A DNA stretch of 64,000 bases from Octopus sinensis (lineage: Eukaryota): assembly GCF_006345805.1 (NCBI RefSeq), contig NC_042998.1, positions 57,040,001-57,104,000 on the forward strand. The letters are read 5' to 3'. The notes beneath the pieces are model-generated. The model worked only from the letters and a program-made list of their open reading frames with translations. It was not told where the DNA came from and did not search any database. Numbering within the stretch: position 1 is the stretch's first letter; each line of letters begins with the position of its first letter. Made by a program: the position numbers and the translations under genes. Below are positions 1 to 64,000 of this stretch, piece after piece.

Positions 1-44
1 TAATATTCTTCTCTCTCTGTCTGTCTCTCTCTGTATATATATAT

Positions 45-80
<36 letters not shown>

Positions 81-611
81 CATACATATGATGTCCATAC
101 AAGATTTTATCTCGAACGAAACCTGCTGTAGCATACATGTTAGCAATAAATATGCGTTCAGTATGACATATAAATAGCTACATGAAACGTAAGTGTAATC
201 ATTTCCTTTTCCTTGAAACTCTTACTTTTCTACAAAACAGTTGATATATAAGGTTCGTAAACAATTCTGATCAGGTTCAAGTATTTACACATATTATTGA
301 CATTCACAGCTGAAATTAGTGGCACTTCACAAAATGTAACAATGACTGTACAAAGAGGCCATTTGTTTTCTTTGGCTTGCAAAAATAAATAGCTACAACG
401 ATTATCCAATTTTTGTTATTACAAGTAATTTTAGCAAGCGTCTTCTGCCTATTATTACTAAGTGAAAAATATATAATCAATGCAATGTATATTTGTCTGA
501 GTTCGTGTATATGTGTACGCTTGTGTGTATGTCTCTGCGTCTCTCTCTCTCTCTCCTCTCTCTCTCTTTCTCTCTCTCTTCCCACATACATATGTAAATA
601 ATGTTTACATT

Positions 612-681
<70 letters not shown>

Positions 682-696
682 AAGTACCAGAATCTG

Positions 697-925
697 TTTC
701 TTTATTACCCACAAGGGGCTAAACATAGAGGGGACAAACAAGGACAGACTAACGGATTGAGTCGATTACATCGACCCCAGTGCGTAGCTGGTACTTAATT
801 TATCGACACCGAAAGGATGAAAGGCAAAGTCGACCTCGGCGGGATTTGAACTCAGAACGTAACGACAGACGAAATACGGCTACGCATTTCGCCCGGCGTG
901 CTAACGTTTCTGCCAGCTCGCCGCC
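697..925 (-). mobile_element. tRNA-derived SINE, family A (GGCGGCGAGCTGGCAG head), full length
   Basis: Minus strand reads GGCGGCGAGCTGGCAGAAACGTTAGC...GAGTTCAAATCCC (A/B-box-like), then GCCTTTCATCCTTTCGGTGTCGAT. Near-identical copies at 5270-5495 and 11191-11420. Flanked by a 19-bp direct repeat TATCAAGTACCAGAATCTG (678-696, 938-956). Confidence 0.85.
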
Positions 926-944
926 TTATCTGGTACTTATCAAG

Positions 945-1140
945 TACCAGAATCTGCATATCATAGCCATCAGCGAGACCAGACTCCACAGCCCGCGGGC
1001 CCTCTAGCACATGTTCGGCGAACATTTCGACATTTATTTTTCTCCGTGTCTGCCAAGAACGGGCGGAGGTGGCACCGCGGTGCTTCTTCGGAAGAGTCTG
1101 AACCTGAGGTTTAGAGGAGTAATGGCTGTGCTTTTCGACT
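945..1140 (+). pseudogene. Non-LTR retrotransposon AP-endonuclease fragment (Tx1/L1-like)
   Basis: Translates as QNLHIIAISETRL...IYFSPCLPRTGGGGTAVLLRKSL with an internal stop; this matches APE motifs (xxQET, GVAILx). Confidence 0.6.
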
Positions 1141-1774
1141 GATAATAGTTTATACACCGTCCTTAACAGACTCTTATATTATATAATATAATATTTCAAA
1201 ACCGATGTTCATATTTATGCTCATGTATGATGTAACTGAAACGTTTCAAATGCAGAAATAGAAAATTTCATCCTAAAACGCTGTGCCCTGCTAATGATAT
1301 AATGTGCCATACACATGGAAACAAATTACAGTATTTCAGGGGATACCTATGTGTGGTGGACGTCAAAGATAGAAAAGTTGTAAAATAGATAATAACGTGA
1401 CTGTTGCATCTGTCTATGTGTTTAAATCAATAATTAAAGTAATATTCTGAAAAGGACAATACTGGACCAGGTATTGCCTGTCTTAGGATTCTCAATCGTC
1501 ATAATTTAGAGAGGTAGACATCATAATACAAGAGGATGCTTACTTGATAAGAAACCTGTTACCATGGAGCTGGAGTTAGTGATACGACTCAATTGTGTTG
1601 ATCGTGACTTACTGAAAAACAGTTTACCAAATTTGTGTAATGGGCCTCATCTTATACATCAGCCATACACAATAGTCTTAAACTTGGACAGGATCTGTTA
1701 CTACTGAAATAATCGACGGATATCCCCTCCACCGATTCCAAAGCTCAGTGTAATCTTAAGAAACATTTTCAGGT

Positions 1775-1940
1775 ATCTGGAGTTGCATCTTGTTTCGGAG
1801 TGCATTCGATCGCGTTACAGCAATGAGTTTGGGAATGGAAATCTGTTGCCTACATTTCCAGATTTCTTTCATCGGTGGAATAGAGGTATGCTTAGATCAA
1901 AAATCGAGGTGTTTGATGCTGACTTGAATGTATAAAAGAG
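1775..1940 (+). pseudogene. Gypsy-type LTR retrotransposon RNase H relic
   Basis: ASCFGVHSIALQQ*VWEWKSVAYISRFLSSVE*RYA*IK resembles DASxxGLGAVLLQ...PVAYxSRxLxxxExRYAQIE; several stops. Confidence 0.55.
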
Positions 1941-2073
1941 AGAGAAGTTACTCATGCAGCGAGAAAAGAGTTAGAGAAGGGCCATCTATTTCCCTCGTTA
2001 GCAACGAAAATATTTTCTACCACTCAGCAAATAAACACCGACCACAACTACCAGTAGCAACAACAGCACTAGT

Positions 2074-2270
2074 GGAGGCGCAATGGCCAAGTGGTTAGAG
2101 TAGCGGACTCGCGGTCGTAAGAATGCGGTTTCGATTCCCAGACCGGGCATTGTGAGTGTTTATTGAGCAAAAGCACATAAGCCCCATGAGCTCCGGCGGG
2201 TGGTTGTGGTGGTGGTGAACCCCACTGTACTCTTTCACCACAACTTTCTCTCACTCTTTCTTCCTACTTC
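2074..2270 (+). mobile_element. tRNA-derived SINE, family C, 5' part
   Basis: GGCGCAATGGCCAAGTGGTTAGAG...GGTTTCGATTCCC (A and B boxes); same family as 29153-29455. Confidence 0.7.
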
Positions 2271-2471
2271 TGCTACAAAGCAGAGGAACCATGATGCAAC
2301 CCACTATGGTGTGGTAAACTTTCAGACCCTAGTCTAGATTGGGAATCCCCTGTACCCCATGATGTTCAGCGCTCCACCCGTTAAAAAGCCACCGTTTACT
2401 GAATGAGAATAACAACGTAGCTTTTGCACCCGTGCAACCGCCAGTCTATCGCGTGTGGTGGGTAGATCTTC

Positions 2472-2586
2472 AAGAAGAAGAAGAAGAAGAAGAAGAAGAA
2501 GAGACGTAGAAGAAGAAGAAGAAGAAGAAGAAGAAGAAGAAGAAGAAGAAGAAGAAGAAGAAGAAGAAGAAGAAGAAGAAGAAGAC
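2472..2586. repeat. (GAA)n microsatellite
   Basis: Read directly; explains the poly-E, poly-R and poly-S ORFs. Confidence 0.95.
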
Positions 2587-3334
2587 AACAGCACTATCAA
2601 TACCATTGACAGCAAGGAAACAAAAGCAACAGCAGCAGCAATAATAGCTCACCATCACCAATGAGTCAATGACGGCTGCAAAAACATCTGTCAATTGACA
2701 GCGCCGTGGTAAAGATGATTAATGCTGCAGTTTTTCACGCCAGCACCATTTTGTCGACCAACATCTTCACTATTACCAGTAGTTCTTCCATCATTGAGTA
2801 CACTGCCTCAAGCACATTGACTACAGCTCCGTACCACCATCATCACCAGCTACAACAATATAACAGAAAAGGAGAGGGAGAGGAAGAGGGAGAGATGGAA
2901 GAGAGGAGGAGAGAGGGGGAGAGAGGGGGAGAGAGGGGGAGAGAGGGAGAGAGAGAGAGAGAGAGTGAGATAGCGGGAGGAGAGATAGGAAAGTGGTTAC
3001 CGAAAGCTGAAACTTCACAAATTATCGATTCTCAAATAAGGAAACGTGTGAATCCACTGATCTTATATAGGTTTACAAGAAATTTAAAAAGAAAAACAAA
3101 AAACAAAACATAATCATTAATAGATAATTGTTTCTAACTAGAGAAAGGCAAGAGATTTTTAGTCGATATCGTTGACCTCAGTACTTGACTGGAGAGATGA
3201 AAGTTGACCTAAGCATGGTTTGAAGTTCGAAAAAAAATAAGATGAAAGTAATAGTAATATAATATAATATAATAATAAACAAAAACGTATGCAACTGTTT
3301 CAAGCAAAATAGTTCAAAGATCATCTGCGCAGAG

Positions 3335-3700
3335 TTCGTCTTTAATGCTTTCTCTCTGCAGTTTACACTGTTGATGTTTCACAACCATTTCCATTGCTTT
3401 TTCTTATGTGACGTACTTATCCAGCGGTAGTCCCTCATACAGGTGCATATACGCAAGCTCAGCTACTAACCTGTCTCTAAACAGTTTGTCGTGCGAATCA
3501 CAGTTTCACTGTTTACTTGTATCTAAACTTGTTCTCACATACTGTATATTAGATTCGTCTCTACAGTTAAGAATGCGAAAAATTCGTCTTTAACTGCATA
3601 ATTGAGTGTTTGCTCAACTTAGGTTATTTTAAGATCCTTCAGAACGCCATTTGTTTCATCTGTTGTACAGAAAGTGACCCTATTTAGCTTGTTCACTTGT
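3335..3700 (-). pseudogene. Gypsy-type gag relic
   Basis: NCDSHDKLFRDRLVAELAYMHLYEGLPLDKYVT*EKAMEMV resembles the CxY...DELIRDRIVxGL...LQLDxxLTLEKA motif of invertebrate Gypsy gag. Confidence 0.5.
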
Positions 3701-3748
3701 ATGGTTGTTTGGATTATTAGGATGACAAAAATGTTCTAAGAATCGTAT

Positions 3749-3988
3749 CTTTCATCCTTTCGGGGTCGATTAAATAAGTACCAGTTACGCACTGGGGTCG
3801 ATATAATCGACTTAATCCGTTTGTCTGTCCTTGTTTGTCCTCTCTGTGTTTAGCCCCTTGTGGGTAGTAAAGAAATGAGTATTTCACGTGCTCAGTTCAA
3901 ATTCCACCGTGATCGACTTTGCCTTTCGTTATTTCAGGGTCGGTGAAATAAGTACCAGTCGAGCACTGGAGTCGATCTAATTCATTAG
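3749..3988 (+). mobile_element. Composite SINE family A fragment (younger copy joined to an older copy)
   Basis: Family A 3' half followed by a second, more diverged GTTCAAATTCC...GCCTTTC unit; the whole junction recurs inverted at 5152-5395. Confidence 0.75.
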
Positions 3989-5115
3989 TTTGACGAAGTC
4001 AGATGGCTCTGTTGGTGAACTTAATACTTCATATGTGCATAAATACAACTAATGCAATCCAGCCTCTAAATACAAGATAGCAAACTGCCTACATTAGAAC
4101 AACCACTGCGATGCAGTAATCTAGACTGATATTAATGGTTCAGATCCCGATCAAAGATTCCAATCTGGTAGTGACCACGCTACGATTCCTTCTGGAAAGT
4201 GGAGCTTGTAGTTTTCACATTCGACTATACTACTGATAACAAGAAGCAACTTCTTGGGTGAATACATTTGTAAAAATGTTTAGCGAGTTCTGTCTGGCCT
4301 ATCCTTCTGCCCTCTCGAAGGGACACTCTACCTGAATGCTTAAATAGATTTTCGAGATCATTAAAGTTCTCCTTGCTCAGCGACATCTCACTCAACCACA
4401 TGTCGTTCCTGGTTATTTCGGCACTTTTGTTTGTGTAACCATATATCATGGTGTTAGTGTATAGGCTGGTGTGTAACATAACAGATCAGCTGGCTTCATA
4501 AACTTGGCCTCAAGTTTAAAACCTTATCAAGCCATGCCATCAGCTCTACCTCCACCTCTCCACGCATCAGATTGAAAGAATGAAACGGTGATATATTTTC
4601 CACTGTTTTCTTCTTTGGACAAAAAGCATGTCTGCGTGTGTGCATTGTTGTTATTACTCGTATCATTGAAGTTGTTTGAATCAATGTCACAATTATCTGT
4701 CAAGAAGTCATTAGTTTTCTGTGTTTGCTACTTGCGTCTTGCCGTGTAATTGAATTTGCCTTGTGTCTGTTGAATTCAATTGATTTTTTTTTGTTTTTGT
4801 TTTTGGTGGGCCTTGTTTTCCTGACAGGAAGTCATCTGAAGTTGAATGTAAACAGAATAAAATTATGCTTAAAATGGTAGAAGCTGTCAGATTTCAAGTC
4901 TTCTCGATATGGGGAGAAATCCAGAGTGTTCCAAAAAGATCTGAAGAAATTGTTAAAAATATAAAATATCTTTATTCTGATGTATTTTGTAGAAATATAA
5001 TCTAAAAATTTTGGAGAACTGCGGAAATGTGACCAAGGTAATTATGTTGAGAAAAATTATAGTTTATAATAAATATATATAAATTATAGTTTATAATAAA
5101 TTATAGTTTATAATA

Positions 5116-5495
5116 TTGTTGGCACAAGGCCAGCAATTTCTAGAGAAGTTGCTAATGAATTAGATCGACTCCAGTGCTCGACTGGTACTTATTTCCTAAA
5201 ATAACGAAAGGCAAAGTCGACCACGATGGAATTTGAACTGAGCACGTGAAATCGGAGGAAATACTCATATCTTTACTACCCACAAGGGCTAAACACAGAA
5301 AGGACAAACAAGGACAGACAAAGGGATTAAGTCGATTATATCGACCCCAGTGCGCAACTGGTACTTATTTAATCGACCCCGAAAGGATGAAATGCAAAGT
5401 CGACCTCGGCGGAATTTGAACTCAGAACGTAGTGGAAGACGAAATACCGCTAAGCATTTTGCTCGGCTTGCTAAAGATCATGCCAGCTCGCCGCC
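5116..5495 (-). mobile_element. Composite SINE family A (full young copy next to an older copy)
   Basis: Head GGCGGCGAGCTGGC at 5495 on the minus strand; reverse-complement match to 3749-3988. Confidence 0.8.
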
Positions 5496-5994
5496 TGTAT
5501 AATTGTCTATGATAACGATCTCAGTATTTAACTAGTATTATATTTTGTCGATTCTCCGTGGGCTTTAACTTCAGAACGACGTGAAAGTCAACGACATACT
5601 GTAAGAAATATTTTCTGACTGACTTATTTGCTGATTTTGCCAATCCGATGCCCAAAATATAAAGACGAAGTTGAAGAACAGGAGGAAAGAATAAAGACGA
5701 ACAAGACGAAGAATATTAGAGAAAATGAGGCAAAATGAAGGACAGAAAAAGATGAAATGAAAGAGTTGAAAGACAAGGAAAAGTGAAGGATAGAAAAAGA
5801 TAAATTGAGTTGACAAACAAAGAAAAATGGCGAAAACATATGGTGATTTCATATCTTAGGATCTAAGAGTATTGTAGCGAAAGTATACACAATTGTAACA
5901 TAGTCAAGGGATTGTATTTCAATATATTACTGGTATCAATCGATTACCTCAAACTCGGGAAAACATCAACATCAACAATGATGCCAAACCAGGT

Positions 5995-6480
5995 GATAAT
6001 TTAATGAAGCGAATAGTGATTGTGATGGTGTCCATGATAATGTCCATGATGATGATGACGAATATGATGCTGCTGCTTTTGTTGTTGTTGTTGTTGCTGT
6101 TGCTTCTTCTGTTACTGCTGGTGAGAATAATAATGATGAATTTGCTGCTGTGGTTGTTGATTATTGTTTTGATGACAACGGCAATGAATATGAATATTTA
6201 GTGGTATGACGATGATGATGATGATGATGATGTTGATGATGATTATGATGATGATGCCAAACATATAATGACAACTACGACTACGACGACGATGGCGCTG
6301 CTGCGGCCGTGGTTGTCACTGCAACGACGCCGACAACGACAATGATGATACGATGACGACGACGATAGGGATGATGATAATGACGACGACGACGACGACG
6401 ATGATGATGATGATGATGATGATGATGACGACGACGACGATGATGATGATGACGACAACGACGAAGACGACGAGGACAAT
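5995..6480. repeat. Compound trinucleotide microsatellite (GAT/GAC/GTT/GCT)
   Basis: Read directly. Confidence 0.9.
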
Positions 6481-6628
6481 GTTCGATTGGCGTAATAGAA
6501 AAACGTTGACATTATACTCGACGTCAGCAGCGAAGAAACGCAATTCATATTGACAGGTCCTTAGAATCTGGGAAAAAAGGATTACTAAATACTGATGGAT
6601 GTTTTCGCACATGAAATAAGGAAATTAG

Positions 6629-7439
<811 letters not shown>

Positions 7440-7569
7440 GAAATAGTAAAGTGTGAAAAAACGACAGAAGGCTTAAATGTTAAAAATATATATATTTGTG
7501 TCAAAATGTCTGGAGAATATTGGAAAAATTTTTTCCTTTCCTTAAAATGACATAATTTTAAAATTTTTA

Positions 7570-7609
7570 AAGAAATTACCGGTTTCGCGTGTAGCTTTTC
7601 AAATTTCTT
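7570..7609 (-). ncRNA. Minimal type I hammerhead ribozyme motif (U3-A8 variant), left-arm copy
   Basis: Reverse complement of 7878-7917. Confidence 0.6.
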
Positions 7610-7726
7610 GTGACGTTATGTTTATATTGTATGGAATTATCGTTGTTTTTATTTCCAGGAGATTTCTAAATAAGGGGAGGTAGTGAGTGATTTTTTCCGG
7701 TGTAGGGGAGATAATCGCTTAAAATT

Positions 7727-7770
<44 letters not shown>

Positions 7771-7877
7771 GCGATTATCTCCCCTACACCGGAAAAAATC
7801 ACTCACTACCTCCCCTTATTTAGAAATCTCCTGGAAATAAAACAACGATAATTCCATACAATATAAACATACGTCAC

Positions 7878-7917
7878 AAGAAATTTGAAAAGCTACACGC
7901 GAAACCGGTAATTTCTT
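7878..7917 (+). ncRNA. Minimal type I hammerhead ribozyme motif (U3-A8 variant)
   Basis: AAGAAAT-TTGAAAA-GC tacac GC-GAAA-CCGG-TA-ATTTCTT: 7-bp stem I, compensatory U3/A8 core, palindromic CCGG in place of stem III, GUA cleavage triplet. Confidence 0.65.
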
Positions 7918-8089
7918 TAAAAATTTTAAAATTATGTCATTTTAAGGAAAGGAAAAAAATTTTTCCATATTCTCCAGACATTTTGACACAAATATATATA
8001 TTTTTAACATTTAAGCCTTCTGTCGTTTTTTCACACTTACTATTTTCTTATATATTCACCCACGTGCTTTACCAAACAAACTTTCTTAT

Positions 8090-8183
8090 CTATATATATA
8101 TATATATATATATACATACACACATACATACATACATATACATACATACATACATACATACATACATACACACACACATACAA

Positions 8184-8221
<38 letters not shown>

Positions 8222-8751
8222 GTATGTATGTATGTATATATATATATATATAAATATATATACATACATATATATATATGTGTGTGTGTTTGTATGTATA
8301 TGTATGTATGTATATATATATATACATACATACATACATATATTTATATACACACATACTTACATATATATATACTTATACATATATATATATATATATT
8401 AGGCGCAGGAGTGGCTGTATGGTAAGTAGCTTGCTTACCAAATACATGGTTCTGGGTTCAGTCCCACCGCGTGGCAGCTTGGGCAAGTGCCTTCTACTAC
8501 TTACAAAGAATAAGTCCAACATGGCCACAGTCAAATGACTGAAACAGGTAAAAAAATATATACGTACATACACACACGCATACATACATGCGTATATATA
8601 AATACATATATGTATATATATATATATATCTATATATATATACATATATATATACATATATATATACATATATATATATACATATATATATATACACACA
8701 CATATATATATATATATACATACATACATACTACATACATACATACATACA

Positions 8752-8787
<36 letters not shown>

Positions 8788-8795
8788 TATATATA
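8090..8795. repeat. (TA)n/(TACA)n/(CA)n compound microsatellites surrounding a SINE
   Basis: Read directly. Confidence 0.9.
8402..8552 (+). mobile_element. tRNA-derived SINE family B (GGCGCAGGAGTGGCTG head), internally deleted
   Basis: Head and GGTTCAGTCCC B box, CTTGGGCAAGTG core, joined directly to the CATGGCCACAGTCAAATGACTGAAAC tail. Confidence 0.8.
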
Positions 8796-9416
8796 ATACA
8801 AATAAGAAAATGGTGAAACAAATTTGGTTCGTTCATCAACTTACGGATATTATAATGCTGGATTATTTATTCATTTTACAAATGAGAACATCAAAAGCAT
8901 ACAAAAATATTATAGAAATCAATAGATAAGATAATAATACAAATACAGATTTTAAAAGAAATAGTATAAATTAATGAAAACCTAAAAATTACTTCTTACT
9001 GCTGTTTCAGCCTAAGAGAGTTAGAAGTTGTGAATCCAGCCAACTAGGGAAAATATCTATCCTATATACTGCTGGTAGAATACCCAATTATTAAAATACA
9101 AGTGTTTTTTATTGCATTGCCATTACATTACCGAGTGTACTAAATGGGTTAGGGCAAAGAATTTACTTCAGTCTAGTGGTCAGATAAAGGTAGAATGGAG
9201 TATTTTTGCCTCTTGGCTGAAAGAGCTGTTAACTATTTATCAAATTTCTATTCCTGTATGTTATATAGTTTAATAATTACCTGTATCTTTGTATATTTTA
9301 TATGCAAAGCATAATATGTTATACATGTATGTATATTCTTGTAATTGTCATTTTAGTAAATGAATAAATTGACATAATATAATGTCTATTAGGTGATGAC
9401 CTACCATTTTCTTATT

Positions 9417-9483
<67 letters not shown>

Positions 9484-9489
<6 letters not shown>

Positions 9490-10256
9490 CAATTTAGGAA
9501 TGGCCTTAACAGGCCATTCGTCCACTAGACAGAGCACCATAACTCTAACCGCAAGTAATATAATTCGGAAATAGGTGAAAATTAAAAACGTTTAGCCTAA
9601 TTCATCTTTTAGACGATGCATCGTTTCTGCGTTTTTAATGATAGACCAGCTTAATTAAATTAAATTAAGCTAATCTACCATAGGTCACGCTTCATATTTT
9701 AGTCTCATGACTATTTTTCTTTTCCACTGGGCCGCTGGTAGTGATAAATTTCTATCGAATTTTTTACTACCCTAAATTGATTAATTGATTATTTTCTGAC
9801 TAATTCTGAGATTGATTCGGCAGTTTATATTTGCTGCTGATAAGATTGGCGCGATTGCGCGGGTCTTCGAAGATTTAAGACAGATATTCCAGAGGCTTCG
9901 ATGCGGTAGCCTCGTGTATATTTGCCTCCACCAAAGGTTTCTTTACTGACGAAGCGTGACCTATGGTAGATTAGCTTAATTTAATTAATTAAGCTGGTCT
10001 ATCATTAAAAACGCAGAAACGATGCATCGTCTAAAAGATGAATTAGGGTAAACGTTTTTAATTTTTCACCTATTTCCGAATTATATTACTTTGCGGTTAG
10101 AGTTATGGCTGCTCTGTCTAGTGGACGAATGGCCTGTTAAGGCCATTCCTAAATTGTTATATATTTACATTTTAGTCTCATGACTATTTTTCTTTTCCAC
10201 TGGCCGCTGGTAGTGATAATTTCTATCGAATTTTTTACTACCCTAAATTGATTAAT
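9484..10256 (+). mobile_element. Non-coding Penelope-LTR-like / retrozyme-like element (473-bp monomer, partial tandem repeat, inverted 5' copy) in (TA)n
   Basis: 9484-9693 is the inverse of 9951-10160; 9696-9785 is directly repeated at 10169-10256; contains a hammerhead motif; (TA)n on both sides. Confidence 0.75.
9940..10038 (+). ncRNA. Type I hammerhead ribozyme motif with extended stem II
   Basis: TCTTTA-CTGACGA-aGCGT...long hairpin...ACGCa-GAAA-CGATGCATCG-TC-TAAAAGA; palindromic stem III; GUC triplet; A.A mismatch at the base of stem II. Confidence 0.7.
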
Positions 10257-10580
10257 ATATATATATATATAATATATATATTTATAATATTTATACATAC
10301 ATACATATATACACTCATATATATATTATATATATATATATATAATATATATATATCATCCTTTTTTCTCTCTTTTTTTTTTGTCTCCTCCTTTATTTCT
10401 CTCCTTGTTTTTCTGTGTCCCTTTCTGTAGAAGAGTGTAGGCTCGAAACGTAAAATACGTTTTCTATTCCTGAGCGTTATACTAATACATCTGTTTGTTT
10501 TGTACACCACCTGTCTTCGTCTTTTGTTTTTTTCATAAACTCTTCCTATATATATATATATATATATATAACATTATATA

Positions 10581-10898
10581 TAAGGGCTTAGTAAAATAAA
10601 TTACTTTGCCACATACTGAACTCATTAGAAATAGCAGCTAAAGAAATTTCTTCAGCTATTTCTAATACTTAAAGAAGATCTCTCTCAGATAGTGTTTGCC
10701 TAAACTAACTCACAAAAGTATGGGGGAAAAAACATTAAAAAATCAAGTGCAAAGGTTATTTGAGAACGTACGTTTCTAGATTAGTCAATTCGACATTTCT
10801 TTCTTCAGCTCAGAATTCCTTGAATCGGATTTGGGAACACTGAAAGTCGGGAGCATACCCTTTCGGCTTCTAATCACCTCTAGAATTCTGCTCGAAAT
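10581..10898 (-). mobile_element. Non-coding hammerhead-bearing element in (TA)n, related to 49334-50202
   Basis: Shares AAGGGnTTAG...TTAGAAATAGCAG..AAAGA...AGCTATTTCT...GATCTC with 49340-49435; (TA)n on both sides. Confidence 0.65.
10760..10813 (-). ncRNA. Type I hammerhead ribozyme motif
   Basis: Minus strand: TGAG-CTGAAGA-aAGAaatGTCgaattGACtaaTCTa-GAAA-CGTACG-TT-CTCA. Confidence 0.65.
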
Positions 10899-11190
10899 AT
10901 ATATATATATATATTTATATATACATACACACATACACATTTGTTTTGTTTTTATTAAAAAACAGTATAATATTACATTGAAGGATTACACAATGCTTTT
11001 CAGAAGAGCACTTGCTTATTATTAAACTGAAAATGGTGACTAAGATGAAACTTCGAAGTCACTGTCAACGTTCTGCTTGCGAAAAGATTAATAAAGAAAC
11101 ATACCTATATTATTTGATACGTGTACGTATAGAAACGCATAAATGTACATGTAAATGTTAGATATATGCATGCACATATGCACATATACC

Positions 11191-11420
11191 TATTTCTTTA
11201 CTACCCACAAGGGGCTAAACACAGAGGGGAAAACAAGGACAGACAAGCGGAACAAGTCGATTATATCGACCCCAGTGCGTAACTGGTACTTAATTTATCG
11301 AGCCCGGAAGGATGAAAGGCGAAGTCGACCTCGGCGGAATTTGAACTCGGAACGTAACGACAGACGAAATACGGCTACGCATTTCGCCCGGCGTGCTAAC
11401 GTTTCTGCCAGCTCGCCGCC
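11191..11420 (-). mobile_element. SINE family A, full length
   Basis: Highly similar to 697-925. Confidence 0.85.
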
Positions 11421-12204
11421 GTTATATACACATATATACATACATGTACTTAGTGATATTTCATCTATATACACTGACATAATCACATGCTCGTACATGT
11501 ATGTATGTATGTATGTATGTATGTATGTATGTATGTATGTATGTATTTATGTATGTATGCATGTATGTATGTATGTATGTAAGTAAGTACGTATGCACTT
11601 GTGTGTGTGTGTGCGTATGTGTGTGTGTGTGTACGTGCCTGTCATATTCTGAAATGTTATTACAATTATCGAAGCTCATATGGTATCTGGCTGAGGCAAG
11701 CAGCGTTAGGAATAAGTAAGCTTACAGAGTATCAATTCAGAGAAATACTGAGAAATAAGACAATTAGAGATAAAAGAAGACGTTATTTCTCTGAAACCTA
11801 GAATATACAGAGACCTAGTTAATGATAGAAGAGTTCTCTTGAAGTTGGTTTTACAAACATTACTAGAAGAAAGAAACAGATAGCTTTTCAATGCGGAGCT
11901 ATTACAACGATAGTATACGAAATCTGCTACACAAGCGTAACATACAGAGGCAGGCATGACTCTGTGGCAAGAATCAGTTGTTAGTTGTCTGAGCGCTGCA
12001 TCCTTCAAAACTTCTATGCTTCCTGAGATTCGCCAACACCACACCGGATTTTCTCCCCTTCATACACACGCAAGCATGTATCTAACTCATACATTGTTCA
12101 CTTTCCAGACATTTGTACATTACTGCATATGCTTTATACGCACTTTTGACAAGCTGTGGGGCATCTGAGCACTGTATACAATAATTTCATTATTATTATT
12201 ATTA

Positions 12205-12620
12205 ATTTTGCTTCCCCGCCACATGGTTCTGGGTTCAGTCCCACTGCATGGCACCTTGAGCAAGTGCCTTCTAACTATAGCATCGGGCCGACCAAAGTCT
12301 TGTGACTGGATGTGATTAATGGCAACTGAAAGAAGCCCATCCTATCTGTCTGTCTGTCTATATGTGTGTGTTTGTGTGTGTGTGTGTGTGTGCGTGCGTG
12401 TGTGTGTGTGTATGTGTGCGCGCGGTCTGTATTTGTACCTGTGTTTGTGTCCCACCTCCGTTTGACAACTTAGTGTTGGTTTTTTAACCTGGCGGTTCGG
12501 CAAAAGTAGCAGGCTTAAAAAATACAGTACTAGGGTCGATTCCTTGGTCTAGAATTCTTTAAGGCTGTCCTCCAGTATGGCTAGTGACTAATGAGTGAAA
12601 CAAGTAAAAGATAAAAAATA
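12205..12620 (+). mobile_element. SINE family B with internal (TG)n
   Basis: CATGGTTCTGGGTTCAGTCCC...CACCTTGAGCAAGTG...GGCGGTTCGGCAAAA...GAAACAAGTAAAAG. Confidence 0.75.
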
Positions 12621-12836
12621 AATGCTTTTATTACATTTTGTAGGAATTAATAGTTGTCATTGATTCGCCTAAGTAGCAGACAATTATTTTGTAATGTCTT
12701 CGGTTACCTTTACGTCCTAAGCTCTGATTTCAAATTCTAATAAGCTGAACTTTATATATAACTAGTTTTATTACAGCTCCGATAAAATAAGTTCAGGATC
12801 GATACACTTGCATATATTTTGATACAAAATTGTAGC

Positions 12837-13119
12837 CAGTGGCGGATTGGGTCTAAGATTAGTTGTTGCCAGGAGACTAAGGGGCCCACCCGCAGCTACA
12901 ATGCTATCATTTAATTTTTTCTTTTTGTTAAAAGTATTCTTTTCAACTGTCTAAAAACACAGCCAGGCTGAAATAAAAAAAAAAGGAGTGAATAAAAATT
13001 TCTCAAACTTGAAGGGATGGGCCCCTTAGATACTAACATGGGCCTCCATATATGGATTCTAATGGCGCAGGGGTCCACTTGCCACAGGGCAAGCAGGCAA
13101 CCTAGCCAGTTTGCCACTG
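12837..13119. mobile_element. hAT-type MITE (283 bp)
   Basis: TIRs CAGTGGCGGATTGG / CCAGTTTGCCACTG; 8-bp TSD ATTGTAGC (12829-12836) / ATTGTATC (13120-13127). Confidence 0.8.
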
Positions 13120-13150
13120 ATTGTATCTATAAGAGACATCATTATATATA

Positions 13151-13535
13151 CAAGGCGTTTGAGCTAAATTCGACAATTTGCATAAAATGAAAATAAAACA
13201 CAATATCCCAGGCAAAACTGAAAGAATTAAAAAAAATCCAAATATATCAATTATGGCTGGAAGATAACAGTTTACTCACCTTCTCCCACAGCCTCAAGTC
13301 GGTTCGGAAAACTTGTGCGTGCGCTCCTCACTGTATCCCTGGCAAGATCTTTGAACACCTCCTTGATCTTGGCCAACAGTTTGGCCTTGAATTTGCAGAC
13401 AAAACGGTTGGAGTTTTTCTCAACTACACTATTTAATCTTTATGCTCTCTAACGCTGTTGACTGTTCACTAAGGCATCAAGCTGTTTCTGAAAAAGTAGA
13501 CATAAAAAATGGTCAAATTTAGCCCGAGCATCCTG
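13151..13535 (-). mobile_element. Internally deleted Tc1/mariner-superfamily element
   Basis: Imperfect TIRs of about 29 bp (CAAGGCGTTTGAGCTAAATTCGACAATTT / AAATGGTCAAATTTAGCCCGAGCATCCTG), TA on both flanks, transposase C-terminal remnant KAKLLAKIKEVFKDLARDTVRSARTSFPNRLEAV. Confidence 0.75.
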
Positions 13536-15215
13536 TATTGTTGTCAGCTTTGATCGTCAAACTATGAAATCAAAGACGCTCCGGTTGTGTCCACACCATC
13601 TTTTTCCATAGCAGGGAGTATATTATCCGGGCAGTGAACTTGGAGAAATGTTACAGGGAAGGACAAGACGCCTTAAGAAATTTGTTTCCGTGATTCGATT
13701 TTTTTTATTGAACGAGTTTTTATCGAACGGCTGTTCATCGAAAACCCACTTGTATCGTATCGGACGAATTTTTATCGAACGATTTTTATCAAGAGATTTT
13801 TCACCGAAACGACTTTTTATGGAAACGACTTTTTACGAAATGACTTTTTCTGCAAAAATATTACATCTGTAGGGTAATTATGTGAAAATAGTAAAAAAAA
13901 ATTAAAAAACCCCCCAAAAAATGAGTAGCACAATAAGGATGTGATAGACCCCAGTATATTACTGTTAGTTTGTTTTATGAAACCTCTCATAAGAGAAATA
14001 AAGAAATGGGAAAGCGAGCTTGTCAGATACACGTAAATATACCCTACTCCCTTAATAATAATGAGATAAAAGGAGATGGCTAAAGATGGAGCGCTTTTGA
14101 TCATTCATGCAGTGAAGAAGTTGGATTAAACAAAAACAAAACTACTTGGAGTGAGAAAATAAAATTTTGAAAAATAAAGAAAATCCTTTTTTTCGCCATA
14201 AACCTTATTATCGTTGTTTCAAAAGTCCCAGTCGGTCCTTTTTCAAGAGAACTATGATTTAGGGCATTCCAGCCGTGACCATTCTCTCCTGTTTTCCTAA
14301 GTATGGTGTGTCCCAGACTACAATATACAATGTGTCCTTTGTTCTGACACCAGGCAGGGAAATACGGAGAGTCCCCCTTATTGTTTCGATAAGTATTTAG
14401 GTCATATAGCTATGTTAATTTACAATGTTGATTCCAAGTCCTCCCCCCCCCTCTGGAAAGTCATTATTGATAAGATCAATTAACGGTGTCATTCCAGTTC
14501 ACTCATTAAGGTGGAGTCACTAAGGTTGACCGTTAAGCATGAAAGCATGAACAGTATTAGGAACAATAGATTAATTATTTCTAGAACAATAGACGTGATA
14601 GCCGCATACACATACATATACATACATCCACACATTGTAGTTCAGCCGATAAACTGCGTGGCATAATCTCCTCGATCAGAGCTGGTCTCAACCTGAACGA
14701 CAACGGCAACAAAGACAACAACAGTAGCAACAACAACTAAAAGAATATCATCAAAAATAAAAGCAACAGTAGCGACTAGGGCGATATGAATGTTATAAGA
14801 GTAATGGATTGGCCACTCGAAACATCGTACGTAAGCTGAATGGAAATTCACGTAGTCGCGATTACATAATAGATAATGTACGAGAAATTATAGAAGTTAT
14901 GTTTTAATGTTCTTTGAAGTATAAGGCGTAAACCAGTTTTTCAAGAAAGTGGCAGCGTACACTTATACATACACACACACGCATACATACATAAATGCAA
15001 ACATACGTACATGCAAACATACATACGTGTATACGTACGTAAATACATACATTCGTACATACGTACATATGCACATATATGCATTCATACAAAGATGCGC
15101 ATATATGCTTACGTACAAACAGTTGTGCATTTCTATTATAATGGATATACATACACATACATACATACATACATACATACATACATACATACATACATAC
15201 ATACATGCATACATG

Positions 15216-15248
<33 letters not shown>

Positions 15249-15565
15249 ACATATATACATATATTTAAAGATATACATCCATATACAAGCATACGTGTTC
15301 ATACAATCTAAGTTTTATCACACACATCTAATATATCTTTTTGCGTAGTCTGACATAAAGTAAAATTAGAATGATCACACACACACACAGACACACCACA
15401 CACACACACATCAACAAGCGTTCACATTCACACAGGCACACAGACATATATATGACAGACTTTCGTCAATTTCGACATATATGTAAGTGACTTGTTATTT
15501 GACGAACTGTGCAAACTACCCATTAAATTACAGTGCAAAGTGTCTGAATATTCCCCACTTCTACG

Positions 15566-16190
15566 CAGTGGTGGATTTACAATATTGGGATCCTGAAGCT
15601 TAAAATGTTATGGGAACCCCCTTTACAACCAGCAACAGTACAGTAACATCAAACAACGGCCAAAATATTTTCATACTCCCGCAAGGAGCCCAGGTGGTAC
15701 AGTTGTGACGCAGGGTCCTTAAAAATGAGTCTGAAAGTGAGCCCACTTTCCTTCAGAAAACGAGTTGTGGATAATCCCCGATATCTTTGTCGATGTGACT
15801 GTTCTATGGTAGATCACTGCGAATATTTTCCGAAAATTAGGGAAGCGTTATATATATGCATGATGCATCATTAAGATACATATGAAAATTACAAAATACT
15901 CTTTTTTCTGGGGTTTTTTTTTGTAGCAACAGTTTTGTCATATGACAGCCTCCTTGAAATGTCATTTTATAGAGACAATATGCATAAGGAATTTAAGCGC
16001 TCTTCTACCATCGTAAACCGAAATCTATTCTTTACAAAGAAAAGCTTTGAGGAATGCCTTTCTGTTTCATAGCTTGTGATAAGCATTGCCATGTACAGCT
16101 TATGTGCAGTGGTAATATCAGGGGACACTTCAATTAATTGTTGCTCATAAATAGGCTGAAGAACTTCTGTGCATTGCATTTTAGATGTGT
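15566..16190 (-). mobile_element. hAT transposon 3' relic with dimerization-domain fragment
   Basis: ITSYETERHSSKLFFVKNRFRFTMVEERLNSLCILS matches hAT C-terminal ERSFSxLxxIKNxxRSTMxxERLxxLxILS; terminal CAGTGGTGGATTTA at 15566. Confidence 0.7.
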
Positions 16191-16944
16191 TTCTGCCAAT
16201 GTTTACATCGGTATGCACGATTAATTTGGTATCTAAAAGACCACAATAAACAATTTAATTTAGATTGGTTGATTCTCTCAATCTCGATACCTTATGACAA
16301 AGGCAAGGAATTCTGTCTTCTCTGTAATTCTGAACTATTTTTAATATCTTTTTTCTAAAAATCCCCTTGTAAACACGGATATAGAGCGTGCATACCGATG
16401 TAAACATTGGCAGAAACAACACCATTACTTCATATAAGTGATATCTATCATTATATAGAATTTAAACATTAATTTTCTTCTTACATTTCACATTCACTAG
16501 ATATATCTTTTTCCAAGTCTATATGGTTTTATTTAATATACATATAGTTATATATTTCTCAGTTACTTAGGTTTTTCTTTCTTTTAACCCTCCTCCTTCT
16601 ATAGGTTACCTTTGACGTTATATCCTCTAACGTTTTGTTGAAACAAACTTAATAGCGTTCAGTTAATCACTATACATATCCATCATTTTCTGTCAAAATG
16701 CCTTATTGACGAGTTTCATTTCTTCATTTCCCTGAAGGGAAGATTACATTGTTTTACACAATTTTTATTCCTTTGGAATACTACCAATGATATCTTCGAA
16801 ACATGTATCGGAAGTAAAAGAATTTGAATAACACCTGTGTTTAACTCCAGTTACACAGACACACACACACACACACACAGACACACACACACACACGCAC
16901 ACGCACGCACACACACACACACACACACAACACACACACACACA

Positions 16945-16995
<51 letters not shown>

Positions 16996-17384
16996 AAGGC
17001 AAACCGAAAGAACAGAAAGTAATCCAAATGATTCATATTAATGTAAACCATTTTCCCGTTGGAAAACATATTTCTGTGACATGATGTATGTTTTTAAGAA
17101 ACAAACGCCCATGTTTTTACCCCGTTAGCAAAAGTAATAAAATAATTGTCATGTATACAAATACTTACATGCTTTTATATATTTTTCGATTGAAATTAAG
17201 TTAATACTCTAGTAAAAACGTTTCCCTGTTGACGAAATAATCAGCAGTTATTCAGCTAGATTAATATTACAAGGGATATTCATCCCTAACTAATGCCGGA
17301 TTATTAACTTGGTAGAAGGGTATTAAAGAATTTCGTTAAAGGATTTATTATCCATCTAATTTCAGTTCGTTATTAACATATTTA

Positions 17385-17745
17385 TATACATGTGCAAGCA
17401 TGGATCTGTGCTTTAGAAGTTCGCCTTGTAACCATATGGTCTTAGATTCAGTTGTATTGCACAATACCTTGTCTTCTGCTATAGTACCGCGCAGACCAAT
17501 GCTTAGTGAAAGAATTTGGTCGACAGAAACTCTGTGGAAACACATATAATATGTGTATGTGTGTATATCCTTGTATTTGTGTTTGTCCCCTATCACTGAT
17601 TGATAACCTGTATTGGTCTGTTTCCAACCCCGTAACTTAAAGGTTCGGGTATAGGAACCGATAGAATACATAAGTATCATACTTTAAAAATAAGTATTGG
17701 AGTTGATTTGTTAGACTAAACTCTTCAACGTAGTGTCCCAGAATG
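17385..17745 (+). mobile_element. Diverged SINE family B
   Basis: Degenerate match to head, core and CCCCGTAACTTA tail. Confidence 0.6.
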
Positions 17746-17839
17746 TCCCAGTCAATGCACGCATATCGTGTATGTGCAAAGTTAAACAATCGAGGCAATA
17801 AACATGTACACGCACGCATATTTATAGATTATACAGATT

Positions 17840-18048
17840 TCGAATTTTGACTCTAGGACGGCAATTTCGGACAAGGAAGAAAGTCGCTTACATAGACCCC
17901 AGTACCCAACTGGTACTTATTTAATCGACCCTAGAAGGAGGAAAAACAAAGTTGACCTCGGCGGAATTTGAATCCAGAATATGAAGACGGACGATATACC
18001 GCTAAGCATTTAACACGGCGTAACTAACGATCCTGCCAGCTCGCCGCC
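17840..18048 (-). mobile_element. Diverged SINE family A
   Basis: GGCGGCGAGCTGGCAGGATCGTTAG head on the minus strand. Confidence 0.75.
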
Positions 18049-18505
18049 TTATAGATGTATATGAATATTGGCTTTGTTTATTTTGTACAAACGTAGAAGT
18101 GCTCAATGTAATTTTGTACTAGAAGTGGTAGAGCAGGGGTTCTCAAATGGTGGGCCGCGGTGCACTCCTGCGGTACGTGTATAACATGAAGTAGCTAATG
18201 AAAAAAGCAACTGAAAGTGACTGAAAATGACAGACAATGGTTTATATTTTCTAGCGATTAAAAAGAAAAGTAACTGAAAACAATTGGTAAAAGTAGCAAT
18301 ATCTGAAAGTGAATGGTAACTATTGTAAATAATTGTCAATGGCAACGGTCTAGTAAAGAATGACTGTCGTTAATTATAATTAACATAGTTTGACAGGTGG
18401 TTGAGAATGAAGGGATTATCAATGTTTGATGAAGAATAACAATGAGTGGAACATTTTTGTCAGTGGCTTGACAATTACTTGCATGAATTTCTTGAAAGAA
18501 TAATA

Positions 18506-19745
18506 CAGGGGTTGGACAAAATAATGGAAACACTTAGCATCATAGCATCATAATTTTGAAATATCTATAAAACCTTCAAAAGATTGTTTATTTTTATGTT
18601 TGTTGATTTATTATTAGTGTTGCTTAATATGTTTTGCTAAAATTGCTGTTTCTTTCCAGATATCAGAAAAACGGAATTAAAATTCATTAAAACGACAGAT
18701 CTATCGGACTTGCAAAGAGGTCAAATTGTTGGTACTCGTATGGCAGGCACTAGAGTAACGAAAACAGTCGAAATGTTTGTTGTATCAAGAGGTAGTGTCT
18801 CGTTGAAACAAAACTCTGGAAGAAAACCAAAACTTTCAGATAGGGACTATCGGACTCTTACGCGAATTGTTAGAAAGGATCACAAAGTACAGCTCCCAAG
18901 ATTACTGCAGAGGTTAATGACAACCTCGAGAACCCAGTTTCCACAAAAACTGTTCGCCGGGAGCTGCACAAAGCCAGATTTCATGGGAGGGAGGCAATCA
19001 GAAAACCACTACTTTCAAAAACAAACGTTGCAAAGCGTTCAGAGTGGAGTAAAAACCTACAGAATTGGTCCCTAGAGCAGCGGAAGAATGTTATTTTCTC
19101 GGACGAGTCATCCTTTACCTTATTTCCGACTACCGGCCGTATATACGTGAGGAGACAGCCAAATGAAGCATTTGACCTAGACCGCCTTCTTCCAACTGTT
19201 AAACAATGAGGAGAATTTGTGATGATGTGGGGAGGAGGAGCTATATCTTGGAAATATGCCGGCCCAATGGTTTCCCTCCATGGCAGAATTAATAGTCTTT
19301 GAAAGACTATTTAAACATTTTATCTGATCAAATTCATCATATGGTTGCGGAACTGTTTCTGAAGGGAAATGCAATCTTTCAGGATGATAATGCACCAATT
19401 CACTCAGCTAAAGTTCTTACTGAATGGCACGAGGAACATTCTAGTGAAGTTGAACATTTTATCTGGCCACCACAGTCCCGAGATCTCAATATTATTGAAT
19501 ATTTTTGGTGCATTTTAGAAAAAACAAGTAAAGAGTCGATATCCTCCACCATCACCACTAGAAGAATTGGAGACTCTTTTAGCTGAAGAAATGGACAAAA
19601 ATTCCTTTGGAAACAATTGAAACTTTGTATGAGTCCATACCTCGTAGAATACAAGCTGTAATTACTGCTAAAGTCGGTCCTACCCCATATTAAAATAAAT
19701 TTGTTTGAAATTTTAAGGTATTTCCATTATTTTGTCCAACCCCTG
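18506..19745 (+). mobile_element. Tc1 transposon (about 1.24 kb) with frameshifted DD34E-type transposase pseudogene
   Basis: TIRs CAGGGGTTGGACAAAATAATGGAAA at both ends, TA TSD; motifs QRGQIVG, SGRKPKL, VIFSDESSF, FQDDNAPIH, WPPQSRDLNIIE spread over several frames. Confidence 0.92.
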
Positions 19746-19834
19746 TAAAAGTTGAAGAAAGATAGATTAATGTCAGAGAAAGATGATGCATGAGAAATAC
19801 GGAAATACACCTTAAAGGAGAGATAAAGGGAGAT

Positions 19835-19871
<37 letters not shown>

Positions 19872-20799
19872 GTGAGAGAGAGGGAGAAATAGAGGAAGAG
19901 AATAAAAAAAGAAACACATAGAAGAAAGAAACAATAGAATAAATTTGCAATGTTGGTTTGACATAGACATAAGGCCTCAAGTTTTGGTGAATGGGTGTAA
20001 TCGGCAGAGAAACTAACTGGTATATATTGAACCCAACGAGATTTGAACTCATGAATTAAGGGTTTTCTATATGCCACAGAACATTGTCTCCGCGACTCTA
20101 CTGATTCTGCCGATCCATCATCCTATTTGTACTATTAACGAACGAAAGGTCATAAAAAATATTCCTCATAAATACAGGCTTTCTCATATAGAAATGTAAA
20201 GTAAAAATGCTTTTGTAATTATGGCTGTAATTGCGGTTGTCATGATAGCTGTGATGGTAATAATAGCTGATAGTAGTAATGGTAGTTGTGGTATGGTAGT
20301 TATATTGTGTGGTTGCGGGCAATGTGGTTGTGGACATGGTGGGAGTCGATAGTAGCATTTGTGATTGTAGCGGTTTTGGCATTGGTAGTTGGGGCTGGAG
20401 ATGCAGCTGCTGATTGTGATATTAAGATGAAAGATTTATGCTGTCGTTGTGGATGTTAATGACGTTGGTTGTGCTAACTATCGTGATCCTTACCGTGAGG
20501 ATGATCAAAGTGGTTGGTGGAGCTAATGGGGGTGGAGCACTGATGATGCTGGACATGATATGCGAGGTGGGTTTGTAGGTGTTATGGTAGTCGTTGATGG
20601 AAAAGATGAAGCGAAAGTGAGAAAAAAACTAATGGGAAGAATGAGTGAAAGGGAGGAAAATGAAGAAAGTGGAGGTGATGTAGAATATGAGAAAGCATCC
20701 TCAAGGGTGCGAGGGTATATGCCAAGCTTGTTTCATTCAGTAGCAAAAATAAATAAATAAATAAATAAATAAATTATTTAATAAGTAAATGAATTGTTG

Positions 20800-20950
20800 C
20801 CCAGGTATGATTGTTTGCAACCACATGGCTTCCGGTTCAGTCCCGCTGCGCTGAATCTTGGGCAAGTATCTTCTACTATTACTCTGGGTCGATTAATGCG
20901 TTGCGAGTGAATCTGGTGGACAAAGCTGTGTGAAAGCCGGTCGTGTATAA

Positions 20951-21011
<61 letters not shown>

Positions 21012-21910
21012 CGTGCGTGTGTGTGTGAGTATGAGTGTGTCTTTGTGCCTGTATTTGTGTTTGTTTCCCCTACTTCACATGCGATGTATGTTCATAACTT
21101 AGTGGTTCGGCAACAGATACAGATCAAATAAGTACTAGACTTTAAAAATATAAGTACTGGGATCGATTGTTCGGTTAATCTTTTCAAGAGATTCCCTAGC
21201 ATGGCCGCAGTCCAATGATTGAGACAAGTCTGGTCGGGATAAATAGAGAAGCTTCAACGCAAAGCAGGCGTATTTGTGTGATAAGAAGCTTGCCTCCAAA
21301 CAACGTGGTTCCAGGTTCATTCCCACTGAGTAGCACCTTAGGCAAGTTTCTTCTACTATAGCTTCGGGCCGACCAAAGCCTTGTGAAGGGATTTGGTAGA
21401 CAGAAACTGAAAGTAGCCAATCGTATACATACATACATACATACATACATACATAACATACATACATACATGCGTGTGCATGTGTGTGCATGTATGCATG
21501 TGTGCGTGTCTTTGTATATGTGCTTGTTCTCCTACACCGCTTGACAACTGGTGTTGGTTGTATACGTCCCCGTAACTTAGCGGTTCGGCAAAACTGTCTG
21601 AAGTACCAGGCGTAAAAATGCACTGGAGTCGATTCCTTCTTAAAAATTCTTCTAAGTTGGGCTTCAGCATGACCACAGTGAAGTAAAAGATAAAAGATGT
21701 AGACGTGGGAAATATACATATAAGTAATAGGCAGTAGGCGTAGGAGTGGCTGTGTGATACTTAACTTGCTTACCAACTACATGGTTCTGGGTTCAGTCCC
21801 AATGCGTGGCACCTTGGGCAAGTGTCTTCTACTATAGCCTCGGGCCGACCAAAGCCTTGTGAGTGGATGTGGTGGACGGAAACTGAAAGAAGCTCGTCGT
21901 ATATATGTAT
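20800..21910 (+). mobile_element. Three head-to-tail SINE family B copies (about 20800-21230, 21265-21695, 21737-21910)
   Basis: Repeated B box (GGTTCAGTCCC-like) and CTTGGGCAAGT core, each followed by a microsatellite. Confidence 0.8.
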
Positions 21911-22427
21911 ATGCAAAAAGAGGACTAGCAGTCTGGCCTCTCGGTCACGTGAGAAGAGAACTGCGGTCACTGCTACATCAGTATTCTTCCCTGTGTTCGT
22001 GAAAGTTTTGGATCTTTGCCGTAAGGCTTCATTCCCACACACGCCAGCTGAATTCAATTCGTCCCCAGTCAAAAGACACCTTTTATTGTGTCCTGATATT
22101 ATTATGATTATTATTATTATGTTTATTGTATTTTCGTATATATATTCGTGTAACATCGTCTGTTTTTTCGTCCTTGTTTTCGTATACACTTGATGCTTTT
22201 TTCCAAGGAATCTAATGCTCTTGGCTTAGATTTTCCTTAGGGCTGGCCAGATTGGAGCTATCTCAAGATTAATCAGCCGAAATTGCGAGGATGATCCGAT
22301 TCTTGACTGAGGATAAAAAGCTTCGAATGACCCTTCCTTTTTTTTTGTATCGTCTATCTGGATGTTTTGTTGTCTCTTTTTGTACCATCTAGTTGTCCGG
22401 ATGTTTTGAGTTCTTGACCCATTTTTT

Positions 22428-22458
<31 letters not shown>

Positions 22459-22462
22459 GTCA

Positions 22463-22790
22463 GTGTACATACTCGACAGAGTGTTAGTACTCTGCGAGAA
22501 AGGTTGGACCTAAGAAGCATCAGATGTGGTGTGCAAGAGAGACGTCTGCGCTGGTATGGTCATGTGGCGAGAATGGATGTGGATAGCTGTGTGAAAACGT
22601 GCCACACCTTAGCAGTTGAGGAAACTTGTGGAAGAGGAAGACCCAGGAAAACCTGGGATGAGGTGGTGAAGCATGACCTTCAAACATTGGGCCTCAGCGA
22701 GGCAATGACTAGTGACCGGGACCTCTGGAAATATGCTGTGCTGCAGAAGACTCGGCAAGCGCAAGTGTGACCATAACCTTGTGGCCTATG
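22463..22790 (+). pseudogene. RTE-clade LINE 3' end
   Basis: ERRLRWYGHVARMD...RGRPRKTWDEVVKHDL...DRDLWK is the RTE C-terminal signature. Confidence 0.85.
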
Positions 22791-22929
22791 CTATGGGTGT
22801 AACCGGTCCACTTATGCGTGCTTTTTCTTCATTGGACACTAAACTCTGCTTGCCAAGATCAGTTGAGGCAAGTGAAATCGAAATCGAAGTCGAAATCAAA
22901 CTCGGTGACTGGCATCCGTTGCTAGTGGA

Positions 22930-23337
22930 GCCCTAAGAGTACCATACGAGAGAGATCGTTGCCAGAGCAACAAGCTGGCCTTCGTGCCGATGGCACGTTA
23001 AGCACACCATTCGAGCGTGATCGTTACCGCGTCGCCTTACTAAAACTTGTGCTGGTGGCACGTGAAACATTCGAGCGAGGTCGTCGCCAGTGCCGCTGGA
23101 CTGCCTCCTGTGCAGGTGGCACGTAAAAAGCACCATTTGGGCGTGGCCGTTGCCAGTACCACCAAACTGGCCCTCGTGACGGTGGCACGTATAAGCACCC
23201 ACTACACTCTCGGAGTGGTTGGCGTTAGGAAGGGCATCCAGCTGTAGAAACTCTGCCAGATCAGATTGGAGTCTGGTTCGCCAGACCTCAGTCAAATTGT
23301 CCAACCAATGCTAGTAAGGAATGCAAACGTTAAATGA

Positions 23338-23341
<4 letters not shown>
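22930..23341 (+). mobile_element. RTE-tail-associated repeat with tandem GGTGGCACGT subrepeats
   Basis: Four (G)TGGCACGT units, then GGCGTTAGGAAGGGCATCCAGCTGTAGAAAC and a (TGA)n end. Confidence 0.6.
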
Positions 23342-23377
<36 letters not shown>

Positions 23378-23394
23378 CGGCGTGCGTACTTTGT

Positions 23395-23449
<55 letters not shown>

Positions 23450-24832
23450 GCGTACATAGCTGATCTGACTTCACTACAAGTCACCCTCTTCAACTTAAAT
23501 ACAAATAGTCGTTGTATTATCACTGATTAAATAAATCTCGTGGATATATAGTCTAAGGTGACAACCTCACTACAGGGCACTTGGATATATAATAAGTTGC
23601 CAAAACATCCGTTTTGAGAAACAAGGCTTCTCAAATCCAGAAAGGGGAAAGCTAATTAGACAATTACAGACACAAACCATCAATGGAATTGTCAAAATAT
23701 GTAAAACTTTCCAAAAGTTTAGCATTTAAATAAATATGTACATAACTAGACATGCAACAGTGTGCATGGGAATTCATATATATATAACAAAACATACTCA
23801 TGTTCACATGCACTGATTTCAAATATTGCACACATACACACAAACATGCACAACTAACGTGTTAAAGTTTCAAATTTCAATGGCGGGGTATTGGATCTGG
23901 GTTAGAAAACAGCGCTTTTTCCATTGACAAGAGATTTATAAATAACACTAAATGATAACATGCTTAATACATACATGCATACATGTATGTATGTAGGTAG
24001 GTAGGTACGTACGTATGTATGTATATATGTATATAGATATACATACATATACATACACGCAAACACACACACACACGCGCATATATGCGTACATGTATGT
24101 ATGCTTGTATATGTATGTATGCATGTATGTGTATACATATACAAACGTACACAAAAAAGCATGCACGAAATGAAAAGGCAACAGAGTATGTGTGTGAGAG
24201 AGAGAGATAGAGAGAGAGAGAGAATTAATGAGAAGTCACATTAAAAAGAACCAAAAAAAAACAAACAAACAAAAACAAAAAAAACAAACACCAGATCAAA
24301 ACGTCAAAATCAAATATATAAAAAAAGGAAAATGGAACTAAGAACTGAGTACGATTCTTTATTAGTTTTATTAAATCACGATGAAATCCCAATATGGCAA
24401 CAACCTAAAATGTGGATTTGTTTATCACGGTTTTTTTTTTCTTCCTTCAATTATGAGTGAATGTGTGTGCTTTTTTATCTAGAGCAATGCTTAGATGTCA
24501 ATACATATGCGTATATGGTTGTATAATTGTTTATGTATAAATACGCACATAACAACACAACGACTCTCAGTTTGATCACATTAGCGGCCTGTCACATGAC
24601 GTGCAGGGTGACATCACTAGTTGATTGTTTCAGTTTCGTTTCACAAACACCCCCCCCCACCACACACGATACACGCGCGCGCGTGAGTATAGATATGTGT
24701 ATGCAAATATGTGTGTGTGTGTATGTGTGTGTATGTATATATATATATGCATAGATACACTCAAGCAAACGAATATACATACGCACACATTCACATGTGC
24801 ATATATATATATGTGCATATATTCACGTATTC

Positions 24833-24904
<72 letters not shown>

Positions 24905-25028
24905 CATATATATATATATTTGTATATGTATGTATATGTTTATACATATATGTATGCATATATATATTGTACACACATTTATACACACACATATGCGCAT
25001 ATATATATATATATATATATATACATAC

Positions 25029-25083
<55 letters not shown>

Positions 25084-25786
25084 GTATAAGCATACATAAT
25101 TATATTGGCTTACGATAAGGTTTCAGTTATACACACATTGATGCACTTTTGTGTGTAATCATTTGCAGAAAATCTGGTTTCGTGCGTGAGCGTACACACA
25201 CATACGCACAGAATCTCATACACGCGCACGTACACATCCATTCTCTTTCTCTCTGTCTCTTTCTCGTAATTCCTGACTCCTTATTACTCGTTATCTCCAT
25301 ATATTTATCACTCTTGCATACATACGTGCGCATAACCATACGCCTAAACACCCACTCATTGGCACGCGCATAAAGCACACACACACACACACATCTACAC
25401 ACTATCTGTTACACTCTTTCGATCTTTTTAGTCTTCTCTATTATACTAGCATTTATTCATACATATATATGCATACAATCACAAGCAAAAATATATTGAC
25501 GCCCATACGCAAAATTCCTTTATCAAACACTCACACAACACTTTCGCTTTTACATTTTCCTTCTATCTCACACACGACCATATTCATGCGCTATTTGTGT
25601 CATTCTCTTAAACATTACAACTCTAACATTTTTAGTATCACTTTCACATTCACTTCAGCATACACTCACACATTAGTCCACATACGTTCTTCTCTCTATA
25701 GATAAGTCTTTTTTTTTCTGGAGTATCTTTTTATATACGATTAGACATAGAAATGAGTTATTGAAAGAAAATTTCTTCAAGCTCTG

Positions 25787-25846
<60 letters not shown>

Positions 25847-25984
25847 GTATACATACATTTTCACAATCATGAAGGAGACTTAAACATCATTAACTATCAA
25901 TTTTTCTACACAAAACACTTGGACAAAAAATTGAAGTCATTGTAGCATTATTCATTATACAACAACAACAATAACAACTACTGT

Positions 25985-26015
<31 letters not shown>

Positions 26016-26159
26016 GCTGCTGCTTCTGCTGCCACTACTACTACTACTACTTGCATGTGGATTTTTCTGGATATTTTTCGCATTCCATACAATTCGTATT
26101 CATTATAATGCTACAGCATATGATGATGATGATGATGGTAAGGAGGAAGAAGGAGAAGT

Positions 26160-26295
<136 letters not shown>

Positions 26296-26847
26296 TGCCC
26301 TGAAGCAGTACCAGGCAGTGGCTCTCATGGCTTCTGATTTTAACTGATTGGAAGTGTTATGTACATTGTTTTGTCTTGGTATAAAAGATGAGCAATAGTA
26401 AATATTCTGCTCAATACCACAGATTTGCTTGTCAGTTGTTTGACCTTAACCAGTAGAGCATGTCCCTTAATGGCTGACGATATGTGCATTTCTGATCACA
26501 AGCAGAAGTAGTGGGTGAGCATCACAGCCATATGTTGAGAGGGATTCTATGGGGTTTGAATATTTCACCATTGGAAACATGGGTATTTTATTCAACATCC
26601 TTAAACAAACCTTGTTCAGGGACCTTTTAAGTGAGATGGGTTACTCGACCAGAAGAAAATTCTAGCTGGGCCCCACCTGTAAGGTCATGTGCTGTTTATC
26701 TTGATATGAAATCATCATGTCACATACATATGTTTGTGATGCATGTGTCTAGTGTACCCTTATCAGACGGGTAGTCATGATGGGTACACTGAGCTTCGTA
26801 TATTTTACCCCAGTGTCACTTTGATGGCATGCACTGCTCTCTCACTC

Positions 26848-26916
<69 letters not shown>

Positions 26917-27560
26917 GTACTGTATGTACCAAGAAAAAGAGGAGGAAGAGGACTGATTGGATGCGAACGCATCATTAGATCAGAAGAAAACAACATAGCA
27001 TAGTATATAAAAAATGCTACAGAGCCGCTATTATTTGAAGTAAGAAGGTCAGGCTTGTGTAGGATGGAAAATTGCACTGTACCACCACTTGAGAATGAAT
27101 GAAATTGAAAATAGGTGGATAAAAAAAGAAGAATGCATGGACAAGTTCATAAGAATTTTGAAGATAAGGCAGACAAAAAAAAAGATTGCTATGGATGACT
27201 AAAAGAGATTTAAAACCGGAAACGGAGGCTCTAATCCGTGCAGTCCAAGAGCAAGCATTAAGAACCAATTACATCGAATACAGAATAGACAACACATCAG
27301 AAATTGATAAGCGCAGAATTTGTGGACAAAATGGTGAAACCATATGGTATATTACCAGTCAATGTACGCCAATGTGGCATCTCAAGGCGACTACAGTACC
27401 AGTGATTGTAGGATCTCTAGGAATGATAAAAGAAGGTACTGAAACTCATTTGAAAATGATGCCTACAGGAAGTGCAAAAAGTCGTGTTAACTGGAACGAC
27501 TCATGTACTGAGAAGAGCATTATCGCTGTGAAAACAACATCCATTCATGAATTTATTTAT
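26917..27560 (+). pseudogene. R4/Dong-like non-LTR retrotransposon 3' relic (RT C-terminus, zinc knuckle, REL region)
   Basis: LYVPRKRGGRGLIG; WMTKRDLKPETEALIRAVQEQALRTNY; RICGQNGETIWYITSQC; VPVIVGSLG. Begins right after an (AAT)n tract. Confidence 0.8.
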
Positions 27561-27879
27561 TTATTAATTTTTTAAAATACATATTTTACATGTGAATTTG
27601 CGCGTGTAATCTGGGAATGCATACATTGAGCTTCTTTGCCCTAGATGTACGGAAAACACTCGGCGAGAAATAGAAGAAAATTTAAAGAAAGAAGAAAAAA
27701 ATTATTGTTATAATCATAACGGGCCACCGCTTTGAAGAGGAAAGTACTAATTATATTTTCAGCGAGTGCAGTAAACTTGCAGAAAAAGAGTATGGCCGTG
27801 TAGGTAAAAGAGTGCATTGGAATGTTAGCCGAGTGTATGGTATCCAAATAACAAGAAAACAGTGTGAGCATAAACCAGA

Positions 27880-28260
27880 TGCTGTGAGAAAATAAGTAGT
27901 GAAAAGTCTTATGGGACCTCTTCATAAAGACTGACTACACTATTGGAGCGAGAAGACCAGATATAATTATAGAGGACAAAATAGGCTAACTATAGAATCA
28001 TTGATTATGAAAAAACTAATTTCCTATAAAAAAAGGGTCTATACAAAAGAAAAAAAAAAAAACGAGAAATACGATTTAGCCAGAGAGATGAAGAGACTGG
28101 AAAACTAAGTCAATAATTAATCTTGTGGTAACTGGTGCACTTGACACAACACCTCCAAAAAGATTGATAGATTTTTCGAATTGAGAATCACATCGTCGAC
28201 CTACAGATAAGAATCGCAAAAAGCATTCTTGAAATTTGAGTAGACTTTTTGTCACTAAAA
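27880..28260 (+). pseudogene. Second R4/Dong-like fragment (restriction-like endonuclease)
   Basis: VLWDLFIKTDYTIGARRPDIIIEDK matches the WD...TD...RPDI motif. Confidence 0.55.
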
Positions 28261-28379
28261 TTGCAGATAATATTCCTGGCTATAAAATTAGTGTGCATTT
28301 GTTTCATAATTGTAATGATAATAATAATGATGATGATAATGATGATGTTGATGAAGAAGATGATGATAATTATATTAAT

Positions 28380-28592
28380 GGCTTCAAATTTTAGCACAGG
28401 GCCAGGAATTTAAGGGAAGGGAGGAAGTCGATTACATTGATCCCAGTGCTCAACTGGGACTAATTTTATCGGTTTCAAAACGATGAACTGTAAAGTCGAT
28501 CTCGACGACATATGTACTCAGTATTTAAAGTCATGAAAAATGCCACAAAGCAGTTTACTCGGCGCGGCAACGATTCTACGAGCTCGACGCCT
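28380..28592 (-). mobile_element. Old SINE family A copy
   Basis: Degenerate GGCGTCGAGCTCGTAGAATCGTT head on the minus strand. Confidence 0.6.
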
Positions 28593-29152
28593 TAATAATA
28601 AGAATACCAATTTCAAATTTTTGCACAAGGCTGGGAATTTTGGGGACGGGGATAAGTGCATCACATGGAGCCCAGCACTCAATCCAAAACGTATTACAAA
28701 TGGGTAACTGGAACTGTAGGGGAAGCAGAAACACACAGCAAGAAGAGATCCTCCAACAGTGTGCTTGAAACCGCATGCTGTCTCTACTCCAGGCCTGCTT
28801 CAGGTCTAGGTAAACATTCTGTTAATGAAGTCGTGAATGGCGACAAAAGGAGTTTGACCAACTTAACTATGAACTTCATTTCGACTTATACATTTTAATG
28901 GCCTTGTATCAGAGTATATTCGTTTTTTTCGGGTATTTTCTACAGTTTCCATCTTTCCTGCTGCCTCCATCAGCCTGCCACCATGGCTCACTTTCTGTTC
29001 CCTTTTCACTGATTTTCTAGCTCACCACAGCGCAACACCTTTAAACTACTTTATTTTGTTATATCTAGTGTGTCAGACACAACATAAAAATGACAACTAA
29101 ATACCGCAAAGCCATTTTCACACAATTTTTACCAACTCTGCTATTCCAAATT

Positions 29153-29455
29153 GGAGCAACATGGCCTAGTGGTTAGAGCAGCGGACTCGTGGTCAGGGGT
29201 CAAGGGTTCGAATCTCAGACCGGGCGATGTGTGTGTTTATGAGCGAGACACCTAAGCTCCACGCGATTCCGGTAGAAGGTAATGGCGAACTTCTGCAGTC
29301 TCTTTCGCCACAACTTTTTCTCACTCTTTCCTCCTGCATCTTGCAGCTCGCCTGCGACGGACTGGCGTCCCGTCCAGGTGGGGAACCTATACGCCAAGGA
29401 AATCGGGAAACCGGCCCTATGAGCAAGGCATGGCTTGAGAAGGAACAAAAAAAAA
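29153..29455 (+). mobile_element. tRNA-derived SINE family C, full length, with V-SINE-like central motif
   Basis: TGGCCTAGTGGTTAG...GGTTCGAATCTC head; CCTGCGACGGACTGGCGTCCCGTCCAGG central motif; A-rich tail. Confidence 0.75.
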
Positions 29456-29659
29456 TCTATTCCAAAGCCTTATTATCAATAGTAGTATAACGATAAACAC
29501 TGAAGATGTAGTTTCTATATAGGATATGTAGTTTATCTATACCTATCATTTTATTTCTATCACAGAATTTGCTATTCAAATAGTGGTCTGACCTTTCTGT
29601 CGATCTCTTCTAATTGTCTTTCAATAGTATCTACTGGCCTTATGAGACCTAGGGCTAAA

Positions 29660-29977
29660 GAAAAATGTTACTCCAGAATCGGTTGGAAAAAAATCTGGCA
29701 CTCTGTCGGTTATGTCAACGAAGGTTCCAGTTGATCCGATTGACGGATCAGCCTGGTCAGGAAATTAATGTACAAGCGGCTGAACATTCCAGAGTGACGT
29801 GTACCCTTAACGTAGTTCTCATGGAGATTCAGCGTGACACAGAATGTGACAAGGCTGGCCCTTTGAATTACATGTACAAGTACAACTCAATATTGTCAGC
29901 TGAATGGACCGGAGCAAAGTGAATCGAAATCATGAACTTACGACCGTGAGCCAATTTCTCGCTAACCACTAAGCCAC
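29660..29977 (-). mobile_element. tRNA-derived SINE (further family)
   Basis: Minus-strand head GTGGCTTAGTGGTTAG...AGTTCATGATTTCGATTC. Confidence 0.55.
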
Positions 29978-30003
29978 AAATCTCTTTATCGGATGTTTCT
30001 TGT

Positions 30004-30477
<474 letters not shown>

Positions 30478-31199
30478 GAATTCTTTTCCTAATTATGAAT
30501 GAGTTTATTACGCATATAAAGTATCATTACTTGCTTGTGGGAGAGTGTTTCTTGGTGAAGCTGCTTGCATTTAGCTATTTAATTCCTGGACTTGTTTATT
30601 TATAGTTAGCTTGGGAAGACATCTCTGTTGTTTTATGCTGATTAGTTTTGTTGTGGTCAATTCAGCTTCAATTATCTCTATTGTTTCTGTTAGGCCTTCC
30701 TTATGATTGTCTGTGATTATCCCGTTGCTTATTATTTTTCTAAATGTTTTGTATAGATTCGTTATATCGGTCTTTTTATTGTAAGTTTCTGATGGCTGTT
30801 TATGTGGACATGTAACATGGCCGTCTTTGTTTTGGTATTTTGTTATTCTAATACTGACAGTCCGTGCGTGATCGTGATTGTTCTTCTTTACTATGTGTAG
30901 GTATCTCTGTATGTCTACTTGTGTGAGTGTATGTGCGTTTGTTTGCATGTGCGCGTCTGTATGCGTGTTGTTGCTTCTGTTGTCTTACATTAATTTTGTA
31001 GGTTGAATAGCTTCTCCAAAAATTTATATTTGTTATGTCTTCGAAGTTATTGATTTTGTCGTTGTTGTTCACAACAACAACAATAATAATGTTTTCTTTA
31101 CTAACCACTAAAGGTTCACAAAAACATTGGGGATGGTACAAGACAATACAATGTGAAGTCACATAAAATGAAACGTATAAACAATGAAAACTGCAACAA

Positions 31200-32673
31200 A
31201 ATGAATTTCAACAATGAAATTTTTCCCGAAGTGCGAGACTTCCTAGGGCTGTCTGGGAAGACCCCAACAAACCACGTTCGTCCGTACCTCTAGGGCAAGT
31301 GCCCCCTCCACACCATTCTTCAACCTACATGCTTAGTGTATACCTGTTCATTCGGACCATTCTTGTAACATCCACCCACCCTTTTAACAAAATAGGTGGG
31401 AGGCAGCACTTCCCTTTCTAGCCTCACTTTTCTTTTCAATTGAAACTTGAAAAAGTTGATCAGGGCTTGGTCAAAGAGGAAAGCATCTGACTTCAGCCCT
31501 CTCAGTCTGGTCCACCATACAACCTCTTTCCTAAGGTCACCAGACAAAGAAATACTGTCCCCACTTCTCAGCAAAAGAAAGCTATGGGACGATCTTCACA
31601 ATGAACTCAGCCAATCGCCAGATCCACTCTACATGTAACAGCAGGTGTCCAGCAGCAACCCACAAGTCAGCAATAGTGAAGTATTGGACGAGAGCGTGAA
31701 GAACAGTTTCGACGCTCTGAGCACATCTCGAGCAAGCCAGGCTGACGGCACTCCCTTGCCTGTAGTGTTTATCCTGACCGGTAACACCACTCCCGGTAGC
31801 ACTGCTACCGGGGCATCAATGGCCTCTGTAAATTATCTGTCGAAAGTCCTCCGGTACAGACCAGCCAGTTGCCGAACTTGCCTACCACAGAACGCCAGAG
31901 TGAAACTTCCACGATCAGCTGACGGAGGAAAATCTAGTCTGACAAACGGCGATCACACCTCCGCACCGCCTAGGAAACGCTGGAGATGTCGTAGCCTCAG
32001 CGCATGTCTGTGCATCAGCAGCCACAAAATGCCCAACTCTCCATTCAGCGGGTTTTGACAGCAAATGGAGCGCATGACCAGTGGAATGCGTTCCTTCCAC
32101 AGAAAACGAAAGACTATGTACTCCAGTTTGGTCAGATGTAAGCTGGTGTAAGACAGTCAGGCGGTAATATAAACAAAGGCGATATAAAAATTCGCCACCT
32201 CTGCTCGACCTTTCAGTGATAGATTTTTTCACGGCCCATTTCTGGGTAAGACTGCTTACTCTGCTTGTGGATAAGATCGTCACCTCATCCACGATCTTCT
32301 CCGCCTGGAGGTCCGGACCAAGCCAGACCCAAGCAATTTAACTGGTACCTTTGTCCAGCATCCAGGTGCCGAGCTACAGACTTGCTGTCTCTTCTTGGTT
32401 AATTTTTGCTCCCGTATTCTTTTAGAGCAGTGCCGACTGCCTAGGTTTGTGTGTCTGGTGTTGGAGACTATGACGGTAACGTTGCCTGTGTATGCTGACA
32501 TAGTTCTCCCACGTCCTAGTTCGTGCGAGATGACTCAACGCGTCCAGTTTCCGCAGTAATAAGTCAAGAGCCAGTACATACAAAAGAGACAAGAAGTGAC
32601 ACCCTTGACGAACCAGGCGCATGATGATGATGGTTCTGACAGGTAATTATTCACCTGAACTACTGAGTAGATA
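31200..32673 (-). pseudogene. Tx1/L1-like LINE RT-to-3' relic, interrupted by the Penelope insertion
   Basis: VRQGCHFLSLLYVLALDLLLRKL (QGCPLSPLLY motif) and a decayed YADD region; continues at 33955-34045. Confidence 0.7.
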
Positions 32674-32762
32674 CAGTTCTATATTTAAGAGATGTGGAAT
32701 TATGCACATTATTTACATTATTTACAATTGACGGATATTTGTCCTCATCTTGTTTGTTGTTA

Positions 32763-32806
32763 ACATACCGTTTCGGCTGATATACCCTCCAGCTTTAATC
32801 AGGTGT
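32763..32806 (-). ncRNA. Degenerate hammerhead motif in the inverted Penelope pLTR
   Basis: ACAC-CTGATTA-aAGCTG...CAGCC-GAAA-CGGT-ATGT; the core is mutated. Confidence 0.45.
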
Positions 32807-32857
32807 CTTGAGGGAAATTTCGAACCTGGGTACTCATTCCAAATAAAAATAAAAAAA

Positions 32858-33649
32858 AGACAGCTAGCATTCCTGCACGTATTAATAACACGCATCAAGT
32901 ATGGATTTATGACATCCGTATACCGCAAGCCGACCTTCACTGGACGATACCTCAACTTCAACTCCCACCATCCATACAGTGTAAAGAGAGGGATTGCTCA
33001 GTGCCTAAAACATCGAGCAATGAATATAAGTAGCGATCGTGACACCCACCACAAAGAAATGATCAAGCTCAGTAACAATCTATTAAGCAACAACTGCCCC
33101 AAAAGCATGCTCTCCCCTCCAATTATGAAGAAAAGAGAAGATGAAACCGATAAACTGTCCAAAGTCTGTCTACCCTATGTGAAAGGCCTCTTCGAATAGA
33201 TACAAAAGATATGCGGTCCATACGACATCAGGACAGTATTCAAAAGTAATACAACACTTCGGAAATATCTCCTTCGAGTAAAACCACCAATAGAAGAGAA
33301 TATGACTAAGAACTACGTGTACTCCATCCCATGCTGCTGTGGTAGGTTATACAAAGGCGAAACATGCCGCCCCCTCAAAATAAGGGCAGAGGATCATCGC
33401 AAAGCTGTGACACGGGGAGATATTGCTAAACCAGGTATAGCTGACTATGTATGGAAAAATGGAGACCACCTCTCCCCGTGGGATGAAGTTAAAATGATGA
33501 TAGACAGAGAACACCACTGGAAAATACGTAAACTAAAAGAAGCAGCACATATGCTAGGACACAACAACCTCCTAAACAAACCGAGTGCAGATATGAACAG
33601 CATATTCGAACCGGTATTAAGGAAAGATACAAGAATATTAGATTTATAA
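32858..33649 (+). pseudogene. Penelope RT thumb + GIY-YIG endonuclease, one in-frame stop at 33197-33199
   Basis: LAFLHVLI...SVYRKPTFTGRYLNFNSHHP...LPYVKGL...YVYSIPCCCGRLYKGETCRPLKIRAEDH...RKLKEA; ORFs 32750-33199 and 33302-33649 share a frame and the gap is open. Confidence 0.9.
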
Positions 33650-33880
33650 GCCCTAAAATTCACTCCATAATTTCCCATGGGCATATGGCGTCGTGGTTAA
33701 GAGCGCGCGTTACTAGCCACAAGATCCCGAGTTCGATTCCAGGCAGTGACCTGAATAATGATGACAATGACGATGATGATGACTATGATGACGATGACAA
33801 TGATGATGATGATGATAACAACATCAACAACATTGAAAAATACCTTAGGAATGAGAACCCAGGTTCGAAATTTCCCCAAG

Positions 33881-33924
33881 ACACCTGATGAAGGCAGGAG
33901 GGTATATCAGCTGAAACGTTGTGT
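33881..33924 (+). ncRNA. Minimal type I hammerhead motif in the Penelope 3' pLTR
   Basis: ACAC-CTGATGA-aGGCAG gagggtatat CAGCT-GAAACGTT-GTGT; palindromic AACGTT replaces stem III. Confidence 0.65.
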
Positions 33925-33954
33925 AAATAATATAAATAATATACTGAGTAGATA

Positions 33955-34045
33955 TCGCTGTGTATTGCTGTGATCTAGCTATGGAAAATAGGACCGAAGG
34001 CTTTCAATTGATTGAAATTGATCAGAGCCTCACCCACTCTGTCTA
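33955..34045 (-). pseudogene. Upstream continuation of the Tx1/L1-like RT
   Basis: ALINFNQLKAF...GPIFHS*ITAIHSDIYSV joins VQVNNYLSEP across the TSD. Confidence 0.65.
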
Positions 34046-34599
34046 TGTGGTCAGTTGATTACATCAATACAAATCTTCAACTGGTACTTATTTTATTAAA
34101 CCAGAAAGCTGAACGACAAGTTAAACGTCGGCGGAATTCGAAATCACAAAGCTATGTATTGTGTCTAACGTGATAACTGTTCTGTCAGTTCACCGATTTT
34201 AAGGAAGTTTTTAAATTTTGGCCGTCAGTGTTAACTAGTACATTTTCTTATCTATTCCGAAAGGATGTAAAACAAAGTTGACGTCTGTGGTATTTGAACT
34301 CAAAACGTAAAAAGCAGCAAGAAAGGACGCTAAGCATTTTGTCCGACGCGCCAACGATTCTGCCAGTCGCTGCTTCACCCTCTCAATAATTGTAGTCACA
34401 AGTGTTTTACAACACAAGCAAGAAAGAATGGAGAGTTTACATTGATTGGAATGTAACCTCACCGTTAACAAGGGATATATTAATAAAGTTTTAACAACAA
34501 ATTGCGATAATAATATAAAATAACAGAAAAATGAGAGATCCTCCAACAGAGTGTGCTTGAAACCACATTGCGTGGTTCGACCCACACAAAGCTCCGTAT

Positions 34600-35770
34600 T
34601 GCTCTGGCACATCAAAGGCTAGTGCCTTCTCACACGATTTGGCACGAACCAGCATTTCCATAACTAAAGTAGGCAAACTGCTTTCACTTTCTTCCCTCTT
34701 TCATAAAATTTACTGCAGCGTAGTGTCTTCTCTCTTCATCGCCATTTTCTTCTTTATGAAGAACTTGAAGATGTTGATAATGGCTTAGCTTAATGAAAAA
34801 GCAAAAAACAAAAGTCAAAGCTCTGTTCTTAGACCGTTCAACTGTGTCCAACTTAAGTTTTTTTTCCTTTACTTACTAAATCTGGGGAAACTATCCATTC
34901 TAACCGTGCCGCAGACAGACGGTGACTTGATCATAATGTTACACATGGCTGATAACCAGATAGATCACGCATCGCATGTCATAAAGGCTTTTCAAGAAAA
35001 ACCCATAAATCATCAATACATGGACACTGAACGAGTACATACTGAACTGCTTCGTCACCCTGCACGGATCTTGGAAGGTTCAGTTGTTAACAGCTCTAAA
35101 ACGGCCGTTCTAGTCGAACTTATGCCGAATATGTAAACTTCTTCTGTGGCACTGCAAGCACAAGTTCATTTAGAAATTTTACATAAACTCCGACCTAACA
35201 CTCATCTATAAGTGAGTACCCATCGACTCCCAGAGTACCTGTACAGATTTCGAGCATGGTTTTCCACTGACTACATTTTTCCAGCTGATAAAATGTATTA
35301 AGTGTCGCGGAATATCGATTTGCGCTTCACCAACGACTGCAGCTCGGACAAAAAGCAAGCTGCAGAAAAAATGTTATTTAAACAACACCACCCACAAATC
35401 TTCATTCTCGTGGTGGTGGCTCAGCATTCTCTGCAGATGTAACAGCCTCAGAACATACCTGAGTTCTATCAGCCACAAGTATTCAACTGCACATCTAGAA
35501 TAGGTGTTGAGCCTATTCTTTCCAAGAAAAGCAAAACGATTTCTGAGACGAGGCACATGGATGAAGCAGTAATACAACATAGGGATTAGCTTCTTCTGAC
35601 CGACTTTTCAGTAATACTTCTGGATAAGACTAGTCACTCTACTCGTGGTATAAGGTTTTCTGTACCCGAAGTAAATTTGGGTTCTCGTTCGGATCAGATC
35701 CTTCATGCACCTTAACAGAACCACCCGCCCAATGACAGACGCACCGAGTTGAAGAACACTGATAATGCAT
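34600..35770 (-). pseudogene. Possible old hAT transposase relic
   Basis: Scattered motifs GASVIG, YYCFIH and SRW*S in the order expected for DGAxxM, HCxxH and TRWxS; heavily decayed. Confidence 0.35.
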
Positions 35771-35821
35771 ACTGCATTAGAGTTCTACTCGACGCACGAT
35801 ATATATATATATTATATATAT

Positions 35822-35877
<56 letters not shown>

Positions 35878-37122
35878 CTAGCAACTATTCGATGCTTACA
35901 AATTTTGTCGAGAAAAGGAAAAAAAGAAAAAAAAACGTGAAAATACTAAATGCTTGCAAGTGATACGATGATATACTTCGAATTTCATTTTATTAATGCA
36001 ATTCAAATGTTCAAACTGATCAGCTTTCGGATGTCATATGTAAACAAACTGCTGAAGCACCAGACCGATTCCTTTTACGTGTAAATAAAATAACCAGATA
36101 TTAAACAGATTCAGTTCTCCGGAGAACACTAGAGATGCTTAACATAGTAGATTGCTGCCCAACTATTACAAAATATATTCTTTAATAGAGATTAAATACT
36201 AATGAATCAACTCGAATAAAAAATACGGAAAAAAATGGATGATTAAATGTGTAATTCAGTGATCTGTTACATTTGTTGATCTTCACTTTGTACTACAAAC
36301 GTTTTTCTTAGTCGCCTTTCCGCATTATATAATAAACGTATATTGCGTTTCCACTGATTCTGTCAACACAATAGAAAATACAAAATGAAAGCAAAACTTT
36401 ACAAAGACAGTGGTGGCTACGTAAAAATAAAATCGAGTATGAGTAAAGGAAGAGATCCGTCCTGAGACTTTCAAGCCAACAAGGGAAATTTGCAGATCCC
36501 TTATTATTATCATTGCTATGGGCATGTGCCTTCAGCTGACTTTTCAGGTATACGGCTGCTTTCTAAGATGTAGGTCTTCTCTTTATCTATACTAATTACA
36601 TTACAAGTATACAGTGATATTGCTATTGTAATAAATATTCTTTATTGTGTGTAGATATGATCAGGTGATTAAGATTTTAGGTCCGATTACACAGCGTAAC
36701 TCATTAGAGAAATGTTTTCTACTATAACCTCGAGTCGACCGAAGCCTCGTGAGGGAAATTTGGTAGATGAAAATAGCGTTGAAGCATGTAGGGGAGTCCG
36801 TTCCTGTTTTGAGAGAGGAAGATTTAATCTGCCACATTCATTGATTTTATCTGGGCCTTGACTACTTTTAGTACGGTTCACTAACTAATTTTTTGTTTCA
36901 AAATCGCATTGTTCGCTCCAAACTTCAGACCTAGAAAAGAGTTGAAAGTGTTGCTCATTCCCTAGACTGAGTCATTAAGAGAAAAAATTTAAAAAATTAA
37001 AAAAAAAGAAAAGAAAGAAAAGGAATTTTAACACTATTCTCCTATTCGGACCAGCAATTACATTCCGTTAAGAAATAGAAAGATCATATATGAAATAGAT
37101 GTATCGAAGAACCAGGAATATA

Positions 37123-37688
37123 TTGGGTTGTCCGGAAAGTTCGTGCCGATATTTAAAGGAAAGAAAAAGGTCAATAAATACTTGCCATTATATTTTTAAT
37201 CAACCAAATATGAACCATTTTGTTGCACAATGCGTCTCCATCTTTCCTTTAACTTGAAAATACCCTCTTCCCAGAATTGAGGTGGTTTCATGGCAAAGAA
37301 TTCATCAAGGTATATTTTAACATCATCCAATGAATTGAAAATTTTACCATTAAGACTATTCTGCAGAGACCTGAACAAGTGGAAATCCGAAGAAGCAATA
37401 TCCGGTGAATATGGAGGGTGGGGTAACACATCCCAGCCGAGCTGCAGCAATTTTTGTCTGGTTCCCAAAGCATCAAGTGCCAAAAATGAACTTTCTTATC
37501 TTCTATTTTAAAGGGTTAGAGAATTAACACAGGTTATAGGAACATAAACCTTCTTCGACGAAAAGAAAGCTTAAACTGTGCTCTAAATGGAGGTGTAGTC
37601 AAATCCTATTTTATGGACTCAATCATGTTCTAAAATAAGTCGAAAGGTAAGATACTATAAATCGGCACGAACTTTCCAGACAACCCAT
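37123..37688 (-). mobile_element. Internally deleted mariner element
   Basis: TIRs TTGGGTTGTCCGGAAAGTTCGTGCCGAT / ATCGGCACGAACTTTCCAGACAACCCAT, TA flanks; LPHPPYSPDIASSDFHLFRSLQNSL (mariner YSPDLAPxD motif). Confidence 0.92.
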
Positions 37689-39079
37689 TATTTGTGAAGG
37701 AAAGAAACTTGAACTGGAAATGTATTGATTTTATATTATATATTTTTTTCCGCCGGTGGATTGTATGTGCAACAATAAAATTTCAAGCTGTTAGAACCCA
37801 ACCCAATTCAAAGAAGAGATTGCCATTACTATAAAGAATTTAAGAAAAAATGTAAATTTCACACAAGAAATATAATGACTTTTGTTCCTCTGGGTATTTC
37901 TTTGGAATAAAAAAAACAAACAAACAAAGCAAGAGACAGTAAAATACAAAAATCGAATTAGCATCATTTTGTACATCTTTTCAGCAATTTTAGACGGTTC
38001 GTTAATTTCGAACATTTCACTGGTTAATTGAAACACCAGGCAACAGTAAATAATGACAATCTATTGAATAGTGCTTAATTTGTTCCTACCTGCTGCTGCC
38101 GCCGTAATATTTGGAGTGTCTAACGATTAATTTTGCTGCAGAGAATGTTCCTTCGGTATGTTCAATGATGTCATGTCTTATAAATTATACACAGAAACGA
38201 ATAGTATTTATGATTTACGCATGAAGAGAATATATGGAGAATAATTTGGAGAACATCCTATAATGATTGTCGAGTTCAACTGCTTTTCAATCTGGGGCTA
38301 ATTTATTTTTGTACCTTATTCATATCAGTTTACGAAGTTAGGAAATAGTCGGTAGTTCTGTTTTCTTCTCCACCCTACGATGATAAATTGTCTTCCAGCA
38401 AAATTCTATTCAACCCATTGAATTAATGTTTCTGTTACAGGCAGCCATGATGAGCTTAAGTTACGACCTTTGTTGACTTTAGTCTCCTCATAGAGTAAAC
38501 AAAACATATTGAGATCGTTTTAGTAGCATTTATTATTAGGTTTAAATCAGTGACAAAGATATCGCTATTTTTATGGCATATCCAATTTTAGTAAAGTTAT
38601 CAGGAAATGTGGTAATTCCAACATATCTATCATTCATCTACAAACCCATTACTGGTCAATAGCTTCCTTCACTGTAGCTAAAAATACATTTGATCTTTTC
38701 AAAATAGGATAGACTCAGATGGCAATATTAATGGCTCTTAACATTTTTTCTCCTTAAGTGTTAAAGAGATCAATTTCGCCAAACGGGAAGGAATACAAGA
38801 GAAATTGTTTAACGGCATGTCATCGGCTACTGATTTCTTACTTAAATACAAATGAAAAATGAGGTGAAGTAAAATAACTGAGCCCTAATATGTAACTGGT
38901 ATTTATTTCCAATCGGAATAGAAGGGCGCGAAGGAAAAATGATAGACGACCTTATTGGTTTCAAAATCGAGAGAACTAGCTATTACATGACATTTAATCA
39001 GATGCCCTGCCCTATCATGTCTCAAAACTTGTCCCCATGATACATTTATTTGTCAGAAACTCAGTCATTAAAAACAAAA

Positions 39080-39125
<46 letters not shown>

Positions 39126-41689
39126 CCGAAATGGATACGCGCCTATCTACACACACACACACACATACTCATTCGTGCGTACACACTAACATTATCACGC
39201 ACTCATACACACACTGAAAAACCATTTTAAAATAGATTCATGACTTCCGCCGCAGAAAAGGAAAAAAAGAGAATAGGGCAGACGGATAATAATAAGAATC
39301 AGAGTGAGTTAAGAGTAAGTTAGGCTTATATCAACTCCTGTTGCTGTTCCACTCTTCACCAGAATGTTAACCATACCGTAAACTCTTGAACCTCTTTCAA
39401 ATACTACTTCGAGCTTCTAACGTCATTACCATAAAATGTAAAAATTCCTTTTAGCTGTTATTCCACACCGTGGTTGCTTTGCTCAACTATTTCTCCAAAC
39501 TCGAGCACAGTATTGTATCTCTTTTCCTCCTTCTTGAGCTTTTGCCCTTTATCCTTTTGCGGTCGATAAAAGGAAAGTTCCAATCAAAGGCGGGGTTTTG
39601 GTGGAACTGTAATAGGGTTAGGCGGGATGTCCTGCGGTATCTGTTTTGGCATTTCAAGTTTTCGATGACTTTGGTGTCAAATTTTATCGGTCGAAGTCGG
39701 TAGCCTTTTTCCCTTGGATAAACTTTGATGGAGTTGAGAAGGAGCTTATTTTGCATGGGCAACTGATAGTCTTCCTAGATAATATCTTACCCAGACTTGC
39801 GCATACATGAGCAGGTGCATGGTCAGCCTTGGTAGAAGGAGACCATAACTAAACACTCAGATAAAGAAGCTATGCACGGGGACGGGATGAGCTTAAGCTA
39901 ATTTGTTTTGAGTGGAAGTTAAATAAATACGAGAGATGAGTTATATTTGCGTTATCTGCTTCAACTGTAATTTTCTTTTTTATCTGGGTCACATCGAATC
40001 CCCCTTATCATTCCCGCAATCTTTTCCTTTCTGTTGACTGCGCAGCAAGGAATCAAATTTCCTGAGACTCGAAGAAATTTGCCACTTTTTCTTTACACCT
40101 AATTACCTCGTATGAGCTGTTGGCAAACTTTTAACGGATTATCCTTTTTTTTAATTAAAACATAGGACTGAATGTTTTATTTTTTTCTAATGGATATGAA
40201 TACAGAATTGAAAAAACCGTAAAGTACAGACAAAGAATGGTAATGGAATGGAAGAATGATAGATCGGTAGCCTGAGAAATTGAGTGCAAACTGCATTAGA
40301 AAAATCGATAGGTGACACAGAGAGGGGCTAGAAGAGTGAGGCAGATCGATTGATTGATGGATAATCCTGAACTGTACTACAAGTGAAACAGGACGATATA
40401 CTGACAGAAATGGTAGAGCGCCAGATTAATTAATCTGGTGTTCTACCGTTTAATACGACCAAATTAATTTAGTGGTATTGTCACGTTCATTTAATGTTCT
40501 TAATTTTAATCTCACAAAATACAGGTTTATGTTTGACTAAACTGAAAAATCTTGTATTTTTTTAGAGGAATCGACTTCCATATACATTTGTCATGTGATG
40601 TTAAGACTGTAAAATAAAATAAAAATACTGGTATTCATGTAAATCACGTGAAATGTCTTTAACAGGAATCAATACTATCATGATCTTAGCTCGTCGAGTA
40701 AGCTTACTTCTTGGTCTCCAGTGCAGGACACATTATTACATTATGCTTTCTAACAAATGCACAAGTCTTCACATTTTGGGGATAGGGGTTAGCTTAGTAA
40801 GAACGACGACAATGCCGACCCCGGAAAGATAAAATGTGAAGTGGACTTTGAGGAGATTTCAGTTCAGGATTTAAAGAGACAAGTTTTAATTATGATAAGT
40901 TACAAAGCTATTTAAAGCTACGCGAGCTGGCAAAATTTAGATTATAGTATTTAGTTTCAGCCCAGGAAAGCTTCCAGTTCAAATACTGCCAGTTTACATT
41001 GTTTTCTATTTATTCAGATCTAGTAGGAACGATAAGATATGCACCAGTAATATCCCGGGACGCATTCAATCTATTGTTCCTTCCGAATTAAATGTGGCTC
41101 GTATCAAAATAAATGTATATTGATTTATGTACTACTGTTAACTTACAACTGTTAAATTGTATCTTCCTTTTCGTATCTAATCGTATACAGTTTCTCCTTG
41201 AAGCTATCGGAAAATATCTCAAACCAATCAATATTTATTGATTTCTTCACAAAGTGTTTACTCCACCGAGATACAGAACCTCTCTTTGACTGTAACAGTT
41301 GAAATATGGTTCCTTACTGTCTGTCTGTCTGTCTGTCTGTCTCTATATATAGATATGGATGAAAAGGATAAAATTCCTTTCCGAGTCATGTGGACTCAAA
41401 AGGCGGTTTCCACCTGGTTTGGACGCTTGGCCGTTGCAGGGTTACTTTCTTTGGTACAAAAGTGAACTGGAGCAACGTGAAATGAAGTTTTTGCTCAAGA
41501 ATACAACGCATTGCTTAGTCCACGAATCGAAACCTCAATCTTACGATCATGAGTGCAACACTCTAACCACCAAGTCATGCGCTTCCTCTACACCGGTTGA
41601 GTCAAGTTTTTCGGATTTTCACTGATAATCATTTCGCAACTTATATCTACATATATCAATAATCTAATACAACTTATTCAATCGGTGCT

Positions 41690-42770
41690 AAATTTTTGGT
41701 TCTTTTAATATAAATATCTATATATTCTTTATTTTATAACTTTGATCATGAGTGGTGAAGAAATTGCAATTAGACACATTTTGTGCTACCTGTGGAAAAA
41801 AGACTGAGTATAAGGGCAACGGCAAAAGAAATTAACGATATGGAAGGCCCAGGAACAAACAATATATGTGTGGCACAAAACCGGTTCACACATTTCAAGG
41901 AAAGTGACACGAGCCACGAAAACAAACGAACCTTCTTTTGAAGAAGATGAGGCCTTTCTTGAAATGGTTGAGCAAAAGCTAAGCAGGACTTGTACATTGC
42001 CGGCAGATCTTGGTCCATCACGAAGCACCATCTAGCGACATTCCCATAAGCACGGTTTTGTGAATAGATGCTGTTGAGAAGTTTCACATGAACTGACCAG
42101 GTTCAACGACGTGCGAATATTTTCAAGCAGCAGCTGGCAAATCCTCGAGATGCCCATCTTTTGGCGTCAAATTGTAACTGGAGATGAAAAATGAATCTAT
42201 GTTTGTAATCCTAAGAGCAGTGGTTTCGTCCTGGTGAAACTTCAAAATCACTTAGTAAACAAGGACGGTTTGAACAGAAGTTCATGTGTTTGGTGGAGCT
42301 TGGCCCAGATGGTCATGCTATGAACGCTAAATTTTATGCTAAACAACTGCAGCAAGTATAAGATGCTTTGAAAGTTCGCTATCCGGTACTGGCTCGTCGA
42401 AGATGCACGTTCCTACAGCATGACAATTTTCCAGCACACACTGCCAATGTGACCAAGTACAAACTTGAAAAAGTTTGACGGGGCTGCCTTATCCTACTTA
42501 AAGTTCAGACCTTGAACCATCAGATTACACCTTTGCCGAGGTATGTCTCATTTCCGGTACAGACAGAGGTTCAGCATTTTGGATTAGGTTGAAAATTGGT
42601 GCAGGGAGTTTTTTTGCCTCTAAGGCACCGAAATGGCATATGTGTGGAACGATGAAAACAGGCAATAATATATGATAGTGTATACTTTGATGAATAAACT
42701 TTAATTTGTAATTTGTTCGAACTATTCATTAAAGATTGAAATACGAAAATATGTTTGACTTAACCTGGCA
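41690..42770 (+). mobile_element. Decayed mariner transposon
   Basis: IRHILCYLW, IVTGDEK, FLQHDNFPAHT and SSDLEPSDY motifs in order, with many stops and frameshifts. Confidence 0.75.
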
Positions 42771-43373
42771 TAATATACATTATATGCATATAATGTATGT
42801 TTGTTTGTATTATGTATGAACAAAAAAATCATTATCTATTGAGAAATTTGAAGCAAAAATATTGCAGTAATATCAGTACTTCGGAAACAGTTTGTCACAC
42901 ACAGAGCAATATATCTCCTAGATTCTATTTCCGACATCTAATAAGTAAAATATCAAACTATGCAGGGAGGAAAAAAAATGGCTTCTGTTGAAAGAAATAA
43001 TTCTCATGGAGATACCACATGACCCGTGATTCGTATCCATATAATGGAAGATCAATATATATCCTCTCTCTCTTTCAACAGCCTAGTGTTTAGCAGACAG
43101 TGTACTGAAGTTTCATCTAGCATTGACAAAAAAGTAAACGATTTAAATGTATTTATAAACGCTGCTCTGTTATATTGGGTGTAACATCTATTAAATTTTC
43201 AAAGCAAATCATTGAATTAATAATAGAAAATTACGGTTTGTTTCACAAAGCTTACGTTCGATATATTAGTTTCGGTAATACTGATTATCTTATCAATATA
43301 TGGATATCACACGCTACAATTCGATTCAATAAATCCATATCTAGATTTGTGACTCCCAAATCCTTGTTATTGA

Positions 43374-43418
<45 letters not shown>

Positions 43419-43721
43419 AATGGAGGAGGAAAAAGATGAATTTGTAACGACATTTAATAAGTTCAATAGCAATGTAATAAGGTTAAAGGTGACGAAAAAT
43501 GCAAGTATAAAACAAACGAGAAAAGATAAATGAATATATATAAAAAATAAAGTGAAAATAACCATATGCAAAACTAGTACTTAAGTGAAATATGGTTGGT
43601 TCGTTAATGTTTCCGTTGCATATATATATGCAACGGAATATATATATATATATACGTATATATATACACATATACATATATATACATAAATATATATACA
43701 CTGGCGCGCTCACACAAACTC

Positions 43722-43788
<67 letters not shown>

Positions 43789-44721
43789 CATATATATATA
43801 TACATTTGCGCGCGCACACAAACTCATATATATACATGCATACACACGGCGCGTGCGTACAAAAATAGGGACAATCAGAAAAAAAAAAAAAATTAAGAAC
43901 TGAAGCAGAACAGAAAATAAAAGGAAAGAAATAAAGAAAAAACATAAAGAAATGCAACAGTAATAACATAAACATTATCAATAAACGGTTTCAAATCTGG
44001 TGAAAAAGAAAATCATATTCGACACTACATATTCATTGTGTAGCCGAGATGTGGTTCTGTGAATATAACTCATTTTGGCACCGTTGTTGGTTTTTAGGTG
44101 ATTTTGAACTTGTTAGTGCATTAGAGAACCGTCATAAAAATCGTGATGCCTCAATATAGCTGCTAATTCAAAACAAGAGAAATATGCCTTAGGAAATCAC
44201 GACTTTGAATAAATTGTAACTGACTTCGTGACGGGGACATACATCTGTATGCATACATATATGCATACAAGCACACAGTAAACAAACACACACACGTGTG
44301 TGTATGTATGTATGTATGCATTTGCAAACAATGGGGAAAGGTGCCAAATACTATAATTACCTATTGTAGAGATCAAATAACAGCGAGTAATAACAGAATG
44401 CAATCTTTGTAATACAATGCATGTATATATATTGACGCATCCATACACACTGATAAAATGAATGTGCTACAAGTTAGTTCCCTCCCTCCCTCCCTCCCTC
44501 CATTAAATCGACGGTGCTTGAACAAGTGCACAGTGTAACAAGCGACAGGTGTCGAAATGTTCGCAGAGCGACGCGAGATTGTTTTGCTCAAGACCTCAAC
44601 GCATGGCTCGAGCTAGAGATTGAAACCACGATCTCGCGACCGTGAGTTCAATATCCTTGCCATTAGGCCATGCGCCCTCTTATAAATAAATATATATATA
44701 TAAACACATTCACACAAACTA

Positions 44722-44778
<57 letters not shown>

Positions 44779-44780
44779 TA

Positions 44781-45001
44781 TTTACTCTTACTTTCATTTA
44801 CTCTTTTACTTCTTTAAGACATTTGACTGTGGCCATGCTGGAGAACTGCCTTTAGTCGAGCAAATCGACTCCAGGACTTATACTTTGTAAGCCTAGTAAT
44901 TATTATATCGGTCTCTTTTGCCGAACCGCTAAGTTACAGGGACGTAAACACACCAGCATCGGTTGTCAAGCGATGTTGGAAGGACAAACACAGACGCACA
45001 A

Positions 45002-45046
<45 letters not shown>

Positions 45047-45203
45047 CGACGGGCTACTTTCAGTTTCCGTCTACCAAATCCACTCACAAGTTCTGGTCGG
45101 CCCGAGGCTATAGTAGAAGACACTTGCCCAAGGTGCCACACAGTGGGACTGAACTCGGAACCATGTGGTTGGTAAGCAAGCTACTTACCACACAGCCACT
45201 CCT
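44781..45203 (-). mobile_element. SINE family B, full length
   Basis: Head AGGAGTGGCTGTGTGGTAAGTAGC at 45203 on the minus strand, internal (TA)(TG) tract, standard tail. Confidence 0.85.
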
Positions 45204-45584
45204 ATTTATATATATATAAATATATGTGTCTGTAAATGTAATATGTGACAATTATTCGGTAGCCATGATAAAACTCCGAGTTTCGGATGCCGAATAATTG
45301 TTACATATTACATCTACAGATAAATTCCTCTATTTACATAATATCGAGGTTTCTTTCTTTCTTTTGTTGTTTTAACGTTTTTATCAATATATAAATACAT
45401 ATATATATAAATATATATAAATAAATATATATATAAATATATATAAATAAGTATACACAAATATATATAAATATATATATAAATAAATATATATAAATAT
45501 ATATATATATAAATATATATAAAGAAATATAGATAAATATATATAAATGTATATAATAAATATATATATGAATATATATAATAA

Positions 45585-45616
<32 letters not shown>

Positions 45617-45699
45617 TAAATATATATATAAATATATATGAATAGCGGAGATTTTCCTTCATAGAAAGTGACCTGTTCTGAGATCGTGTGCTAGAAAGA

Positions 45700-46785
45700 A
45701 AACAATTGCAGCGTGGAAGGTTAGGCTAGGAAGAGGTCCAGCTTTGATTTAAAAACGCCTACATCTACATTGTGCAGGTTCCTTAGGCTCTTTAGGAGAA
45801 TATAAAAAAAGCTGTGGGTCCCTGAAACTCAGGTTGTTGAGTAACTGGTCTTGAAGCGCGATGGCATTCCTGGGATCTTTGGCACTGTGCAGTGTCGACC
45901 CGTTCTGGCATTGGCGTACCTTTCAATGCCAAAATTTGGCAAAATTCTTTCCAGGATCTTCCAGATGTATATTACTGCATACCTCTCCCTCGCTCCAGGA
46001 AGTAGAGTCTTAGCTGTTTCAGCCTTTCCCAGTAGATGAGCTGTTGCAAAGAGTTGATCTTCTTTGTGATTCTTCGCTGGATTGTTTCAAGTTCCGCTAT
46101 TAATTTTACAAAGTTGGGTGAACATGGCTGGGAGCAGTAATCCAGGCGGCTGAGGACGAATGTTCTCAAGAGGACCATCATGGTTTCCTTATCTCTGGTT
46201 CTGAATATTCTCAGGATCCATCCAGCCAGTCGTCTGCACTTTGTCGCCATCCTGGTAATGATCACTTGGAAAGAGGTATCATCACTCATGTCGATATCCA
46301 AGTCCCTCACTGATTTAGGCTCTAGAATTAAAATTCCCTGTGTACCAGTGTACTCTGTAAGTTTCACATTTAGTTTTGGACGCTCGTAGCGCAGGGCTTG
46401 ATTTTTTCACATTAAACTGCATATTATTATCCTCAGCCCATCTGTAAAATGAGTCCAGTTCCTGCTGCATATGTGCAACATCACTGGGGTTCTGTAGTTT
46501 CTGCGATATAGTTGTATCATCTGCGTAGCTTACAAGGGTGGATTTCCGGGCAGTGGAGGTTACATCTGAGAGGGCCACCATAAAAAGCAGTGGTGCCAAG
46601 GGTGTGCCCTGTGGAACACCGCTCACTATTTGTGGCCACGACTGCCTGACTTCTATTTTCGGAAAGTCATGTAACCACTCACCAAGTTTTCCAGCTTAGC
46701 CGAGACTACGCAGTTTGTGGCATATCATACCACAATACATTTTGTCTAAAGCTTTTGCAAAATCAAGGTATATTACGTCCACATT
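45700..46785 (-). pseudogene. CR1/L2-type LINE reverse transcriptase relic
   Basis: YLDFAKALDK, SGVPQGTPLAPLLF, YADDT, WAEDNNMQFN, LSRLDYCSQ, LETIQRRITK. Confidence 0.85.
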
Positions 46786-46787
46786 TG

Positions 46788-46858
46788 GTTCCCTCAACCG
46801 CTAGGGTGTGGCACTCCTTCACACAGCTATCCACATCCATTCTTGCCACATGACCACA
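46788..46858 (-). mobile_element. Short RTE fragment (same family as 22463-22790)
   Basis: Reverse-complement similarity to 22556-22625. Confidence 0.7.
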
Positions 46859-47004
46859 TATATATATATATATATAAAATATTATTAGAGACAAAACCAC
46901 TATTTTGCAAAACAAACAAGGAAAGACTTAATCAATACTAAAATTGGATTTAATCCTAAATCTGATTTTTTCCCTGTAAATTTGGATTTATTCCCTAATA
47001 TTTA

Positions 47005-47068
<64 letters not shown>

Positions 47069-47280
47069 TTATATATATATATAAATTAAGAGGAATAATT
47101 GATGGATTTTTCCCTTATGAGGTTTTTTTCACACTTACTTCATAAATTCTTATAAAGATTTTATCGTACTTTTCAATTATATATATAAATCTAAGAGGAA
47201 TAATTGATGGATTTTTCCCTTATGAGATTTTTCACACTAACTACTTGATAAATTCTTATAAAGATTTTATCCTAGTTTCA

Positions 47281-47294
47281 ATTATATATATATG

Positions 47295-47357
<63 letters not shown>

Positions 47358-47463
47358 GTGTATAATATATATATATTATATATATATATGTGTGTATATA
47401 TACTATATATATATATGTGTGTATATATATAGATTATATATATGTGTGTATATATATATATAA

Positions 47464-47503
<40 letters not shown>

Positions 47504-47673
47504 GTGTATATATATATATATATATATGTGTATATATATATATATATATGTGTATATATATATATATATGTGTATATATATATATTATATATAATATGTG
47601 TATATATATATATAATATATATATATGTATATATATATATATAATAATATATATACATATATATATATATGTA

Positions 47674-47707
<34 letters not shown>

Positions 47708-47737
47708 GATATATATATGTGTATATATATATATATA

Positions 47738-47768
<31 letters not shown>

Positions 47769-47865
47769 GTGTATATATATATATATATATGGTGTATATA
47801 TAATATATATATATGTATAGATATATATATATATATCTATATATATATATATATAATATGTGTAT

Positions 47866-47897
<32 letters not shown>

Positions 47898-47900
47898 GTG

Positions 47901-47933
<33 letters not shown>

Positions 47934-47938
47934 TGTGT

Positions 47939-48007
<69 letters not shown>

Positions 48008-48038
48008 TATATATATATATATATAATATATATATATA

Positions 48039-48070
<32 letters not shown>

Positions 48071-48207
48071 CTATATATATATATATATATATATATATGT
48101 TTACAAATATAAATACGTAAATACATAAATATATATATATATATAATTATATATATATATATATAATATATATATATATATATTTATTTATATTTATAAA
48201 TATATAT
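47281..48207. repeat. About 930-bp interrupted (TA)n tract
   Basis: Read directly. Confidence 0.95.
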
Positions 48208-49300
48208 GTTCAGCAATATTTAGATTCAGATAGATATGGTACTCAAGTTAAAAGCACCAGAATGTGGTATGGTATTATCCATATAAATGAAATGGGGTGA
48301 TTATAATCAAAATAAGCAACATGGATATCCAAGGTGGTGTAGTACAATCGTTTCATGCTACTTCATTTTATTAAAGAATGTAAGTATTACATCAGTTTTA
48401 AAATGAAGAGAAATTTTGAATTTTAACCGTTGTCCCTGAAAAGAGTGTCATATATATACGTGAGTGCACATGCAAGGGTTCCACGCGAGTGTAAGTGAGC
48501 ATATGCATATATAGCATGTACGTATTTTAAATGTGCAATTGAAAATAACTGTGCGCGTGGGGGTACCTGCACGTGTGTGTGCGCACGTACGTGCGGATAT
48601 ACATATGTGTACACCGGGCGTGTGTGTGTGTGAGCGTGTATGTTTATATGTACATGTGTATGGTTGCACGCATGCGTGGGTCTACACGCGTGTGTTCCAC
48701 GCGAGTGTGTGCGAGCATATAGCATGTGCGTATTTTTAGACGTGTATTTCAATATTGCTCTGTGCGTATCGGTATGTGCGTGTGTGTGTGAGTGGGCCCG
48801 CGTGTGTGGATTTGTATACGTGTACATGCATGGTTGCATATATATGTGCATCTATTTGGCGTATGTGTGTGTTTCATGCGAATCTGAGTGAACATATGCA
48901 TTCAGGCACATGAACGTGGGTGTGCGTGCGCGCATGTGTATGTATGTACATACGCGATTGTTATGAGCATTTTTACTCCTTTACTTCTTACTTCCGTCCC
49001 CTTCGCTTTTTTCCCCCCTCATTTAACGGTTACTCTAATAGCAATTTTGTCTTAATAACGTTCAATTACATAGTAATTTCCCTTTGTTTAACTGTCATTT
49101 TTCAAAGCATATTTTAATTACCTCGATAACTGAAGAGATGTTTTGTTATTTACCTAAATTCAGTGGAAATACCGGTTCGTGTGTCACATAGCTAGAGGCG
49201 ATGGTCTCTTGGAGCTAATCAACGGCAGCATTCGTCCTATTTTTCTGGACTGCCATGTTAGCTTGGCGATAACTTATTTATACACACACACACACACATA

Positions 49301-49333
<33 letters not shown>

Positions 49334-49335
<2 letters not shown>

Positions 49336-50202
49336 CAATTAAGGGTTTAGCAACGAATTGCCTTACCGCACACCGAATTTAGAAATAGCAGTCAAAGAGA
49401 TTATAGCTATTTCTTCTACTAAAAGGGAGATCTCAGCAAAAACACAGCATTTGAAAGGCAAAACACAAACAGGTAAGAGAGAATGAATTAACGGCAATCT
49501 ATCATACAGTTTTAAGTCACCTACGGACGTACGTTTCGAGATCAAGTCTTAGGAAAGTATAAGAATTAGATAATTCTACCTTACCCATACTTCTTCTCTC
49601 ATCAGCGCAGGATACGAACAATCATGAATGATTGTATATTGAATTTTCAGATACTAGAAGGCACCAACTTAACTCAGTATCAGAGCGAGCTAGAAGCCAC
49701 AGCCAGTATCACCAAATTCAAAGTTTGAATGAAAGTTTGTGTCACCAGTCCCTTCCCACCCGCGTGTAGCCAAGACAAAGTGCTGTGGTCATTTACTGGG
49801 ATGAATATGGTTATCAGTAACAATGAAGGGTGAAATTAATTAATTTGGAATAATTATCAATTACACCAAGTAGTCTTCGGCATGTAAAAGCCTCATTCGA
49901 GGAAAATTTAAGTAATACTAAGCAATTAAGGGTTTAGCAACGAATTGCCTTACCGCACACCAAATTTAGAAATAGCAGTCAAAGAGATTATAGCTATTTC
50001 TTCTACTAAAAGGGAGATCTCAGCAAAAACACAGCATTTGAAAGGCAAAACACAAACAGGTAAGAGAGAATGAATTAACGGCAATCTATCATACAGTTTT
50101 AAGTCACCTACGGACGTACGTTTCGAGGGAGGGACTGGTGACACAAACTTTCATTCAAACTTTGAATTTGGTGATACTGGCTGTGGCTTCTAGCTCGCTC
50201 TG
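49334..50202 (-). mobile_element. Non-coding Penelope-LTR-like / retrozyme-like element (587-bp monomer, 207-bp direct repeat, inverted 5' piece)
   Basis: 49334-49540 is repeated at 49921-50127; 50128-50202 is the inverse of 49681-49755; begins at a (TA)n tract; contains a hammerhead. Confidence 0.8.
49520..49611 (-). ncRNA. Type I hammerhead ribozyme with canonical core and extended stem II
   Basis: Minus strand: CCTGCG-CTGATGA-GAGA...AGAATT atct AATTCT...TCTC-GAAA-CGTACG-TC-CGTAGG; 6-bp stem I, G-C closing stem II, GUC triplet. Confidence 0.85.
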
Positions 50203-50439
50203 TAAACGCTCCTGGAGTCCAAGAAATTCTTGTATGTGCATTTGTTTTCAATTAGCTTAGAAGTTAAGGGTATAACCTACATTTCGACGAGAATTCAACA
50301 ACTCTTATATTTTATCATAATATTTCGCTTGTGCAACATGAAACTTCCGCTTTTAAAAATGTATAGAAAATATTTTATTGAATACTTATTTGCTATCACA
50401 AATATTTACCAATCCATACATAGGAACAATTTATAAATA

Positions 50440-50645
50440 CAGTAATCCCACGACATACCGCGGTTATTATGTGGATTTATTAGCTTATGTGGATTCTCCT
50501 ATTGTTTTGCATTTATAGTAAAATATATACAATTAATAAAATAATATACAGTACCATACTGTTTATACTTCGTGGATTTTCACCTATCGCGGGGGGGGGG
50601 GTCGGGGGTCGGAGCATAACACTCGCAACAGTCGAGGGATGTTTG
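50440..50645. mobile_element. Probable Tigger/pogo-like MITE
   Basis: TA-CAGTAATCCCACGACATACCGCG ... CGCAACAGTCGAGGGATGTTTG imperfect TIRs. Confidence 0.5.
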
Positions 50646-50659
50646 CGTAATTATATAAA

Positions 50660-50995
50660 TGCGCATGTGTGGCTATGTATTAAACTTTAACCACATTGTT
50701 CTAGGTTTAGTCTCAATACGTAGCACCTTAGGCAAGTGTGTTCTACCATAACTTCGGGCTGACCAAAACATTGTGAGTGGATTTTGGTAAACATATTGAA
50801 AGAAGCCAGTCATATCTCCATGTACCTGTGTGAGTGTCCTACCACCGTTTGACAACTGGTGTTGGTATGTTTACGTCCTACTAATCTCGGTGCTTGGCAA
50901 AAGAGACAGAATATGTACCAGGCTTTAAAAAAGCACCAAGATCAATTCGTTCAATTAAAACTCCTCAAGGCGGTATCCCAGCACGGCTGCAATTA
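50660..50995 (+). mobile_element. Diverged SINE family B
   Basis: CACCTTAGGCAAGTGTG core and GTTTGACAACTGGTGTTGG body. Confidence 0.65.
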
Positions 50996-52106
50996 GCCAC
51001 TCCTGCGCGCAGGTTTTAGTCTGTCATAAGAAGGTTGCCTCCAGCCACCTGGCTCCGCGTTCAGTCCCACCGACACCTTCGGTAAGTGTTTACTTTATAT
51101 CCTGTGGCCGAGCAAAACAACATTGAGTGGATTTGATAGACGGAAATATATACTGCAGTGTTTGCGAATATGACCATTTGATAATTTACAGCGGTAAATT
51201 TTCTCTTCATACTTAAGTGTGTACATGTGGAGTGGAGTAGGCATTCTGCTTGCTGAGAAATGGATAAAGTAACTGAGGCAGTCAGCACGTGTGATAAGAT
51301 AAAAATGAGAATAGGTTATATACAACATTATCTCTGCATACACCCAACAGGCAGGATTTACAGAAGATAAGGACCGTTTTTAAGAAACCGTTCTGCCGAT
51401 TACCTCTACGATTGACAATTTCATTTTGTGGCCGGCAAGTTCAATGGACATGTTGGTCAACATGAACGCTTCTATGACATACAGTGAGGCTCTGGTTCAA
51501 GAAATGAGACTATTAGGCTTGTGGTCTGTGATGCGATTGATCTATTTTCAACACACTGGAAACTAGCCGTTCAAGTCAACGACTACGAATCTGGTGAACA
51601 CAAAAATAAAATAGATTACATCTTCAAGAAATGTAACAAAAGTGCTTTGTTAAACAGCAAAACCATTCTTTGTGAAGAATGAAAGCACCAATCTGTTGCG
51701 TAGTGCAAAGTCAGAGCTCGGCAGTCACAAATACAGAACACATGGAATATATGAAATCTAAAAGGTCTCGCGATATGGTTTTCACGTGGACGCCCCACCC
51801 TCAACGAAATTCCTTGAAGCAATGTGTATAGATACGCAGAACTGTTCCCTGCCACTCCGCCTAATTTTCTCAAGATTGAGGGCAAATTAACAGCTTAGTA
51901 TTTCCACGATACTTATTCTTGCGACCTGGAACAATTTCATGTTTTCCAACCTTTAGCCACGCGTCATCTTTCTTGGACCATTCCTTTACTATTCTACGCT
52001 TCACTCCTTTATCTGCAGTGAGCTATTTTAGTCTTTGCCATCATCGTTCAAACTTCTGCGTATCATTGCTCACCCCTCAACAACTGTCACCTACTCTTCC
52101 TTATTA

Positions 52107-52172
<66 letters not shown>

Positions 52173-52221
52173 CAACACACACCACACACACACACACACA
52201 CACCACACCACACACACACAC

Positions 52222-52252
<31 letters not shown>

Positions 52253-52258
52253 CACACA

Positions 52259-52289
<31 letters not shown>

Positions 52290-52310
52290 CACACCACACA
52301 CACACACACA

Positions 52311-52383
<73 letters not shown>

Positions 52384-52436
52384 CACACACACACACACAC
52401 ACACCACACACACACAACACACACACACACACACAC
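52107..52436. repeat. About 330-bp (CA)n microsatellite
   Basis: Read directly. Confidence 0.95.
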
Positions 52437-52504
52437 TCCCTATTCTGTACCCATTAATCTGCATTGACAATCCATCGATAATACCTCATCACCACTTAAA
52501 AAAA

Positions 52505-52535
<31 letters not shown>

Positions 52536-52709
52536 TATTTCCAGGTTTCCTAGCCTCTATAATGCGAGTTGATTCTATAGAGGAAGAAATTTTTTCGGTT
52601 CTGGTTACCTATCATCTCCGAGCATAAAGCCGCTTTCCTCTCGACCGTAGTTCAATACAGTCGAAGGGGCTCTTGGTCTTGTATGCTGCATGATGACCCC
52701 AACTAGTGC

Positions 52710-52752
<43 letters not shown>

Positions 52753-53071
52753 CCAAAAGTGGTTGGTATTAGAATGTCATGTAGACAAACTATACTCAAG
52801 CACATATTGGAGAAAGATGTACTTATTGCAGCCATCTGACCTGTCAAACAATATCCATCCCAGCATAGAATAACCATTACATTACAACACACCCACACAG
52901 TTCCAACAACTAAATTTACAAGTCACTAGTCGGTCCGGTGTTGAAGATATTAAACCAAAATGCTTATTAGAATTGAACTCGAAATCACGTGGTTGCAAAA
53001 ATGCTAAAATATTTGCTCAGAATTCAGTTTTAAAAATTTAAAGAAATAACAAGGCGTTTACTTAGAGAAAA

Positions 53072-53077
53072 TTTATT
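53072..53077 (-). promoter_or_regulatory. Candidate polyadenylation signal of the MAM gene
   Basis: AATAAA on the minus strand about 30 nt after the TAG stop. Confidence 0.5.
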
Positions 53078-53107
53078 TCAAATGTTTCTTATAACTGAAA
53101 TATTCAT

Positions 53108-53230
53108 CTAGTGTTGGTGCAATGTCCGTATAATAGTACGAGAACTTCTAGTGCAATGACCGGAATGCATTTCAAAATCTTCAATTTCATAACTCACAAA
53201 CAAGTCTTCTTTCAGTATTGAAAACTCCAA
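53108..53230 (-). CDS. Multi-MAM-domain protein, terminal exon (end of last MAM domain)
   Basis: tttctgtttccgtttag| LEFSILKEDLFVSYEIEDFEMHSGHCTRSSRTIIRTLHQH*; phase 0; resembles the MAM C-terminal IAIDDIxxxxGxC motif. Confidence 0.75.
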   Translation of the reverse strand: MEFSILKEDLFVSYEIEDFEMHSGHCTRSSRTIIRTLHQH

Positions 53231-55030
53231 CTAAACGGAAACAGAAATACAATTTGCTATATGTAAAACCAGATTATTTTAGAACATTTCAGACTTCATT
53301 TCTACAGACGTTTATTCGAGAGATAAGTTTAATATACTAAACACAATATTAAAAATATTGATTAATATAAGTTCGTATAGTGACTTACTGTTTGGGAGAT
53401 TCGTGTAAATTTAGACATTTATATAGCAATTACAATAAATATACTAAAACTGAAATACTGCTTCTTTATATTTAGAATTTTATATTTTCGGAGATACGAT
53501 AATTATTTTTGAATTCTATTTAGTTTAGCTATTGGCTATGTCCTGTTGCCGCATGCAGATTCGAAGCGTTTGAAAATGTAAAATCTCTCAGAGAGCTATT
53601 TCATAACAGGAAACTTGAAACGTTATGACATTACAAAAAAAAAAAAAAAAAAAAAAAAAACTTTTACCAGTTTTATAGCAAATATCTTGTTACTTCATTT
53701 AATAAAAAATAGAATGCCAGCATGACCTTTATCCAGTTTTGTCTCACTTACCTCACCTTTCCATTCTGGCGTTCCCCCTAACCAGACATTGTATGCGGGT
53801 AGAGATGAATATAGTTAGATGTGAGAAGATCTTGAGATGCTCTGGTATCTAGTCACAACCATCTACTTTTCAAATACTACCATCCACCCCCCTATAATAC
53901 CGAGTAGCCACGCGTCTCCTTCATAGCAAGGCATTTGTGCTTGTGCCCATATACATCTTCGCCACTCAATACCTGGCAAACAACTACATCCCCACTTAAT
54001 ATTACCACCGTCACAGTGGAGGGGACATTCCTTTTCCCCTCTGTCTTACTTTGTGACCTCACTATTGGTGGTGGCAGGAAAATATTCCCTTGTAGATAAA
54101 GTGGTTGGCCTGAGGAAGGGCATCCAACTGCAGAAACCATTCCTAGCAGAGAATGGAACTCGATACAGCCCAGCCCTGAGACTAGATCGATTCTATCAAA
54201 CCGTGCATACGTGTGTAAGGAGTGACGTTTGTCGGCTTTAGACTGTCTGCACCAAGAAATCTTTCAACGCGCGGTCCTGGGAAGGACGTGGGAAAACTTA
54301 GTGAATTGCCCAAGAGAACATGAAGATCGACAAGATTCATCGTTAGGACGCAAAGCGCTCGAATAGACACCGCAATGAATCGTCCGACCGTCTGTAAAAG
54401 GTTTGCTAATCTACCGGCCTAAATTCCTAATTCGTCGATTTCAAAAATATAAAAGGCAAAGTTGACCTCGACACGATTTGAAATTACAGCGCTGAGATTC
54501 GAAACTTAGTACAACATTGCACAAAGTACTCTAGAGTTTGTGTACACACACACATACATACATGCATACAATCCATGTTATTTAAAGTATGAAATTTGAA
54601 ACTAAATTCTAATTCGTATATCAAATAACTCAAAAGCGTTAATTGACACTGGATAAAGATTGTTTTACAATATAATTTGACAACTGGTCGATAAATCAAA
54701 TTCGTTAACATCGCTGTATGTTGATCAGATATTACTATACTTGCGTCCAGAATTCAGAAGACATATACAATGCATTTGGAGAAAGCACATTCGTCCGTAG
54801 ATAATTGTTTTAGTACCAATATCTAGGATTGTAACAAATATTAAACTTTCACTTGCTGTATTTGACTGCGGCCATGCTGGAGCACCGCCCTGAAAAGCTT
54901 AGTCGAGCAAATTGACTAAATATTTTCCCAATATTTAGGACAATGTGGCATTGTTCCTTTGAGTAAATATTTTTTACACATTTTCTATCAAAAATCCAAA
55001 AAACTGTACCGAAGACAAGAATAAGCTTAC

Positions 55031-55255
55031 AGTAAAATATCCTTTTGATTCGATTTCAATTTGTACGAGAGGGTTCCTCAATTGCTTTCTGTAATCAGAT
55101 TTCCATATAATATCTTTGTTTGCATAATACGCATTGAATTTCGTTAACATTATTCCATGTGGAAGAAATCCATGCGCATAGAAATTAAATATCAAACAAC
55201 CAATTCCATTCAAGTACATTAAAGAACTTCGTACTGTATTTGTATTCGATGGGCT
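55031..55255 (-). CDS. Multi-MAM-domain protein, exon (middle of last MAM domain)
   Basis: tttcatttcag| SPSNTNTVRSSLMYLNGIGCLIFNFYAHG...IIWKS...VQIEIESKGYFT |gtaagc; 225 nt, phase 0-0; CLxFxY-like motif. Confidence 0.8.
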
Positions 55256-55455
55256 CTGAAATGAAACCGCAAACGATTTAAATTAATTTTGATTGAATAT
55301 AAAAAGGTTTATCTTTAAATTTGAACTAATATATTAGGTCTGAATGAGAAATGAAACATTCCCATGAAAAATATAAATAGAATAAGAGTTTTTAAAGTGT
55401 ATAAGAAGTAGTGTTCATAGTAAGAAAAGCGATACATTTATAAAAAGAAACCTAC

Positions 55456-55601
55456 TCGTAACCATCCATGGTTGGCGAAATGATTTTTCTCCGAAATAGA
55501 AATTTTCTCATTTCCAAAGGTAACTCCTCGTCTAGCGTCTTTCCAATTACTGTTTTCATTAGGTCGAAACATGCATGGTAAATTGCTGTGATTGCACTTA
55601 C
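55456..55601 (-). CDS. Multi-MAM-domain protein, exon (start of last MAM domain)
   Basis: cctcttatcttgcag| (R)KCNHSNLPCMFRPNENSNWKDARRGVTFGNEKISISEKNHFANHGWLR |gtaggt; 146 nt, phase 1-0. Confidence 0.7.
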
Positions 55602-57301
55602 CTGCAAGATAAGAGGTAAGATCAGATTACGAATCATTTAGCATCATTATGTGGGAACATTTTGTTCTAAAATATCAATCTAAACTAAGTTATTATATTG
55701 TTTTTGATACCCTTGTACTGTAATGTTATTGGTTAAAGTACCCTTCCTAATTGTCTAAAACATGCTTTCAAATTTCATTTTTAAATATTTGCACATTTAG
55801 AAAAATGTGTTAAAAACACACGTTCTAGTATTAAAAATTAGTCAACGGTTTGTGTTTAGGTTCAAACTTCGAGGTTTGTTCCTTTTATAACCGGAGTTTG
55901 AGCATAAAAATGCGTCCAGTTAACATTGGCATCGATTCGATAGATTAAACAAAGGCTCCATGTAGCATCTTAAAATAGTTTGATACTAGTGGAAATATGG
56001 AAAAGATCTAAAAAATTAAAAAATACGTTAGTATATCGTTATATCGAAGCTTTTTCCTTAATACTCGTATGTAACTCAACATTTTGTTGAATAAGTTTGT
56101 TTTACCGGAAACAGACTGTTTACTGTGATAGATACATAGAAAAAATAGCACCAAAAATATCTAACGACATCTTTTTGTATTTAATCATGCAGTGCCCTCC
56201 AACCGAGTGCATTTGACACTTTGGTGTTTACTGAAACGTTTACGGTAAATACTGGTGTTGAGTTATTCAAAGAAATTCAGAATGGGGCCTTTTGACAGAA
56301 AGTATAGCAATATAGCTAAATCGTTTTCGTAAAATGTTTAAGCTAAATAGTATACAGATTAAAAACTCGCATTAAAATGAACATTTCAAAATAAAAGCAG
56401 AAGAAATATCTTCCTGCATTTATCTAAAACAGCTCGGTAATAAACATGGTTCGATACCCAGTCACGAAATCTAGTTGTCATATCAGGAGACCCGATTTTT
56501 CTCTCGTGTGAAATCTAGAACACCACTATTTGCAACTAACTGAAATAATTAGTCAAAAATCAATTAAATTATTTGGATATTCATAACATTAGCTATAAAA
56601 TTTCTATCATATTTGCTATAAAGGCAAGTTAAAATTCATAAAACAAGTCAACCGTCACTGCACGGTAAAGGATACCTCAACTGGAATCATATCTAATAGA
56701 AATAAGCGCGTTACCTTAAACCAGTCCAAGATTTTATATCCGTGAAAGTTAAAGAAATATAGTTTCAGTGCCAATATATTGAGCGCTAAGCTTTCAAGAG
56801 ACTTTATTGGTTGTCAAAACGTAAAATGCTAACTTTTCACAATGCTAAAATGAAGTACAATGGTATTAACATTTGAAAATGATTTACATTCCGTTATTTC
56901 ACACTTGCTTCGATAATGCGTACTTAAAATTATTGTAGTACAGTGAGTGTCGAAAAGAACAGTGAGGAATTCTAAAATCTAGTTTTTATAAACCCTCATA
57001 TGTATTGTGCAACTTTCAAAGACGGTAGGATGCAATTTCGAACTAGTCGATACCCTCTCCTTCCACGAGAATCGTATGAATGATAATTTCAGGTTCTCAG
57101 AATTTTATACCCAAAGGAAAGTCATTACAATTCTTTTTGAAACGATCAATTAGCAATTTTTTATATTGCAATCAGAGCTGTTTGGAAATATATAAAACTA
57201 TAACTTTCAATGTCGATATTAAAACCATTTTCTCTTACAGAAAATAAAACTATATGAATAAACGTTAGTTACTGTAAAACAAATATCAAAATGCCACTTA
57301 C

Positions 57302-57392
57302 GTAAAGATTCTTGACATGGTACAGAGTCAAACCAGACTTCAGACAGATATAGAGGAACTGAATCTCTTTGTGATTTAACTGTTAATAGGAG
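57302..57392 (-). CDS. Multi-MAM-domain protein, exon (end of penultimate MAM domain)
   Basis: tattttcag| LLLTVKSQRDSVPLYLSEVWFDSVPCQESL |gtaagt; 91 nt, phase 0-1. Confidence 0.75.
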
Positions 57393-57667
57393 CTGAAAAT
57401 ATATTACGATGGTAACAGAAATACTTTTTGCGCTCGTGTAGATACGACACACAGCACAGACGTTTTTCATATCGTACAGATTTCCACGTTTAAAATTATA
57501 TTTTACAACTAAAATTTGCGCACTTTCAATTAACGTTGTGAAAAGTCCTCAAATTCAAGAAACAATGTTACATGTTTTAGAGCAAAAAGAGCACATACTT
57601 TTATACTATAAATTTAAACTAATAAGGAAAAATATAGTTTGTTTAAATAGCGAAGTCTTTTACCTAC

Positions 57668-57889
57668 CTGGATTAAAGAGAAATTGACGTCTATATCTTT
57701 TATAAACCAGTCAAAATTCAAATTCTCTTTGGGACCATAGAAGTGCCATACATTGAATTTTTTGTTTTCACTCGGATCAGTAACGTACAGGTTCATGTCC
57801 AACTTTCCAGGCCTTCCTATGCGATATTTTATTGCAAGACAAGACGGTCCCTTATAAGACTGCACTGGTGATCGAACTTCGCTCTTGAT
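57668..57889 (-). CDS. Multi-MAM-domain protein, exon (middle of penultimate MAM domain)
   Basis: ttttccccaaag| IKSEVRSPVQSYKGPSCLAIKYRIGRPGKLDMNLYV...VWHF...DWFIKDIDVNFSLIQ |gtaggt; 222 nt, phase 0-0; SP...CLxxxY...W...W pattern. Confidence 0.85.
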
Positions 57890-58342
57890 CTTTGGGGAAA
57901 ATAAAATAACTCGTGTCTTAAATGTGTTTTTACACGATGTTCAAGATTAAAGCAACATCTGCCTCTAACAAGTAAACCTTAGTATGAAAATCTACAAACG
58001 CACAAATAAGTCCCCGTTGATCAGTATACTTCTAGTGATAAAAAGGTGCGATTGTATGGATCGAAATGTATCATGCAATTATGGAGTCGACCGTCACGAA
58101 AATGCTTTCCAAATGTGTCAATACCTTTGAGTTCAGTTGCATTTTCTTTCTTGCTACCATAACCAAATGGCAGTTGTTACCCAGATTGAATGTTTTGCAT
58201 ACAAATTACCTATATGCAACTTAAAAACCCTAGCACGTAGTAATTCAAAGCACTCTGAAAACATTCTAATAGTAATAGTTTAGCTTCATTCTCAACTACA
58301 AAAACATGTGAAAAAAGGTGTTCCTTAAACAAGCTTACATAC

Positions 58343-58479
58343 CGAGTTTGAAGCTGATATAATGAGACAACCATCAGGACATTGTTTTGTGGAAGATTTG
58401 GTTAAAAAACGCGTTTCTTTTGTAGGATTCCACTCATAATTACAAACGTCTGTCTCAAAATTGCACTTTATTTGAGAAC
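58343..58479 (-). CDS. Multi-MAM-domain protein, exon (start of penultimate MAM domain)
   Basis: ttttctcttctag| (G)SQIKCNFETDVCNYEWNPTKETRFLTKSSTKQCPDGCLIISASNS |gtatgt; 137 nt, phase 1-0; CxFExxxC is the MAM start motif. Confidence 0.85.
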
Positions 58480-61400
58480 CTAGAAGAGAAAACGCTATGA
58501 AAATGAGAGGAGAACGGTTTGATATTTTAAATATGTCACAGCATTTTATACAAATTACTTTATCACAAGCGTTCTCTAAGTTAATGTTAAAGAAACTGAA
58601 GTTATTCTACAGACAGTCTGGGAAGAAATGATTTAACTGGATTTCATAAGAAAATGCTGAAGCAAAATAAAAAAAAACTAGTACTGATTAAATTTATCGC
58701 ACAGAGAAATACAATTTTAGAGCTCTTCTTCGTGTGATTAAATATCAAATCCAATAAAAATTTTTAATTGATATAAGAATTAAAATGGTTCCCTCAAACA
58801 CCACCACCAGAATAAGAAATACACAAAACATCACAAATGACAATGTAACAGCGCTTCTTAGAAGTCATATCTTTCTAGTAAAATCCTTATTCTTGAGATC
58901 AAAATACCCCCTCAGTAGCAGCAGAATAGCAAACTTTAGATAAAAGTGTGTTATTTTGTTGACTGAATCAACACTAAAATATTTTACCTATAATTTAATT
59001 CTTGATAAAATTTAAGTGAAAACCAAATTTTCAACTGACCAACTTTTATATTTTCTAAGTCCAGTTGTAAATGAGGTTTTCAAATCTAAAATTTTAAAAA
59101 AATGTGTGGGCAAATGTCTTTCTTGTACGACCATTATCTAACTACATCCAATTTAGCAAACCCTTTTCAGGAGGAACTTGAATTCTTGCTGCCGTTTATA
59201 GCAGGTCAAGCAAACGCGGAAAGGCTCACTGTGGCCAAATAACATTTTTGTAATATAATGAAATGTTCAAATTACAGAATCCTGTAAGTAATTATATTAC
59301 TGGAAGTCGGGCATCACTATTCCTGTGATGTTCGAAACGAGTCACAGTTAGGTAGTTGTCAGTAAGCATGTATATATAAAGCACAGATTGTAAACGATAA
59401 AAATTTAAGAAAGAAATGAAACCGCATTCTTAACTTCTAATGGATTATTAAAAACATACAAGATAATAGAAAAATTCTTAGGCTGTAAAGATCAGTAAAT
59501 TAAAATTTCAGTGATAAATTTTTTATAGAATTTATAACTAATGAAATTACAAGCTTAGTATATCACTTAAATATTTGATAATCATTAACTTCTAAGACAT
59601 TTAATACAAATGTTATCGACTTACATTCTATTCTAGTTATCTTTAACAGAAATTTAGCTTAAAGACTTAGTTTTGGCTTAATTAACTGACACAAATATAG
59701 ACTACAATAATTGTTATGACTCAAGTAAAAATTTGAATTACTTCCTGAAGGGAAGTTTGCAATTATTGTTGATAAATCATTCAGAGAATGTTGGAATACG
59801 TTGAAAGAATCTATATACTATGTACGTTATTTCTCACTAAAGATCAAGATAAGACTGATCCATGAATTCAAAATGTTGAACTAATATGCAGAAGAAGCAT
59901 TTATTAAATTTATATATAAAAAAATACCGAGCTGGTCACATTTAAAATATGCCCTAATGACTCCAGATTTCAAGAGAGAATCGTTCCTTCGCTTCGTATA
60001 GTTTCCTTGCTAAATGAACCTAGTTTTCGTTCACATTGCTTTACGATAATTCGAACGTTAAAAATGGATAATACTGCAAAAAGCGCCTTTATGGAAACGA
60101 GAAAGGGTGTAACACGGTAATAAAGAAACCGGGACTCAGATGCAGCATAGGTCATTATCTCGGTTATGGCAATCTGCTAGATGAAGAATAAAATCTATTA
60201 GCGGAGAAGTTACTTAACTAACTTAAACTGGTAATAATGAAGCCTTCAAAAATATTATCAATAAGAAATCGACGTATTTCTGTTCTAAACAGCCAGAAGA
60301 CGTTGCTACGTTGTTAGAATATCTGTAAGTTCAAGGATCCATTGAGTTTGCTTAAGCATAATTCTGTCTGGAGAAAATATCGGACTTTGAAAGGAATACA
60401 GCAGTTTTCTATATAATAGCTTGAAGATAATCGGAAGAGGTTTGTGAATAAAATAGAAACATTGACTTATCAGTGCCAGACTTAAATCTTATTTTTCAAG
60501 TTTAATGATCTTTACGCAAATTCTAATTTTAACTTTATATTAAAAAGTCCCCTCCTTCGCTTAGTCTCATAAGAACTGTCGGTTTTAAGCTTCGCTAAAG
60601 AAATGTATTGGTAAAGTAAGTAATTTTTGCATAGTCATTAACATTTTACTAAAACAGTCAGCTATCTTTGCTCTTCTGTGCATATATAGACGAACTATCT
60701 AGTGGAATCCATGTCATTACTTATTAAGTCATTGAATATTTCAGATCCGTCGTGACAGTTACATACGTATCACGAGAAATTAATTCCTCCATTTTTGAAT
60801 TTCAGTTGGAGGAAGTCGCTTAAATAGGAAATGCACATATCGGATGTCGTTAGTAACAGTTGCCGTCAAGTCCAGTTGTTTAATTGCCTTTATTCTTGGA
60901 TGACAGCTTTACCAGTAGGTTTATACAGGAAATTTGGTATAGGAAGAATATAAATCATTATTTGGACAGATTATATCTTGGCCATCGAAACTAAAAGACC
61001 TTGTTCGGTATCAATGAGCTACAAATGTAAATACAGTTACTATACAAAGCTACGTTTTAATTGAGGTCTCTTAGTTAAAACAGATTATTCAGACAGAAAG
61101 GAGCTGCCTTCATAATATCCAAGGTATTGAAGAGATTAACATTGTTTCTGCAGACATTGAATTGGCAAGAAACAAATATTGATTTTATTTGTAGCCTAGG
61201 AATAAGGAAAACATCCAGCAAAATTTGCAAGAGGGGAAAAATCCAATACGTTTCCAACATTTGCTTTGGTAATCAAGTAAATGATCATTTGTTATTACAC
61301 CACGTTTTCGACCATCATGTACATAGATCTAAGTAAACATGACATGTTTAAATCCTATGTTGAATATTTCAGCTTCGATACAGCATTTTAAAGCTACATC

Positions 61401-63477
61401 AATTGATATTGCTCTTCTGTTTTCATTTTCAGATCAATCTATAAAATTACCATGTATATTATGACTATTTTCGACACTACATTTTATGGTCAAAGAATGC
61501 GAGATAAAAAAAATCGATATCTACTGAATATATTTCGATATTTGCGTGGGATTTATTAACGTCAGCAGTTATGTCAATCGTATCCAGATTCAGAGTTCAT
61601 AATTCTTACAGCGTATTGTAGAAAAAGCATGTAGTGAATATGACAGGTTATCAAAAAAACTCCATTAATTATAGCGGTAAACGTCCCTCCAGAGATTTGA
61701 GATACCCGTGCCTGACACCCAACATTACAGATCGCACCCATAGCGCAGTTTCTATTACTTTACATATACCTATTATTTATAGTAAATGTAAAGTATTATT
61801 AGCAAAAGTGACCGACTAAGCAAGGATTATCAAATGTTTCCTTTTTCATGGGGAAAATTTTGTAAAATTTTATATCTGAAAATAAGTTTTGTAGTTTTAT
61901 TCAATCGAACTCAGTTTATTCAAATTTAATGTATTCAAATTAGTTTCAATTGCATAAGCACGAGCTTTACTATTTATCAAGTCGACTACAGTGAATCTAC
62001 AAAATACTTTCGAGATAAGCACACAGACTGAAATTTATTCAAATTTATTCTAGTCATAAATAGAAACCGGTTTAGTCGACTATAGCCGCCGTACTAACAT
62101 GACCTTGTCAGAAAATGTACATCTCGCGGCAAGAGTTGAAGATTTCAAATCTTGTTTCAAACCATTTTAATGGTGGTGTCAAAACTATACGAGTACCGGT
62201 GGCTTGTGTGGACCCTTTTAAAGGAGTGAGACTGATGCTACATTATTCTAGAACCTTTGAAATTCTCCCCCTACCCATGTCTTTCTCGTAAGTATTGACT
62301 TCCAAAGAACCGACGTTCTTGAAAGAAAAACTCGTGTAGTAATTGGAGAAAAAAAAACTTAGGAATTGAGGGGTTTCAAAGTTATAACGAAGGAAAGGGA
62401 GCGGGTAAAGAATATCTTCCTAAAAGTTGACATGAGCCCACCAAGTTCCATAGAACAAACGCTATTACTGCAACAATAGAAAAACAAGACAGCGAGCTGT
62501 GTGTCAGGCTGGAGCATGAGTGAATTTCCTCTTTTGAAGGTGATCTAGAAATCGCACCGTTCCGAATGCGAGAGTAATAATCTCGTGAGCTAACCAGAGA
62601 TATGTAGAGTCGATTGGCGACTGAAGTATTTCCTGGTCGTAAGGAGAAAGAACAATCGTCGAGACGCAGTACTAGAAATGTTAACCCGTTTGTTATTTTT
62701 ATGTTAAACTATACTACCGTTGTTTCAATATATTTTTGAAGTAGTGAATAATTTAGTAAATCTACCGAGAGTTAAACTGGTATTTGGAAAACATTTTTAT
62801 TAGAGTTTTTTCATTTAGATCACTTTATATAAAGTTTATACCGCAGAAGAAAACTGGCTTGGGTGGGTTTGTATTAAAAGAAGTAAAAAGAATAAGATAT
62901 GCTTTCACCAGGAGAGAATCCTTGATGATAGCGAGAACCAAAAATTGGAGTAATTGTCGAGTATTGCTGATAAGATGAGGTGCGATAAAGTTTTAACAGC
63001 TTTCGAATACACTTGGAGGAAAAACGCAAATATGAAACTTTAGAAAAACCCAAAATCTCAATGGTTATGCAAGTGCCATGTAAACTAAAAATATAAATCT
63101 GAAAACTTAAGTTCATAAAATTTGAGTAGACAAAATGTTTTAAACATACTTAGTCTTTCTTTACGCTATACTGAGAACCGAATGCAATAGAATACATATT
63201 AGACTAGTTTTAATAAGGTACACATTTCCAAAAATTTTCATCTATGCATAGATCTAAATAATAGACGTTTATATAAGACTATGTACAGAAAAGATAGCTG
63301 CAGCTACTACTAATACAGACACAACGGCACATTTTTTCATAGCAAAAGCATATCCTATAAACCATGAATGGAACTCATTGATCCTGGAAGGGTTCAATTA
63401 CCAGTTGATGACCGTAGATTTGAACTAAAAAATAAAAATGCTTATTGAATCGCACAAATAAGGTCAAACAAATTTAC

Positions 63478-63592
63478 CTTCAGAGATTGTTATCACTTCT
63501 GTTTCTCCTGGACACATTCCATTCATCAGGGAAATATCATCTAAAGCAATATACCCATCTCTGCCATTTCTAATTATCCCGCGAATAGTCAG
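63478..63592 (-). CDS. Multi-MAM-domain protein, exon (end of an upstream MAM domain); gene continues beyond the window
   Basis: aatttcag| LTIRGIIRNGRDGYIALDDISLMNGMCPGETEVITISE |gtaaat; 115 nt, phase 0-1; GYIALDDISL..G.C is the canonical MAM C-terminus. Confidence 0.88.
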
Positions 63593-64000
63593 CTGAAATT
63601 GTTATAAATATAATTTGTTTATTTTAAAATTAAAAAAGATAATTTTTAAACCGGATAGCCTGCAAATAACTTGTAAAGAAAATGACCTAATCCTTGCTGT
63701 TAAACTACTTCTTGGTCTCATATTCCAGCCTCTGTGAAACATTTACTAGTACACAATTCTGAATTCTTTAAAGTATGCATTTTTATATTGCGCAGATTGA
63801 ACTTCGAGATAACTTAAATGAGTTTTATATAAGAAAATTACTATTTTCATAATATTTTTGCTCAATTGACATTGTATCTATTTTAATAATGTTATCTGTA
63901 TTTCAATCAACACAAAGCGCGATGGGCCACTTTCGTGGTCGTCAGGCTCAGGTCATGATCGTGGCTCAGACGCATTTAATTTATGGGCGTTTGTTGAGGT

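What the first reader, a model, noticed from the sequence alone, without database searches (positions are those of the whole stretch)
49334..50202. Best ribozyme candidate: canonical hammerhead in a 587-bp monomer with near-identical 207-bp terminal redundancy
Seen: a fully canonical core with GUC cleavage predicted between 49526 and 49525 on the minus strand. The second repeat holds only the 3' half (CTC-GAAA-CGTACG-TC-CGTAGG), truncated at stem II and joined to a 75-bp inverted piece. I see one substitution between the repeats, so it is recent. Inference: the palindromic CGTACG stem III copies could pair in a dimer-like fold, and cleavage sites 587 nt apart would release a unit-length RNA able to circularise.
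Basis: partly seen in the sequence, partly recalled or inferred. Interest (0 to 1): 0.75.

Follow-up and report, generated by a model that had tools for sequence, protein, structure and literature searches.

The report
Two-armed hammerhead retrozyme insertion
This is one young copy of a scattered, protein-free jumping repeat that carries a predicted self-cutting RNA motif; the shapes of its many copies suggest that a borrowed Penelope-type enzyme likely copies one RNA, probably a circle, from two fixed start points into TA microsatellites, while this particular copy is probably a product rather than a source.

Summary
Observation confirmed: a 587-bp unit with a complete type I hammerhead (cut predicted 49526/49525, minus strand), a 207-bp repeat with one substitution, and a 75-76-bp inverted piece. 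It is not an LTR-like unit but one insertion of a dispersed non-coding family (227 exact core matches; 2,782 with sister subfamilies) in a 2.7-Gb animal genome. In 79 insertions, 3' ends fall at two fixed sites about 105 nt apart and run into (TA)n; 31 of 32 two-armed insertions with canonical ends use one site on each arm, as do 11 of 11 two-armed copies of an autonomous Neptune-type Penelope element here. All passes and both arms of an insertion share lineage alleles (157 versus 6), and 5' breaks ignore the cut site: this favours repeated copying of one unit, probably a circle. Stem I covaries across families. Verdict: new member of the animal non-LTR retrozymes. Cleavage, circles and the helper are untested. 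This scan already reported the same two-arm pattern for other families in this genome.

The parts
49334..49920 (-). Full 587-bp retrozyme unit (first pass of reverse transcription); non-coding, longest stop-free frame 61 codons even when read as a circle
49921..50127 (-). 5'-truncated second pass (207 bp, one substitution)
50128..50202 (+). Inverted second arm (unit positions 165-240), joined head-to-head with 1 shared base; ends at a non-canonical site without a TA tract
49520..49611 (-). Complete type I hammerhead motif, predicted cut 49526/49525; palindromic minimal stem III CGUACG
50107..50127 (-). 3' half of a second hammerhead (GAAA, palindrome, GUC, stem I 3' strand); predicted cut 50113/50112 only if a core is supplied by the downstream copy
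49298..49333 (.). (TA)n target microsatellite abutting the 3' end of the element (end site A)
49909..49920 (-). Internal copy of end site A (unit 587 to 12), where most arms of the family end
49804..49835 (-). End site B (unit 94-117), preceded by TTTCACCCTT (49835-49826), a word also found at site B of an autonomous Neptune-type family
49829..49867 (-). Predicted AU-rich hairpin just before site B, kept in four related families
49381..49414 (-). Predicted stem AGAAAUAGC/GCUAUUUCU upstream of site A, kept in four related families

Best explanation
This is one insertion of a dispersed, non-coding, hammerhead-bearing repeat family (an animal non-LTR retrozyme) that is likely pasted into TA microsatellites by the reverse transcriptase and GIY-YIG nuclease of a Neptune-type Penelope-like element, probably using a unit-length RNA circle as template. 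Steps: (1) inferred: multi-unit arrays are transcribed, and neighbouring hammerheads pair through the CGUACG palindromes and cut once per unit; (2) inferred from other animals: a host ligase closes the 587-nt unit, and the lone hammerhead in the circle is predicted to stay inactive (stem III unformed); (3) shown in the DNA: new copies sit in (TA)n, and their arms end at two fixed internal sites about 105 nt apart, one site per arm; inferred: the helper nicks both target strands and primes one cDNA at each site; (4) shown: arms run for any length up to several units, share the same alleles and meet head-to-head with 0-11 shared bases; inferred: both were copied round one template and joined by microhomology. 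The window copy has 1.35 units on one arm and a 76-nt second arm, and is probably not itself a good source of circles.
For: Copy number and dispersal: 227 exact core matches, 2,782 with sister subfamilies, 16,250 for a motif shared by the wider group, controls 0. Ends: of 79 insertions, 42 one-armed (35 at A, 5 at B, 2 other) and 37 two-armed (31 A+B, 1 A+A, 0 B+B, 5 with one non-canonical end); 31 of 32, p about 8e-9 against an even split; 109 of 114 arm ends at A or B run into TA-rich DNA. Same rule in an autonomous Neptune-type family of this genome: 11 of 11 two-armed copies. Single template: within-insertion differences 0.91% against 2.98% between insertions in subfamily A; lineage alleles in all passes 157, discordant 6; 20 alleles private to one insertion are in all of its passes, some across both arms (8 of 8, 5 of 5, 5 of 5 passes). 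5' breaks do not pile up at the cut site: 3 of 116 in a 13-nt window, about 2.6 expected. Ribozyme under constraint: variation 0.41% in the core and 0.75% in stem I against 1.88% elsewhere; stem I changes while staying paired across families (CCUGCG/CGUAGG, UCUACG/CGUAGA, ACUGUA/UACAGU). Circle folds at z = -4.5 against 40 shuffles, stems I and II formed, stem III not. Tandem, inverted and tailed insertions and internal start sites are published hallmarks of Penelope-like elements.
Against: No cleavage, RNA or circle was shown. An uncut multimer transcribed from a homogeneous donor array gives the same allele pattern, and 'private' is relative to 82 sampled loci. In vitro, a lizard Penelope element did not need its hammerhead for insertion and used unprocessed RNA; 8 of 9 predicted frog retrozyme dimers did not cleave. 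Non-standard cores have spread here: subfamily B has C at U4, and 42 of 99 subfamily A passes have A at position 10.1 opposite C. Two adjacent passes of one array share two alleles absent from its other passes (L084), which points to local duplication after insertion. No sampled autonomous element shows alignable homology to the unit; the best candidate shares only a 10-nt word and has a 35-nt, not 105-nt, tail. The window copy's second arm ends at neither site.
Confidence: 0.7

Rival explanations
1. Same Penelope-driven insertion, but the template is an uncut linear multimer from a few homogeneous donor arrays (or one linear unit re-used by template jumps); the hammerhead only trims transcripts and circles are by-products or absent.
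For: Hammerhead dispensable for insertion in vitro in a lizard element; non-standard cores spread; homogeneous arrays exist.
Against: A daughter cannot be longer than a linear donor transcript, yet lineages are homogeneous and arrays reach about 10 units; discordant alleles are not shared in register between insertions; jumps at the RNA 5' end would pile breaks at the cut site, which is not seen.
Confidence: 0.2
2. One reading: this very locus is a working source that cuts at 50113 and 49526 and releases a 587-nt circle (can hold together with the best explanation).
For: Intact canonical core; the half-site fold is favourable in an RNA that starts at 50127; young copy, nearest relative 0.4-0.5% away.
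Against: The inverted arm blocks that fold in read-through RNA; second cut depends on the weak monomer; no promoter identified.
Confidence: 0.12
3. A satellite or a deleted relic of an autonomous Penelope element, expanded by unequal crossing-over, with the hammerhead a passenger.
For: Li et al. propose local tandem amplification of Penelope terminal repeats; one array shows signs of local duplication.
Against: Copies are dispersed over many contigs with fixed 3' ends in (TA)n, variable 5' ends and inverted arms; no coding relic; core and stems conserved and covarying.
Confidence: 0.05

Closest known systems
Animal non-LTR retrozymes (Cervera and de la Pena 2020, PMC7229834, results and discussion read; Li, Clavereau and Pollet 2026, bioRxiv 10.64898/2026.07.22.740005, parts 1-3 of 5 read)
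   Same: Non-coding AT-rich tandem units, one type I hammerhead per unit with a minimal palindromic stem III (like axolotl HHR_Amex1), highly self-paired predicted circle, co-occurrence with Penelope-like elements.
   Different: Unit 587 nt, above the 170-400 nt of the tested cases (within the 51-972 bp range of Li et al.); long stem II; strict (TA)n targeting and the two-arm, two-site insertion rule were not described in the parts read; circles and cleavage not tested here.
Penelope-like elements, Neptune/Poseidon/Naiad clades (Craig et al. 2021, PMC8557442, passages; Frangieh et al. 2024, PMC11167929, main text read; Cervera and de la Pena 2014, PMC4209133, part 1 of 4)
   Same: 5' truncation, partial tandems, adjacent inverted copy, a tail at one end only, two internal start sites, AT-rich or (TA)n targets, type I hammerhead that may need a dimer.
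   Different: No reverse transcriptase or nuclease gene; tail about 105 nt instead of 30-40; up to about 10 passes per insertion; Frangieh et al. saw no strand difference in start site in vitro, whereas here the two arms almost always use different sites.
Non-autonomous Chlamys elements such as MRC1 (PMC8557442, passage)
   Same: Non-coding Penelope dependants with pseudo-LTRs and multicopy head-to-tail insertions.
   Different: Those lack canonical hammerheads and resemble their helper at the 3' end; here a hammerhead is present and no alignable helper was found.

Membership tests
Type I hammerhead ribozyme | Conserved core CUGANGA, GAAA, NUH with three stems in type I order | tested here: met
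Type I hammerhead ribozyme | Stems covary or are conserved among relatives | tested here: met
Type I hammerhead ribozyme | Match to an Rfam hammerhead model | tested here: not met
   long stem II and minimal stem III probably fall outside the models (inference)
Type I hammerhead ribozyme | Self-cleavage at the predicted bond | not testable with these tools
   needs in vitro transcription
Animal non-LTR retrozyme | Tandem units each with a type I hammerhead, at least two consecutive complete units somewhere in the family | tested here: met
   arrays; the window copy itself has only one complete motif
Animal non-LTR retrozyme | No protein-coding capacity, no LTR structure, GC under 50% | tested here: met
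   primer-binding site and polypurine tract were not searched for separately
Animal non-LTR retrozyme | Dispersed mobile copies | tested here: met
Animal non-LTR retrozyme | Expressed as linear and circular unit RNA | tested here: inconclusive
   only contigs of runs not on record as RNA
Penelope-mobilised element | Partial tandems, inverted 5'-truncated copy, tail at one end, microsatellite target | tested here: met
   same pattern in an autonomous family
Penelope-mobilised element | Sequence homology to the terminal repeat of an autonomous helper | tested here: inconclusive
   profile search of 70 loci around autonomous elements found only separate insertions; one family shares a 10-nt word at site B; only a small part of 5,029-6,470 candidates was examined
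Autonomous Penelope-like element | Open frame for reverse transcriptase plus GIY-YIG nuclease | tested here: not met

The most novel reading that the evidence does not exclude
A Penelope protein dimer loads one ribozyme-made RNA circle, nicks both strands of a TA microsatellite and starts one cDNA at each of two fixed, structure-marked sites; both polymerases run round the same circle and their products are joined head-to-head. The genome thus records rolling-circle, two-strand target-primed reverse transcription, explains why the Penelope 'tail' sits at one end only, and names a candidate helper (the Neptune-type family that shares TTTCACCCTT at site B).
Probability: 0.35. Interest if true: 0.75.

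Novelty: new member of a known kind. Interest (0 to 1): 0.5.

Why it matters
How animal retrozymes move is still a hypothesis in the papers read (circle as template, Penelope elements as likely helpers), and how Penelope elements build their tandem, inverted and tailed insertions is listed as open. A young family with hundreds of near-intact insertions, a near-strict one-site-per-arm rule shared with a co-resident autonomous element, and single-template allele patterns gives precise predictions for an in vitro test. The wider group has over 16,000 motif matches in this genome, so it is a real component of its repeat content. The kind of element itself is known.

Tried and rejected
Rfam: no hammerhead hit, only microsatellite noise. 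Expression: no RNA holder listed; contigs of 4 runs guessed to be RNA cover 30 of 30 bins and cross the unit junction, but a genomic tandem gives the same junction and DNA cannot be excluded, so this is not used as evidence. Empty-site test on the right flank with 4 runs: flank not covered, no verdict on why the second arm ends at unit 240. Helper search: GIY-YIG family search (150 of 5,029 candidates scored), protein search (121 of 6,470), 70 loci scanned with profiles of the repeat and 20 loci of the shared 17-mer: no alignable helper. A loose-end word has no match in the genome. A recalled Pfam accession was not in the library. The window's own Penelope-like fragment (32732-33649) gave no Pfam match and has no similarity to the unit. 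Apparent allele mosaics at unit 432-437 in subfamily B were alignment artefacts at a TCTT run. Short hidden second arms in one-armed insertions: found in 1 of 41 listed. LTR-retrozyme reading rejected: repeat length varies freely and the ribozyme is type I. Literature: five searches listed no paper on this family or on the one-site-per-arm rule; supplements of PMC7229834 and PMC8557442 were not read and may list related repeats. No tool named the host; earlier AI notes call it an octopus, and mollusc/octopus/cephalopod were used only as search words.

Full report
Observation. The coordinates hold. A 207-bp direct repeat (49334-49540, 49921-50127) differs at one base, and 50128-50202 is an inverted copy of 49681-49755, also with one difference. 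On the minus strand there is a complete type I hammerhead: stem I CCUGCG/CGUAGG, CUGAUGA, a 4-bp stem II with a long extension, GAAA, the palindrome CGUACG, and GUC with the cut predicted between 49526 and 49525. The upstream repeat holds only the 3' half. The 3' end of the element abuts a (TA)n tract. Rfam does not match it. The unit has no frame over 61 codons even when read as a circle.

A family, not a single locus. The window lies in a 2.72-Gb genome. A 22-nt core word occurs 227 times, a 19-nt word covering sister subfamilies 2,782 times, and a motif shared with more distant families 16,250 times; reversed controls give 0. I fetched 100 loci of the family, 82 after merging overlaps: 63 close to the window copy (subfamily A) and 19 at 86-89% (B and two outliers). 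The sample is biased to near-complete units and to the first contigs. Sister families of about 556, 560 and 600 bp are homologous along the unit.

Insertion anatomy. Positions are counted along the minus-strand unit from 49920. After dropping two loci with N or duplication and two groups cut by the fetch edge, 79 insertions remain. Arm ends cluster at site A (573-15) or site B (94-117); resolution is about 10 nt because alignments run into the TA tract. 109 of 114 such ends are followed by TA-rich DNA. One-armed insertions: 35 A, 5 B, 2 other. Two-armed, head-to-head insertions: 31 A+B, 1 A+A, 0 B+B, 5 with one odd end; 31 of 32 has p about 8e-9. The arms meet with 0-11 shared bases in 32 of 37 cases and with 2-10 extra bases in 5. 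5' breaks are spread along the unit, 3 of 116 near the cut site against about 2.6 expected. The window copy is one of the five odd ones: 794 nt ending at A plus a 76-nt arm ending at 240 without a TA tract; whether that is a later deletion could not be tested. Published Penelope-like elements show 5' truncation, partial tandems, an adjacent inverted copy, a tail at one end only and microsatellite targets (PMC8557442, passages), and a purified one nicks and extends both strands and starts inside its RNA at two sites (PMC11167929, main text). In this genome several autonomous families carry reverse transcriptase, a CxxxxCxxC linker and GIY-YIG, the Neptune/Nematis layout, and sit in (TA)n. In one of them, 11 of 11 two-armed copies among 33 loci pair the two end sites (the loci were chosen for one end at site B, and the other arm was never B). 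The same machinery is therefore likely (inference).

One template per insertion. Counting substitutions only, passes within an insertion differ by 0.91% (306 of 33,656) against 2.98% between insertions in subfamily A. Alleles shared with three or more other loci are in all passes 157 times and discordant 6 times; alleles seen in one insertion only are in all its passes 20 times, in one pass 124 times (later mutation or read error), in some 5 times (two outlier loci left out). Several private alleles run through both arms and up to 8 passes. In the window copy all six lineage alleles that overlap are shared by its passes. Arrays reach about 10 units. This is what repeated copying round a single-unit circle predicts, as Cervera and de la Pena hypothesised. 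It does not exclude an uncut multimer from a homogeneous donor, and one array shows two neighbouring passes with two shared extra alleles.

Ribozyme and fold. Variation is 0.41% in the core, 0.75% in stem I and 1.88% elsewhere. Stem I changes across families while staying paired (the counts include overlapping loci). Against a demand for fast cutting, subfamily B has C at U4 and 42 of 99 A passes have an A-C mismatch at the base of stem II. The unit folds as a circle at -160.7 kcal/mol, z = -4.5 against 40 shuffles, with stems I and II formed and stem III not, the arrangement thought to allow cutting in multimers but not in circles (PMC4209133). Around sites A and B nine units from four families share a fold of 38 pairs, 6 with changes on both sides, likely the signal read by the helper (inference).

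Without the inverted arm, the fold in which the downstream core cuts the upstream half-site costs 0.5 kcal/mol and the monomer fold 7.8. With the arm, as in any read-through RNA, it costs about 81 in a nested model. The locus is thus more likely a product; multi-unit arrays are the better sources.

Helper. Profiles of the repeat found no homologous terminal repeat in 70 loci around autonomous elements. One Neptune-type family ends at site B in TTTCACCCTT, the same ten letters that precede site B here; its tail is about 35 nt, so the link is a lead only.

Expression. Not shown: no run on record as RNA was listed, and contigs cannot tell a circle from a tandem.

Comparison and verdict. It meets every testable feature of animal non-LTR retrozymes and works like a Penelope dependant. 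Five literature searches listed no description of this family or of the one-site-per-arm rule; supplements were not read. After my reading was formed, the scan's notes showed the same two-arm pattern for other families in this genome; they are unchecked AI notes and not independent support, and none matched this sequence or place. New member of a known kind, with a mechanistic signature that is directly testable; interest 0.5.

Noticed in passing
window 10575-10895 (-): 5'-truncated copy of a sister family (556-bp unit, GUU hammerhead at 10808-10765); many copies are 100% identical and one array spans about 19 kb (G000:C13:24072156-24091381).
   Followed up: partly
window 9500-10240: Another hammerhead motif (9946-10031, +, palindromic stem III CGAUGCAUCG) in a repeat with direct and inverted parts; a separate family.
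   Followed up: no
window 32732-33925 (+): Broken Penelope-like reverse transcriptase/GIY-YIG fragment (assigned by eye from recalled motifs; no Pfam match) with a hammerhead motif downstream at 33885-33925.
   Followed up: partly
L172:674-4374, L175, L232: Young Neptune-type families have a second, upstream open frame (479 or 451 aa) overlapping the 775-781-aa RT/GIY-YIG frame by about 80 bases, in several copies; canonical Penelope elements have one frame. Frameshift, intron or true second gene not tested.
   Followed up: no
L223:2740-2790 (-), L220-L222: Autonomous Neptune-type family with a minimal hammerhead whose core reads UUGAAAA (U3-A8 type, as reported for a Schistosoma element) and a CCGG palindrome.
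   Followed up: partly
L081-L083, L154: Subfamily B and a further subfamily carry C at core position U4 in all units yet form some of the longest arrays.
   Followed up: partly
L100 and L117 (G000:C2:61.15 and 61.27 Mb): Two insertions with the same 3' flank and alleles but different inverted arms: a segmental or assembly duplicate, or a rearranged allele.
   Followed up: no
window 18641-19209 (+) and 45972-46695 (-): Fragments that look by eye like a Tc1/mariner transposase and a LINE reverse transcriptase (recalled motifs, not tested).
   Followed up: no
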